This document shows positions 1 to 64,000 of a stretch of DNA of 64,000 nucleotides, piece by piece. Under the pieces are notes generated by a model, which saw only the letters and a list, made by a program, of their open reading frames with translations, was not told the origin of the DNA and searched no databases. Both the position numbers and the translations under genes were made by a program. Source of the stretch: Paecilomyces variotii (taxonomy: Eukaryota). Where the stretch lies: the NCBI GenBank assembly GCA_004022145.1, contig RCNU01000002.1; one strand, written 5' to 3'. Numbering within the stretch: position 1 is the first letter of the stretch; each line of letters opens with the position of its first letter.

Positions 1-1981
1 TATGCGCTCTCTGCTGCTACGATATCACACCATGCCCCACGACCAAGTGAGGACTACCTGGAAGAGCTTGAGGAGCCAATCCAGGCTAGCCGGATACACA
101 ACATAGCAAAGACGAATGCCCAGCTTTACACCTCGAACCCGCCAGTCGATGTGGAAACCGAGGAGCAAATTCGGAAGGACACATTAAGGGCGGCAGCCAT
201 CTCGATGGCACAGGAAATGTACACCAGAGCTCAGAAAGGGGCGCAAGAGGACGAAGGCGCGACCCTCGAAGCAGTCCAGGGCGCTCAAAGAGGTCATTCC
301 AGGCTAGGCAAACGAACTTCGTTGCCAGGGACTGACGAGTCAGCTACTGCCCGGGCCGTTAACCTGCAGCTAGCGGCTCAAAAGCTCGCGTCGGAGAAGC
401 TTGCCAGAATGCAGAGTCAGAATGAGTACGAAATATACTACGGGACCGCGCAGCCGCCGCGCGCGCGTCGCTCTGTCACAGGTCGACTGAGGCGGAGAAC
501 ATCAAGTGAAACCGATACATCCAGACTCGACATGGAGCGTTCCATCCGGATAAGAAATCAGATGTCGACCCTGCAGACTCAACTTCACGAAGTGGACGAG
601 AAAAGGCGAAGAGATCGTGAGGATCTGATGGAGATCGCTATGAGAAACGCCCGTGCTGCAATTCAAGATATCGACGACAGAGTCTATGCGGAGACTGGAA
701 AGCCATCTCCAGCCATGCAACGAGAATGGGAAGAGAAGGCGCAGGAGCGTGCAAAGCGTAGTCTCGAGGCCGAGTCTCGTCTGGATATGCGTGGGAAAGT
801 AGAGATTGGCGAACGACAATACGTGGATGCCATTGACGTAGAGGCGGTTGCATTGTCGCGGATCCGCCCTACACTCGATGAAATTGATCAGCGTGCGGAG
901 GAACGGAAAGCTCGAGAAATCGAACGACGCCTAGATGAAGAGGAGAGGAAGAGACTCGAGGCGATTGAGCGCGAAAGAGAAGCTGACTTGAAGGCAGCAA
1001 TGAAGGCACAAAAAGGTATTCGCGACCTTTGATAATATCTGGCAGAGCGGCTGACAAACTGACTGTTGAACAGCGGCGAGCAAAAAAGAAACGAAAGAGC
1101 GTAAGGCTGCTGCTGCTGAGCAGGAGATGTTAGACAAGGACGATGAATGGAAGATCTTCCGAAGAATGTCCAAGAGAGCCAAGGGCAGAGAGCCTGCTGC
1201 CGCCAACGAGGGTCCTACTTCAGGAGCTCAGGAAGCCCAGCAAGCCCAGGAAGCCGTTGCCGAGCAGAGGGCCCCGGAAGATGAATCTGGTACCGCAACA
1301 GGCGCCGCAGAGCAGGTCAGCCCTACTTCAACGTCTCCGAAAGGAGAATCTAGGCTCAAACATTGGTTCAGATCGACATTCGGCGCCCGGAGTTCGAAGC
1401 AAGCCGCCGAATCGCAGGAGACATCGAAGCCTGAGGAGGAGAGCACATCGAGTTTCGTCGGAGGCGCTGCCCTGACTGGTGCAACCAGAGACGATGCACG
1501 AGGAGCTGCACTTAGCTCCCATCCAGTCACAGAAGAAGAGCAGCCAAATGCTAACGGATATCATAATGACCAGGACGCCGGTGAAGGTGAAGTCGGGCAG
1601 TCTAGCGGTGCCTTACGTCAATGGAGCACATCTACTGGGCCATCAGAAAAGGACATGCGGCAGTCAAATGGACATTCTACGAGAAACGGAGAATCCAGGC
1701 GGTCTCGCCTGAAGACCAACTTCAAGGATATGATGAGGCGGCCCGAGAGTCGCAACGGATCTGCCCTGTCGCCTCCACAAAGCCCAACAACGCCAGGATT
1801 CGAGTCGACAGGTGCTGATACCAGCAGACCAGATCCTGTTCGAGCTGACACGGCAGAGCGTAACGAGTTACAGGATGCCTTCCGAGAAGAGACACTTCCT
1901 GCGCCCCCGCCTCTGCGCACTGTGGTTGGACGGACAAGCAGCAGCTCCAACCGAGACTCGAGATTCTTGGAGGACCTGTGA
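1..1981 (+). CDS. Eisosome protein 1 (Eis1-like) coiled-coil protein, 5'-truncated by the window; intron 1016-1073
   Basis: ORFs 151-1032 and 1127-1981 join in frame across a 58-nt GTATTC...CTGAC...CAG intron. The charged helical region (AAQKLASEKLARM...GKVEIGERQYVD...RIRPTLDEID) resembles the fungal Eisosome1 family. C-terminus is RDSRFLEDL. Confidence 0.65.
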
Positions 1982-2993
1982 CTATGTATTGGAATCTTCT
2001 CTGTTTCCGTCGCTGTTGCAGTAACTGTTTTGTGGTACGATTTGATGTCTTGTTTTCATATCCCCGCATTTCTGGGCGCTACCTTCTCACGTTACAGGAT
2101 ATTCCTACCTGAGGCATAAACAGTGCTTCTGGACATCATCAATCAGGATATCATAGAGGGCAGTGATCAAGAACGATGTATTATAAGCTCAAGTCCCTCT
2201 TTGGTTACCTCCATCATACCTCGATATTCCTCATTGAGCTTCATTCCGGGTTCCTTTTTACTGTTATGATTCCTTTTCTTCTCGGTGGCTTGTAAGGTTT
2301 CACATCATGATATCATGTTCGGCTTTCTGTACTGTTATCATTATCATTATGCCTGCTGGATGATGCTGTTATCCCCCCCTCTTGACTTTGTTTACTTTTA
2401 TCAACCCGGGAGACACATTCTCCTGTAATATCATGACTAGTCAATGCAATATCTGATTTTATATTGATGAGTTGGATTCACTTGGGTCTTGTAAATCCCA
2501 TACAAAGGATCCGCTTCTATTCCTTCTACAACATATCTGTAGCTCCCGTTCTCACAAGCCATATATATCCACATCTGCCTCAGTAGCAGTTCCTTCCCGC
2601 TTCCTTTAAAACTTAGGTTTTGATGGCCTAATTGCAACCATTCGATTCTTTGTGGATGCTTTTTACTCTCTAGATAATACTACTTTTTCTTTCACATACT
2701 ACTTGACTTGACCTCTCGGGACCTTTATACAGCGACGTCAATTAGAACCGGTTTGCTTCTATTCTGGAAGGAAAACTACTCTTAAAAACAATAGTTTCAT
2801 TACCACTCGTTTCACTCCCGCTGCGCTATCCAGCAATTCCACCATGACAACATGACTCAAACAACAAATAGAGAGCAAAGATACTAATATTCCATTTCCA
2901 TGACATTAGAATCGCGTACATAATCACAAAGAAAGAACATCCTCCTCTTACCACCACACTCTCACGCTCCCAACTCCATCTCATTCGAACCCT

Positions 2994-3411
2994 TCACTGA
3001 GTAATCTGGAACTTCCCCGAAAACCCAGCCTTATCCCCATTACCAGGCTCCATTGGTATGAGTGCAATCTGGTATCCATTCCCAACATACCCCTGGTTCA
3101 AAGAGACAGCGTAAGAATCAAGAGTAGTGTCAACATGACTGGCTAGCCGGCGGGCAAAATTCGTGGAATTGTTAACGAGAGAAATTCCAATTGGGTTCGG
3201 GTCTTCTGCGTTGTGCGTCCATCTGATCACTAAGCCTCCAGAGAGAGAGACGACGTCGCCTGCTTTCGGGGATGTGATGGTGAGGCCTGGATGATGAGAG
3301 GAGTTAGTGCTTTGTGAGACTGGATGATGATATAGAAGATGGTTATTTGGGGTTCTCACCCTGTACTAGAGCGGTTAGGCCGACGAAGGTGAGTCCGAAG
3401 ATGGGACGCAT
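2994..3411 (-). CDS. Small secreted protein (~114 aa) with a Kre9/Knh1-like N-terminal beta-sandwich domain; intron 3359-3287
   Basis: Exon 1 (3411-3360) encodes a signal peptide MRPIFGLTFVGLTALVQG. The intron is GTGAGA...CTAAC...CAG. Exon 2, LTITSPKAGDVV...IRWT...ISLVN...YQI...SGKFQI, fits the ITSP/W/YQI/S-x-x-F-x-I pattern of that family. Confidence 0.7.
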
Positions 3412-4803
3412 GGTGTGTTTGGTCTCTTGGGTTCTTGTATAGCTGAGAGAGAGAGAAGGATTAAATTGATTTTGAAGTTGCTAAGTACTGGCTTCTTAAA
3501 GTTAAAGTCCCGCTGGCTCTCACGAGAATTAAGTTAACATTATATTTATATATATTATTCCAAGCACCTAGATTACACAGTCTCACCATTGGAAAACACG
3601 TACCTGCTTATTCCCGAGCCGTGTACGACACCAACTCGCTTTGTGGCATCTGACCAACAATACCAGTACAGATATTATAATAATAGAGCAATAGTCTTAG
3701 CCGCAGACTATATATATACATCAAGGTACTTGGGACTGAGACATGGCCTATCAGATGCTTCAGATCCGGCAACGGCCCGACAAAAAGAAACGAGTAACGA
3801 GCATGAGACATTTAGGCAAGCCATAATAGGCAAGCTACCAATGATCTAAAAACACTCTTCCCGGTGCAAATAATTATTGAAGAAGTACTGGCTCTGTATA
3901 ACTTTGTCTCATGACGGCCACGTGTTCGACCCGGGCTTGCTTATTCTATACAAAGAAATGGCAGCATGCTATTTATGCAGGGCTCAGGATTTTGATTCGT
4001 AAAATTGCCCCTTTTATGACTCGCGATGTGTCTTATTTGACATGTTACTTGCTGGTAGAGTGAATCTTAGACATTTCTATGCCTTTTGCTAATATAGGCA
4101 TTAGCCTAAACTTGCTGCTTTCGAACCATCGGAAGGATGTATAACTGGGCTATTAATTCCCAAACAGTGGCAAGTACTATCCGGACACGCTCCTCGTCAA
4201 CGGTAGAGCTACAAGTATACTACACAGGGAGGTATCCATATTCACAGGGACCAAGAGTTGTATGTATATCGCAATGGGGCATTTTCGCAAGAAGAACGAC
4301 ACTTCTATCTGAGCGTTGAATATCATCATTGGAATTACTCAATCGATTCTGGAATTCTGTTACCGTAGTTTATTAATATGCTATCTTTGACAAGCAATTT
4401 TGGCTGGCAATCCCAATGTAGGAAATGAGACTCGCCAGGACCATCTAACCGTATGGCGAATATGCCTACTTTACTTACCTACCGCCGACTCGGAGAATGT
4501 ATTCGGACATACAAACCACCCCCACATTGCATGTACATACATACATACCATTAACCTACTCATCCTTATTCAGTCAAGAGTTTCTGTGCTGGCTTATTTG
4601 CCCTAATCACGGAACGCGATTAATACCTCCTGGTTGATCTATATCCATCTTATGTGCGAAAACCGGAGGATTAAACGGCGAATTCCGATTACCGCAACTC
4701 CCAATCATATTCACCACATGGCCATTATATACTCGTTCAGAGCACGCATGCAATCAACCAACTAGAAGGATCCTCTTTTGTTTACAAAAACATTATTTCA
4801 ATC

Positions 4804-5700
4804 ATGCATTACCACCATTTCATCAAATCTCGATTCCATCCTACGACCTTGCGAACTCTAGTGCAACCCTGCAAGGCCCAAATGTCAACAAAAACAACCA
4901 CCGTCACGCCAGGCTCCTCTGCGCATGACTGGTCCGCAACGCAGTATCTCAAATTCGCAGCCCAGCGCAACCGCCCAGTCAGGGATCTGATCGCTCAAAT
5001 CCCACTGTCATCGCCCAGAAAGATCGTCGATCTTGGCTGTGGTCCTGGGAACTCCACCCAGGCGCTGATAGAGCGGTTTCCCTCAGCTCAGATCCACGGG
5101 TTGGATAATTCCCCAGACATGCTATCTAAGGCACGGGCCAATGTGCCTCATATCGACTTTTCGTCGGCAGACTTGAATACCTGGACGCCTGGTCCGGATG
5201 ATGAGCTTCTCTTCTCCAATGCGGTCTTTCACTGGCTTCCTGACAGCGTCGGCCATATGGCGCGAATGCTGAATGCGGCGCGTCCTGGCGCGGTGCTAGC
5301 AGTGCAAGTGCCTGATAATTATCTCGAGCCGTCGCATGTCGCGATGCGCGAGACAGCCGCAGCCGGTCCATGGAAGGAGATTCTGGAGCCCTTGAAGCCA
5401 GCTTTGGATCCGATGCCGAGTCCAAGAGAGATATATAACAGACTACATGCGATTTGTACCCCTGGTGGCTTGGATGTGTGGCATACGTTCTATTCTCATG
5501 TTCTGGATGGTCCGGAGCAGATCGTTGAGTGGGTAAAGGGCAGTGGATTGAGGCCGTTTATTGATCCGTTAGAGAAGGGGCTGAGAGAGGAGTTCCTCCA
5601 GAAATACACGGAGAGGATTGCAGAGGTCTATCCGAGACTAGAGGATGGCAAGGTGTTGTTGAGATATCCTAGGTTGTTTATTATTGCTCAGCGCAAGTGA
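4804..5700 (+). CDS. tam: Trans-aconitate 2-methyltransferase (bacterial Tam-type class I SAM methyltransferase), intronless; second ATG at 4882
   Basis: Motifs WSATQYLKF..QRNRPVRDL, VDLGCGPGNST (SAM motif I), FSNAVFHWLPD, AVQVPDN, EWVKGSGLRPF and YPRLFIIA are colinear with E. coli-type Tam. Confidence 0.85.
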   Translation: MHYHHFIKSRFHPTTLRTLVQPCKAQMSTKTTTVTPGSSAHDWSATQYLKFAAQRNRPVRDLIAQIPLSSPRKIVDLGCGPGNSTQALIERFPSAQIHGLDNSPDMLSKARANVPHIDFSSADLNTWTPGPDDELLFSNAVFHWLPDSVGHMARMLNAARPGAVLAVQVPDNYLEPSHVAMRETAAAGPWKEILEPLKPALDPMPSPREIYNRLHAICTPGGLDVWHTFYSHVLDGPEQIVEWVKGSGLRPFIDPLEKGLREEFLQKYTERIAEVYPRLEDGKVLLRYPRLFIIAQRK

Positions 5701-5851
5701 TGTCTCTCCTTTGTTTGTGATATTCCTAGACTTCAAATTCAATTTCGGTTATGAAGAGCTGTCATATTCTATATGGTTTATAGTTTTCTATCTATCGCCG
5801 TGTATAGCAGCAAACGATCTAGTTTCGTCTAGAAAGATCATTATCTCGTTT

Positions 5852-7285
5852 CTAAAAAGGCTGGCTTGAGATGGCAACATTATGTCCCTCAATCTCGGGG
5901 AATTGCACCAGATCCTTATCACTCTTCTTCGCTTCCATCCAGGCACCCAAAGCAGTGAGAACCTTGGCTACATTCTCTTCCTTGCTGAGGTCAATCGGCT
6001 GCAGGTCCTGTCCGATCTGCTTGATATGGACACCGGATGTAGCACCCGTGAGGCCAAAGTCTCCCATGTCCAACTTCTGGATCATGGCACCCTTGAGCTG
6101 TCCGGAGAGGATATGAGCACAGAAATAGGGTTCCTGGCAGAGAGCACGGCCAATGCCGACACCGTCGCATGTTTCCAGGGCTTTGATCATGCCTTCGACG
6201 GTCTTCAGACCGCCAGTCACGTAGCTCTTGGTCTTGGAGAGTTCCGGCACGATGAGCTTGGCCCATTCCAGGTAGAACTATCAGACATTATTAGCCACTC
6301 CGAACTGACCATAACAAGGGCTAAACTCCCAGCACAGAGAGGAATATATTTAAGAAAAGACAAAACTCACCGCTTCACGATCCAACGTCGACGGCCTCTT
6401 AGCACCCATGAGCGGGAAGTTCTCATACGTGCCACCAGACAACTCGACAAAATCAAACTTATGCTCCTCCAAAGCACGACAGAGCTCCCTCGCCTCATCT
6501 GGCTGGAATCCCTTCTCCTGAAACTCGACACTGTTGATCTTGATACCCACAATGAAATCCTTGCTCACGCGTCTCGCAATCTCATCGCGCACCTCCAGGA
6601 CCAGACGCATGCGATTCTGCAAGTTTCCACCGTACTTATCCGTCCGCAGATTTGTACTCGGGGACAGGAACTGACTGAGTAGATAGCCATGCGCACCGTG
6701 CAGCTGCATGCCATCAAAGCCAGCCTTTTCGAGATACTCAGCCGCGTGAGCGAACCCGTCGATGATGGCAGCGATATCTTCCTCCGTCGCAGCGCGCGGC
6801 TTGCCAAAGGACATGCCAAAAGTGCCCTCCTTCACGGGGATATCGCTAGCACTGATCGGGTTCGGCTGCAGCTCCTTTGCGGTCTGACGACCAGGATGAC
6901 CGACCTGCGCAATGAGCAGAGATCCATTCGCCTTCGCCACAGACGCCATCTCAGAGAACCGCTCGAACCGCTCCCCGGAAAACGGAGCATTGCGCGGAAT
7001 GACCATATTGCCCGCTGTCTCCAGATGGGCCGGATCGATCATGACGTTTCCCGTCAGGCTGAGTCCGATCTGGCCCTCGCCCCAGCGCCGGTAGACATTG
7101 ATCAGGGCCTTGGTGGGGATACCGCGGGATTCGACATCGTCGAAGGAGAAAGAGGCCAGACGCTCACTCATGGCTCCTTTTAGGAATCGGTTTGGCGCCG
7201 TACGCCCCGAGAAGGCGAAGGTGAGAGGCTTGCCCAGGAGACTGGGGTCGACGTCGGCGCATTCGAAGCGTGGTGTAGAAGACAT
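5852..7285 (-). CDS. NADH:flavin oxidoreductase / Old Yellow Enzyme family protein; intron 6370-6278
   Basis: Motifs PNRFLKGAMSE, QVGHPGRQ, AGFDGMQLHGAHGYLLSQFLSPSTNLRTDKYGG, VGIKIN and DFVELSGGTYE. Splicing gives REA|FYLEWAK...VTGG...GIGRAL. Confidence 0.92.
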
Positions 7286-9066
7286 GATTGAGATCTATCT
7301 TTATCGAAATCTCTCTCTCACGAATAATGTCGAATCCACGATCTTCCTCTAAGGAGTTCTCCTTTTTGGTCGAATCAGTTAGGATCCTTCGACAAATAAT
7401 AACAGGTTCAAATAGAGAAAACTAACAAACCAACAAACAAAGCAGGAATATGATAATATAAACCAGATATACAAAAGAAATATCAAGCAATGCCACAATA
7501 ATAGATAAGATAGTTTTATTACTTCCAACCCAGCTATTTAATTATTAGCGTATAACCTAGTTAGTTACTTGAAACACAATAGTTTTACAACAATGCTGAC
7601 AAAACAACGTTTATCTAACCATTAGAAATCAAAAAGAAGCAGGTTAGTTATCTAAAAAGGATTGGTACAGATTGAGAAAAACTACTCCATAGCAGCTAAC
7701 TAGCTAGCTCAATATTAACGGGCTAACTTATGAAACACAGTCAAAAATCTGATTTGTAAGCCGGGTGTCTTCATTTTTTTTTGGTCCGATTTTCTTTTTT
7801 TGCCTCTCCCAACTTAGACCTTGGAACGTTATTATGCCAAGGCTACGCTACAATTTTACCCACAGTAATTATTATTTGAATCAATGATGGAACAAAAATA
7901 ATCTCGGGAGAGAAGGGGAGGCCGTAAATGCCGAGAATCTATGGGAACGGTGGAACCAGTCTAATTCCGGCTTCGGTTTGGTACCAAGTAGCGGGGGTAC
8001 CACTATATGGTACAATAATAATGCATAAGAGAGGAGATAAATTGGCATAATGTGCTTTAGACCCCGTTTAGACTTCAAGATGCGCTTTTTCCTGTATTTA
8101 GATTGTGGTATATAACTAGTTCACTAGAGCACTTGACGCAACTTTCCAGTTTGGCCTCCCCGGATCTGACGTGTTCTAATGAAAATATATAGCAAGCTAC
8201 TTACATCTGCCCAGCACTTTCCAAATTGAAATTGACAGATTTATCTCTTTGCGTCGTGGTGGGACAAACCGTGAGAGCCATACCTGGAAGTGTATATTGC
8301 AATGCAGCGGTTATTAAACTTACTCGAAGATATAAAAGAAATATATTTTCTCCACGGAACTCTAGATGCTCTGGTCATTGAAAAATAATCTAATACATTA
8401 TCTCAACAGAAAAAGATGTTAACTTAGCTACAAGCTTAAGCCGTGAGGTAATATAGTTTCTCGGAAAACTCCTATGGATATTGTTGCGGTATCTGATGCG
8501 CCCAAGGAAGTGCAATAAGTTCAAGTCCCTGCTCAATGGACCACTCCATACCATGAATAAATATGAATTGCATACCGAAATAATGAGATTAACATATCAT
8601 ATTCTGTGATGCGTTATTTGCCTTCCTGTATATAATCAGGGACTAGCTAACTAATGGCACCCTGTCGTATTCTGTACAATTTTCATATGCTCGTAAAACA
8701 GGAGCATAAACAAGCCAGGTCCCTGGTGGGAAATAAATACATAAAAAAAAACATAGGAAGAAGAACCAGAAAAGAAAAACTCCACAAGAAAAGCAGGGTA
8801 CAGCAGGACATATGCGATCGTGTTAATAATAATCACAGATACCTCCATCGCTTGCACGAAGCTTAAAATAACCGAGGAAAAAAGCAGTGTCCCATATCGC
8901 TACATATACCGATCTCCAATTGCGCCCAAATGCACAGCACAATATTAACATTATAGAAAGAAAACCGTCATGGAAAATATTCCGCAGGGGTAAAAAGAGT
9001 AACACATGAAGAAGAAAGAAAAAAAAGGAGTCGATCCGGACCGAAACTGGAATGTTGTCGGGAAAT

Positions 9067-10461
9067 TCACGCAAGTAATAGATTCCGGACCTTCTGTTGC
9101 TTTTCGCGGCTGATGCCTACGGAGAGGAGGTAGCCTTCGACGCCGCTGTATTTGTTGTCAAGGTGTGTCTTAATCGCTCGGATGAAGCCCGGTGGGCATT
9201 TCGTATACTCCTCGTCTAGCCCAATGGCTCGGATTTCCTTCATACGCTCTTCCATCTCCGGGATCAGCTCAGGCTCCGACTTGGAGTAGTCGGCTGTGAT
9301 ATCATCCAGAGGGACGGCATTGGTCAGGAAGAGGAGGAGCATGATGACGAGGCCCGTTCGGTCCTTTCCTTGCGTGCAATGCACAACTGTTGGGTAGGTC
9401 GAATCGTCACAGAGTAGATCGAAGAGTTCACGCATCTCGGAAATGCTGTTGTCGAGGGTATCTTTGGCCAATCCGATCAGGCCCCGTGGTTGCATGACTT
9501 GGCGACCGACAATGGTGATTGCATCCGAGCGATAGCCTGATGCGCTGAGACCAAGCACTTTCCTGCCATTAAGTCAGCTATAAGTCAAGGAAATGAAAAT
9601 ACAGTAACATGTGATCATACATGAAGTTGTACCAGTCTAGCCGCCATAGGAGAGCCTTTTCAAAGGCTTTCCCTGTGAGACTGATGCTATACCGTCGAAC
9701 ACCAGGCAACTCCAAGATATGCTCGTTTGGATTGGCTGGCACGGGCTTGTCCTGTTCCGCTGTTTCAGGGTACAAGGACGCTCGTCGCTTCTTGGTAGCC
9801 ATGACATGTTCAGTGCTGCATTGACCGTTAGCCAGGCGAAGGACCGAAGAATGGCTCTCTAGGAAAGAGCTCTAGGTCCAGTTGCACATACTTTGATCGA
9901 AGATCGATCACCGTTGAGATCGTCAATTCGTCCACTAGACGCTTCTTGTCTCTCTCTGATGCATCGTCTGGCTGAAGGTGGGGAAAGTGAGCGTTAGCTG
10001 TGTCAAATAATTTGATGAGGAGAATTTAAGAACAAAACAGAGAACTAGAAATGGAAAATGGATTTCTGGGTCCTTACCCTTGCACTGCGGTATAGCACAC
10101 CTTCCTTGATGATTCTACCGATTGTACATATTAGCGCCGCACCTCAAATTAGCCTAGCCGTGGGAGGTAGACAATGGACTGCGGTAGAAATAGAGATAAT
10201 TGGGGAAAACGTTCATATGGTATTGATAATGGACTGGATGTTGGATACGACTGTTAACACTAGGATTGGAACTCCATACCGTGAGCCATGGATCTTATTG
10301 ATAGAGCTTCCTACATCCCGGAAGTTCAAGATGTTATCGAATGGCCGGTCCGGAGACGCTAGATCAAAGCTGGTCTGGCCTGCTGGATCTGGAGACAGTC
10401 GCGGACTGCTCGACTTGCTGCTGCTGCTGCTGCTGCTGGACTTGGACTTCCTTTTGGCCAT
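9067..10461 (-). CDS. Protein tyrosine/serine phosphatase, IphP/Y_phosphatase3-like; five predicted exons
   Basis: Motifs NFRDVG, LYRSAR, VIDLRS and the P-loop HCTQGKDRTG (CX5R), then DYSKSE. GT-AG introns link the fragments. Confidence 0.85.
10416..10438. repeat. (CTG/CAG)n trinucleotide tract encoding poly-Ser in the phosphatase N-terminus
   Basis: tgctgctgctgctgctgctgctg seen directly. Confidence 0.85.
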
Positions 10462-12114
10462 GGTGGGAATATAATGTGACAGTTGAACGAACGGAGTGAG
10501 TCCCATGGAAAGTTGTCAGGCGATGGTCTGTCCCGCTCAGGCAGCAAAAAACCATGCGGAAGTGCGGGAGCTAGTTTGATTCCAGGGATCCAAATACAAC
10601 TGCTCCGGGATCAGATGAAGACCGGTGCTCAACAGTGAATCGTGGTGTAGAGGGCAAAGCTCTGTTGTTCCCAACTCCAAGCGAAGCTAGAGACCAAGGG
10701 AGAAATGAAGGAAAAGAAGATAGGCAAGCAAAGCAAGAGAAACGAAGGTTGTTGTTGTCCTCGGCCAGCAGCTGGATGACTTGGACTCCCGTCTCGTACC
10801 TGACGCGCGAAGGAGGTGGGAGGGAAAAAGGAACTATGCGGTCTTTTCTTCAATGTCAACAACGAACAAGAGCACGCAGCGCGTCCAGTCCGCCAGACAG
10901 CATCCCGAATGGCCGCGTACACCGTGTTTTGCAGGACTCGAGTCCTGAACAAGTCGGTGAGCGCGGGTGGGGCCGCCGTTGAAGACAGCGCGTGGAAGTT
11001 CGAGAATTATCGGATTCAAGCAAGTCAGACTGCCCAGGCTTGTCTTTGTCCGCTGCTGTTGGAGTGCAGTGGCTCTTGGGCGTCTGTTGGGTATTCGATA
11101 TTGGGCTATTACCGGGCCTGGATTCCTGGGGAAAGGAGAGGATCGTACGGAGTAGTTAAGTCTTGGATCCAAGATGCCGTTCTCAGGTGTCGATTAACTA
11201 CTCCGTACAACCAGAAAGAAAAGAAAGCAGTCGGGGCGATCCGAACCGGCCGCAAAAACCTGTTGTTGATCGATGCTAGATCGATGATAGTTTGGCAATC
11301 GACTCTTTTAACTTAGCGATAGTCAGCCATCGTTCCCTGATTGTCCGCCCATCGCCAATAACAAAGAGGGAGTCGGTTAATCGCGCTTGGACGCCACGTT
11401 CTCCTCGTGTCTCGACCATCTCGCAGTGGGTCTTCCTCCGCAAAAAACCCCTCGTAGATAATAGTATCGCCAGGTCGAACAAGGCAGCATACCATCCAGG
11501 GACTCGGGGTTGGATCCATTTGCAAGGGATCCGATCCGGAATCGATATTCCGCGGTTGGCGGTGTGTATGGTGGGATCGTCCATCCACAGTAGAAGACAC
11601 CAGATGATACTAGAACGAGATAGCCAGGTCTCGGAGTGAGCAGCGCGCGACATTTAGGGAAGTGGTGGAGGCATTGGACCGTACAAGCCTACAAGGTCAG
11701 ATCATAGTCGCGTAGGCGGGTATAGTTTCGAAAAAGGGTCAATAGGATAGGCGCTCTTGTACGTATCCAACGTTTCATTATACAATTGACATATATATGT
11801 ATAACACACCGAGTAGATCCATCCTTTCGCTGCGATACTGACCCATATTCCCAGCATTACGAAATAAAACAAAGCCAATCAATTCCAAAAGGCGCGTCCA
11901 GAAGCAAAGGGGCCCCAGAAAGGAAAGCCCGAGGTATCAAAATCAACGCAAAATGCAAGACGGGAAATTCTTTTGTATAACCCTGAAGAGAGGACACGAA
12001 ACAAGACAACCCATAAGCCGCCGGATCATGCATGCAGAATACGAACCAAAGGGAATTAGATAGTATGGCGCAAAATGAAATATGGTAAAGCGACTGTGTG
12101 ACAGGCGAATGAGA

Positions 12115-13222
12115 TTAGAAGTTGACGTCAGGATTCGGATTCTGAAGTGGACGGCCATCGACCACTTGGCCCCGGTAGGTGTTGGTATTCGGTCCAGCAG
12201 AGTCCACAGTGAGCGGGCGTTCATAAGAGACAGTGCTGCCCCTTCCGACTCCGGCCTCAGCCATCGCGAGGTTCTTCTCGCCCTGAGGTACGCGAGTGCG
12301 CGTGCGCACAGACGGCAGCAGGTCAATGACGAACGAGAGGACGTAGAATGTGAAGACCAAAGCGATCACTGTGTCAAATGTTAGTATCTATGACCCAAAA
12401 CCAAGCAAGACTTAGTTGAACGACATACCCCACTCCAAGACTGCGGAGGCATTTCTCCTGTCAGGATGTTGGTGACAGACACCAAACCCGATTGCGAGGG
12501 CCACCTCAATGACAATGAACGATAGCTTGATCCAAAAACTGGCGAAAAGTATGCGGTGCTGACCACGGTAGAAAATTCCCAGTCGGAGATACTCGAGACA
12601 GATGAAGATGGCGCTGATCAGATAAGCAACCCTGCCCGGAGCTGTCAGCAAAGAAACTGTCTTGAACAGAGGAACTGGAGAAGACGAACATGAACAAAAG
12701 AAGGCAGCCATCATGCACATGTGGATAATGGACAGTATCGTAGATAGACAGCAAGATCAGACCCAGCGCACCAGCGATGGAGAAGAAAATGGAGATACAC
12801 GCGCAGGCTTTGTCCCATTTGCCCTTGTTGGGCACCAATTTGCGTGCATGTCGGAGCCAGCGTTCAGAGAGAAATGCGAGATCGAGGAAGACCACGGTGA
12901 TAACACTGCCGGTAATGAAGAGAGGCTTGAGCCCTGTGGCTCCAATGTCGGATATATAACTAGACCCGGTGGTTAGACGGCGAATTCCATTGCAGTGTTT
13001 TTGCCTTTAATGATAGACGTACGCAATCGTCTGGGTCCTCTCCATGCTCACATAGTGAGGTGTCCCAATAGCAGCCCAGTGACCCAGCATTGCAAGGAGC
13101 ATTGCTAGGAAAAGAAGTCAGCCGTCATCCTTCATCCTGGTGGTTGGGGATGTGGTGAGCTCCATACCAATCCACATGCAAGCGGATATCACTGGGAATA
13201 TCCAAAACGATATGATCCACAT
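12115..13222 (-). CDS. sfk1: Sfk1 / Frag1-DRAM family multi-pass membrane protein; multi-exon
   Basis: Spliced product MWIISFWIFPVISACMWI...TIAYISDIGATGLKPLFITG...ERWLRH...LSIYDT..YPHVHD...SFWIKL...SAVLEW|VIALVFTFY. Confidence 0.85.
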
Positions 13223-13754
13223 CTTGACTCTTTCAATCGATTATTATCTTGTTCCTTTCTGACAGGATTTCCCGTCGGAGAAATGAGGTATCTATGACAG
13301 AACGCCAACGGAAACTGCCACTCGACGGGTTGTTGGAGGCACGCCACGTGAAGGGCGTTCCCGAGATGCAAGGAAAGCGACCTGGGCTTTTTATTCCGTC
13401 AGAATCAGACGCTGATGGCATATGTGGCAGAGAGATGCAGCTGTAAGCAGCAGCAGCAGCAGGAGGCTGAGCCTACTCACCTAAGCGCTGGCCAACTGAC
13501 GAAGATCCAGGGATGCGCACACCCCGCCAGTTGTCTGCTGCGCAGGAACCACCGCAAGAGGGAAAGAGAAAGGGGGTTCTTAGATGGATTGACAGCCTTT
13601 CGCAACTTTTCCTCGAACCACAGAGTAGCCAATGACGCGTTCTGCTGTTGATTCTGTGGGATCCTGAAAATGCTCAGCGGGCAGACGGAGATGGTTCTTT
13701 TGGTCTCCAGACAGGATGCCGCGTGGGATCGACCAAGGGGTTAGACTGTTTCTT

Positions 13755-13756
<2 letters not shown>

Positions 13757-13818
<62 letters not shown>
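13757..13818. repeat. Poly(T) homopolymer, 62 nt
   Basis: Uninterrupted T run upstream of the sfk1 gene. Confidence 0.95.
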
Positions 13819-13819
<1 letters not shown>

Positions 13820-15131
13820 AGACGGGATCCGACGGGATAAATTGGGCCAAATCACGGAGAGAAAAAAGGGAACAAAGACCCCAGCCCCTGGAGTTGTCTA
13901 GAATGGGGATATGGAACTGGGGAAAGCGTCGAGATGCGTTGAGGCATTGCCCAGCTTAAAGCATGAATTCCAACCCCCTCCAGATCTCCATGACTTCACC
14001 GTTTTCGTTGCTTGCCGATTCAGTGCCGATCCGGCAGACGTCATTGTCCGCCCGTCTTCTTGCCAAGCGGGAAAGAAAAGGTTCGTTATTATCATCATTA
14101 TTATTATGCTACAGCAGCATCGCACCAGATCATCTTCTTTATATTCTCATCCATATAGAATTCCCTCCAGCCGATACAATTGAGGTCTGATTTCTGCCAT
14201 CTTCTATCTACTCTGGAGTCTATCTACCCTGATTTTCATGGCTCGTGCTCTAGTTCTATAATCTTCTCCAGGATTAAACATCCCGTCAGCCACCGGCTTC
14301 ACGGGCGCAGATTGGCGCCGGGAGGGGCGTCTCTTGGCAAGGCAACGGATACTCTTCTTCCCGCTGTGCAGAATATCTATAATAAATCAAAGAGAACCAA
14401 ATATTAAGTTACGATCAGACTGCGTGACGACCACATGTTGGCTGTGCAGAGGATATGGTGGGCAGCAGATTAAGCGCCAAGAGAGGTCCTGATCCTGTCA
14501 CAAGGCTGTATCCAGATTCCAGCGGCTCAGCCACGCTGCTTGGGGGTTCATTGGAATCCTCCAGGCTGGACTTACGATTCAAGTCCGCCCGTCACTGCTA
14601 AATCCTGATCTATTTCCAGAATATCTGATTATTTCAGGTGCCTGCATGTCCATGTCATCTAGTTACTCGCCATCCGCAGCAAGCTGACGATATACATAGG
14701 GCTGTGGCAGATCATCTGAGTGACCATATTTCTTGCGCATGCGGGATTACAGCTTGCCAATAATCGTCATGCGATGAGAATAAATCATAGTTAATTAAAA
14801 TAAGTCAATAATCCTCAATTAACCCTGTGTCTAACCAGGCTTCCTTTTGCATCGACAATTAAGCAACCGAACCAGCCACGCTGCCGTCGATGACAACCGT
14901 CAAACGAGGCCCAAGTAGGTACAAGCAAATCATCAGCTGTGATGACTGATAATAGAGAACAAGAGAAAAGAAAAGAAAAGCAAAGAAAAAAAGTGAAATT
15001 TCCATCCCAATGCAGACCCTCTCTATCAGAACTCCGTTACGTTTCTTTTGCCGCATAAGCCACGATGGGTTTGGTCAACAGACACAAGAGAACAAGACCA
15101 GATGAACAACCCGTATAGGGGGAGGACTAAA

Positions 15132-16448
15132 TCATTTCCGACGACCGCGCCGTGCCCGGGCCCCTCGAGTAGCACTTGCTGTAGTAGTAGCGCGTGTCTG
15201 GGCCCCGGTTGCGACTGGTTTCTCCACTGCCACCTTCACACCATTTCTTCCATCATCCTCACTCTCATCGTCGTCTTCGCTGCTGGAGTCTTCGCTCGAA
15301 GACTCCGTAGGGGCACGCTGGGGGCTCGTAGATTCCGACGAGCTGCTATCGTCAGAAGGAGATCGACGCGCGGCTCGATAGGGAACATCAGGAAAGCCGG
15401 CGACGTCTCTGCGCACATGGTAACCATATCGGGGATCCATCGGACCATAGGGCGGGTAATCTGCAGGGTCAAGCGGATATGGTACAGCATTCGAGGACGC
15501 CCGTGATCGAGGCATCCACTGAGGATCATCCGGAAGGGGACGGGGGAAGGCCTGGTATCGAGATGAGGAAGTTGGGCGATGCTCTGAAACGGAAGCGTAG
15601 CGCTGAGGAAGATGGGAACGGGGCGACGAGCCCGGTTGCTGCGCTCTGGACGACTGGGAAGATGGCGTTCGGGGTCTCTGAGAAGAAGAGCTGGACGGGC
15701 GACCTCCAGGGGAGGAATAATAACTGGAGGGTACACCTCTGGTTCTTGTCCACCCTCCATAAGGCTCGTCACTCGGCTGAGGGCGTTCAGCTGCCAAAGA
15801 AGCAGGCATGCTCTTTCGTTTCTCCATCTTGTCGGATTTTCCCTTCGTTGTCGGCTTCCCGTTCTTGCTCTTGCTCTTATCCTTGTCCTTGTCTTTGCTC
15901 TTGTCCTTGCGCTTTTCGGTCAGGGATGGTTGGCTGCTGGCACCCTTCTTCCGCTGCGTTTCTTTGCTTCCGGTGCTGCGCATCCTCCTCCTTTCCAGTG
16001 CATCCAGCTCTTCCTGTGACAAGCGAACATTCTTTTTGCCCATCAGCTGAGCGCGTCGGATCCGTTCGAGTGCTTTGTCCACCAGCCGCTCTTCTTTGTC
16101 CATCATCGCCAGCTGGACGGCATATGCAACGGTGCTGTCGGCATCGCTATCCAGGTTATAATCGACCCCCTCAGAAGACTCCGTCTCATCCTCGTACTCA
16201 TAACTCCGTCGCCTCGGCTGCCGCCTGCTGCCATCCCGTCGCAGACCATGGTATTCATCCAGCAGCGCACCACGATCATAATCATCCTCCTCGCTCTCAA
16301 TCTCCTCCACACGCGCTTCGTCAGCGTCATCATCCCACTGCAACCCTCGCCTCCTGACTTGTCTCCCCAGTTGTGCCCCTGGTGGTCTTCCCCATCGGGG
16401 CATATCGTAAGGAGTTCGCGGCCGACCACCTAGACCGCCTCCTCGGAA
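15132..16448 (-). CDS. -1 frame extension of Yip3: charged and Ser/Arg/Pro-rich region, 438 aa from the shift site (first in-frame ATG at 16403)
   Basis: The long ORF is open from 16466 to 15132 in the -1 frame relative to YIP3. It overlaps the YIP3 end, and its ATG lies only 26 nt past the YIP3 stop. Confidence 0.8.
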   Translation of the reverse strand, partial: FRGGGLGGRPRTPYDMPRWGRPPGAQLGRQVRRRGLQWDDDADEARVEEIESEEDDYDRGALLDEYHGLRRDGSRRQPRRRSYEYEDETESSEGVDYNLDSDADSTVAYAVQLAMMDKEERLVDKALERIRRAQLMGKKNVRLSQEELDALERRRMRSTGSKETQRKKGASSQPSLTEKRKDKSKDKDKDKSKSKNGKPTTKGKSDKMEKRKSMPASLAAERPQPSDEPYGGWTRTRGVPSSYYSSPGGRPSSSSSQRPRTPSSQSSRAQQPGSSPRSHLPQRYASVSEHRPTSSSRYQAFPRPLPDDPQWMPRSRASSNAVPYPLDPADYPPYGPMDPRYGYHVRRDVAGFPDVPYRAARRSPSDDSSSSESTSPQRAPTESSSEDSSSEDDDESEDDGRNGVKVAVEKPVATGAQTRATTTASATRGARARRGRRK

Positions 16449-16451
16449 AAA
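16381..16451 (-). other. Programmed -1 ribosomal frameshift signal: slippery U UUU UCC, 6-nt spacer, H-type pseudoknot
   Basis: Heptamer 16451-16445 lies in the YIP3 frame (GCT TTT TCC). Stem 1 is GCGGUC (16438-16433) with GGCCGC (16423-16418). Stem 2 is GGUGGUC (16430-16424) with GACCACC (16387-16381). Confidence 0.85.
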
Positions 16452-16954
16452 GCATTCTCGATTGGTTTATCCATAAGTGAAGCGTGACCGAAGACAGTCA
16501 CACCAGTAGCGCCGATGAGCCACAGGACCGTCGTGAAGGGCGAACCCAGGATACCCATGGGCACGGCAACAACGAGCAGACCAGTGTAAAGCTGGGATGT
16601 CGTGAAGCGGGCGAAACCCAGGTCGAGATCACGCCCACCCAGCTTGCCAATACCGTAGAGACCACCAGTGACCAGGATGATGACGAAGAGCAACATCAGG
16701 TTGGTGAGCAGGCTGTAGATGCTGAGCATGAGAAAGACGGCGGCATAGTTGCTGGAGAAGTAGGACAGGTTGTAGTTGACGCGACTCTGCACCTCACCAA
16801 AGTTGGCCGGTTTGGAGAGACGCTTCAGGTCCAGAAACTCAGAGATAGGCTTCAGGTTGGCAAAACGACTGCTGATCGATTGAGCGCGGACGCTGTTGAA
16901 GCGATCAGTGAAGCGCGAAGTGATCGCGTCGAGAGGGATCTGGAGAGGAGCCAT
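16430..16954 (-). CDS. YIP3: Prenylated Rab acceptor 1 (PRA1) / Yip3 Rab-GDI displacement factor, 174 aa
   Basis: PRA1 motifs LKPISEFLD..RLSKPANF..VQSRVNYNLSYFSSNY, two long hydrophobic hairpins, and GHASLMDKPIE. Confidence 0.93.
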   Translation of the reverse strand: MAPLQIPLDAITSRFTDRFNSVRAQSISSRFANLKPISEFLDLKRLSKPANFGEVQSRVNYNLSYFSSNYAAVFLMLSIYSLLTNLMLLFVIILVTGGLYGIGKLGGRDLDLGFARFTTSQLYTGLLVVAVPMGILGSPFTTVLWLIGATGVTVFGHASLMDKPIENAFSEEAV

Positions 16955-18000
16955 TGTGCGGTGTAGGGAGGGCCAGACTATAAATGCTCGCGCTGATGAT
17001 GAAAGCGAGGGAGAGTATTGACGCTCGATAGAAGTGCCGGTGCGTATACGATCGTGACGAGGCGGACGGGGAATGGAAAGAGTGAGCTGGCCAGAAGCGA
17101 TGTTTTGCAGGGCCGAGCCAGGGGAGTGGAAAAAGCTGGCCAGCTAACTAAGTAGCGGCTCCTGACAAGCTGGGCCAACGAGCGGTCGGATAATCGTCCA
17201 GCTCCAGCGAGATCTCGAGTCGTGTCTCCAGAGATATCAGAGATATCAATACTCCAGTTGATCGGAACCACACACACAAAGAAAAAGAAAGTGCTGGGCT
17301 AGAGACGAGTCTCTGAGACCTTCTGGCGGGCTGCCGTGCTGTCCACGGCAGTCTCCAAAACCGCACTGGGCGCAGAGAAGAAAAGGTTCTAGCTAGGGAT
17401 GAGGGCGATGCTGATGCTTTTAAATCGAAGACCAGAGACAAGTAGTAGATCCACCAGTCCACTGCAGAGCAGATCCTGCATCCAACTTCTTTCTGCTGTC
17501 AGCAGTAGGATAAGTCAATTAACTAGAGCGTTTCTTTATCCGCAGAGCGAGCTTCACCAGGCCCGCTCCATGGCGACTCTTCCAGCCTCAGGTTCCTGCT
17601 GGCAATCCCCGCGTCGTATGGTATATGCCCTCCAGGTTCTACACTCGAGACATTACTGAGACTGCCCTTTATATATTACCCTTTTCCCCTTCCCTGCCAA
17701 CCCTGGGGGAGAATAATGGCAGGATGCTGATTTGAAGCTGCTTGTCTCTCTTCCCCGACCTGTAAGTTTTCCCTGCCGCCCGTTATTGGGCCACGTCGAC
17801 GCACTACGGCAGCTCGAACGCCTCCAGGCGGTCTGGCAGCTGCTGGACAGATCATATCGCAGTGCAGACCCTGTAGAAAGTCTCCATCGATCTCCCACTA
17901 CGCTCGCATCTAACTTCGCCCTACCCTTTCTAATTCACTGGTACCATCTTTGAAGCCGTCGTTGGGCATAGCGACTGTGTTCGCACATTGCCAGCCCAAC

Positions 18001-19343
18001 ATGAGGCACTCGATTCTCCGATTGCTCGTGATTGCGGCCTTTGTTGTCCTGGTGGCCGCATGGACAAAAGAAGGTCTGTATTTCATTTTATCTCATCGAT
18101 CCCTTTTTGGATTGTTGCATTTCAAATCATGATCAATTGTCCCGGCTGACAGTATCTGTGGTCCCTTTGTAGATCATGAAATCTTCCGTATCCGCGACGA
18201 GATTATAGCAACTGAAGGCGCAAATGTGACATTCTACGGTACGACTCCTATCTATCATGCGTACTATTCCGTCTACAGCCCATTGACCTGCAAAAACACA
18301 CAGATTTCTTGGGAGTCAAACCTACTGCAAAGCAGGATGACATTAGCAAGGCATACCGCAAGAAGTCTCGAATGCTGCATCCCGACAAGGTCAAGCGCGC
18401 CTTCATTGCAAACACTTCCAAGGATAGGGCCAAGGCCAAGGGGTCCTCCAAGGGGCCTTCGCAGCGTGAAATTGCCGCTGCGGTCAAAGAGGCTACTGAG
18501 CGTGCTTCCCGCCTGAACGTCGTTGCCAACATTCTCCGAGGCCCATCCCGCGATCGTTATGACCATTTTCTGAAGAATGGGTTCCCCAAGTGGAAGGGCA
18601 CCGGGTACTATTATTCGAGATTTCGGCCGGGGCTGGGCAGTGTGCTTGTTGGTCTGTTTATTGCTTTCGGAGGCGCCGCTCACTACGCTGCACTCATTCT
18701 CGGATGGAAGCGCCAGCGTGATTTCGTTGACAGGTATATTCGCCAGGCGCGGAGGGCCGCTTGGGGCGATGAATTGGGTATTCGCGGAATTCCAGGCATC
18801 GATTCACCGGGTGCCACAGCTCCTCCGCCTGCCTCTGAAGCAGCAGATGCTGGTGCCATGCCGATGAACCGCCGTCAGAAGCGCATGATGGACAAGGAGA
18901 ACCGCAAAGAGGGCAAGAAAGGCACTCGCGGAACTTCGCGCAGCTCTGGTACGGCCACCCCAACGACCGAAGGCCCCGTACCCACCGGAGAGAGAAAGCG
19001 CGTGGTGGCAGAGAATGGCAAGGTACTGATCGTCGACTCCATCGGAAACGTGTTCCTTGAAGAAGAGACGGAGGATGGCGGCCGTCAGGAATTCTTGCTG
19101 GACATTGATGAGATTCAGCGCCCGACCATTCGTGACACTTTGTTGTTCCGCTTCCCTGGCTGGTTTTACCGGAGAACAGTGGGCCAAATGCTCGGTGGCT
19201 CGAAAGAGGAAGATGCCGTGGCCGAGGAGCAGGACGAGACTGCTGAAAGGACGGAAGAACCCGTTAACGACGAGGCCAGTACAACTGGTACTTCTAACGG
19301 CAGGGTGAGGAGAAAGAGAGGTAGAAGGGACAACAGATCATGA
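18001..19343 (+). CDS. ER membrane J-domain co-chaperone (Erj5/DNAJC1-like); introns 18074-18172 and 18239-18303
   Basis: Signal peptide MRHSILRLLVIAAFVVLVAA, then WTKEDHEIFR...TFYDFLGV...AYRKKSRMLHPDK (HPD motif), RYDHFLKNGFPKWKGTGYYYSRFRPG and a TM segment. Confidence 0.9.
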
Positions 19344-20978
19344 AAACAATCATACCCTGGGAGAAGCGTAGGATCTGAAAAGATATATGTGACTCTTCTT
19401 TATATAGACTTGTACAATAGTTCTTTCCCCACCACAGATCTTTGCTCCTGTCGTTTGTCCTGGGAGCAACAACTAAAACATAACAAAAGCATTGCGGGAT
19501 TTATCCCATCACAATAACACTTGGACTTTTACAAGTCATAAAATCCATCCACATATACATCACATATCCACAGGACGCTCGACTTGACCATTCAGCAAGA
19601 GTTCAGCCCATACATATAACAACAAGTTCCCCCTCAATTCAACTATTGCAACAGCCCTGATACAACACCTAACAAATGAAATCAAATCCTCAGCCTATAA
19701 GTAGCCGCACCCCAAATTCAGAAATTCACTAAACACAGAAGAGACACATGTCCATACAAAAGAAAAAGAATAAACAATCTAATCAATTTCAACTCAACTT
19801 TCCTTTCCATTCCATGCGACTCTTTATATCCCGTCCCTCCAAAGATTAATCCCCTCAGATCTTCTAATGAAGCAATGCACACACGACGCTATATTCTCCC
19901 TCCGTTCATAAGCGCGGCCCCCATCTCAGATGTGCAGGGCACGGCCCGCACCCGTGCCGTCTGGAGTCGGAGAATCTAAGCATAAAATGGCTGAGCATGC
20001 CGTTTATAGGCGGTGAATTTATGCTGTGTTGGGAATTATGTCGCTAGTGTGTAGTTAAGGAAGAGGTGGTTGGGTTATGAGTTGTGTCTAGGTGAGATGG
20101 CCTGCTAACTAGGTAGTTGAATACATAACGGTGAGTAATCTATACTAATCGTACTGTTGATTATGGGATCTTGGACCTAAGAACAAAATACTATAGTTGT
20201 AATAATAATCAATCCATACTTGCGGATTCAAGTCCCATGATAATATAAGTAAGGATAAAAACAATTCCCACATAGTCGCCCGAAAACACGGGAGCATAAT
20301 CAATCAATCGATCCATTTCTCCGTCCAAACATGATACCCAACTGATCAGATTATCTGACTAACTGGTCATAAAATCCCCTCTTCCAAGTTCCTCCCAAAC
20401 CCCCTTCCCAGCCCGCACGGATCTTCTACTTAGATTCTCGCGTGTACGTCTGACGTGGTCTGATCTGCTTTGCAGGAGTGGAACCCCACGAATAATAGTT
20501 CCGGGCAATATTAACACGGCGTGGATTATCCGATACGACGAACTATTTGTTAGTGAGTAATAGTATGAGGAGTAAGATTCGTAGAGGAGGCTTTTTTTGC
20601 TTTCTCTCTTTTTATTAGTGGCTTTGGGGAGAGGTTGGTGCATTAGGTACTGTGTGATGTATTAGTTTAGTTTGAACTGGAGAGCGAGGCGGTGGAGAAG
20701 GGTGTGGTCTATGTACAGTAAGTATATAACTAGTATCTTTTGGACTCTCTTCACGGTCTCTGAATCAGCATTGATTCTATATGCTCAGATACGCTCTTGT
20801 TCTTCTTGGGCCGTTGAAGTGAGATTGTGAATTCTCCAGATGGCAGCAACTGGCACTGCGTTTGATTGATTTACTCGGAAATCGAACCTTACTGATCTGA
20901 TACCGAAGTCTTCATGATAGTGTTTGTCGTTGAACTGATATAATTTGCTATAAATATCGTGGCATGGCAAGATTCAAA

Positions 20979-20980
<2 letters not shown>

Positions 20981-21035
<55 letters not shown>
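20981..21035. repeat. Poly(A) homopolymer, 55 nt
   Basis: Uninterrupted A run in intergenic DNA. Confidence 0.95.
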
Positions 21036-21036
<1 letters not shown>

Positions 21037-21357
21037 AGGTATGTGTCATCCAATTGTCGTCACGGGTATCATGCCGTCGCGGCTCGTTATTCTTTCATTC
21101 ACCCATACATCCATTGCACAAGCTCCCTTCTCTTTTTCTCTGTTTCTCGATCCGAAGAACTGATACAAGCCAATAGTCGTTTCCCATATTCCAAAATACA
21201 ATGAGCGTCTGCAAATCTCGTATCGAGATAGCGACCCTAATTCCACATCGCCTTCGTTCAATCATGGCGCAACCTGCACGGTCAGAGCCAACCGTCGAGT
21301 CTGTTCATGTATCGCCCGAATGAACTTTCTATACAGTGGTATGACAGCAGATATAGT

Positions 21358-21843
21358 TTAGACGAACATCTTTGCGATGTTCATCAAGCTATTCACGCTG
21401 TCGCCCAGACCGGGAGAGTTTCCGCCATATGCACCGCGAGGAGGGCCGGCAAGACTGCTCGGGACCCGAATGCCAACGAGGCCAAGAAGCTTTGCCAGAA
21501 CGCCGCTCGTCAAGAGTGGGACAATGACAAGCAGAAACACCTTGATGGGGTTCCGGCGGGCGTAGTGATAGATGTCACGAAAGAGGCGCTTGATCGATTG
21601 GATCAATCGCTGAATGAAACCGGAGCGCGGTCGAGCACGTCTGGACGAAGACGACGAAAAGAATGACCCAGTCGATCTGTTGCGGTGGTTATAACTACCT
21701 AGACCGCCAATACTGAAAATTGAAGGCGCAGAATGGCGCGAATGGTGCGACGAGTAGATGCCGGAAGTGGAACGGCGGGATGGAGAGCGTCGACGCACGA
21801 CATAATGGGAGCCTGAGGAAGACCTGCCGTCGAACCAACCCAT
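21358..21843 (-). CDS. Hypothetical 161-aa Ser/Arg-rich protein with one C-terminal hydrophobic segment
   Basis: ATG in a strong context (CCACCATGG). Biased composition (SSSSSRRARPR) and a TM-like stretch PIKVFLLVIVPLLTSGVLAKLL. Confidence 0.75.
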   Translation of the reverse strand: MGWFDGRSSSGSHYVVRRRSPSRRSTSGIYSSHHSRHSAPSIFSIGGLGSYNHRNRSTGSFFSSSSSRRARPRSGFIQRLIQSIKRLFRDIYHYARRNPIKVFLLVIVPLLTSGVLAKLLGLVGIRVPSSLAGPPRGAYGGNSPGLGDSVNSLMNIAKMFV

Positions 21844-22396
21844 GGTGGATAGATATTCTTCTTTGTCTGTTGAGGTAGCAGCCAGGCCACAAGGAGCTCA
21901 AATCTCGGGGAATTGACGGCAGATATCTGTTGTCTCTGACAGTGCGACTCGATTGAATTGCCACCTGCGATCGTAATCCTGGACAATTGCCCCTCTCTTT
22001 TGATCTGGGGTGTCTGTTTAGTCACTGCAGTGAGAACTGTTCAGTGGGATGCGGAGAGGCGGTCAAAAAATGTCCAGATCTCCAGAATTCTAGGCCAGGC
22101 CAGGCCCTACGTGCGTACCCACAGGGCTTCCTGAAATGTACAGATACAGGACAACCTGAAAGACCAGATGTTGAACAAGAGGAGATTGCTAGAAGAAATC
22201 AACGGGAAGCGAATTGAGAATTAATGAAGGCCTGAGGGGAGGACGGGATGCCCATCCTTCTCACTTGAGCTTCGGCTCCTCAAGCTAATTACTCCGTACA
22301 AGGGCGTCCCGTCCCGTGTAGCGAACCGTGGGTGGCTGGGTGAAACATCTCTCTGCGCTGATTGGCCAATATACTCAGGGGACACTAGAACCCCAT

Positions 22397-22430
22397 TCAC
22401 GTGATAAGGAGAAGCGTTGACTCACGTGAT
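22397..22430. promoter_or_regulatory. Two palindromic TCACGTGA E-boxes, candidate bHLH sites in a divergent promoter
   Basis: TCACGTGAT at 22397 and 22422, 25 nt apart, with an ATTGGCCAAT (CCAAT on both strands) at 22361-22370. They lie between the 161-aa gene and the DnaJ gene. Confidence 0.4.
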
Positions 22431-22701
22431 CAGGCTGATGCCCGGCTAAAATGGCTAGTCCGTCGGCCATCGACGTCATCTACTGGCTGGCACTGCAGAT
22501 TGAGACGATCTGGGAACACGTCGCGTACTGACGACATGTCTCTCTTTTAATGGTTTGTCCACTATAAATGATAAAGATACTTTCGCGCGTTTGAGATCTT
22601 AAATACAGTTACCAACTACATGGATCTTATAATCTAGTAAACCCCACCACTAGATTATTGCTGTATCTGCTTCCTGATAAGCAAAGAAAGACGCTATCGC
22701 A

Positions 22702-23528
22702 ATGTCAAGTAAGTCTTATCGTATTCAAGTCTAGCAAAGTCTTACAACAGGATTCATCTGACTATTCACACTACAGAACAGCCTAATTATTGTACGTGTG
22801 AGAGATGTTCGAATTTATTGCTACCAATTGACCATTCTGTCCAGACAAGGTCTTGGGCGTTGAGCCCACTGCAACGCAACAGCAGATTCGCGATGCCTAC
22901 AAAAGGTTGGTATTACATCTTGCATCTCGCCAGATCCTTCTAACTATTTCCACAAAGAGCTTCCTTAAAACATCACCCGGATCGAGTTCCAGCAGACTCC
23001 CCTGAGCGCCCGGCGCGCACTCGCAAATTCCAGGATATCAACGACGCATACTACACACTCTCGGATCCGAAACGCCGCCGTGAATACGATGAAGTTCGCA
23101 AGTACGAAGAATATGAATCTCCAGATGAGGATGTACCCCGGGGTGGTGCAGGCGGATTCCCGTGGTCGACCTTCGGGTTCGGTGGGTCACAAGAGAGTCG
23201 CGACGAACGGGATTCTGAACAGTTCGGGTCTGTCTTCGAAGAGATGCTTCGCGAAGAGGGGCTCGCCGACGAAGAAGAGGGCCGCACGAAACCTACAACG
23301 CGTTTCTGGTCTATCGTTGGTGGTGTGAGCGGTGGCGCGCTGGGATTCATTATCGCCAATGTCCCTGGAGCTCTTGCAGGGGCAGTTGCGGGAAACAGGC
23401 TAGGTGCTGTTAGGGACGCCAAGGGAAAGAGTGTTTATGAGGTATTCCAGGAGCTACCTCAACCTGATCGAGCCAAGTTGCTCAGTGAACTGGCGGCTAA
23501 AGTTTTCCAACATGCAATGGGTAGTTAG
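22702..23528 (+). CDS. DnaJ-domain protein; introns 22709-22776, 22792-22844 and 22906-22957
   Basis: Spliced MSKQPNYYKVLGVEPTATQQQIRDAYKRASLKHHPDR...KFQDINDAYYTLSDPKRRREYD. Gly-rich hydrophobic C-terminal segment. Confidence 0.88.
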
Positions 23529-24406
23529 AGGGGCGGGCGATCTGCGATATTGAGGCGCATTCGGTTTTGATTTCTTATTCGATGCTTTGATACTCCTTTT
23601 CTTGCCTGGCTGGTCTGGTGCCTTGGTTAGAAACTGCGCGATTGATATTGTTTATCTCAAATGATTCCATAATCCAGCACCCTCGAGTAGAAATGCATGA
23701 CGAGTCATTGAATTGTCTGCTGGATGGCACAGTGGTATAAAGCTGGCCCACACCATTTACCGGGAGGCTTCCTGTTTGAACCTTGGAGGGGTTCCTTGGA
23801 TTTCTAAGAAAAGCCCTACCCGCCAAAAGCAAGGTGGGGTTTTCGTAATTACCTCCATCTCTCTCTCTCTTTTTTTTTTTTTTTTTTTTTTTTAGAGTAG
23901 TGCTCGGGAATGTGAGCTTTCCTTTTTGACAGTGATTTTGCCCGGATAGTGATGAAGTGCCGTATTTTTTACTCTCCGCCATATCAATATTATAAGTATT
24001 ATCGCAGTGTTTGTTCTCTAGCGAATAGAAACACAGCCTCGACTAGATCTATTTACCACAATAAGTACTTTAAGTTGCAGTAATATAAAGCATTATCTCT
24101 GGGAAATTTGTTAATGGCTGGGTGGCTAGCTGGGGTTTTAAGTTATCGATAACGACAGGAAACGGACGAAGGCCTGGACTCTGGACTAAAAACGTAAATG
24201 GGACCCGCTCCCCCCGGACCGCTAGCAAAGAGGACCCCGCCCAAAACAGTCCATCCTACAGGCTTCAATTCCATTCCTCAATATTAATAGAATTTCCTTT
24301 GGGTGTCTGGCTTTATTTTACTGGTGATCCTGCTTTTGTTTTCACTCTTTTCAATTCTCGTAGTTTTCATTATTTAGATCTAGGCCACCGGCTTAACAAC
24401 GTCGCA

Positions 24407-25489
24407 ATGGCAACCGAGGCCGCAAGTGTCTATCCCTCCCTCGAGAACCGCCCTGTCAAGGGCACTATCTGTCTGTTCGATGTCGACGGCACCTTGACGC
24501 CTGCGCGCAGGGTATGTTATTCTACAGATGATTCTGAAACTCTGAACGCATTAGTTATAGTGCCCTCCTTCAAAAAGTAATATCGCACTCACGTGCTAAT
24601 GCATCATTTCCTACAGACCGTGTCACCGGACATGCTTGAACTTCTCTCTCGACTCCGTCACAAGTGTGCAATTGGCTACGTCTGTTTCTCTCCCAGATCG
24701 CTATTCACTTTCTTTTGACGCATAATTCAGGTTGGCGGTTCGGACTTGGCCAAGCAACAGGAACAGCTCGGCACCGCGTCCATCAATGTCACCTCCCTCT
24801 TTGACTTCTCCTTTGCCGAGAACGGCTTGACTGCCTACCGCCTAGGAAAGCCTCTCGCTAGCAACAGTTTCATTCAGTGGTTGGGTGAGGAGAAGTATCA
24901 GAACCTTGTCAATTTCTGTCTGAAGTACATTGCGGACACCAAGCTGCCCAAGAAGCGTGGTACCTTTATCGAATTCCGTAATGGAATGATTAACGTTAGC
25001 CCCGTTGGAAGAAATGCAAGTGTGGAGGAGAGGAATGAGTTCGAGGCGTATGTTGCCCGTGTTTTTTCAATTATGGGGGCTGTGTATGCTGACGCATTGA
25101 CGCGCAACAGTTATGACCAGGTTCATAATATCAGAAGGGATCTCGTGGAAGCTCTGAAGAAAGAGTTCCCTGACTATGGTCTCACGTAAGGGATTTGCAG
25201 CTGACTTTGACAATTATCCTAACAGTAACTATGAAACAGGTACTCTGTCGGTGGACAGATCTCATTTGACGTTTTCCCCACTGGTTGGGATAAGACCTAC
25301 TGCTTGCAACACGTCGAAGCTGAAAAGAACATCTCCGGCGTCAAGTATGAAACTATCCATTTCTTCGGTGATAAGTGTTTTCCTGGAGGAAACGACTATG
25401 AGATCTTCTCGGATAGCAGGATTTCCGGTCACTCTGTCACTGGTCCAGAGGACACCATGAAGATCTTGAAAGAATTATTCCGGCTATAA
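24407..25489 (+). CDS. SEC53: Phosphomannomutase (HAD-IIB family); four introns
   Basis: Motifs [62 protein letters not shown] and [15 protein letters not shown]. Confidence 0.97.
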
Positions 25490-25903
25490 TTGATCCCTGA
25501 GACGCATACGCATTTTTGCATTAGTTAAGTGTTGTCTAGCATATTCGCCCATTTACGTCGACAATATAGACAGAAGAGCAGTAGGACTCGTTTCCGTGGA
25601 AGTAAACATTTTATAATTAAAGATTATCAGATTGTGTGCGCATCTCTCATACTTGTAAGTATCGTCTACAGATCGCAGCTATATCGTAATTACCGCTTTC
25701 GTCTGAAGGCGGAGAAACCCAGATCGAGATCTCCGAGCTCCGACCGAATGGGGCTGAGTCAGCCCATCAGCCCGCAGGGCTGCGGAGCGTCATTCCTGCG
25801 GTCTCTAGCTTACGGTGAACCGACGACGTCCCCGACAGTTTGACAATGTTATCGAAGTTCCTTGAAAACACTCATTGCTAAATCATACATTCTTTCGTTT
25901 ATA

Positions 25904-26986
25904 ATGGCGCCTCAGAAACAAGTGGTGGAGGTGCCACGCTTCCTCCTCCCTCGTCTGACATGGAACACTTCTCCCCGCACCACCGTCGCTCCTCCTGAGG
26001 TTGCTGCTATCCCAGCGAGAAGACAGAACACATTTAGCTCGAATCTATCTGCCCAGAAACTGCAGAATCCGTGGATCTCGGCGCCATCCAGTACTTCCTT
26101 GATCTCTTCCCGCACATACAGCACTGCACATACCGTCTCCCGCCGTCCTTCTATCGCGAACACCTCTTCTACTTCGTCTGCCGAATCAGTTGGCAATCCG
26201 ATCAAATACAATGGTGTCTATGTTGCTACCTTCAAACCAGCGCGTAGAGCCTTCCGTGCCACGGCTGTCCAGCAGAGAGATCACCATTTCGACACCCTGA
26301 AGTTCGTACAGAGGTTGAAGAAGGAAGGCTTCAGCGAGGAGCAGGCAGTCGCGATGATGAGGGTGCTCAACGATGTAATCGAGGAGTCTATCCAGAATCT
26401 TACGAGGACAATGGTTTTGAGAGAAGGTTTGTGGGCTCTGTCCCGTCTGAGCAGTGCTGGAGTTTACGCTCTGCCGCCTTAAATCGGGCCGTACTGTCAA
26501 GCAGCTTGGGGGTGATCTGGGCTAATGATCATTCGACAGATTCCGAGCGCTCCATCTATACGCAAAAGGTGGACTTCGCAAAGCTCCGTTCTGAACTCCT
26601 AAATGCCGACTCGACTGAGGCACAGCTGACTCGCTCCTCCCACGAGCGCATCTCGGCCGACCTTGCTAAGCTAAACTCTCGCCTGCGCGATGAGATCGGA
26701 CGGACGCAGGCGTCTGTCCGGTTGGACCTGAATCTGGAAAAAGGCCGCATCCGCGAGGAAGCCAATGGACAGGAGATGCGCATCAAGGAGACAGAGACCA
26801 GAATCGAGCAAGAGGTTGCTGGTTTGAGAGAACGTGTTGAAGCAGTCAAGTTCTCAACACTACAGTGGCTGATGTATGTGGTCCCTCTAGTTTATCTATC
26901 GCGTGCAATTGCTGACTTGGTTCGATAGGGGTGTTTGCACTGGTACCGCTGCACTGATTATTGGTGCTTGGCGTCTGTTTATGTAA
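25904..26986 (+). CDS. Mitochondrial DUF1640 / CCDC90-MCUR1-like coiled-coil protein (Fmp32/Put7-like); two introns
   Basis: Ser/Arg-rich presequence-like N-terminus, HHFDTLKFVQRL..EGFSEEQA, QKVDFAKLRSEL, VRLDLNLEKGRIREE, and C-terminal TM QWLMGVCTGTAALIIGAWRLFM. Confidence 0.85.
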
Positions 26987-27665
26987 ACAAGAAGGAAGTT
27001 TCCAAATGTTTGAGTATGATGAAAAGATATTTGTGCTGTCTTGGACGATATAATGTAGAGAGGGATGCAATGCCCTCATGTTCAATCTTTTGGCCTATTT
27101 CCTTTGTCTGTACGATATTGCCATTGGCATAAGCTCCTCCTCTCTTTCTAGAAAAATATTCGGAAAGATGAAACCTAAAATAATAGCAAGGCCTTGTTGA
27201 AGTATTATATGGTTGGGTGTGGGGTGACTCCCGCGGTTCTCAATTATACCATAGCTCTTATTTGCCTATAATCATAGCCTTTGTACCAACGCATGCGGTT
27301 TATTCACTTGACAACCAATAGTACTGACCAATTTCTATCAGAAACATAATCTTGGCCTCCCAACCCAGCAGTTAATGGTACTTTGTGATGTGCGGAAGTG
27401 CTATCCGTCTGATCTCCCACTCTTTCGTCACTCTGATGTGCAAAACTCATAAGGCTGCAACCACAACCTAGACAGTCAATTTGGGGGTTCTTCAGATGTT
27501 ATTTGCAAAAGTAGTATATTATTTAGTCTAATATCCCTCTAATTCTTTCAGTAGATAGAGGATACTGCTGAATGTGGTGTTGAAATCTATCGCTCTGATT
27601 ATTCCGATATTAAGTATCTCCCTATCAAATCACACACAACGTCATCACAGATCGTCGGAAGCATC

Positions 27666-29107
27666 ATGCAAGCGATTTTGGGTATGCTGGGATTCGGTCC
27701 CAAGAAGGAGCTTCATGACTTGGAAGGAAGAGTCGCAGTCATTACGGGAGGTGCTCAGGGTATTGGGTTCGTTTCTCGGTTCTGCCTTTCTGCATGAGTC
27801 GTATTCCCTTACCTATACGGGGTATTATCTTGATCTTGTTTCGTTCAGAAGGCAATTTCGCGTATCAGAAAGCTGATTGTTTTTTCTTCGCGTATAGATA
27901 TGCAGCAGCCCGTGGATTCTTGGAAGCAAAAGCGAAGGTCATCCTTGTCAATCGTCAATGGGATACCGGATCCGATGCGATCCACGAGATCAAGAATGAT
28001 TTCGGCCCCGACGCCCTGGTAGAGTGGTACCATTGCGATCTGGGGAATCTGAAGGAGACAAAGGAAGTATTTGACGGGATTCGAGAGAGGGAGAAGAGGT
28101 TGGATATTGTATGTCCCCGCCTACTGCGAAGCTCATCTTTCCGATGGGTTTCTTCCTCTATTGTAATTCGATGTGTTAACGAAAACTAAATTACAGCTTG
28201 TGCTATCAGCCGGTATTAACGCGAATAAATTCAGCCTCGACCACGACCACATTGAAAGCATCTTTGGCGTCAACTGGCTAGGCCATTTCTACGCTCTCAA
28301 CCGTCTCTATCCTCTTCTCCGAGAGACGGGGAAGATGAACCCGCCAACAGCACCCAGGATCATCCTTCAATCGTCTGAGGTGCATCGTGCTGCGCCGTCA
28401 ACTGTGCAGTTTGAGTCAATTGATGAAATCAACGATGCCAGGTTGGGTCCTGTGGAACTGTACGCTCGATCAAAACTGGCAATGATTCTGGGTGCCAAAT
28501 ATGGGCTTTATGAAAGGGTTATCAAGCCGAATAAGGATAATGTTTATGTCATTTCTGTGCATCCAGGAGCGGTATGTGATTATTCCTTCTATGTACATCT
28601 CATCTTACCTCGATGGGATGCTGATTGCTCGTTACGAGTGAATAGGTCAACACGGCGATGCAGCAGCAGTGGAAGCAGGCATATCCAGGCCTTCTGGGGA
28701 AGCTGTTAACTAGTGCGAATTTGTCAATTGGACGGAGCCCTGAGCAGGGCGCATATGCCACGTTGTAAGTGCTGTCCCGTGATAACTCACTCGATGTTTA
28801 CTACTGCGGTTCAATCGTGCTTATTACGCGTACAGGTATGCCGCAACCAGCCCTGAGATCGAGGAGAAAGGTTGGAACGGCGTATACCTCACTAATCCAG
28901 TAAGTATTTTTTTTCCCCGGTGGCACAAGTCATGAATTCCCGTAGGAGAAATTCGAGCTGACCGTATTGAAGGGCCAACTGGGCAAGGAGAGCTCGCAAG
29001 CCAGCGACCCGGGACTCGGCCTTAGACTATGGCAGCTGAGCGAAAAGTTGGTCAAGGAGAAAGTCGGAGCAGATGCACTCAACGATTGGCCGGAATTGGC
29101 TGTTTAG
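27666..29107 (+). CDS. Short-chain dehydrogenase/reductase (retinol-DH/WWOX-like); multi-exon
   Basis: Motifs RVAVITGGAQGIG (TGxxxGxG), CDLGNL, FGVNWLGHF, catalytic YARSK, VHPGAV and LWQLSE. Confidence 0.9.
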
Positions 29108-29909
29108 GGTAATCCCTTTGTTAATTTTGTACGGTAATATCACATCGCGATCCATGTAGGGTTTTTTTCCAGGCCGATGCGCCGATGCAGCAAGCACATC
29201 GAAGGAGCTGCTTTGAAAGTTGAACAAAGAGAAAACAGATCTACATCAGCAGATTGAGATACTTAACTGGTCCAAACATTACAAAGAAATATGAGATCAA
29301 GTCACAGCCTTGGACAGTATCACCTATAGATTATCAGCCATCGGTAATCATCAATGAGAAGATGCCCGACGGAACCAGGGTGAAGCTAACCTAGGCTAAA
29401 CACGGTTCTAATCAAGACAAATATTACCAGTAATAGGCGAGTAATTAAGATTCTCATCTGAATATCGAGTCAGTGACGAACATTCGTTGACAATACACTT
29501 ACAGAAGCCTTTGCGAGGGATACTTAGAGTGTGGCAACTGACTGTCTGACTCTGTTGTCACGTTCATCCCTTGGACCTTCCACTCAAATAGCCGTTGGTC
29601 TAGACAATCTTGTTCTAGTCTAGGCTTTGTCTAGGCTTTATCAGAAACAAGACGTTATCTTCAGGATGCGCATGCGCTACGCTGTGGACCTGACCGGTGA
29701 CCGTCGGTCTCTTATCAGATCCTTGTTTTTGGCATGCATTCCGGCATCCTCGCACGCGATCACCGTTGCAAGGGCCAATGCTCTTCTCCTTTGTCGGACC
29801 GCCCTGAATGCCACCTACCTAACAAGTCATAGCCCCTGATGCGGTTGTTAATCATATCGAAAGGACTTGATTAGCGCTTCGCCTACTCTTTGTTGCCGCG
29901 ACCGCTAGA

Positions 29910-32192
29910 ATGCAGGAACAGCTGCCGTCGTCCTTTCGAGAAGACGTCGCTTTGCTGTCCTCGGTCCCCGCATACCAGAGTGTGACTGGCACTCCGATAT
30001 TTGTCCTTCACCACGTAACCGTGTCTTCTGAGAATCTGCTGTTTCTCAGTCCGTTGATTTCTCTTGTTGTCCTGGGGATCTTGTGGAAGCTTTCCCCTGG
30101 GCGACTACGCGGATCTCACCCCTCTGGCCGCGCTAATACGCGTGGTATTAGCGGATTGGCACCGTCGGATGAAGAAAACGCTGCATATGTATTAGTATCC
30201 GCAAAGGGAGACCTCTGTCAGGGTTTCGGGTCAGCAGGAACGTTTCAAAGTCGGGGCGATACAGCTAGATCGCGGTCCAAGTACGCGGTCTGGGTAGCGG
30301 CTACCATATTTCTTACCGCGATGTTGTTCAGTCATGCTTCTCTCCTTGCCTTAACTGGGTATCTCCCAGGTGTGCTATCGCTTGGAAATCTGGAGAATGT
30401 GCGCCGCCAATCTTCATCTGCAAGTGCTGCTGGGCCACTGGATGTTTTCCAGGTCTATCAACCCGTCACGTTTGATCCAGCAAGCAATAATGCCTGCAAT
30501 CAAGAAATCCTGCTCATGGAACATCAATTTGCAGCTAGTTATGGGCATCCGTTTGTAGGTAAGTAGAGCATGTCTATTGCCTGGGCTACGACCATCAATT
30601 GATTCGCTTTTCTGCCAGGCAACTATGAACCGCCTCAATGTGACTTTGATACAACAAGAATCAATCTCACCGTCACATCTAAAGGCCGTCAGTTTGACCG
30701 CCTGGCACTGATGTTTCTTGGAGACGTAGAAGTCTTTCGGACATCCACTGCTGAGCCTACTACTAACGGGATTGTGTGGACGTACATCAAGGAGATGTCT
30801 CAGTACAACACACTCTGGAAACAACCCCAGAAGTTGATATTCGACCTGGGGAATCTTATCGACAACACCTATACTGGTCCCTTCAATGTGACGCTGACAG
30901 CATCGTTTACGCACCAGAACAACGTTAAAACAGCAGACGTCATTCTGCCCATCTCATCGCGGAAGTCATCCAGCAATTCCTCGAGCGCTTTCACTGTTCC
31001 ATCTGATAATACGACCGTGGCTTACAGCATTCCTGGAAACGTCTCTCGTGCCATCGTATCCATTTCAGCATGTGGACAGTCAACGGAAGAATTCTGGTGG
31101 TCTAATGTGTTTTCATCCAACACGGCAGATTTCACACAAACTGCCGGCGAGCTGAACGGCTATTCGCCCTTCCGTGAAGTCCAACTTCTGATCGATGGGA
31201 TACTGGCCGGAGTTGTATGGCCCTTCCCTGTCATCTTTACAGGAGGGGTTGCGCCGGGTTTCTGGCGTCCGATTGTGGGCATCGATGCATTTGACCTCCG
31301 AGAGCCGGAAATCGATGTCACGCCGTTCATTCCTCTGCTTACTGATGGGAAAAGTCACACCTTCGAGATCAAAGTCCTAGGGCTTGATACCTCTGCAAAT
31401 GGAACCGCTGCGTTGTCCAATACAGTTGGTTCATATTGGGTGGTCACGGGAAAGGTGTTCCTTTATTTTGGAGATACCGTCATTCATGGGAAAGGTCGTC
31501 CTCAGATCAGCGCCCCGGAGCCCCAATTCTTTATCACACGGAATCTCGTCCAAAACGCGCAATCCGGCGCGAACGAGTCGCTCTCCTATTCAGTTAGGGC
31601 TGAGAGGAATCTGACAGTCCGATCATCTTCCTTTCTATGGAGCCAGACTCTATCGTATTCAAATTTTGGTTTACTTACCCAGCAAGGTATCAGTCAGCGG
31701 AACAACCAAAGCACCGTCGGTACGGTATCAGCAACGAGTATCGGCAGTGGTAGAGGGTCAATCGAGAGCTATACGACGTTTAGCTATCCACTGGACTGCA
31801 ATTCAACCTACGGGATTACCGATGAGACGACATCTATCGACGCCACAATTAGTCGTGGTCTTGATATTGACTCCAATGGCGGCCCCGGCATATCAACCTA
31901 CACTCTCACATCGGGGCCTTCGACGCTACATACAAAGCAGTATGGAGAGGCACATTATTTCTCCACATCTGGTGGTAGCTCCTCATCAGGTGAGACAACA
32001 GATATCTTTAATGGTGATGATGGCTACCAGAGATACGTCAAGGCAGTCAATGGGACTGTCGTCAGCGATACCCCAGCAGGTCAAGAGTCATCGGCTCGTC
32101 TCTTGAAATCCCCTGGCAGCGGACAGTTCTGTCTTGGCAGGAACAGTGTCAGGAGCATTTTAGGAAGAGGGCCCAGCACACCATTTGTTTAA
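29910..32192 (+). CDS. Peptide-N4-(N-acetyl-beta-glucosaminyl)asparagine amidase A (acidic PNGase A type); intron 30559-30618; start uncertain
   Basis: Motifs LMEHQFAASYGHPFVG, GRQFDRLA, VEVFRTSTAEP, EEFWWSN, SPFREVQL.IDG.LAG..WPFPVIFTGG, WRPIVGIDAFDL and many N-x-S/T sites. Confidence 0.92.
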
Positions 32193-32595
32193 CCTCGTTT
32201 GGACCTACGAAGCAAATAGATCTATTAAAAGCCTCGAGCCTGCTAATACATACCCTATTGATCGGGCAAGGGCTTCAATATCTTATAGAAGTATCACCAT
32301 GTGTGACATTTGAAATATATATATATATATATTTCAGCACTCACGCAGTCTATAATTTGCCACCTCAACCGCGGACAAAACAAGAACGTTAATCGTTAAT
32401 CCTCTGATACTCTTAACGAAGTCATTTTCGTCGCCTCCGCGGCCGAAACCTAAATTTGTGGGGCGGCCGGGGGATTTATCAGCACTATCAGCACGTGACT
32501 TGCTAGATAAGGATTTGGTCCGATATGTCAATTGCCCCAATTGCCTCCTGTTCTTCCCCTCGCGACGTTCGGAAGACCTTGCTCAGAGCACCAGC

Positions 32596-35500
32596 ATGGC
32601 GGTGGTGCGTGGAGAGGTATCATTGCCAGGTATGACTCCAGAATGCCTTTTTCCCTTGGTCATCGATCTATATCGGTTCGATTCACTAATCCTTGCTATT
32701 CAAGGCCCCGTGCCTGAGCAGCTGGCCACCGCGTTCGCGCAATGTCAGGAAACCGAGCCAGAAGGGCCTCCCAGCAAGCGTCGCAAACTAGCAGATGGTG
32801 AGACCAGCAGTACCAATTCTCCTCGTTCTCTGGATTCAAACGCGAGGAGGCCTATCGGTTATATTACCTTGGCCCGTATTCTCCTGGATTTGGTGAGTTC
32901 CTAGTCGCACCTTGCGCGGAAGAGGTTCATATGGCCATTATTAACATAGTACCAGAGTTACGCAGAATCTATTGGCGATTTCGGACAAGGAGACTCTTCT
33001 CCTAACGAGAGACTTGCGATCCCCGTGTTTATTCGGAGTGTTGGGGCTCTGGCTGGCGATCGGGAATTTAAGCTAGAGCTTGCCACCGTACAAGGGAAGC
33101 GGGTTCTGTTTCAGGACACAATACGACAGTCAGAGATCACGAATTTAGGCGCTCAACTTCAGCTGCTGAGTGGGCTTGTTTCCACGGATCGGGCCCGCCA
33201 GACTCAGCCTTTAGTATGCTATCAGTCTACACTACACGCTCTGTCTGACCGAAAGTCTTTCCAACTCGAGCTCAACATTCTCTGGAAAGACTCGTTGGAA
33301 ATTCCTCGTCGATTCCCCAAAGAAGCTCGGCTTATTCTCCAGACTTATGTTCCCTATGGACTCCCGGAGTACCCATCGACAGTATCCCATGTTAATGGTC
33401 AAAAGAAAGTTAGAGCGACATGGTCTCCACGGGACTTCTACGACAATGTCCATGTTCCTGAACGTACTCCGGCGGCATCTGCAGATATAAAGTGCGATCT
33501 TATTCAATGCCAGCTTTACCCATTTCAAACCAGAGCCGTCCGGTGGCTTCTTCAGAGAGAAGGCATGCAGCTTCAGCCCGATGGTAAAGTCGTTCCAGCC
33601 GAACCGGAGCCATCTGAGGAACTTCCAGACTCCTTTTACGAATTTACAGATGCGGATGGGAGACGCTGTTTCGCTAGCCATTTGTTTCTCACGGTAACAA
33701 CAAATCTTTCTGGATGGAAAGATGCTGGACGCTATCTTAAGGGCGGCATTCTTGCGGAAGAAATGGGGCTCGGCAAAACAGTGGAGATGATCAGCTTGAT
33801 GTGTCTCAACCAACGTCCGCTGACACTCAGTGACGAAGGCTCGTCTACCGACAGTAAAGGTCTCCTTGAATCCCGCGCGACATTGATAATTACTCCGCCC
33901 GCAATTCTCGAGCAGTGGAAGCAGGAAATCAATACACATTCTCCTGGTCTTCGCGTCCTTCATTACACCGGGATTCCTCGAAATTCTGAATCTTTGAACG
34001 AGGATCTGGTCAAGACGGTTGCTAATAATGATGTTGTGCTTACTACATACAACGTTCTCTCACGCGAAGTTCACTACGCAGGTGACGCTCCCAGGCCGAA
34101 CCTTCGCCACCAGAAAAGGTTCGAAGTCCGGAAAACGCCCCTGGTGCAGATATCATGGTGGAGAGTGTGCCTTGATGAAGCTCAGATGATTGAAAGCGGC
34201 GTCAGTAATGCTGCTAGGGTTGCTCGAGTTATCCCTCGCCAGAACGCATGGGCTGTAACAGGCACTCCGTTACGGAAAGACATCAAAGATTTGTTCGGGC
34301 TTCTATTGTTCCTTCATTACCAGCCATTCAGTGACGGATTAGATATCTGGACGAGACTGTACGAGAATTTCAAACCTGTGTTCAGACGCATCATTGGCAA
34401 ACTTGCGCTTCGACACAGCAAAGACCGCATTCGAGATGAGCTACGTCTACCGCCTCAGAGGAGAGTTGTAATCACGGTTCCTTTTACACCCATTGAAGAG
34501 CAGCATTACGGTCATCTTTATGAGCAGATGTGCGAGGACTGTGGTCTTGACAACACTGGCACACCACTATCTGGTGACTGGGATCCTAACTCTCAAGCCG
34601 TGATCGATAAAATGCGAAGCTGGTTGACGAGATTACGGCAGACATGCTTGCATCCTGAGGTAGCTGGGGGCAACCGTCGTGCATTTGGGGTCGCTAACGG
34701 ACCATTGCGGTCGGTGAACGAGGTGCTTGAAGTTATGATTGATCAAAATGATACGCTTATTCGCACCGAGGAGCGTGCCCTTCTACTCTCACAGACCAGG
34801 CGTGGTCAGTTGTTAGAGAACGCTCATCGCGGTAAGGAAGCCCTCCAAATATGGCAAAATGCCTTAGCCCGGGCCAGTGAGATCGTCCAAGATTGTCGCG
34901 ACCAGCTCCAGGCAGAACGCGAGAAGGAGAGGGCTGCACGCGAGACTTTGGATAACGACACAGCCTCTGTCGATACTACTAGTGACAAGGAGGACGGCGA
35001 AGAAACAGCAAAGAATAGTCGCATCGGCACTTACCGGGCAAAGCTTCGGGCTGCACTGGAGGTTCAACATATCTGTACATTCTTCACTGGAAACGCCTAT
35101 TATCAGATCAAAACAGATCGCGCTCTCACTGAACCCGATTCTAAAGAGTTCAAGGAGCTCGGGAAATTGGAAGAAGAGGCGTATGAGGCCGCGAAGCAGA
35201 TCCGAAAGGAGATTCTGTATGATATCTCCCAAAAGGCTGGGCGGTATATGAAGACCATCAGACAAAAGTCGGTTACGAAGTCCTTGGTCCACATACCCAA
35301 CATGAAGCCGCACTTGTACAGCAGTGGGCTCGAAGGACGTCGTCTATTTGAGAGATTTGAAGACTTCTGCGACGCTTTGAATCGTCATGCCGTCCAGTAT
35401 AACGAATGGCGCGATTCTATGATAAAGTTACTCCTTCAGCCGTTGGTTGATGAGGAAGAGAATGAATTGGAAGGAAATGAATATGAGACGTCGACAAAAC

Positions 35501-37238
35501 ACCAGGACGAGATGTATGTCTATATGGAGGCACTACGTGCCATGTTTGCGGATAGAAATGACGCTATCACCGGCCAAAGAAACGTCCTCATTGCGCATGA
35601 GATCAAAAGCGGAATTATCCAGGCGGAGAAAGGCGAAGGTCCTTCTCCTGAGCTCTTCCGTAACATCATGAACACCCGCAGCAAAATCAAGCCTGATCCT
35701 ACTCTTGGGTCGCTCCGTGGAATCATTAGCGAGTTGCGTAGCCTTGCTACGTCCCTTGAATGGCAGGAAAGCGGGGGGAGTAGCAGAGCTAAGGCTGAGC
35801 TTGAGATTGTCAACCAAGTTCTAGCTAATGCCAGTCAGATGGCTACAGAACAGGCGAAGGTAATATCTGGCTTGGAAAGGGAGGTGGAAATGTTCCGTGA
35901 TACGATGAATAATCGCCTGGAATATTACCGTCAACTACAACAGATATCAGATACTGTGGCCCCCTACGATGAAGAGAGTGTGGGTAAACCGATGAATGAG
36001 GAACTCTTCGCCGCAAAGCTCAAGCAGGAATCCCAAATCGACGGCAAGATTTCGGGACTGAAGGCGAAGCGTCGGTACTTAATACATCTTCGTGAAGAGC
36101 CGGGCTCAGAGGATAGTTCGAGAATCTGCGTTATCTGCCAGTCTTCGTTTGAAATCGGTATGTATCTCTTATTCTATAATTTGCCCTAAATTCCTGCTAA
36201 CACATTCTTTCGGTAGGTGTTTTGACGGTTTGTGGGCACAAATACTGCAAAGACTGCCTGCGTTTGTGGTGGCATCAACACCGAACATGTCCCACATGCA
36301 AAAAACGTCTGAAGGTCAGGGACTTTCACCAAATAACGTACAAGCCTCAAGATTTAGTCATACAGGAAGAGAAGCCCCCAGTGAAGCCGGGATCCGACCG
36401 CTCACCAAATAAATCTATATACACAGATGTCAGTTCCGATATTATGAGAGAGATCAAGAACATTGACCTCGATGGCTACTTTGGGACAAAGATCGACACT
36501 CTGGCACGTCATCTCATATGGCTGCGCCAAAACGACCCTGGTTCGAAATCGATTGTCTTCTCGCAGTACAAACATTTCTTGAGTCACCTGGGCGTTGCCT
36601 TCAGTCGCTTTAAGATCGGACACATCAGCGTCGACAATAAAGATGGCATTGAACGGTTCAAAAGCGATCCGGCTATTGAATGCTTCCTGTTGCATGCAAA
36701 AGCACATTCATCTGGTCTCAACCTCGTCAATGCGACTCACGTCTTTCTATGCGAGCCGCTTATCAACACCGCAATCGAGCTGCAGGCTATCGCCCGTGTA
36801 CATCGTATAGGGCAGCATCGACCAACCACCATCTGGATGTACTTGGTCTCAGACACTGTGGAGGAGACCATTTACGACATCTCTGTTTCCCGGCGTCTGA
36901 CACATATCGTGCAGAGAGAGAAAGAAAAGGGAGCTCAGTCACCGACCTCTGATAGTCCTAATGGTGCTACTGTTCAGAACCTCTCAGAAACGGCGATTGA
37001 TTCTGCGAATTCTCTGGAACTCCAAGACGCGACGCTATCCAGGCTAATGACAGGCGGTTCAGCGGGTGGCGAAATTGTCAGGAAGGATGATTTGTGGCAG
37101 TGTCTGTTTGGAAAAGCCAATCGAAGCGGCACTCCAGGCCACTCACTAGAGGCCGAACGTGAAGTGGGACGCTTTTTGAGAGCAGAAGCCGCAGAGGAAA
37201 GAAAGAAAGCCTCTACAGTTGATTCCTCCATTTATTGA
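32596..37238 (+). CDS. SNF2-family helicase / RING E3 ubiquitin ligase, Irc20/SHPRH-like; last intron 36158-36216; 5' exons approximate
   Basis: Motifs GGILAEEMGLGKT, WWRVCLDEAQ, WAVTGTP, LRQTCLHP, a RING finger (CVIC...CGH..C..C...CPTC), and SGLNLVNATHV...QAIARVHRIGQ. Confidence 0.92.
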
Positions 37239-38221
37239 CCGATCTCTAATAGGTCTTTTTTTTTGTTCTTCCCGACCTTTCTTGTCTGATTTTCGATATA
37301 TATATGCATATATATGGCCTTGATTTCTGTCTCGACTATATATAGCGCTGAGATGGGAGAGTACCTAGTATTATTCCGATCTTATCTCTATAGGCGTTAC
37401 GAGATACCCTGCTAAAGAAGCAGCTGCTTTTACCTCATCAGTTATTTTTGGGAGAATATGAATTGAAATATCACAGGAGCACAGCTATATGTCATGTCTT
37501 AAGCCAGATAGTTGAATGTCTTTGAGTAGGACTCAGTTTCTCGATTCAATTCGCAATGTATAGAGATCAGCAGGACCAACGCGTACTTCAATACCTTGGT
37601 AAACAAGCTGTCCTAAGGACCTCAGCGATGATAGTTTCAGTAGCTCTAATACACTTCCGTGAATAAACTTCGTGTCAATGCAAGCTACTACTTGAACATT
37701 GGTCAGAAAAATAACAGACGAAGCTTATTTCAAGTTTCCGCACTATGATGATTATGATTAACACGGCACGGTCCAGGAAATATATATATACGCTAATTAC
37801 TATTTCAAGCTTAGATGGTGGAAACAAACACAACTACGACAAGATCCATGAAACAAAAGTTAAATCAGGGACTATAAAAATTCAGATCGAACACATTTTC
37901 CAGTGACAAATATTCTTATCCTTATATGTGTGTCGAAATTGGGAATTTTACATTGCAGAATCACATGATGACTAAGCCGGTTAGCGCACGCCCACCCAAT
38001 CAATAACTATCAGGCTTCAAGGCTCTTGCCCTTTGTGATAAGGCGTCATCATCCTTACTGCCTAGAAGATGCTTTAGAAAGAGAGGAGCCCTCGAATTTC
38101 TGAGAATACTTTCTGTATAGTCAAAGTTCTCGAAGATCCCCTGTTCTCGTTAATAGGGAGGACATCACGCCACGTTTCCCTCTCGTTTCTTCCTGCCACT
38201 CTTTTGTGCCTTTCCATAACC

Positions 38222-41200
38222 ATGTCCTCCAACGCCACCGCCCAAGAGAGCCCCGAAGCTAGGGAGCTGAGCTTGATATCCAAGGTCGAGCTTCGTATCG
38301 CATTGGCAAGCACAGATAGCAAACTTCAGACCTTGCTCGGCATCTACTTGGCTCCTCTGTTGCTCAAGCTGGCGTCGGAGAGCTTGGCCGTGCGCAACAA
38401 GGTCATCAGCGTCTGCCAGCATATTAACACGCGTATCCAACCACAGTCCATCCAGCTGCCAGTCCCGGCTCTTCTGAAACAGTTCAAAGAACAGCACTCT
38501 CCGCTCATTCGACATTTTGATCTTCTGTATATTCAACAGGGAATCAGCCGTCTTACGCCAGCCGCAAGGACTGAATTGCTTCCATCAGTGCTGCAAGGCA
38601 TTGCAGACATCGGGACCGATGGTACACAGGGAGCCATCGTGTTCAACCTGGTGCTAAGACTACTCCCTCTTTTGAAGTTGCCCCAGAAAGGGAGCCAAGA
38701 AGATCTCGCATTGAGAGAGAAATTGGGACTCTCAGGCGAAGATACTGCGTTTCTGTCGTCGTGGTTCGGGAAGTTGTTGCTTCTATCACCCGGGGGCAAG
38801 AATAGCGATATCTGTCCAGGAATCACGGCTTCAGAATATGTCTTTCTCAACAAGGGAACATCTCCCGCGGAGACCTGGGATCCGTCCACTAACGGTGGTC
38901 TCAACTTAACGGAGACAAAGGTTGCAGTGGCTAAGTTCCTGGCAAGTGGCTGTTTCACAGATTCTGAGCGCTTTTTACCCGCCGTGATTGCTTCTGCAGA
39001 TGCCAATTCTCGTCTGTCCGACATTGGCGAGGATATGTTGAAACGCTTCACGCCGGATCTCGAGAATCCCGACGTGGTACAACAGCTCTACACGCTCTAT
39101 TTTGGGACGGGAAGGCCCGATGGGGCACCACCAGCACGTCCTGCACTTCGAGTCAAGATTTTACATTTTCTAGGGCGATCAATAAAAGCAACAGCGGATA
39201 CGCAGAGCGTTGTCAAGATTCTAGACGAGGGCCTCTTTTCTGATGAAGCCAGATCAGTCCAGGGTCTGCTAGCCTCTAAGCTACGGACACAGATCTTTAC
39301 GTTCACAACTTGGGTAGTGCGCATGGGCTCATCTGATGATTTGAAGGTAGTTGCACCCAAGATTATCTCAGGATTGAGGGATTTTGTTCAATCGCAGGGT
39401 TGGCCTAATCCTGCAACTAGCGGCCAGACGCTCTCTCCAGCAGACTCTGGTTTGCGTAGCCTTGCCTATGAGAGCATAGGCTTGTTGGCGCCTAAAGTTG
39501 TGTCCGATATGCAGGACGATTCCGGGTACGGATTTAAATTCGGCCTTGTGAGATGGCTCTTTACCTCCTTGAGCTCCGACGCGTCCAGTTCTCAGATCTT
39601 CGTCAGCATCGAGCAAGCCTTGGGAAGTGTCCTAAATTCGTTTGCCAACTCGTCGGACGAAGCGTTTCGGGAACAGCTGCGGCCTTTTCTTGTGCACCAT
39701 ATGAACAACCAGCCGGGCGAGGATGACTCGATTTCAGGATACAAGATTGTTCGAAGTACTCGGTTTGCTGCCGTACGGTTCGCCAACCGCTGTCTGGCAT
39801 ATGGGGATGTCGTGGCTCGTTGGATCGATCTCATGGCTATTGCTGGTAGGCAGGACAAGGAGCGCGAAGTCGTCGAGGAGGGCCGAAAGGGACTACATCC
39901 TTATTGGTATAGGATGATAAATATCACGAAGAGCGGTACATTGACTGGCTCGTCGTCAGCGGAGTTGGCCAGAGATCCAACTTACCGTTTCCCCAGTTTC
40001 CATGATTTGACGTGCTTTCTGTTAGGTGCCGGGAGCGAGGAAAACCCTTTGGAAGATGGTGCGGTACCGGGCTCCAAGAAGTTTTCAGGAGCTTTGGTTG
40101 CAGCTTTTGCGCCTGCGATTGCATTTGTCCGTAATATTCTCCTATGGGAAGCCTTCTCAAAGTCAGGGATACCTGTTGAGATAGAACAGGATTGGGAATA
40201 TCGCCTTGATGCTCTTCTGGCCTCGAACGAAGCAGCTCGCTCCGCACTGAAGCAGCATATCAAAGATTGTGACCGTGCAACCATCCTTGCTCTTTTGTCT
40301 TCTGCATTGAACGGCCTTCTCTGGAATAACGGGGAAGGTCTCGGGCAATGTGGCGTGCATTTTATTGATGTATGTTCCCTCGCATCTAACGACATTGTTG
40401 GCGCTCTGGCGTGTCGAGCACCATCCTTGAGGGTTCCTATGTTTTCCAACAAGAAGACTACACAGGAAACTGCGGCACGAGCTTTTGGAATCCTTGCTTC
40501 TCATGTTTCGTTCGCGGATGTCGAGCGTCAGACACTGGTTGCTGATTTGATGCAGCGTGCGAGGGCCTGGAAAGGCGCTGTTGGACAGGTCGCAAATCAT
40601 GTCAGCGGTGCTCTTCTCGGGATAACTTACCTTCTCAGCCGGACAGCCTTCCGTAAAAAGCTTAACGTGTTATCGAATACGACTATCACGGAGTCCCTTA
40701 GCGTTACCATCGGTATCCTCGAGGAGACACGTGATACCCAGCTGAGGGAAGCAGCACAAATAGCCCTTGGGCAGCTCTGTCTGTCTGGCGTCATATCCCC
40801 TGTCATGCTCCCGCAAGGTGCAGGAGGCTGGAAGATGGTGAGAGACAAGCTTCTGCAAGACGGAAGGAGAGAAGGCCAAACCGCAATATCCACAATCGGC
40901 CGTTTCTCGTTGATCTTCCCTAAGAGGAATAACAACGGAGAACCATTCGCCGAGTTACTCACCTGCCTGCATGATTTACATGAGGTACGCAGCCCAGAGA
41001 CCCAGTTCGCTGTTGGCGAGGCATTAAGCACAGCAGCCGTTGGCTGGGCCTCCAAATCATTGGTCGGGGAATTCGACGTGGATGAAGACGTGCCGGAGTC
41101 AGAGATTCGGACAGAAGTTCTTGTGGATGTCGCCAACAGAACTATAGCTGGTTGTGGGGCGCCTAAGCCGTCGCTTAAAAAGGCATCAGCAATATGGCTA

Positions 41201-44006
41201 CTGTGTCTAATTAAGGACTGCGGCCACTTCGGGGACATCCAGCACCGGCTCCGTAGCTGCCAAGCCGCATTCGCAGGCCTATTGACAGACCGTGACGAAT
41301 TTGTGCAGGAAATCGGCTCTAGAGGACTTGGCTTTGTCTATGAGATGGGAGACCAATCCATCAAGGATGATCTAGTCAGAGACCTAGTGCGTTCATTTAC
41401 GGGAAACACCACGAATCTAGGAGGAGGCTGGGTAGATTCTGATACCGAACTCTTCGAACCTGGAGCATTACCCACCGGAGATGGTTCGGTGACTACATAC
41501 AAAGACATTATGAACCTTGCATCCGAGGTCGGAGACCCCAGCTTGGTCTACAGGTTTATGTCACTGGCATCTAATGATGCCATTTGGTCCAGCCGCGCGG
41601 CTTTCGGCAGATTTGGTCTAAGCAATGTTCTTTCTGACTCAAGCATCAATGGATACTTATCCAAGAATCCAAAGATCTACCCGAAACTCTATCGGTATCG
41701 TTTCGATCCAAATCCAAACGTTCAAAGATCTATGAACGACATTTGGCAGGCACTCGTGAAAGACCCCAATGCAGTCCTGGATGCCCATTTTGACGAGATT
41801 ATGGATGACTTACTTACAAGCATTCTGGTTGGCAGAGAATGGAGAGTCCGTCAGGCTAGCTGTGCCGCTATCGCGGATCTGATCCAAGGGCGCCAGCTGG
41901 AGAAGTACGACAAGTACATGAACGAGATTCTTACCAAAGCTTTCAAGGTCTTAGATGATATCAAAGAGACCGTCAGAGCCGCAGCTCTCAAGCTCTGTCA
42001 GACTATCACTAACATGGTGATCCGCAGTCTCGAAACAGGCGACGGCGATTCCAAACGATCGAGGGCAATGCTTGGTCACATAGTCCCCTTCTTGCTCGGC
42101 GCGGAAGGAATGGAATCCAGCGCCCAAGAAGTCCAGGCTTATGCCATCACCACTCTTATACAGATTTCAAAGAAATCACCAGGGTCCATCTTGCGTCCTT
42201 TCGTGCCGCAAATTCTTGAGAGATTTCTGGGTTCCTTGAGCTCACTGGAACCACAGGCAGTCAACTATGTCCATTTGAATGCCGACAAATACGGCCTGAC
42301 GGGTCAACAAATAGACAAGATGAGACTATCGAGCATTCGCACGTCTCCCATGATGGAGGTCATAGAGCGATATCTCCTGGATTGCCTTGACGACAGCAGT
42401 ATGAAAGAAGTAGCCTCAAAACTGGAGAACGTTTTACGAACGGCCGTAGGGCTACCGTCGAAAGTAGGCTGCAGCCGAGTCTTGGTCATCCTGAGCATGA
42501 AGACAGTTCTCTTTCGGCCCTACGCGGATCGTTTCGTCCAGTTGCTCAAAAAGCATGTCCTAGATCGCAATGACACTGTGAGCGCATCCTATAGCAATTC
42601 TATAGGCTACCTCATGCGCCTTGCCAGTGATGATAGCGTCCTCGACACGATAGAGTTCGCAAAATCGCTCTATTTCAGAACAGATGACGCCTCACACCGC
42701 GTCATCTCGGGAGAGATTCTTCACTCCGTGTCCAAATTATCCAGTGACCGCTTTATGGCATTTGCAGCTGCCTCCCTGCCGTTCGTCTTTGTGGCTAAAC
42801 ATGATACTGACGATCAAGTAAAGGACTTCTTTCAGAAGACTTGGCAAGACAACGTTGGAGGTTCACGCGCAGTAACCCTGTACTTGAAAGAAATCTTGAG
42901 TCTTATTGCTGACAATTTAGATTCCCCCCATTGGGCTATCAAGCATACGGCCGCTTTGGCCCTTGCTGATGCTATTACGTCCTTGGAACAAAACTTGGAC
43001 CTTGCCACCGGAGAGCTCATATGGCCAGTCTTGGAGCGAGCTTTAGCGGGGAAGACTTGGGACGGGAAAGAAATTGTCTTGAATGCGTTTGTCAAATTTA
43101 CCAACAAGGCGGAGATACTCTGGAGACAAAGGGAAAAGGTCGGGAAACAGATGGAAGTGAGTCCATTCTTGGTTATCTTACACGGTAGAAGACTAATGGG
43201 CGTTTTTTAGGTCATTGCCATCCGGGAGGCAAAGCGCACTAATCTGGCCTATCGCCCTCATGCGATCAAGGCCTTCGGGGACTTTGCGGAAATAAGGAAC
43301 GATGTTGACCTGATGTCGGCTAGCCTTAGTATCGTCCGTCCTGTGGTAGAGGAACTGGCTGAGGACGACAAAGACAAGATGGACATTGACTCTGGCAATG
43401 TTCAAGCCAAGTAAGTCAGCTGAGCGCTCTGGTCAACAATCGGTTCAACAATCGGTTCGGGGCTGAGAATGAACTTAAATTTAGTGCAGAAGCGACACTA
43501 GCAGCATGTGTGCATTGTCTGCTACACTGCTTCAACCCCGCCATCCAGACATCTACTTCAGGTGAGTTGATCGCCACCCACTGGTTTAGGCAGAGCACTA
43601 AGTAGTTTCAGCCCTAAAAGATTACTTGACCGAACTATTGCCCGTATCGGAGAAGGCTGTCCAAAATGGGGGCAGGGCCGTACACGCCACGGTATACGAC
43701 GGACTGCAGGGATTATTTGGTAAATTGGAAAAAAGGTTTTCCAGCGCCGAGGCTCCCAGATCAGATCTAGCAGACCTCGAAGCCACAGTGATCGCTCTGG
43801 CAAATGGGCTACTTTTTCGCGATGTCGACCTACCCGGGGAGACTACCAGGATTCAGCGGGCGCAGGCAATGGTGGCGTATATTGCTATCTGTCGGAAGGT
43901 GCCGTACATAGTGAGCCAAGAGCAGCGGCAGTTGCTGCGGGCGTGGCACGGCAGAGAGCGATCTGGACCGGTGCAGCGTATTCTGACCCAGGCGATTGAC
44001 TGGTGA
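38222..44006 (+). CDS. ECM29: Proteasome adaptor Ecm29 (HEAT repeats); three predicted 3' introns
   Basis: Motifs RELSLISKVELRIALA, YLAPLLLKLASES, TYKDIMNLASEVGDPSLVYRFM, PKLYRYRFDPN, WRVRQASCAA and KTWDGKE. Confidence 0.95.
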
Positions 44007-47000
44007 TACTTTAGATTTCTGGATGACAACCACGTGGGAGATCGACGGTAAGGGTGGTTTCAAGTTTGACGTTGTCGGCCAACCCTGTGATTCGGGGAGG
44101 CGTGTGGCGTTGAGCGGAGTCTACTGCCGCTTCGGTACTAGAGAACGAATGACCCAGGGAAGCTCGTTGGGGATTCGGTCGAGGCCATGTGCTTTTTCGC
44201 ATTGTTGTCCGGAGTAGACCCGCGACAGGCGCCGCATTGTGGCTGGCACGTTCCAGACCTGTTCGGCCTCGAGAAGAGATTTCGGGGGCGGTTGTTGGCC
44301 AGATCGAGCAGCAATGGATGGGTGTTGGGCGTATTCCTCGTAACCGCAGGGATAGCGATGGGCAGCAAGCGTAAGTACACGGACGAGCCATGAATAAACA
44401 AAATAATGGATGAGACAAGGCGGATCGACGCATCAAGCTTTTAGGGCCGGTTCGCAACGAATTTAACCGGATGCTTATAATAATGTACCAGACTACGAGT
44501 AAATATCGGACTCACGTGACCGAGATGGCATTGACAGCAAAAACGTTTTTTGACTGAGCACGGTAACTTGGTTGGCTCTCTTGGCTTCCTGTTTCGGTCG
44601 GCTTACATTGGGGATCAGGCTGTCAAGTTGGTCAAGGCACGTTTACAATGGGGCCAAAGCGCCTTTGTCCTAGGTAAGGGAAACGTCGATCAGACAAACC
44701 AGACACTGCTCGATACCCTCTCGAATCTGACCACTCTCCGGATCATGTTTATCAGACTACTGGACCGTCCCATACTCTATGCTTGCGGAGGCGTCGCCGG
44801 CGCCGGACATGTCCGGGAGTCCAATTTAGCGCCGACAGTAATGACAGCTGCAAACCAGTCTATCGGAGTCTCCCAAAAGTATCACCATGGCCTAATACTG
44901 CCCGATAGACTCATCGTCACAAGGGTGTGATCTTTAGTTAGCCTTCAGCCCGGAGGACCGGACAGGGGCCGATTTAATTAGATCTGAGCAGAATGGTCAG
45001 CGGCTGCGCATTGGCCAGAGAGCAGCCCATGCTAGGGTATGCATTCAAGCTGGCAATCGGAACGATCCCATCTCCTCCCTGACGGTCGATAGTTGCGGCC
45101 TCTCCACAAATGGTATTGCTTGTGTAATAGACTTTCCTGGTCTTTTCGGCAGATTTTTATGCAAGCAATGATAGCACTTCCGCCCGGTAACCGTGGGAAG
45201 CGAGCAACAAGAGGATCTCTCCCATGTTGTCGGATACTGCTTGGCATCGTTAAAGGACACTGTCAATTGGAATGGAGGCACCGGTAATCATAGTGCCGTC
45301 TGGCTTTTGCCCCCCCTCTTCTGGGGATACTCGTCATCTCTTTCTGCTCTGGTGATGGGGGGGGAGGGGTTCTATTTCGATGGGCTTGAGGGGCAGAAAG
45401 TATACAGCCCAAAACGGCAGACGGAATTGAACCGCGATCAACACGCTCAGATCTCGCGGATAACTCTACTTTGAGTCTATTGTTTTCTCAGCCATAGGGA
45501 AGCTTGGGACTATCGTCTGCTGCTGCTGGGGGCTGCCTGATAATGCGGGCTCGACGGCTTCTTTTGAGCCTCATGATGCATTCCCCGGCAGTTCCTGCAG
45601 TTCCTGCAGAGCAAGTGTTTCTTAACTTCAGGCAATATCGGCCGGCAGATCAATTTCACAGCCAGTTCCTGTTCAGTCGTGGAGCCAACGCAAGACGGCC
45701 AAAACGAGGACCCAGCCGGGGAACCACAACGGTCATGAACCCACCGCCACGCCCGCGGAAGGCAAACAAGACAAGTCTGGCCGACGGGATCAGCCACTCC
45801 CATTGGAGAGTTCATCACCGTCGCTCTTCTACCAACTGTACGCGAAGCACAAAACACGGACGGCTATCGACTCGGGGCGCCAAGGTAATAAATAGTATTC
45901 GCTCGAAACTCGTTCTGCGGAGCCGAACTCAATAATCATGCCGTTGGGTTTTAGGCTCATGGTACGTACGTGTCTACGAACTTTCGTCTAGTTCGCTTGC
46001 TGCGGTCGTTGACAGCCGTCCCTAGCAGCCTCTTTGCGCACTTGCTGCAGAAACGCCCTTAGGGCCCACGGAGGATGGGGACCTAGTTTGCCAGATCGGT
46101 CCAAAAGCCCGTGGTGGCAGTCGTCCAGAATGATGGGGTTCGATTATGGCAGCCCAAGGGTAAACAGCCCTTAGCTTCTGCCCTGGATCTCTCTCTCTTG
46201 TCCCCCAGCCATGGGTCCGGCCTGTCAAGCTCTGCCTGGATCGCCTCCCGCCAGGTACAGCTGATGATCGATCCGATGAGGGCATCCGGCCGGGACCCGA
46301 CAATGATGGCTTCATACTTCCTCTATCTGGTCCGGGGTCCGTCCTAGTCGTTGCCGGATAGCGACCACATCGTTGGCACCTGAGGCGAATGTGAATACCG
46401 CCGTGGTCTCAGGTTTACGTTCTTCTTGACGATTATCCATCCTTTCTTCTGCAAAGGGATAGTCCCCGTACTTCACTCACGGAGGAAGATACCTTCGAGC
46501 TTCATTCCCACCTGCATAGTCCATTTCCAGGTCCCGCCACAAAAGGTAGATCAGGTCCGATCATGCCTCGATCATGATAATGACTATTTGTTGCGCCAGA
46601 CTTTATTACGGGCCCGGACTATGAATACGCCTGCATACCCCCATCTTCCCCAGGACCCTGTGAGATCATTAATGAGCTTCGTATCCCAGCTGTTAGGGCT
46701 TGTTCCTGATTGTTTACCGGGCCTCTAGAGGTAAAAGGAACGTCGGCTCCTCTTCCTCTTCTCCCGTCAGTCCCTTGGGAGCCCTTCTACTTCCTTACTT
46801 TTTTTGACGTGACACCTCTCTTAAGATCTGTATCACCCTTCGGAACCCCTCTCCGAACTTGAACTCTTTTGGGGGCCGAGACGGATAGAAGAAGAGCCTT
46901 TCTCTTCGTGCTTTCCTCGCGTGTTATTACCCCGTGGGTCAGCGTGCTGGCAGATACTCACTTTAGGTCCTTCCGGTACCCCGCCAAGCCGTCCTCATCT

Positions 47001-47044
47001 ACGAGTGAGATTTCCAACGGCTCGGAAACAACTGATCTGATCTG

Positions 47045-49809
47045 ATGACGGTGACAAGACTTGTAATGCCAAACAGGCGGGGTGGAACATCATCCGGGAA
47101 GCAGCCGCTGCGGTTACCGATCATTGCACCAAAGGACGATGCCTCTTCATCCAGGACTGCAAGCCGTAGTACCGATGTGAACTCTCCTAATCTCTCGGTG
47201 CCTTCGCGTGTTCGTCTGCCACCACGATCGAGAACAGGTTGCTGGTAAGTCACGATACAATCCCGAGTCATCTGACCTTCTTACGAAATGCCATGTTTAC
47301 AATCTCGAATAGGACATGTAGGGTAAGTATTACCAGGTGCTCCTTTTTTTCCGGGGGGTATCTAGTAGACTGACTAACGTCTGTGCTTTTGTTTGGTTGT
47401 GCAGAGACGCAAAGGTAAGCGTGGATCTAAGAAACCAGGACTCGCAATGACAGCTCAATTGACAATTTCTCCGTAGTGAAATGTGACGAAGGTCGTCCAA
47501 CATGTGGCGTATGTATTTCTAACCCCCAACCCTCAGTCCGCCCCTAGGACCTCGTTGATCAGATTTACTCAGAGATGATGTAGCAATGTGCCCGTCTGGG
47601 TCATGTCTGCGACTACAATCCGCGGCTGTCCTTCCGCGACGACACTCCTCGAGTCATGGGGAGAATGGCAGAAGTATTTACGACGGGAAACTCCGTCTGG
47701 GACCGTAAGTTATATACTTCCGCAGTTTCGTGTGATGTGTCCATCTCTCTAATTTTCACGGATTGGTCTGCGCAGCTACGTCACCAACTCGTGCCAGTTG
47801 CAGGTCCAACACATCTCCAGCGGATGATACTCTTCCACCTTTCGCATACCTGACCTCGGACGAGGAACGAGAGCGAAAGGCGGAAGCGTACACTCCAGGT
47901 ACTTATCATGTTATTGTTAATCCGAATAGTTTCTCGGCCCTCCCAGAATACGCCGACACCTCAGCCGATGGCGCCAGTGCCGGAGAACCCGACGTCCGTA
48001 GGGGTTCCGTTGCCAGTTCTAAAGTCGGCAGTATTCGAGGGGACGAACAGGAAAACGCCATGGAGACCGATGATCCCAACGTTGTGATTCTGAGCAAATT
48101 CGAAGATACTCCACGACGACCTTCATCCGCTTGGCGAACTTCGAGGCTATCGGCCACTCCAGAAGCGGCAGATCCTTCGCCTACCTCAATCTTCCCTCAA
48201 CTTTCGCTACATGAACCAGTCACAGAGGGACTGTCTGGACCTCTGGAGCAGGTGGTTGCGCGGGGAAGCGATGACGCAAAACTTCTCGCCCATTTCCGCG
48301 ATGTTGTCTGGAAACAGCTTGTTCAGACGCAATCTTTTCAAGGAGGGTCTCCCATCTCACATTTCCACGTCCCAGGAGCGGAAATCTTTGAGCAGGAAGC
48401 TGCCACGTTTCGTCCAGTAAGTCCACCGTCATGCGCATCAAATCAAAGGGGAAGGAATGCCAGAAATAGAGGAGGGAAGGAAGAGTGAAAAAAGGAAATG
48501 GTCCATGATTTTAACTTTTATACCCCCCAGCTTTTCCATGCGATGATGGCAGTGTCCGCGCTCAGTCTGGCTCACCAGGACGGTGGGCAGAGTATCGACG
48601 CTCTCCAGCATTATCAACAGGCGTTCCCCTCGCTTCAGACCAGTCTTCGGAGCCCGCAAGACCTTTGCTCGGACGGACTCTTTCTGACTCACTTCTTGCT
48701 GCTTATCTACGAGGTATGGCTCCTCGTTTGGTCATCGAGTCCATTGTATTTTGTGGCTATTGACACGTCCTAGATTGCTGCCGCTGAGCCGGGTGGCTCG
48801 AATCTGTGGTCGCACCACATCTCCCGGTTACTGCGTATATCACTCATGCGGCGCTCGACTCTCGGGAGCGAGCGATATCCATTTATAATTTGGTGGGTTT
48901 GCACCATTGATCTCTACGCACTCTTCAGCGGTGCGGGAAGCGGAGAGTTTGTTGGAGCCATGGTCAAGGGCAACATGCTCCCGGGGCCTGACACTCTTCT
49001 GTACCCTACGAGCCCCACAGGATATAGCGTGATCTACCCAGAGGAGAATGATAGTCTGCCTATGATCCTGCAGATGCATCACGATACTTTCGTCTTGGCT
49101 ATACGGTTAGGTTTCCTGGCAGCAGACCTTCGAAGAGAAGCCATGTCCTCGCGCTTTCTTGCCGGTTCAGTAGGTCCTGCACCGTTTGCCCATCCTACGA
49201 GTCGCCTGAAGAAACTCTTGGAGCTACGAAACAGCTTGAGGTTGCTCTGGGAGTCGCCCAATGCCATCTGGCTTCGCCAGAACATGAGCAGTTTCCCCCC
49301 GCGGTCCGTGGAACTGTGGCAGCAGGTGAGTGATAGTTCCTTTATTTGCGATCAAACCCATCACCGTCATTGGCTAACAATATTTGCGCCAGTCTATATC
49401 TCTCTACCATGCCTGCGTCCTCTTCTCCTATACCAGCATGTGGCCGGGCCAGCGTCTGGGACCGGAAGGTTCTCCCGACGAAGAGCTTATGCGCCACTCG
49501 GCGGCTATACTACGAATCGCGGAGAGCATAATCCGAGCTGGGCGGTTGGATCTTCGTTTTATAATATTTCCTCTCTTTACGGTCGGGGTGTCTACACCGT
49601 CTGGCAGCCAAAAGATGATGGCACTGGACTTCATATCGAGCATGGAGAGGGCCGGCGTTGGGCGCAATGCGACGACGACACGGCATATCCTCCAGATCGT
49701 ATACGAACGCCAGACGCAACAATTGATTGCTATGGGGCATTCTTTCCATCTCTACTGGGTCGATATCATGATTGAGCAAGGGTTACAAGTGGTGAACTTT
49801 GGATTGTGA
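47045..49809 (+). CDS. Zn(II)2Cys6 transcription factor with a C-terminal fungal-specific TF domain; about eight introns
   Basis: Spliced motif [35 protein letters not shown]. C-terminal LFHAMMAVSALSL, FLLLIYEI, FPLFTVG and WVDIM motifs. Confidence 0.9.
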
Positions 49810-50146
49810 CGGATATAATACAACGGTGTCTTGGGCCGGGAGGGAGAACGCGCATACAACTAGTATCAGTTGACTACCTTGTTTTTTTATTTTGTATTTT
49901 GGCCCCCTTTCTTCCTTCTCTCCGTCTTGTGTCTCCATTATTGGCGCTTTGATCGGCGCAAACCGGCTATACCAGAGGGGGTGGGCGCCGTGGCATTCTG
50001 TTTGGTGATTGCATGATTTTCCGAGCATTGTTCGCGTATACGTTTTGCATGTTTTTTTCAAGTGATCTGCATGTGTAACGAAGCAGTCAGGGACGCCCCA
50101 TATGACTAGAAGATAGATAATAATTTATGCCTAGATGAGAACATGG

Positions 50147-50196
50147 GTTGATGGTAATCCTAAGCGATCGAGTGTTGATAGTAATCCTAAGCGATC
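50147..50196. repeat. Imperfect tandem duplication with a 27-bp period (two copies)
   Basis: GTTGATGGTAATCCTAAGCGATC is repeated as GTTGATAGTAATCCTAAGCGATC. Confidence 0.85.
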
Positions 50197-51472
50197 AAAG
50201 GGTTGTGGTGTAAATAAACTCTCCGGGAATGAGGGCCGACAAGTATACTATTAAAACGCCGCCACGCCTCCGGAAGCGTCAACAAAAGAATGACAGGAAT
50301 GACAGGCCCCTTGCCTCGGTTATAACTGTCAAAGTGCTGTCATATCCACACGTGGGAGAGACAGCCAGGTAAACGGCTTTACCCCTTGCATTGTTCATCT
50401 CGAGTAAATTTACCTCCGATGTCATTCTTGGCGGGGATGTGACACGTTCAAATAACCGTTTCTTGTCAAGAACAAGAACTATGGTTCATAGAAAACAAGA
50501 ACTGGTTATGAGTTGTGAGTTATTTCAGCGTTTTGTGCCTTGCCTCGACCGTGATGATCTCCATGCCTGAAGGTGTATAATACCATAGTCAGTTACTCAA
50601 AGACTAACTAGTTATAGAATTCGAAGCAAAGACAAAGGGATCGACGGAGACTATTTCCTGATAAGAGCCATACTTGCTGTAAGTCAATTCACATAAAGTT
50701 AACTTCACTTCTAAGTTCTTGGTCGCTAAATGCTCCCAAGAAAAGAGCAATCCTGGTCAGATCAGACTTTCCTGCTCACTTCCCCCTCGCATCATCTCTC
50801 GTCTCGTCCTCTCGTCTCCCCTCTTCTCTTCTCTGGGCTGAGCTGAGCTGACAAGGCTGAAGATAGCTTCTCCTCGCGCCAGGATAACCAGGGAGGCCAA
50901 GAAAGGACGAATCAGCGCAATGGCACACTAGTTCCAAGCATCGTCGCTCATGGCGTCGTTTCTGCACGAGCAGCCAATGATGGCGCATAATCGCGCTCTT
51001 CACAACCCCCTCGGCGGCTATCGAGGGGATTAGGAGTTGATCGATTGATTGATTGATTCCTGGATGCTTCAACGGGCGCGTAGCACAGCCCAGGCCGTCT
51101 GTGATCGGCTCTATGACCTCCTGATCTCTTTCTCTTGTTTCTGACTTCATCTCTGTGCACCTGTCTTATTTTTTTAAAGTCCTCCCTTGCAGCCAGTGGA
51201 TTCAAAGATACCCCCCCTTCTGCGTTGAGTTTCTGTCGCATGCGAGCGTCGGTCGTTGACCCCTCGGCGACTCCGTTTACCCCTCATTCGCGCTGCTGGT
51301 TGCTATCATCGTCAATCAGTTGGACCGGCCACCACATCCCCAGCGCTTGAAGCCCCTTGACTGTGTCTGATCGGATCGTCTGGATTTCTAAAAATAAACC
51401 ATCTCCTGTGTCAATTTGCTGTGGCCGGTGTCGTGACAGGAACGCGGTATCGAATCGATTCAATCCGGCGAC

Positions 51473-54400
51473 ATGAGTGTCACCGGCGGTCATCATGGCA
51501 GACCGGACGACGAATTGTTCCTGAGTAGCTCCTCGGGCCCTGGGACTCCCCGTGTTGAGCCTCTACGCATCAGCAAGAGAGGTGATTCTTCGTCTCCAAG
51601 CTCAGCAGCAGCTCAGCAGCCTGGTGCGACGACCTCGTACTCGTCTAGCCCCCTCCCGTACCCTGACGATCGACCACAGCCGCAGCAGATGCGTCCAAGC
51701 AGCTCCAGTCCGCAGTTACCATACCCGGACGGTGGACGAGCTGGCACTCCTCATTCTTCAGAAGTCAGGCCGGCGAATTACCCAGTGGCTCTGCGGCCGC
51801 ACGATGGACGGGAGTCCAAAACGCCTACATTGGCGGAAAGACGGGGAACCGTGCCAAAACCATTGCCAGACTCCCCAGGACCTGATATTCCCGAGAAAGA
51901 GGACTTATTCCAGAGAAACCCGCAGCGGGCGCCGGTCGCCCCGGGCAGTGGCGCACAACCAGATGTAAACGCATATCCGGCTTATACTCAGCACTACTTC
52001 CCGCCTCCTGGAGCGTCTGGAAATGCTCAGGGAGGTCTGCGTCCCACCAATCCTAGCTCTATCAATAGACTCGGTTCAACAGCGTCAATTTCGACGACAC
52101 GCGCACAGCGTGGTTCTCCGCCCCCGCCGGAGACGCCAGTTGTCGGACCGGAGCAGCAGCCCGGAAACGATATCGAAGCACGTTATGCAGCTGCTGGGAT
52201 CGCTGGTACCTCGACTCTGACAAGTCTTCAAGCTCACAATGCGGCTGCACAGAGACGAGCTGAACAGTATGCAGGCCAGCAGCAGAGGATGCCGCAGGCG
52301 GTTCAGCGGCCATGGACTCCTACTGAGCTGCCGGGCAGTCAACCCCATGGTCCTCCGACAGTTTATCAAGGCCCCAGCCAAGTGATCTCTCCTCACACCG
52401 TCTCTTCACCTCCTCCAGTCTCTCAGCCTACTCATCCAGTCCAAAATGGAGGAAGCTCGCAGCCAAGTAGGGTTCCTCCAAATGCCCTGGAACAGGACTT
52501 CCAGAGGATGAGTATCAGCCATTCGCCTCCGCCTGCTTACTCTAGTGTATCTGGTGCAAATGCAACTCAGGCATATCCAAACGACAAACAGAGGCCAGAG
52601 TCAGTGCAACCGGCACAGCCTGTAGGGCATCCTGCCTTGGCGTCTCCGGGACCTTCGGCCGCTGCATCCACGCCGGCGCCCTCTACGCTGAGCCATCCTG
52701 CATATGCCAATGATCCAAGACAGCAACAACCTGCAACATCACCTCAGCAGCAGAACGTCCAGAATGGACAACACGGGGTGCAGCAGACTCAAGCCAATGC
52801 GTCACCAGCGCCATCAGGAATTCCACCTGCATCGCCGCCTCCGTTGCCAGAAGGTTGGATCGCGCATCTGGATCAAAACTCTGGACAGTACTATTACATC
52901 CATCTTCCGACGCAGTCTACTCAATGGGAGTTCCCTAAGGGACCGACGCCCCTGAACTTGAACGACGCACCGCTGTCACCGGTTGGCAGTGTGTACGGTG
53001 GCCATGCGTTGACGTCTCCCGGCTTGTCAACGTTCGGCGGGAAGCCGCTGGCTTCACCGGGTATGCCGTTAACTCCTGGCTACGAAGCCAGTGTTATGAG
53101 CTTGAATTCGCCAGCTGGCGGTTTCACAGGGCCGCCACCGACGAGTGGCGTCGATTTGTACCGAATTGCTCCGACGAATGGTGTTTACTTTGGTCCATAT
53201 CTTCGATACACCAACATGGATCTGGAGCGAGGTCTCTGGCTGGGTTCCATTCTTCTGGTCACTGATGCCCCTCAGCCTCCTACCATCCATATCCACCAAA
53301 GTGTTGATCTCTCGCCTAACCCGCGGCAGCTGAAACCAGCTAAAATCGCCGTTCACCAGCGATGGGCCTTCTACAAGTACGAAGTCGACCTGAAGATGGA
53401 AGAGACTGGACCGGCAAAATGGACTTATGCCGTGACCTCCCACCTTGGTTGCACTCGGTACGAATTCTTGGTCGCAGGACGTCATGAGACGAATTGGCGG
53501 TTCATTGCAACTTCTGGGAATGACTTTGGGCTTCATGTTAATGCAAACGAAAGATCTCGCCTTGGTGGCATCAGCTTCATGTGGAAGGATATCATGCAGA
53601 AGCATGCGGAAATTGGGGGATTCCACGCGCAACTAGGCCTGGGTGGTCAGGTCTTCGCAGACAGGATATGGAAGGAATTGCCCTGTCTCAAGCAGTGGCT
53701 CGCAATGAGGGGTAAGGAAGCTAGAAAAAATGCGCCCTGGACCGCTGCCCACGAGGAAGATGTCTCACACGCCTACTTCCACTACTATACCAGCCACTTT
53801 GATCAACCATATTTGAGGGAAGCCTTTGCACAGATTCCTCATATTCTGCAGATTGACGATCACGACATGTAAGTATATCTTTGACGCGTCCGAAGGGTCT
53901 ATTGCGTTCCAACATTGTATTAACTTAACTCAGATTCGATGGCTTCGGGTCATACCCGGAATACATGCAATTTTCAAACATGTTCAAGAACATCGGACGG
54001 ATCTCCATTGAGATGTACCTCCTCTTCCAGCATCACACGACGCTTGAGATTCTGCGCAATGCCAGTGACGATACTGATCTCTTCACCATAACGGGGACTG
54101 GCTGGCATTTCATCAAGTATCTTGGCCCAGCAGTCGTCGTTGTCGGTCCGGATTGTCGGTCTGAAAGAAACCCGCATCAGGTCCTGGCAGGACCAACTTA
54201 CCAGGGGCTGTTCCCGAAGGTAGCGACGCTTCCGGCAAGTGTGCAGCACTGTATCTGGATGATTCCCGTACCTCTCATCTATCCTAGACTCGAGACTGTT
54301 GAGCAAGTCGCTCACACCTTTGCTACCGGAAAGAAGGCAGTAACCGGTGCCTATAATGTTCTGGGCAAGGTGACCAGCTCCGTTGCTGGGGTAGTGGGAG

Positions 54401-55151
54401 CAAAGGAAGCTGTTGGTTCTGGGTTCGAATCTATCAAGCGTGCTGTTGGAAAGACCGGCTTGATGGGCGGGATTTTGAATCCTTTCGGTGACGTTGAGTT
54501 CCTAGATGAGCTGAGGGACCAATGGACGCACGATTCTAAGGTATGATCAGACAGCACCCTTCTCTCTCTCTCTCTCTCTTTATGAATATTTACTTATATG
54601 TGCTGCAGGATCTCGAACGGACATATCTCATTCGGACTCTACAGGGCATCGCCAAGCAGAAAGGTATCCGCATGACTTTCGTCTCGGGGGCCGTCGGTAC
54701 ATGCGGTGCAGGAATAGTCCATGACCCGACGAGGCCGTCAGACCACAAAACCATGTATCAACTCATCTCTTCGTCCGTTGTTAATGTCCCGGCACCATCC
54801 TACATCATCAAAATGCTCCACAACAACAAACCCTTATACATCCCGGCGAACGGCCACCGTTCCACTCCCTCTGAACCCACCGACACCAAAGAGGACATGC
54901 TGGAGATCTTCAAGGTGGATGTCAACGGCCAGCCACGCGACCATCGCCGGCTCATGGGTCGCAGAAACTACGTAGCAATCGTGGCATATGACCCTGAGGT
55001 TGTGAATGCCACGTACGGTCCTACCGACATGGGCCGTGGAGGCGGAAAGCTCAGCCTTGCTGCGGACTTTATGGTTCAGGGAGATGGAGCGTACGCAAAC
55101 GTGGTCAAGTACGGACCTGTTGTTGTGCCTAGTCTGGAATTCGGCCGGTAA
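51473..55151 (+). CDS. Pro/Gln-rich WW-domain protein with a C-terminal PhoD-like metallophosphoesterase domain; two introns
   Basis: WW domain LPEGWIAHLDQNSGQYYYIHLPTQSTQWEFP. PhoD-like motifs GGQVFAD, QIDDHD(I)FDGFGSY, DCRSER, LRDQWTH and RMTFVSG. Confidence 0.85.
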
Positions 55152-55614
55152 TGAGGACCTCATCATATCATAGCGTACTTCCTTTTTTTTTCCAGCTAAC
55201 CCTTTTTTTCCCTACTTCATCCTGCATATCTATTTCCCCGATATACTGTTCTTTTTTCTTTTTCTTGGCATGTTTGGACTTTTAACAGGCTGGCCCTCCA
55301 TTCCGTCTCGGATATAATTCTTTTGTTTTCTTTCTTGAGGATACTTATGAATAGTATAAACATACTACTTTTCTCCATTCAAATCTTGGTATAGTTATTA
55401 TCAATTATTAGTTACTTAACTAGTACTCTTAACTAATACTTATCGGGTATAATAAGCAGCAAGCAACGACCACACCCATTATTATTCCATCCCATTAACC
55501 GTCCGATCTCCCAACCAACCAACGCCCAGGGCAAAAAAAGACATTCAGTAAATTAAAAAACGAAAATTAAGATTTGATGAATCAATGTATGCACATCCTC
55601 ATATCACATGACAA

Positions 55615-55696
55615 GACACTATGGCCGAGTGGTCTAAGGCGACAGATTAGAAATCTGTTCTCTTCGGAGGCGTCGGTTCAAATCCGACTGGTGTCG
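55615..55696 (+). tRNA. tRNA-Ser(AGA), intronless, with long variable arm
   Basis: Acceptor stem GACACTA/TGGTGTC plus discriminator G, D-arm TGGCCGAGTGG, anticodon arm ACAGA-TT-AGA-AA-TCTGT, variable arm CTC-TTCG-GAG, T-loop GGTTCAAATCC, and a downstream T run. Confidence 0.97.
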
Positions 55697-55704
55697 AATT
55701 TCCT

Positions 55705-55714
55705 TTTTTTTTTT
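55705..55714 (+). terminator. RNA polymerase III oligo(T) terminator of tRNA-Ser
   Basis: T run within 10 nt of the tRNA 3' end. Confidence 0.75.
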
Positions 55715-55807
55715 CCCGCCGCCTTACTCGATGTTAAACGGAAGAGCAAGAATTATTATTGTCCGAGTTTTTTTTCTGGCTTTATCCATATTGCTTGAAT
55801 TTTTTTT

Positions 55808-57188
55808 TTACTTTTCGTTTTCTTCCCATCCTCGAAATTTACTTGGGTCGCCGCCGGGGACACATAGGCCGAGACGATAGAAGTAGTCTCTGTGTGAAAG
55901 GAAGAGTTCCCATAGACGGTATCGCGCGGGGAGGAGGGACCATTTTGTTCTGAATTTGTCGGAGGATTCGTCTAGGTTCGACTCCGCGTCGATTAAGGAT
56001 AGGGGTGATTGCTGGATGGGGCTGATGTTTGATTTTGGATTTCGGCGTAAGAACGGTGAGAGACCGTCGATCACAGACGGTATTGTGGAGGAGGATAGTT
56101 CGGACTCGACGATACAATGCGGATCATGGTCCCCATTGCAATGTTGCAGGTCCGAGACTGAGGGAGGAAGGTCCATTTTTGAAATATAGATTTCACCAGC
56201 GTGCATCTTGTATCCCCATTCCTCGAGCGGGAGGAGAGGAACGGGATCATTGATATGCGTAACTCGACGGAATTGAATATCTTCGTCTCCGTCCCGGAGA
56301 ATCATATCGTTCATAGATATATAACGGCTTTTTGGTCCCCCACTGCTGCTCCCCGGTCCCGTGAGATTGAACTTTTCATCCAGAAATGACGCCAGCGCTT
56401 CGTTTCCGATTCTGGGCTCTCCAAACGTCGTCACCTGCGGGTTCCACCCACGAACCTGCATTTCCAGTCCTGCTAAGGCCGCTACCGCGCCGCCTAGGGA
56501 GTGTCCTACCAGCACGACCTTGTAATCAGGATACTGCGCCAGAGCATCCTTCACATGTGGAATGACAGTGGTACGTGCGGTCTTCCACGAGGTGAGGAAA
56601 CCGGCATGTACAGTGCAATTGGAGCATTTGTCGCGATCTCCTGCGTCATCCCCGTCGTCATCGTTGCCGTCGTCGGGGCCCGGATATGGGACGTACACCT
56701 GCGGAACGGCAGAGAGGTCGATGATAGTATTTGTAATCGAGTACGTGCCGCGAAAAGCGACAATGATCCGTTTCTCATGCGGTGGATGAGAGAGGGCGAT
56801 GTAGCCGCATGAGTCGGAGATGAGGGGACCGGTATTCCATGTCTGAAGAGAATAACTAACGTCAGTATTCGCATTCATTGAACTAGATTGACTCGAGTGA
56901 AAAAGACAAAGGAATATAGAATCTATTTAAGATCCATACCGTAACCAATTCAAATCCCTTAAACTCATCACATCGACTCAGACATTCGAATGGTTTCTGA
57001 ATACCCGTCCCTGTGACGCCGACGCAGTATGAGATATCCACGACCCGGGCCAGTTCATCTAGGGATTCGAAAAGACCAGGGCTCACTCGACGATCATTGT
57101 GCGGGTTTCCTGGAAGGACCGTACAGCCTACCAGTCCTGTGAGAGAAAAGAGGGAGTAGTAAAGACATGCGATGCCAAAGGCCTTCAT
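55808..57188 (-). CDS. Secreted class 3 lipase (alpha/beta hydrolase); intron 56939-56843
   Basis: Signal peptide MKAFGIACLYYSLFSLTGLVG, then IIVAFRGT, VHAGF, GHSLGG (GxSxG nucleophile elbow), TFGEPRIGN, RVTH.NDPVP.LP and HRDYF. Confidence 0.93.
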
Positions 57189-57557
57189 CGCGAACGGAGG
57201 TGAGTGGAGGAGGCCAGACGCATCCTGTCCAATTCCCTCGCTCGAGTGAGGTGCGGACGGGGAGATGATGAGAGATGAGGCCAAAAGCAGGGGGGAAAGA
57301 AGGGCGGTGATCTGGTGATGTTAACATGTTGGCGCGTGACGTTGAGAAACTCACGGACCACTGTAGAATCCGGGGTAAGTGGACCTCCGATAGGCTGGGG
57401 GAGTTAGTCAATACTATGGTATAGAAGCACTCCCATCATGATCAGACAGCTTACTTCTGAGCTATAATTGAGACCAGGCATTTCGTAGCTGCTCGCGATT
57501 TACAAGTCTTCATGAGAAAATACCCATCGTGGCGACTCGAACGATGCCAAGCTCTAC

Positions 57558-57562
<5 letters not shown>

Positions 57563-57587
<25 letters not shown>
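57563..57587. repeat. (AT)n microsatellite
   Basis: About 12 AT units between the lipase and ARPC1 genes. Confidence 0.9.
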
Positions 57588-57588
<1 letters not shown>

Positions 57589-57729
57589 CTTAATCAGGGG
57601 GCTGTCGGTCGAAAGTTCCAGGTTACTGTCTATTTCGTGATTAATAAAGAGGCTATATACAGTGAAAGGTCTACTGAAAGGCCTACTGTCAGAGTGCCGT
57701 TCCCAAAGTACATAGTCCAAGAATTACGC

Positions 57730-58989
57730 TTAGATGGACCAGATAACGACTCTGCCGTCCACGCCGCTCGCTGCAAAGTAAATTAGCAACATGATACAAC
57801 AAGAGAAACTTCCGGATACTTACTGCTGAACTTGCGGACAACTCCACCAGCCTCTTCATAGACACGGATCGTGCTGATGGTGTTCTGGTGGACCGTCTGG
57901 AGCTGAGTGTCATCCTGCGTCTGTCCCTTCAGGTCCATCTGACGGAACATGTTAAGGGCGGACTCCTCGCGGGCACCACCGGCGCCCGGTCTCTTCTTCG
58001 TCTCGACGGAACCAACAAGTTCCCAGCCGCTCTCGTTTCCACGGAAGCGGAAGGCCTCACAATCCTACGAGATTTGTTAATAACAACGAGAAAGGGCAGC
58101 TCTGAGGAAAGACTTACGTGACCAGCGGCGACGATCTCATTCTCGCCGTTCCAGATCAAGCTGTTGAATGGCAGAAGACGGGTGGTGACGTTCAACATCG
58201 CCCTGGGAGGCTGCTCGGGGGCGCTGGGATAGACAACGGTCACGCTGCTGTCGTGGGACACAAAGGCGAGAGCGTCACCGCTTGGGGAGAAGCTCACTCC
58301 GTGAACCCAGCCAGCAGAGTCATTCAGGAACTCTCCACAGATGGTGTTGAAGGGGAGACGCTCGCCCCATGCGCTGGGGGGAGGGCGCTCATCCACACCC
58401 TTAATGAAAGCGGAGAAGACTCGAGCGTGAGAGTCCGTCGAACCAGCAGCCAACAGAACCGAGTTCGGGTGCCATGCCAGCGTCGTGATGGTGCTGCGAA
58501 TTGGCTTCTTCAGGTGCTTGGAAACCCACCAGTCGTTCTCCTCCTCGAAGTAGCAGACGGCGATCACGCGAGCTCCCGACCCGACGGCGAACTTCTGCTC
58601 AGAGGGCGACCAGCGGACAAAGGTGGCGGCACGGTTGATACGGAGCAGCACCAGAGTAGGCTTCCAGCCCGTTGGGGTGCGTTCCCAGACGTAGGCGTTT
58701 CGGTCTATGGAACAGGTCGTGAGCAACACGTATCTCAATTGAGGATAGGCTTGACCGAGAACCTACCCTGGGAACAGGTGACAATTCGACCGCCGTTGGG
58801 AGCGATATCAACACTTGTCACCAGCTTTTCGTGACCCTTCAGCTCATCTTTCAGAGTGAACTTTCCGCCGGCTGCCTGGTATAGTTCCACGTTGTTGTCC
58901 CGCGCAACGGCCAGCGTCTGCTTGTCCGACGAGAAGGAATGGTCCGCAATTGGGTTGTGGAAGAGGTGGTGAACTTCGGGAGCCGCCAT
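57730..58989 (-). CDS. ARC40: Arp2/3 complex subunit 1 (ARPC1/Arc40/Sop2), WD40; three introns
   Basis: Motifs IVTCSQ|DRNAYVW, PTLVLLRINRAAT.V.WSP, FEEENDWWVSKH.KKPIRST, WGERLPF, ALNMFRQMD, TVHQNTI and SGVDGRVVIW. Confidence 0.96.
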
Positions 58990-59279
58990 GATGGATGTTA
59001 TATGTTTGCTGCGACAGGAGGAGCTCTCTACTGTCGCTGTCCTGAGATGTTGCTGGTTGCGATGGGATCAGGAGTTCGCGGGGCTCTGATGACGCCGGAA
59101 GGCCGTTTATGTCAGCATGTCACGTGCTTACATACACAGCTCCAAAATCAACGACGCCAACCGTCAATGGCAGGTCATCGCTCCCTTTTCTTCGCGTTGC
59201 GCACCACGGCAGGGACAGTTCCATCTGTTGCACTCTACATCTCTGCACAGTAGTGTATACCCTTCTTCAGGTCACAACA

Positions 59280-59977
59280 ATGGCTACGAAGTCCCTGTCT
59301 ACTCGCAATGGCCCACCGGGCAAGCCTCCCTCGGTCGGAGCTCCAAATCAAACGTCAGTTACGAACTTACGGCCCCGATGGTTATAACGAGCAGAATCAC
59401 TGACAGTGAAGCAGTCTATACGTACAAAACCTTCCAGACAAGTTGAGGAAACCAGACCTGCGTCTCTCCCTCTATACCCTTTTCTCCTCCTACGGTACCG
59501 TGCTCGACGTGGTTGCGATGAAGACGGCCAAGATGCGGGGACAGGCTCACATCGTGTTCCGAGACGTGCAGTCGAGTACGCAGGCCTTGCGGGCTCTTCA
59601 GGGATTTGATTTCTTTGGCAAGGAAATGGTACGTCCTCGTATTCGGAGAATTCAGCTTTCGTTATGCTGACCACCCGTGATTGCAGAAAATTGTCTATGC
59701 TAAGGGCAGTTCGAACGTAATCGCGAAGCTTCGAGGCACCTACGTCGGCCCGATCTCCCAGGCTCCTGCTGGTGTCTCTACTGATCTTCAAAAGTCCATC
59801 TTCAATGCGCCTCCTGGAACTGCAGTATCTGCGAAACCGGCTGAAGGAGCTAATGGAGAGCACCCACCGCAGGGTGTTAAGCGTCCCCGTGAGGAGGAGG
59901 AAGAGGAGAGCGAAGGAGAAGCTCCCATGGAGGAAGAAAGTGATGTGTCGATGGATGCGTCATCCGATGAGGACTAA
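59280..59977 (+). CDS. U2 snRNP B''/U1A-family RRM protein (U2B''-like); two introns
   Basis: RRM sequence LYTLFSSYGTVLDVVAMKTAKMRGQAHIVF...LQGFDFFGKEM|KIVYAKGSS. The DVVAMKT segment is closer to U2B'' than to U1A. Confidence 0.88.
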
Positions 59978-60080
59978 GCGTATCACCATTATCCTTATGT
60001 CTTCTGCTGGCAGGTGACGAGCGAGCATCTTTTTTTCTTGCCAGAGTCACTTGACCTGTCGTCGAAATGTACGCGTTTTT

Positions 60081-61078
60081 TCAAGGATGCTGCCTATTAT
60101 CACTGGCAAGGAGCTCACGTGGAAGATGAAGGTTGACGCAGTTGCCAACCAAGCCGAACCAGAGGAGCAGATATGACTCGGGATCCAAGTTTTTGCCGTC
60201 CGCTATCTGTGTGAGCGCGTCGGCCGTATTGCACGGGTGCACAAAATACGCCGGAGTACCCGTCTCCGGATGATCCTGGGAATCTGTGTGTGAGCTCATG
60301 GAAAAGGTTCGGGCGGAGGTGGCAAAGATATCGGGGGACTTTTTACCCCCATGCTGATGGCGCCCAGGACGCCTACTGCTTGAAGCTCATCCTTATATTG
60401 GTCGGGCACTAGATAAGTGTAGACAGCGTCGATGCCGCGGGGACCGGCAGGAGGGGCATGGCGCCAGGTGAAATACAGCACGGGGACTTGATACGTGGGC
60501 GAACGCACGATGCTGTACTCTATCTCGATGCGAGGCGCGCGATATGCGGGACGAATCAAGGCTTCCTACCATAAGTTATCAGATGTCGATCCTGACTGGG
60601 CTGGCTGGGGGGAGGGAAAGGAAAAGAAGAAAGGAAAGGGTTCTTGGCCCCCGCATGGTTTGTTTTTACGGACGTTATCATCCTCTTCCACCTGGTCCGT
60701 TGGCAGTTCGTCCTCAGCACGTTGCGGGTCAGCCTGATTTGAGGTGTCGATCGGGGCCAGGGCCTTTGATATCTTCAAAATGGACGATGCGTTATGCTAT
60801 AATTCCCCCGCACCCACCGGAGACGACATGGTCAATATAATGCAATAACTCCTTCGTCTATCCCGCTCTTGACATGCATGTAGATGTAGAAAGGCCATAC
60901 TCGCAGGGAAAAGCCAAGGAGATCTACTTACCTGGTACGGGCCATGATGCCGGTCCTGCCAACGAACCGACGTCCACCCCAGCACCTCCGGAGATCCGAA
61001 TGCATGGACTCGGCCAACGAAGACGCGGCAGGCAGTATCGAACTCGGCAGGCGTCAGAAACGGGAAATCCGACAACAT
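60081..61078 (-). CDS. ATG10: Autophagy E2-like conjugating enzyme Atg10; three introns
   Basis: Motifs EYSIVRSPTYQVPVLYF, AISMG|DHPETGTPAYFVHPCNT (catalytic HPC) and YLLLWFGLVG. Confidence 0.88.
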
Positions 61079-62661
61079 GACAGGGGGGTAAAGATAGTAG
61101 CTGTAGCTGTGGTAGTATCCCCCTTTCTTGCTGCGGCCACTATTAACTTTTTACTAAAAAGTTCAAACGGAGGAGTACGTAGTTAGTGTGTGTGCTTAAA
61201 CGAGGCGAAGCTAAGAAAGATTTACCTAGATATGGTACGTATGTAGCTTTAGTAACTAGCTTGTGTGGGTGGTTTGATAGGTAAAATAATAATAGGCCTG
61301 CAGTTTGAGGTAGGGGATTACGATAGATAGATTGAGGGGTCAATCGATAAGGTGTCGAGAAAAGTGCAGTTGAGATGTGGTTTTTTGTAGCGGACTCGTT
61401 GATTCTTTAATAATAATAATCTTGCACGTTTAGATCTAGTTCCAGGTGGTTAGTTCAAAAAAGTTCATGTCTCTGATAAATAATCACGACGATAACGAGA
61501 ATTAACTATTAGACTGTAGATAACTGGAAAGATACAACAAGACAGATAGATGTTCATATTTCGTATCATCCTGTCAGAATTATCGCAATTCGCGATCGGG
61601 ATATTTACCCCTCCCGATAACCAGTTAGAGCTTTCTTCGGGGGGGAAATGAGAGATGCAAGTCTCCGTGAGGGATGGTTCAATCCCGACCGATAATAGAA
61701 ACCGCAGGAAGAAAAGAAAGGTCGTGTCAATCACGGCATCGGAAAAAGAATGCACGGCTTACCTTGATTGATCTAGGCCAGCAAGAAGCTAAGTCAAGCT
61801 AAGCTCGAAACCTCCAGAGCACAGACTGATTGGCGAATTCGGATAGTCTGATCGACAGGCAGCTAGATGTTGTTGCTTGAGACTGGACGCATCGAGGCCA
61901 TCGGTATGTTGGCGGGAGCGTGTTTGGGCGGGGCTGGAGGGGAAGAACTTAGAAGAAAGGGAGGGAGAGAGAGAGAGAGAGAGAAAAAGAGATGGAGCCC
62001 GCTTGGCGGAGGATGATCAGCGCGGCTCTACCTAAATTCATTCATTGAGCGGTTAAAACAGAGTGATATTATTATTTTTATTATCATGCTTTCTGGTTCC
62101 CCGTGAAGGATGATGAACTCGAACTGCTGTTCACAATTGTTCCATTGATCTGCTGGAGAGAAAGAGTATTTTGGTCAATTAGGATGCCGGAGCCTGGAGG
62201 ATGGCGATAGATACCCACTGTGGGATCGACATAGCTTGTTGTGCTTCTGTGCTGCTGATAGGACGAGGAGGAGAGACTATCTCTTGTCATGTAGAGTACA
62301 TCCATGTGCGCGATGTGCTGTGCTGCACTGTGCTGCACCATGCTGCAATGATAAGTATAGTACACCGAGTGCATTGAGGTAGATAGGATGTATCACTAGT
62401 TATCATCAGACTGGACGAACTGGGTGCAGCTGCAGACGCACGAGTTAGCTGGATACCATCAATGCTTGATAGGTGGCTCGACAACAGCTATCTAGAGGAG
62501 ACTAGACTGCTTGGGAACTGAGTATCCCAGCTGGATCAGCTCGAGCTAAAGCTCAAGCTGGATTGCTAAGATAGTCAAACAACACTCTCCCTGTCTTGAG
62601 TAGAAGACTCTTAATCAGATCAACCTATCTACCCGCCGCAAGCGTCACCGCTCACGCTGCC

Positions 62662-62722
62662 TCCATCCATCCATCCCATCCCATCCCATCCTATCTTATC
62701 CTATCCCATCCGATCCCAACCC
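62662..62722. repeat. Degenerate (ATCC/ATCCC/ATCCT)n low-complexity tract
   Basis: tccatccatccatcccatcccatcccatcctatcttatcctatcccatcc seen directly. Confidence 0.7.
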
Positions 62723-64000
62723 ATTTGATTCGAGATGTGGCGGTCTAGGAATTGTCTCGTCTGACGCGTGGTTTCTTGTTTCTTCCTCCCGCTCCCCGAG
62801 AGTATAATGGTTCGGCTTCCACGGTAGTAAATCATCCCCATTGTGGTCAATCTCCTCAATCTCTCCTCAATCTCGCAATTCCTGTTTTCGCGTCGGATGC
62901 GGCAAGTGGCCAGACATTCCCGGCCAATCATTGGGAGCAGGCCAATCCCGGTCCGTTTCGCTGGCATTTTTGCTTGTCTCAGAATCCAAACAGGGTCTGT
63001 TTAGTTAGTTAGTTGGTTAATTAGTTAATTACTTGATTAGTGGGTTGAATTGATTAGTTCGTATCATTATTATCATGATGGGTATTATTATTATCATTTT
63101 GCTGTTTGCGGACATGATCCCGCAGTAGCAACTCATCCATCTAATCATCCCATCCACCATCAACAATGAGATGTATCCCGAGACATCACGGCTCTCCCCA
63201 AACAAGGGGCGCAGAACAATGTCCATTGTGTCCATTGCAGAAATCCAAGCAAAAAACGGTTTGCCGTCTTCGATCGCACAAGGGATCGGCCATGGCTCAT
63301 CCACCCCCTCCGCATGCATGGGTTCGGGTCGGTCGGGTTGTCGGTCGCGATAATACTTAATCGTCAAGGGACTGCGCCGGTAGAGATGCTCTAGATGGCT
63401 TTTTTAGTCCTTCATGCGCGCGCCCCCTCACGCTGAAACCTGCAATCCCTGGTTAGTTGCATCCTTAGCTGTTCTCTCCGATCCAGTCGTGTTGTCTCCA
63501 GGCCGATCCGCAGTTGTTGTCGACCGACTCTTCACGACAACTACTTCAATTCCTCTCTCTTCTTGCTCCTCCTCCTCTCAGTGTTTTGTCCACCAGAATT
63601 CCCCCAGCGGAGACTGCGGCCAGGAAGTTGGGCCAGGTCAGGATAGGTCGAGAACAGAGAGAGAGAGAGAGGACCGGACCGGGCAGCACAGGTCGAGATT
63701 GGGATAATCCCACGCTGCAGGTCATACAAGGGCCTATCTACGTTGCAAGAACAGAAACAAGAAACAAGAAACCAGAAAAAAAAGAGGGTCGTTTTCTTTT
63801 CCTTTGTGCCAATTTCTACACTTCTGACGAACCCATCACCGGTGCCAGACACGTGTTGCATCATCTCTCGTTCCATCCATTATTTCCCATCTCATGTACA
63901 CGGGACAGAAAGGGCAGTAGGCCCTGGTTTGGCAATATCCCCCTTGACCGTTTCTCTCCCCCCCAGTCTTTACCCCCCAGTGGTTCATCATCCATCATGG

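Follow-up and report, generated by a model that had tools for sequence, protein, structure and literature searches.

The window, i.e. the whole stretch of 64,000 nucleotides that was analysed, carries two overlapping open reading frames on its minus strand, on which all the features described here are located. The upstream one, ORF1 (16954-16430, ATG at 16954, 174 codons plus TAG), encodes the short form of a YIP3/PRA1 (prenylated Rab acceptor) protein, and residues 30-170 of its product match the Pfam family PF03208 (PRA1) with an E value of 5.6e-41. The second one (16466-15132) lies in the -1 frame and extends for 444 codons from stop to stop (16466-15135), being closed upstream by a TAA at 16469-16467 and downstream by a TGA at 15134-15132. 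The two frames overlap by 37 nt. The 3' end of ORF1 reads GCT TTT TCC GAG GAG GCG GTC TAG, and the overlap contains the putative slippery heptamer U UUU UCC (16451-16445), which covers codons 168-170 and includes the zero-frame codons of Phe169 and Ser170. The first ATG of the -1 frame (16403-16401), at which split gene models start, stands 26 nt past the TAG and would give a protein of 423 aa; a database protein of 423 aa is 100% identical to the second ORF started in this way. A shift at the heptamer would instead add 437-438 codons of the -1 frame to YIP3 as a C-terminal extension, giving a predicted long form of 607 aa. The coordinates that a preliminary description of the locus had assigned to ORF1, heptamer, TAA, TAG and ATG, as well as the -1 relation, agree in every case with the sequence and the ORF list, and the lengths it had proposed (a fusion of about 607 aa beside a short form of 174 aa) were reproduced from the ORFs.

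The locus was compared with a related set of 46 metagenome loci, 43 of which hold ORF1, while the other three end before it. ORF1 of the window shares 61-85% identity with ORF1 of these 43 loci, and the extension frame is -1 relative to ORF1 in all of them, as it is in the window. Taken together, the 43 loci and the window provide 25 distinct shift regions (the window and 24 other environmental sequences), in which columns 7-49 of the alignment are nearly invariant; the signal is almost base-for-base the same throughout. The position of the TAG is identical in 25/25. T TTT TC is likewise present in 25/25, while the last base of the heptamer is C in 23, A in one and T in one. As the same heptamer, stop position and relation of the frames are found again in each of the 25 distinct regions, the arrangement is more than a matter of chance. 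Third-codon-position identity, calculated on 24 sequences (L021 was left out as too short), is 0.97 over the last seven codons of ORF1, as compared with a mean of 0.52 over codons -80 to -8 and with 0.71 in the best upstream seven-codon window.

The heptamer is followed by a 2-nt spacer (GA, 16444-16443) and then by a predicted stimulatory structure, stem 1 (16442-16411). In the MFE fold, this consists of a 5' arm (16442-16433), a loop UAGGUGGUC (16432-16424) and a 3' arm (16423-16418), which resumes at 16414-16411 after a 3-nt bulge, GAA (16417-16415, columns 43-45); the bulge agrees with that published for PaYIP3 of Podospora anserina (PMC3777964). The zero-frame stop UAG (16432-16430) falls within the stem loop, four codons past the heptamer. 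In the window itself, the spacer may lengthen the stem by pairing to 16410-16409, and these outer pairs (columns 16-51 and 17-50) are present in only part of the alignment. All 10 pairs of the stem core can form in 25/25 sequences. As there is very little variation in the element, covariation is sparse: in three loci a GC pair is replaced by AU, which is compensatory, and in two loci UG has become UA. Pairs with changes on both sides number two, a count that 355 of 500 shuffles also attain. The fold energy of the window sequence is unremarkable (z -1.63; 9/200 shuffles fold equally well), and a search of Rfam over 16250-16560 returned no family at E <= 1.

The loop of stem 1 may take part in a second stem. 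Its segment GGUGGUC (16430-16424) is perfectly complementary to GACCACC at 16387-16381, 37 nt downstream of the stem loop, and GACCACC may provide the 3' strand of stem 2 in a long-range pseudoknot. In 25/25 sequences, no stretch of the 121 nt downstream forms a better duplex with the loop than that at the position of GACCACC, and in the window the duplex is worth -13.1 kcal/mol, a value equalled by 1/200 shuffles. The codons GGA AGA CCA, which lie over GACCACC, are fixed in 25/25, and elsewhere in the ORF represent 23%, 13% and 30% of their respective codon families. The distal second stem (columns 30-36 with 73-79) pairs in 98.7% of the cells, with an A-C mismatch in two loci, and a proximal one (columns 30-34 with 57-61) in 81.8%; neither displays compensatory changes. 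According to PMC3777964, the Podospora signal gave about 1% shifting in a yeast reporter, and the Podospora structure did not stimulate the IBV slippery site. GACCACC lies beyond the 59-nt Podospora fragment of that 2013 reporter (alignment columns 7-65), which could account for both observations. A tentative proposal, which we consider rather doubtful as it stands, is that the true stimulator extends beyond the element assayed in 2013 and that loop and GACCACC would form an IBV-like long-range H-type pseudoknot, with a loop 1 of 2 nt, a stem 2 of 7 bp and a loop 3 of 21 nt; the published drawing may differ. In any case, GACCACC, which is frozen at its synonymous sites, is a new lead, and a candidate part of the stimulator.

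As to the protein encoded in the -1 frame, 289 homologues were found at E <= 1e-3, all the named ones from Pezizomycotina, and its nearest named relatives are from Paecilomyces (Eurotiales), a P. variotii database ORF2 being 82% identical. No Pfam family matched the extension at E <= 0.1. The extension is largely disordered and rich in Ser, Pro and Arg, apart from one conserved helical hairpin. The AlphaFold2 model has a mean pLDDT of 50.5, and the only part folded with confidence is this segment (16136-15948), in which one helix spans residues 111-142 of the 444-aa frame and the other residues 151-173, both with pLDDT > 90. This is also the most conserved segment of the protein, with 10 of the 14 invariant columns of alignment A1, and it shows 46% identity over 41 residues (E 4e-8) with a fused model from Podospora conica. 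In the ESM Atlas, only a cluster of its own kind was found, besides one weak lead at 0.84.

Public gene models treat the locus inconsistently. Most of the 120 ORF2 homologues listed are ORF2-only models devoid of a PRA1 domain, and some of these tail-only database proteins are nevertheless named "Prenylated Rab acceptor 1". Longer PRA1 relatives number 258, all the named ones from Pezizomycotina, and 109 of 113 long PRA1 models continue past the ORF1 stop, with junctions at many different places. The earlier expectation that gene predictors would cut the locus in two or introduce a spurious intron is thus borne out, and public annotation is systematically wrong here, the locus being split, joined via invented introns, or represented by a misnamed tail.

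In our opinion, these data are best explained (with a probability of about 0.86) by one unspliced mRNA on which a programmed -1 frameshift at U UUU UCC would yield both the 174-aa short form and the 607-aa long form. Most ribosomes would translate the 174-codon YIP3/PRA1 frame and halt at the UAG (16432-16430), thus producing the short Rab-acceptor protein. A minority would move back one nucleotide on the heptamer (16451-16445), a slip that would be aided by the GC-rich bulged stem located 2 nt downstream, probably within a pseudoknot, and would then read the -1 frame through 15135, giving a 607-aa protein in which YIP3 carries about 437 further residues as a tail. It should be noted that U UUU UCC with a 2-nt spacer does not conform to the canonical pattern X XXY YYZ with a spacer of 5-9 nt; PMC3777964 remarks on the non-canonical heptamer and short spacer of PaYIP3 as well. 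Slippage may follow two routes. In the tandem route, tRNA-Phe would re-pair from UUU to UUU and tRNA-Ser(IGA) from UCC to UUC, the A-site codon after the slip, with a G-U pair; alternatively, P-site tRNA-Phe would slip alone. The zero-frame Ser is kept under tandem slippage, giving ...ENAFS-RGGG, and this is the route favoured for PaYIP3 in the Results of PMC3777964. The junction ...ENAF-FRGGG anticipated in the preliminary description is right for the P-site-only slip, with the length of the product unchanged, but does not hold for the tandem one; likewise, the peptide ...PIENAFFR that it proposed for MS detection is compatible with only one of the two models.

The RNA data available are contigs. 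No splice joint linking the two ORFs was found in three RNA runs from three studies (X6, X8 and X12), the contigs listed breaking between 16403 and 16447. No joint or indel was seen at the shift site in four runs, the contigs listed from the three RNA-recorded runs not bridging 16403-16447. Among these contigs, coverage is missing over 16436-16447 in X6 and over 16403-16432 in X8; neither gap was read as evidence. Among the contigs listed, the whole locus is spanned only in X1, a run for which the library type had to be guessed. Two other joints, 15072 to 16333 (X8) and 17001 to 17068 (X6), were set aside, each being present in one contig and having non-canonical ends.

It is improbable that the second ORF is made independently from the ATG at 16403, by reinitiation or from a transcript starting inside ORF1, with no fusion protein formed. 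That ATG is present in the window and in nine other distinct loci, most of the public models listed call a separate protein, and RNA contigs of two studies both stop at 16402, which weakly hints that a transcript ends there. However, the Met is missing in 15 of the 25 loci, where the first in-frame Met comes 77-164 codons after the shift site, past an invariant WGRP motif. Moreover, conservation of the peptide encoded in the -1 frame reaches back beyond the Met: of 26 aligned proteins, 14 extend upstream of this position, and all of these share an identical FFRGGGLGGRPRTP, 10 of them being devoid of the Met. Reinitiation after an ORF of 174 codons is inefficient in eukaryotes, and a transcript started at 16402 would not include the ATG. 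As to the contig ends, they coincide with the border of an ultra-conserved block that also occurs in another X6 contig (record 13), and de Bruijn contigs can break off at the edge of such a shared block. Some independent initiation at the ATG 26 nt past the stop may still occur in this species.

Two explanations placing the frame change in the RNA appear even less probable, and very unlikely in both cases. A short intron could take out the stop and shift the frame, so that the long form would arise by alternative splicing; this is how the models that run past the ORF1 stop (109/113) would have it, and many of them leave ORF1 just after ...SGEA or ...SEEA, fitting the GT of GGTCTAG as donor. 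Yet their junctions vary even between models from a single genus, those from Colletotrichum resuming at several places, and most models delete the invariant segment from the conserved peptide to WGRP. None of the 213 frame-keeping GT..AG pairs in the window has a GTRNGT donor, the joint was not seen in the three RNA runs (contigs listed, none bridging 16403-16447), and the sequences of 12 Podospora cDNAs follow the gene without interruption here (PMC3777964). Alternatively, RNA polymerase could stutter on the T5 run and add a U, slippage then being transcriptional rather than ribosomal. The product would be identical to that of P-site slippage, ..AFFRGG.., and a database protein, P0084, reads exactly so. 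Against this, five Us are a short run for polymerase slippage, and no aligned contig has an inserted base at 16445-16451, although contigs drop rare variants. In addition, the conserved downstream structure would be left unexplained, and Podospora cDNAs were unedited (PMC3777964). P0084 was also considered as a natural in-frame allele and ruled out: its frame changes with respect to the nearest locus at three other places, and its source therefore looks like an indel-ridden assembly.

Returning to programmed ribosomal frameshifting, on sequence grounds the locus is an orthologue of the published -1 frameshift of P. anserina PaYIP3 (PMC3777964), i.e. an instance of a known mechanism rather than a new one. 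The PaYIP3 precedent had been cited in the preliminary description, and rightly so: the paper reports the same heptamer and 2-nt spacer, a stem bearing a 3-nt bulge, and conservation in Pezizomycotina, which also upholds the view of a rare cellular recoding event, not wholly new. In both loci, YIP3/PRA1 is encoded by the 5' ORF, and a 3' ORF specific to the lineage follows in the -1 frame. Both also carry U UUU UCC near codon 170, which a 2-nt spacer separates from stem 1; this stem is GC-rich, is interrupted by a 3-nt bulge, and holds the UAG, four codons on, in its loop. The helical core of the extension is also common to the window and Podospora. In contrast, the Podospora stem has, by eye and on the reporter fragment, a U-A pair at columns 23/41, where 25/25 sequences here have C-G, which would add one further compensatory change, and the host in our case is a Paecilomyces-like member of the Eurotiales. 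In P. anserina, the long YIP3 protein is made in vivo, as documented by GFP tagging and Western blot, and frameshifting may by analogy be expected in this fungus. The Podospora long form alone was inactive, and it was absent from the fruiting-body centre (PMC3777964). Our best guess, after that paper, is that the long form could represent a pool of YIP3 that is regulated, unstable or under different control. The same source describes YIP3 as the first non-retroelement cellular -1 frameshift extending a protein, kept for > 400 million years. In the literature on PaYIP3 beyond the 2013 paper, as far as accessible, no follow-up of the mechanism was found, and one mention in a review was. The window adds nothing new in kind to the known YIP3 frameshift, being another sighting of a known rarity.

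Other systems resemble this one in part. In Capnodiales and Ophiostomatales, YIP3 shares gene and extension, but the extension is in the +1 frame, and the U-run is altered in Mycosphaerella (PMC3777964), whereas the window and 43/43 loci are of the -1 type. The Saccharomyces cerevisiae YIP3 (YNL044W) is an orthologous Rab-GDI displacement factor of the PRA1 family, with neither 3' ORF nor frameshift (PMC3777964). Mammalian PEG10/Edr and Ma3 (PNMA) are also cellular genes whose protein is extended by a -1 frameshift, and the Edr pseudoknot has a 3-nt bulge as well; unlike YIP3, they are retroelement-derived, according to PMC3777964. The same paper gives for the IBV signal a canonical U UUA AAC, a 6-nt spacer and 10-15% shifting in yeast. 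The locus described here differs from IBV in being a cellular gene with a non-canonical heptamer and a 2-nt spacer. If the distal pairing forms, it would share with IBV 1a/1b a -1 shift, an H-type pseudoknot and a long GC-rich stem 1, and the proposed geometry would resemble that of the IBV pseudoknot, with stems of 10-12 bp (stem 1) and 7 bp (stem 2) and loops of 2 nt (loop 1) and 21 nt (loop 3).

On the minus strand of the window, the YIP3/PRA1 frame (ORF1) extends from an ATG at 16954 to a TAG at 16432-16430 (174 codons) and ends with ...GCT TTT TCC GAG GAG GCG GTC TAG. It is overlapped by a second frame (ORF2), displaced by -1, which is closed upstream by a TAA at 16469-16467 and terminated by a TGA at 15134-15132, with 444 open codons in between; its first ATG (16403-16401) lies 26 nt past the TAG, and 423 codons remain from there. 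The heptamer T TTT TCC (16451-16445), read in the ORF1 frame, falls within the 37-nt stretch where a shift must happen, and a -1 shift on it gives 607 residues. All the coordinates of the preliminary description agree with the sequence and the ORF listing. The junction proposed there, ...ENAF-FRGGG, holds for slippage of the P-site tRNA alone, but not for tandem slippage, in which the zero-frame Ser would be retained to give ...ENAFS-RGGG; accordingly, two diagnostic peptides come into consideration in place of the one proposed.

The ORF1 product belongs to the PRA1 family (PF03208, E 5.6e-41, Pfam), and no Pfam family matched the -1 ORF at E <= 0.1. The latter has 289 homologues at E <= 1e-3 among 8000 candidates scored, the best named ones being from Paecilomyces variotii (82%), P. 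lecythidis (81%) and Thermoascus (~48%); these matches place the host among Paecilomyces-like Thermoascaceae (Eurotiales). An AlphaFold2 model of the tail, based on an input alignment of 26 sequences, is largely disordered (mean pLDDT 50.5) and includes two predicted helices with pLDDT > 90 (residues 111-142 and 151-173 of the -1 frame). The same helices contain the best conserved columns of the tail, and match the tail of a fused model from Podospora conica (46% identity over 41 residues, E 4e-8).

With the ORF2 alignment as query, 46 loci were recovered from metagenome contigs; three of these loci are cut off before ORF1. In 43/43 loci retaining ORF1, as in the window, ORF2 is displaced by -1 against ORF1, and the resulting 44 shift regions comprise 25 distinct 120-nt sequences. 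The zero-frame stop is a TAG at the identical position in 25/25, and T TTT TC is invariant. The heptamer varies only in its final base (C in 23/25, A in locus L007 and T in locus L045), so that the A site holds UUC after a -1 slip in every case. Third-codon-position identity in ORF1 (24 sequences; L021 was omitted because its contig is too short) averages 0.52 over codons -80 to -8, with a best 7-codon window of 0.71, but reaches 0.97 in the last seven codons, which indicates a nucleotide-level constraint beyond ORF1's own coding.

Upstream of the ORF1 stop, the -1 frame stays open for 193-322 nt in loci L008, L014, L017, L026, L037, L039, L040, L001 and L006, and for only 25-37 nt in the remaining loci. 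In many species, therefore, the position of the shift is set only by the conserved heptamer and not by flanking stops.

If the second ORF were instead translated by independent initiation, its start would be poorly conserved: the Met codon that begins it in the window is present in 10/25 distinct loci, and the remaining 15 have no in-frame Met until 77-164 codons past the shift site, on the far side of the invariant WGRP motif. Moreover, 14 of the 26 aligned proteins extend upstream of the Met position, and all 14 read FFRGGGLGGRPRTP there, including 10 in which Met is replaced by S, V, T or L. ORF2 is covered by long RNA contigs in runs X8 (15184-16402) and X6 (15017-15969 and 15987-16402). 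That one contig of each run ends at 16402 hints weakly at a transcript end; however, a transcript beginning at that point would be without the ATG, and these ends more likely reflect graph branching at the ultra-conserved block. As to an intron joining the two ORFs, none of the 213 frame-preserving GT..AG pairs in the window has a GTRNGT donor, and the junctions in public models are scattered among the 113 long models considered below. Part of the stretch is contained in eight runs recorded as RNA; contigs from three of them (three studies) and from X1, a run whose library type is guessed, were compared. Among the contigs listed for these runs, none shows a joint linking the ORFs or an indel in the U-run; those of the RNA runs break around the site, and only X1 spans 14700-17567 without difference.

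A 1227-nt RNA contig of X6 (record 13) agrees with the window, at 4 differences, over the ultra-conserved block 16362-16435 only and is unlike it thereafter; it comes from another fungus, in a run labelled single-organism, or else is a second transcript of the YIP3 type. One X6 contig skips 66 nt of the 5' untranslated region (17002-17067), with non-canonical GT..TT ends on the gene strand. An intron that is poorly aligned, or a deletion carried by a diverged strain, might account for this; in Podospora, the 5' UTR contains a 173-bp intron. One metatranscriptome contig of X8 skips 1260 nt (15073-16332), and with them nearly the whole extension ORF. The skip has non-canonical ends, with 44 nt in the shorter of its flanks, and is probably an assembly artefact.

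Gene predictors had been expected to split this locus or to invent an intron, and public models are indeed inconsistent, being tail-only or fused at scattered junctions. Tail-only proteins account for most of the 120 matches listed for ORF2. Among 113 long PRA1-containing models, 4 stop at the ORF1 stop and 109 go past it: 6 are already in the -1 frame upstream of the site, 12 join inside or just past the GGLGGRPR..WGRP segment, and about 90 further downstream. The sole exact -1 product is P0084 (ENA, 410 aa), which reads ...ENAFFRGGG in frame. It was rejected as a natural in-frame allele and treated as an error-prone assembly because, compared with the nearest locus (L006), its source changes frame at three other places, and the contig is probably indel-ridden. 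Many tail-only models (340-450 aa; e.g. database proteins P0003, P0015, P0029 and P0056) are named 'Prenylated Rab acceptor 1' without containing PF03208; split models have apparently taken over this name from fused ones.

Immediately after the heptamer, the window folds into a 12-pair stem that is capped by a loop of 9 nt, UAGGUGGUC, and interrupted by a bulge of 3 nt, GAA. The fold energy (-32.3 kcal/mol, z -1.63) is unremarkable by itself, because 9/200 shuffles fold as low. Ten core pairs hold in 25/25 sequences, and the two outermost in part of the alignment only, so that the published 2-nt spacer remains. A compensatory GC to AU change is found at alignment columns 24/40 (three loci), and UG becomes UA at columns 26/38 (two loci). 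The number of pairs changed on both sides (2) is equalled in 355/500 shuffles, that of cells so changed (8) in 1/500; the element varies so little that covariation is weak on the whole. Rfam returned no family for the shift-site structural element.

Third positions of the -1 frame are essentially invariant to about codon 24 past the shift site, and the WGRP codons are GGA AGA CCA in 25/25 sequences; elsewhere in the same ORFs, their shares of the respective synonymous families are only 23%, 13% and 30%. The segment GACCA(C/U)C (16387-16381, minus strand) is the exact complement of loop bases GGUGGUC and, in 25/25 sequences, forms the best duplex with the loop of any segment in the 121 nt downstream. 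Duplex energies range from -13.1 to -6.2 kcal/mol, and are equalled in 1/200 mononucleotide shuffles for the window and in 0 to 68/200 for the other sequences; 98.7% of cells pair, compared with 81.8% for a proximal alternative (columns 30-34 with 57-61). From these complementarities, a distal pseudoknot is possible, though less likely than not: RNAalifold favours a local second hairpin sharing some of the same bases, which counts against it, no compensatory change occurs across the 25 sequences, and loci L013 and L021 have an A-C mismatch. The pairing would leave a loop 1 of 2 nt, a stem 2 of 7 bp and a loop 3 of 21 nt, dimensions near those of the IBV pseudoknot. The reporter of 2013 contained a 59-nt fragment equivalent to columns 7-65 and so without the distal strand (PMC3777964), which might explain the low efficiency measured. 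The distal element is a lead beyond what the main text of that report describes.

The recoding event to which the window locus is orthologous has been published and studied experimentally, and is therefore already known; the interpretation of the locus in the preliminary description as a PaYIP3-type -1 frameshift is supported. According to the main text of Malagnac et al. (2013; PMC3777964), PaYIP3 of P. anserina combines a YIP3 ORF with a 3' ORF that is specific to Pezizomycotina and occupies the -1 frame, with a slippery U UUU UCC at codon 170 and, 2 nt downstream, a stem-loop or pseudoknot whose stem 1 has a conserved 3-nt bulge. Twelve cDNAs were collinear with the gene across the region, the GFP-tagged long form was detected in vivo, and a yeast reporter gave 1% shifting vs 0.3% for the out-of-frame control. 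The frameshift was kept in all examined Pezizomycotina except Ascosphaera apis and Arthrobotrys oligospora, and Capnodiales and Ophiostomatales have a +1 arrangement; no member of the Eurotiales is mentioned by name in the main text. Our literature search found no later paper on the mechanism. For the present species, we infer the production of the long form, the slippage route and the role of the tail. When the published Podospora fragment is compared by eye, its stem has U-A at columns 23/41, in contrast to C-G in 25/25 sequences here, a further compensatory change.

Follow-up and report, generated by a model that had tools for sequence, protein, structure and literature searches.

The YIP3/PRA1 gene of Paecilomyces variotii carries a predicted three-stemmed H-type pseudoknot that, on comparative grounds, is probably the cis-acting stimulator of the known −1 frameshift in this gene. 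By comparison across orthologues the predicted element, encoded on the minus strand of the window (the whole 64,000-nucleotide stretch of DNA that was analysed), is shown to comprise stems 1a and 1b, of 5-6 and 6 pairs with a bulge of 3 nt between them, a loop 1 of 2 nt, a long-range stem 2 of 7 pairs, and stem 3, which stands inside loop 3. The locus itself is already known and is not a discovery of this work: in Podospora anserina, YIP3/PRA1 has been described as using −1 frameshifting at U_UUU_UCC with a possible pseudoknot 2 nt downstream (Malagnac 2013, PMC3777964), an account repeated in two reviews (PMC5009743 and PMC9375231), and has been presented as the first case of cellular −1 frameshifting in a gene with no relation to retroviruses. 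What look like an unpublished correction to this known system, judged from aligned sequences, are the long-range stem 2 and the three-stem form; the literature searched, with subscription papers outside its scope, held no later structural or functional study of the YIP3 element and no assay of its full form. The parts of the locus, in mRNA order, are as follows.

16430..16954 (−), YIP3/PRA1 zero-frame ORF, 174 aa from its ATG, with C-terminus ...ENAFSEEAV and stop UAG at 16432-16430
16445..16451 (−), slippery site U_UUU_UCC, a non-canonical heptamer identical to the site in PMC3777964
15132..16451 (−), −1 frame ORF, 439 codons counted from the slip site, giving a predicted long form of ~607 aa
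16439..16444 (−), stem 1a 5′ strand GAGGAG, taken as a spacer in the earlier note; its pairing is conserved, and it would be a spacer once the ribosome covers the stretch and presumably melts it
16433..16438 (−), stem 1b 5′ strand GCGGUC, pairing with GGCCGC in 6 pairs, one of them G-U
16431..16432 (−), loop 1 UA, the first two bases of the stop codon, invariant in A1 rows, as the search pattern requires
16424..16430 (−), stem 2 5′ strand GGUGGUC, forming 7 Watson-Crick pairs with GACCACC
16418..16423 (−), stem 1b 3′ strand GGCCGC, paired in the type A alignment
16415..16417 (−), 3-nt bulge GAA separating stems 1b and 1a, a 3-nt gap in 79/79 listed sequences though variable in sequence
16409..16414 (−), stem 1a 3′ strand CUCCUU, of which CUCC is invariant
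16390..16400 (−), stem 3 hairpin CCCC-GAU-GGGG within loop 3, paired in type A and missing from type B
16388..16389 (−), AA preceding the stem 2 3′ strand, present in 69/69 listed type A sequences at both columns, one of which is a four-fold site
16381..16387 (−), stem 2 3′ strand GACCACC, lying past the end of the published reporter inserts
16374..16379 (−), GGGGCA, candidate stem 4 partner of UGCCCC at 16402-16397, which would compete with stem 3 and is unproven

The zero-frame ORF contains PF03208 (E 5e-41), has a single match in its own genome and has its nearest named relative in Paecilomyces lecythidis (94%); a Pfam search of the −1 frame ORF returned no family. With a YIP3/PRA1 5′ ORF, an overlapping −1 ORF, U_UUU_UCC and a bulged stem 1, the locus appears to be the Pezizomycotina YIP3 frameshift locus, and it resembles PaYIP3 of P. 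anserina and other Pezizomycotina (PMC3777964) in gene, site, ORF overlap, bulged stem 1 and in-structure stop. The long forms of the window and of P. anserina match only weakly by BLAST (36% over 160 aa, E 0.13); their junction peptide, FFRGGGLGGRPR, is identical. All of the motifs proposed in the earlier note (slip site, stems, loops, hairpin, CUCCUU at 16414-16409 and UAG) lie on the minus strand where it had placed them, and the −1 frameshift site beside which it placed the knot is backed by experiment in Podospora (PMC3777964), P. anserina being the only species there in which the long form was detected by western blot.

Orthologues were collected with a pattern that stops at the stop codon, and every 3′ strand is therefore unconstrained; the pattern sets most first and second codon bases before the stop, which amounts to a partial preselection of the stem 1 5′ strand, and orthologues that end in a different C-terminus escape it, as may those of Capnodiales and Ophiostomatales, for which it was not designed. 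At least 115 metagenome loci and one locus from a genome collection were obtained, making 117 rows with the window; one weak locus from viral contigs was left out. After removal of 5 incomplete rows and of identical duplicates (28 rows over 100 nt, then 5 over 85 nt), 79 distinct sequences (78 orthologous loci and the window) remained, of which 69 are of type A and 10 of type B. From the named members of their clusters we take the type A loci to represent Leotiomycetes, Sordariomycetes, Eurotiomycetes and lichen-forming groups. For type B a single protein was searched; its best named hits were Tuber, Wilcoxina and Morchella (76-78%), and type B is probably Pezizomycetes. One locus, L118, encodes a YIP3 of fungal type on a contig in a bacterial metagenome-assembled genome; a protein labelled Lichina confinis is the same as this YIP3 throughout, and that bacterial assembly is probably contaminated.

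The slip site is fixed to a degree that the search pattern did not impose: GCU UUU UC occurs in 117/117 listed rows, though GCN and UUY were permitted, whilst Phe codons upstream are UUU in 65 of 217 cases in the listed rows. The heptamer departs from the canonical viral X_XXY_YYZ, being instead U_UUU_UCN, and its last base among the 79 listed sequences is C in 69, U in 6, A in 3 and G in 1. The 4/79 with A or G suggest that single P-site slippage fits better than tandem slippage, the mode also favoured in PMC3777964. All 74 listed rows that extend 95 codons or more past the stop are open in the −1 frame over that length, against 10/74 for the zero frame and 3/74 for the +1 frame; since neither of the latter is maintained open behind the stop, both +1 shifting and stop readthrough were rejected as candidates, readthrough being unlikely. 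Type A indels within the structure are multiples of 3.

Our case for the predicted stem 2 rests on its invariance, on changes that preserve pairing and on its survival in type B, with formal covariation contributing less. In type A, 98.1% of 483 cells are paired, with two-sided change at 3 pairs; a value as high arose in 1/500 shuffles, and slid registers are 14-68% paired. At least six unbroken pairs are present in 75/79 listed sequences, which supports, as conserved, the H-type pseudoknot with a long-range stem 2 and a loop-3 hairpin that had been put forward from the window sequence, the hairpin being confined to type A. Stem 2 has 6-8 pairs in 10/10 listed type B loci despite their different loop 3 (linker 16-19 nt, vs 23 in type A), and a U-A to U-G to C-G series is seen there. 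The best partner of the loop strand begins at nt 60-69 in 78/79 listed sequences, with a mean of −11.4 kcal/mol downstream vs −5.0 inside the first 59 nt. Past the stop, fixation at the four-fold sites of stems 1b, 2 and 3 is 94-100%, whereas 12 four-fold sites upstream average 45%; invariance near the stop may in part reflect protein constraint, since the stretch also codes in the −1 frame. Exceptions are an internal mismatch in 4/79 listed sequences (L007, L051, L052 and L100, of which L051 is from Podosporaceae) and a UAA stop, which costs stem 2 its outer pair in 5 of the 6 type A sequences that have one. Conservation and covariation of stem 2 had been proposed as a check on the knot: conservation was borne out, whereas covariation appears modest, with few independent events. 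The type A set amounts to ~17 effective sequences, a same-branch double change occurs at one pair only (26-74), the mutual information of pair 25-75 is 0.007, and in an all-column screen the stem 2 pairs rank among chance pairs, several column pairs outside the structure scoring equally.

In the same type A screen the pairs of stem 1 rank at the top. Stem 1b is paired in 100% of cells across the 69 listed type A rows, with two-sided change at 2 pairs (C-G to U-A in 2 rows, G-C to A-U in 4) and three single-branch double changes on a poorly resolved tree built from upstream sequence only. Within stem 1a, 4 pairs are invariant in 69/69 listed type A and 10/10 type B sequences, one further pair changes from G-C to A-U in 15/69 listed type A rows and is broken in 7, and the outer pair is retained in only 22/69. 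Pairing of GAGGAG with CUCCUU had been read as a competing fold; it proves instead to be a conserved basal extension of stem 1 that shares no base with stem 2, and since 8 nt, stem 3 and 2 nt still cross stem 1, stem 1a extends the knot rather than rivalling it. The bulged form of stem 1, with its conserved 3-nt bulge, is already described in PMC3777964. Stem 3 is paired in 98.5% of cells in the 69 listed type A rows, with zero two-sided changes, and both it and GCCCC are missing from 10/10 listed type B loci. The latter (e.g. L030:1440-1524(−), L069:1440-1524(−) and L008:827-911(+)) form a two-stem variant in which stem 1b has only 4 pairs and a nearly invariant AAGAUAU-like purine run stands immediately 5′ of the stem 2 3′ strand, where triple contacts are possible. 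In type A the AA at 16388..16389 could make minor-groove contacts with stem 1.

The geometry is compatible with such a fold. Loop 2 is absent and loop 3 is 30 nt long; the 2-nt loop 1 spans 7 pairs, and 8 nt, stem 3 and 2 nt span stem 1, lengths that we take to be sterically sufficient for an H-type pseudoknot. A scan of both strands of the whole window for a stem 1 of 6 pairs, a stem 2 of 7 Watson-Crick pairs and a loop 3 of at most 40 nt gave 2 matches, the YIP3 element and one at 25782 (−); the latter, 32 nt long and running downward from that position, lies in a repeated GGGCUG/CAGCCC stretch and is probably a repeat artefact. When the 90 nt that follow the slip site were dinucleotide-shuffled, 2/5000 shuffles held a matching knot and 0/5000 held one at 4-9 nt spacing, in a test that is lenient because the criteria were chosen with the finding already seen. 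The nested folding energy of 16381-16444 is unremarkable (z −0.47), and RNAalifold additionally paired the slip site with GAGGAGGC, which was rejected as resting on weak G-U pairs in invariant columns and as incompatible with stem 1. Rfam 15 gave no family at the gathering threshold, its 2 matches (E 1.7 and 8.2) being to snoRNA models far below it. A covariance model built from type A recovers 10/10 type B loci and has only one further, weak match in the window (E 0.31).

The distance from the slip site is 6 nt to stem 1b and 0-2 nt to the conserved stem 1a, so that a viral-type 5-9 nt spacer would exist only if stem 1a melts. About 6 nt past the decoding centre occupy the ribosomal mRNA channel. 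With a ribosome on GCU UUU UCC, the six bases past the heptamer would lie in this channel and stem 1a would already be melted; stem 1b and stem 2 would then face the ribosome entrance, 6 nt from the slip site, and resist unwinding. A minority of ribosomes would slip one base backward on the U run, miss the UAG within the knot and add 438 residues, whilst the remainder would unwind the knot and terminate at UAG. The 6-nt distance to stem 1b, rather than 2 nt, is thus probably the working geometry; as to stem 1a, we can only guess that it may assist folding or slow the oncoming ribosome.

Several known frameshift signals share parts of this arrangement. The three-stemmed coronavirus pseudoknot (Plant et al. 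2005, PMC1110908) is likewise H-type, lies 5-6 nt past its slip site and has its third stem in a loop, which is 29 nt long in SARS-CoV against 30 nt in YIP3; stem 3 is reported to be dispensable for SARS-CoV frameshifting, and stem 3 is absent from YIP3 type B. The likeness is one of topology only and no homology is claimed: YIP3, unlike the coronaviruses, has a non-canonical heptamer, a basal bulged stem, a stop inside the knot and a cellular gene as its setting. In the HIV-1 gag-pol hairpin, as described in PMC2794165, a 3-nt bulge parts a weak, readily melting lower stem from a G-C-rich upper stem, but that structure is a hairpin whereas YIP3 would form a knot, in which the melting of stem 1a is presumed. 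Edr/PEG10, in the description given by PMC3777964, is a pseudoknot for −1 frameshifting in a cellular gene, and its stem 1 has a 3-nt bulge as well; it is retroelement-derived, whilst YIP3, according to the same source, has no such origin.

Amongst the alternatives, a conformational switch had also been suggested earlier, and we regard it as unlikely. Its earlier version, through the GAGGAG/CUCCUU pairing, gains no support; if a switch exists, the CCCC strand might exchange between stem 3 and a stem 4 with GGGGCA (a kissing-loop form), or stem 2 might be lengthened by the three UCU/RGR pairs that RNAalifold adds (16434-16432 with 16379-16377 (−), ~68/69 listed rows paired per column), an extension that would enclose the stop and come at the expense of the uppermost part of stem 1b. 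Pairing of the pre-stem 3 strand with the 12 nt past stem 2 averages −10.3 kcal/mol, compared with −3.6 to −6.1 for six later windows; third positions suit it, with R in 31/32 Ala codons and Y in 25/25 CGN Arg codons, and the centroid nested fold computed for the window sequence consists of stems 1 and 4. Nevertheless, the strands of stem 4 do not covary (686/5000 permutations were as good), its register moves by one base between clades and the downstream stretch is G-rich; stem 4 in a fixed register was rejected, its column count lying below shuffles and the permutation test not being significant. The reported lack of the long form in P. anserina fruiting bodies would accord with switching, but the corrected, in-frame long form is missing from them too, which indicates degradation rather than switching (PMC3777964).

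That the knot is real yet serves mainly in another role (in mRNA stability, for example, or in controlling pausing or termination where it encloses the stop), the U run alone driving frameshifting, is quite improbable in our estimation. The stop does lie within the knot in every listed row, and in P. anserina the short form alone restores the wild type, which the long form alone does not (PMC3777964). Such a role, however, would leave aside the fixed distance between the knot and an invariant U run, the −1 frame that stays open across the structure where the zero frame is open in 10/74 listed rows only, and the restriction of type A indels to multiples of 3.

The published model, as we reconstruct it, places a bulged stem 1 2 nt past the slip site, adds a short stem between the loop and GCCCC, and combines low efficiency with perhaps a host factor; we consider it very unlikely to describe the full element. 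All four inserts printed in the Methods of PMC3777964 terminate in GCCCC, GCCCCA or GCCCCAT, and it is from the inserts as printed that we infer the short stem to GCCCC in the published knot. In its favour, GCCCC is conserved in type A, two short registers are 92% and 95% paired, and a 59-nt insert yielded 1% frameshifting in a yeast reporter vs 0.3% for the control. The short registers contain 0 and 1 two-sided pairs, however, and were matched by 500/500 and 38/500 shuffles, so that shuffles are not convincingly beaten; they are broken in the 9-11 rows where loop position 25 is A, a base that has a U partner in the long-range stem in 7; the short-range stem is worth ~−5.9 kcal/mol against −11.4 for the long-range one; and 10/10 listed type B loci have the long-range stem without GCCCC. 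Both short-range registers within the first 59 nt were therefore rejected as weaker and without convincing covariation above shuffles.

A by-eye comparison aligns the native 59-nt insert gap-free to 16453-16395 of the window, so that stems 3 and 2 both lose their 3′ strands (16393-16390 and 16387-16381, respectively). In P. anserina the long protein runs on as SPH-GGRPSRR, and the same residues carry the stem 2 and stem 3 3′ strands in orthologues, a correspondence drawn from the protein sequence only. Without these strands the 2013 reporter probably assayed the bulged hairpin alone, and the knot was probably absent when the 1% efficiency was measured. Both the long-range stem 2 and stem 3, as proposed here, thus lie partly outside the published inserts. 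A published short stem to GCCCC would also explain why Tuber melanosporum, for which PMC3777964 suggests only a stem-loop, should seem to have no more than this, whereas the Pezizomycetes-like loci here retain the knot. That study found, in addition, that the published knot failed to stimulate the IBV slip site well, and it proposed a host factor of unknown kind. An insert that ended before stem 2 could close would account for all three oddities of 2013, namely the 2-nt spacer, the 1% efficiency and the absence of stimulation of a viral slip site. It is conceivable, though we hold it with some doubt, that a complete virus-type three-stemmed knot with canonical spacing extends from Pezizomycetes to Eurotiomycetes and that its full form would frameshift several-fold above 1% with no host factor. 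If this is true, the full YIP3 element would be a model of efficient −1 frameshifting in a nuclear gene without retroelement origin. The corrected structure would support an RNA family model and would mend gene models that bridge both ORFs by an apparent false intron.

That the ORFs are spliced together, or that the second has its own AUG (16403), with pairing a by-product of protein conservation, is extremely improbable: 68/120 long database proteins are joined directly past FS(G/E)E(A/V), the pattern expected of a gene-model intron, but there is no joint within the region in the contigs of 4/4 runs (RNA libraries whose contigs may hold DNA, and so weak evidence), twelve P. anserina cDNAs are colinear (PMC3777964), the codon at 16403 is Met in only 15/69 listed type A rows, on which ground an internal AUG there was rejected as not conserved, and synonymous sites are fixed in the stems, contrary to a protein by-product. 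Within the set of database proteins P0275-P0394, a false intron across the frameshift element is probable in the 68/120, and only 1/120 of the long YIP3 models reads through the slip site; this one clusters with the curated Podospora proteins. One contig, from a run guessed to be RNA although its library may be DNA, covers 14800-17237 gap-free.

Elsewhere in the window, AGAGATATC occurs as a tandem pair upstream of YIP3 at 17229-17248 and resembles GATA-like sites; the contigs of one run break at 17237/17251. A DnaJ-domain protein is encoded at 18216-19343 (+), its transcription directed away from YIP3, and an exon of the Frag1/DRAM/Sfk1 family lies at 12506-13006 (−). Two poly(T)/poly(A) runs of ~50 bases or more, with poly-Phe/poly-Lys translations, are found at ~13770-13830 and 20960-21040.
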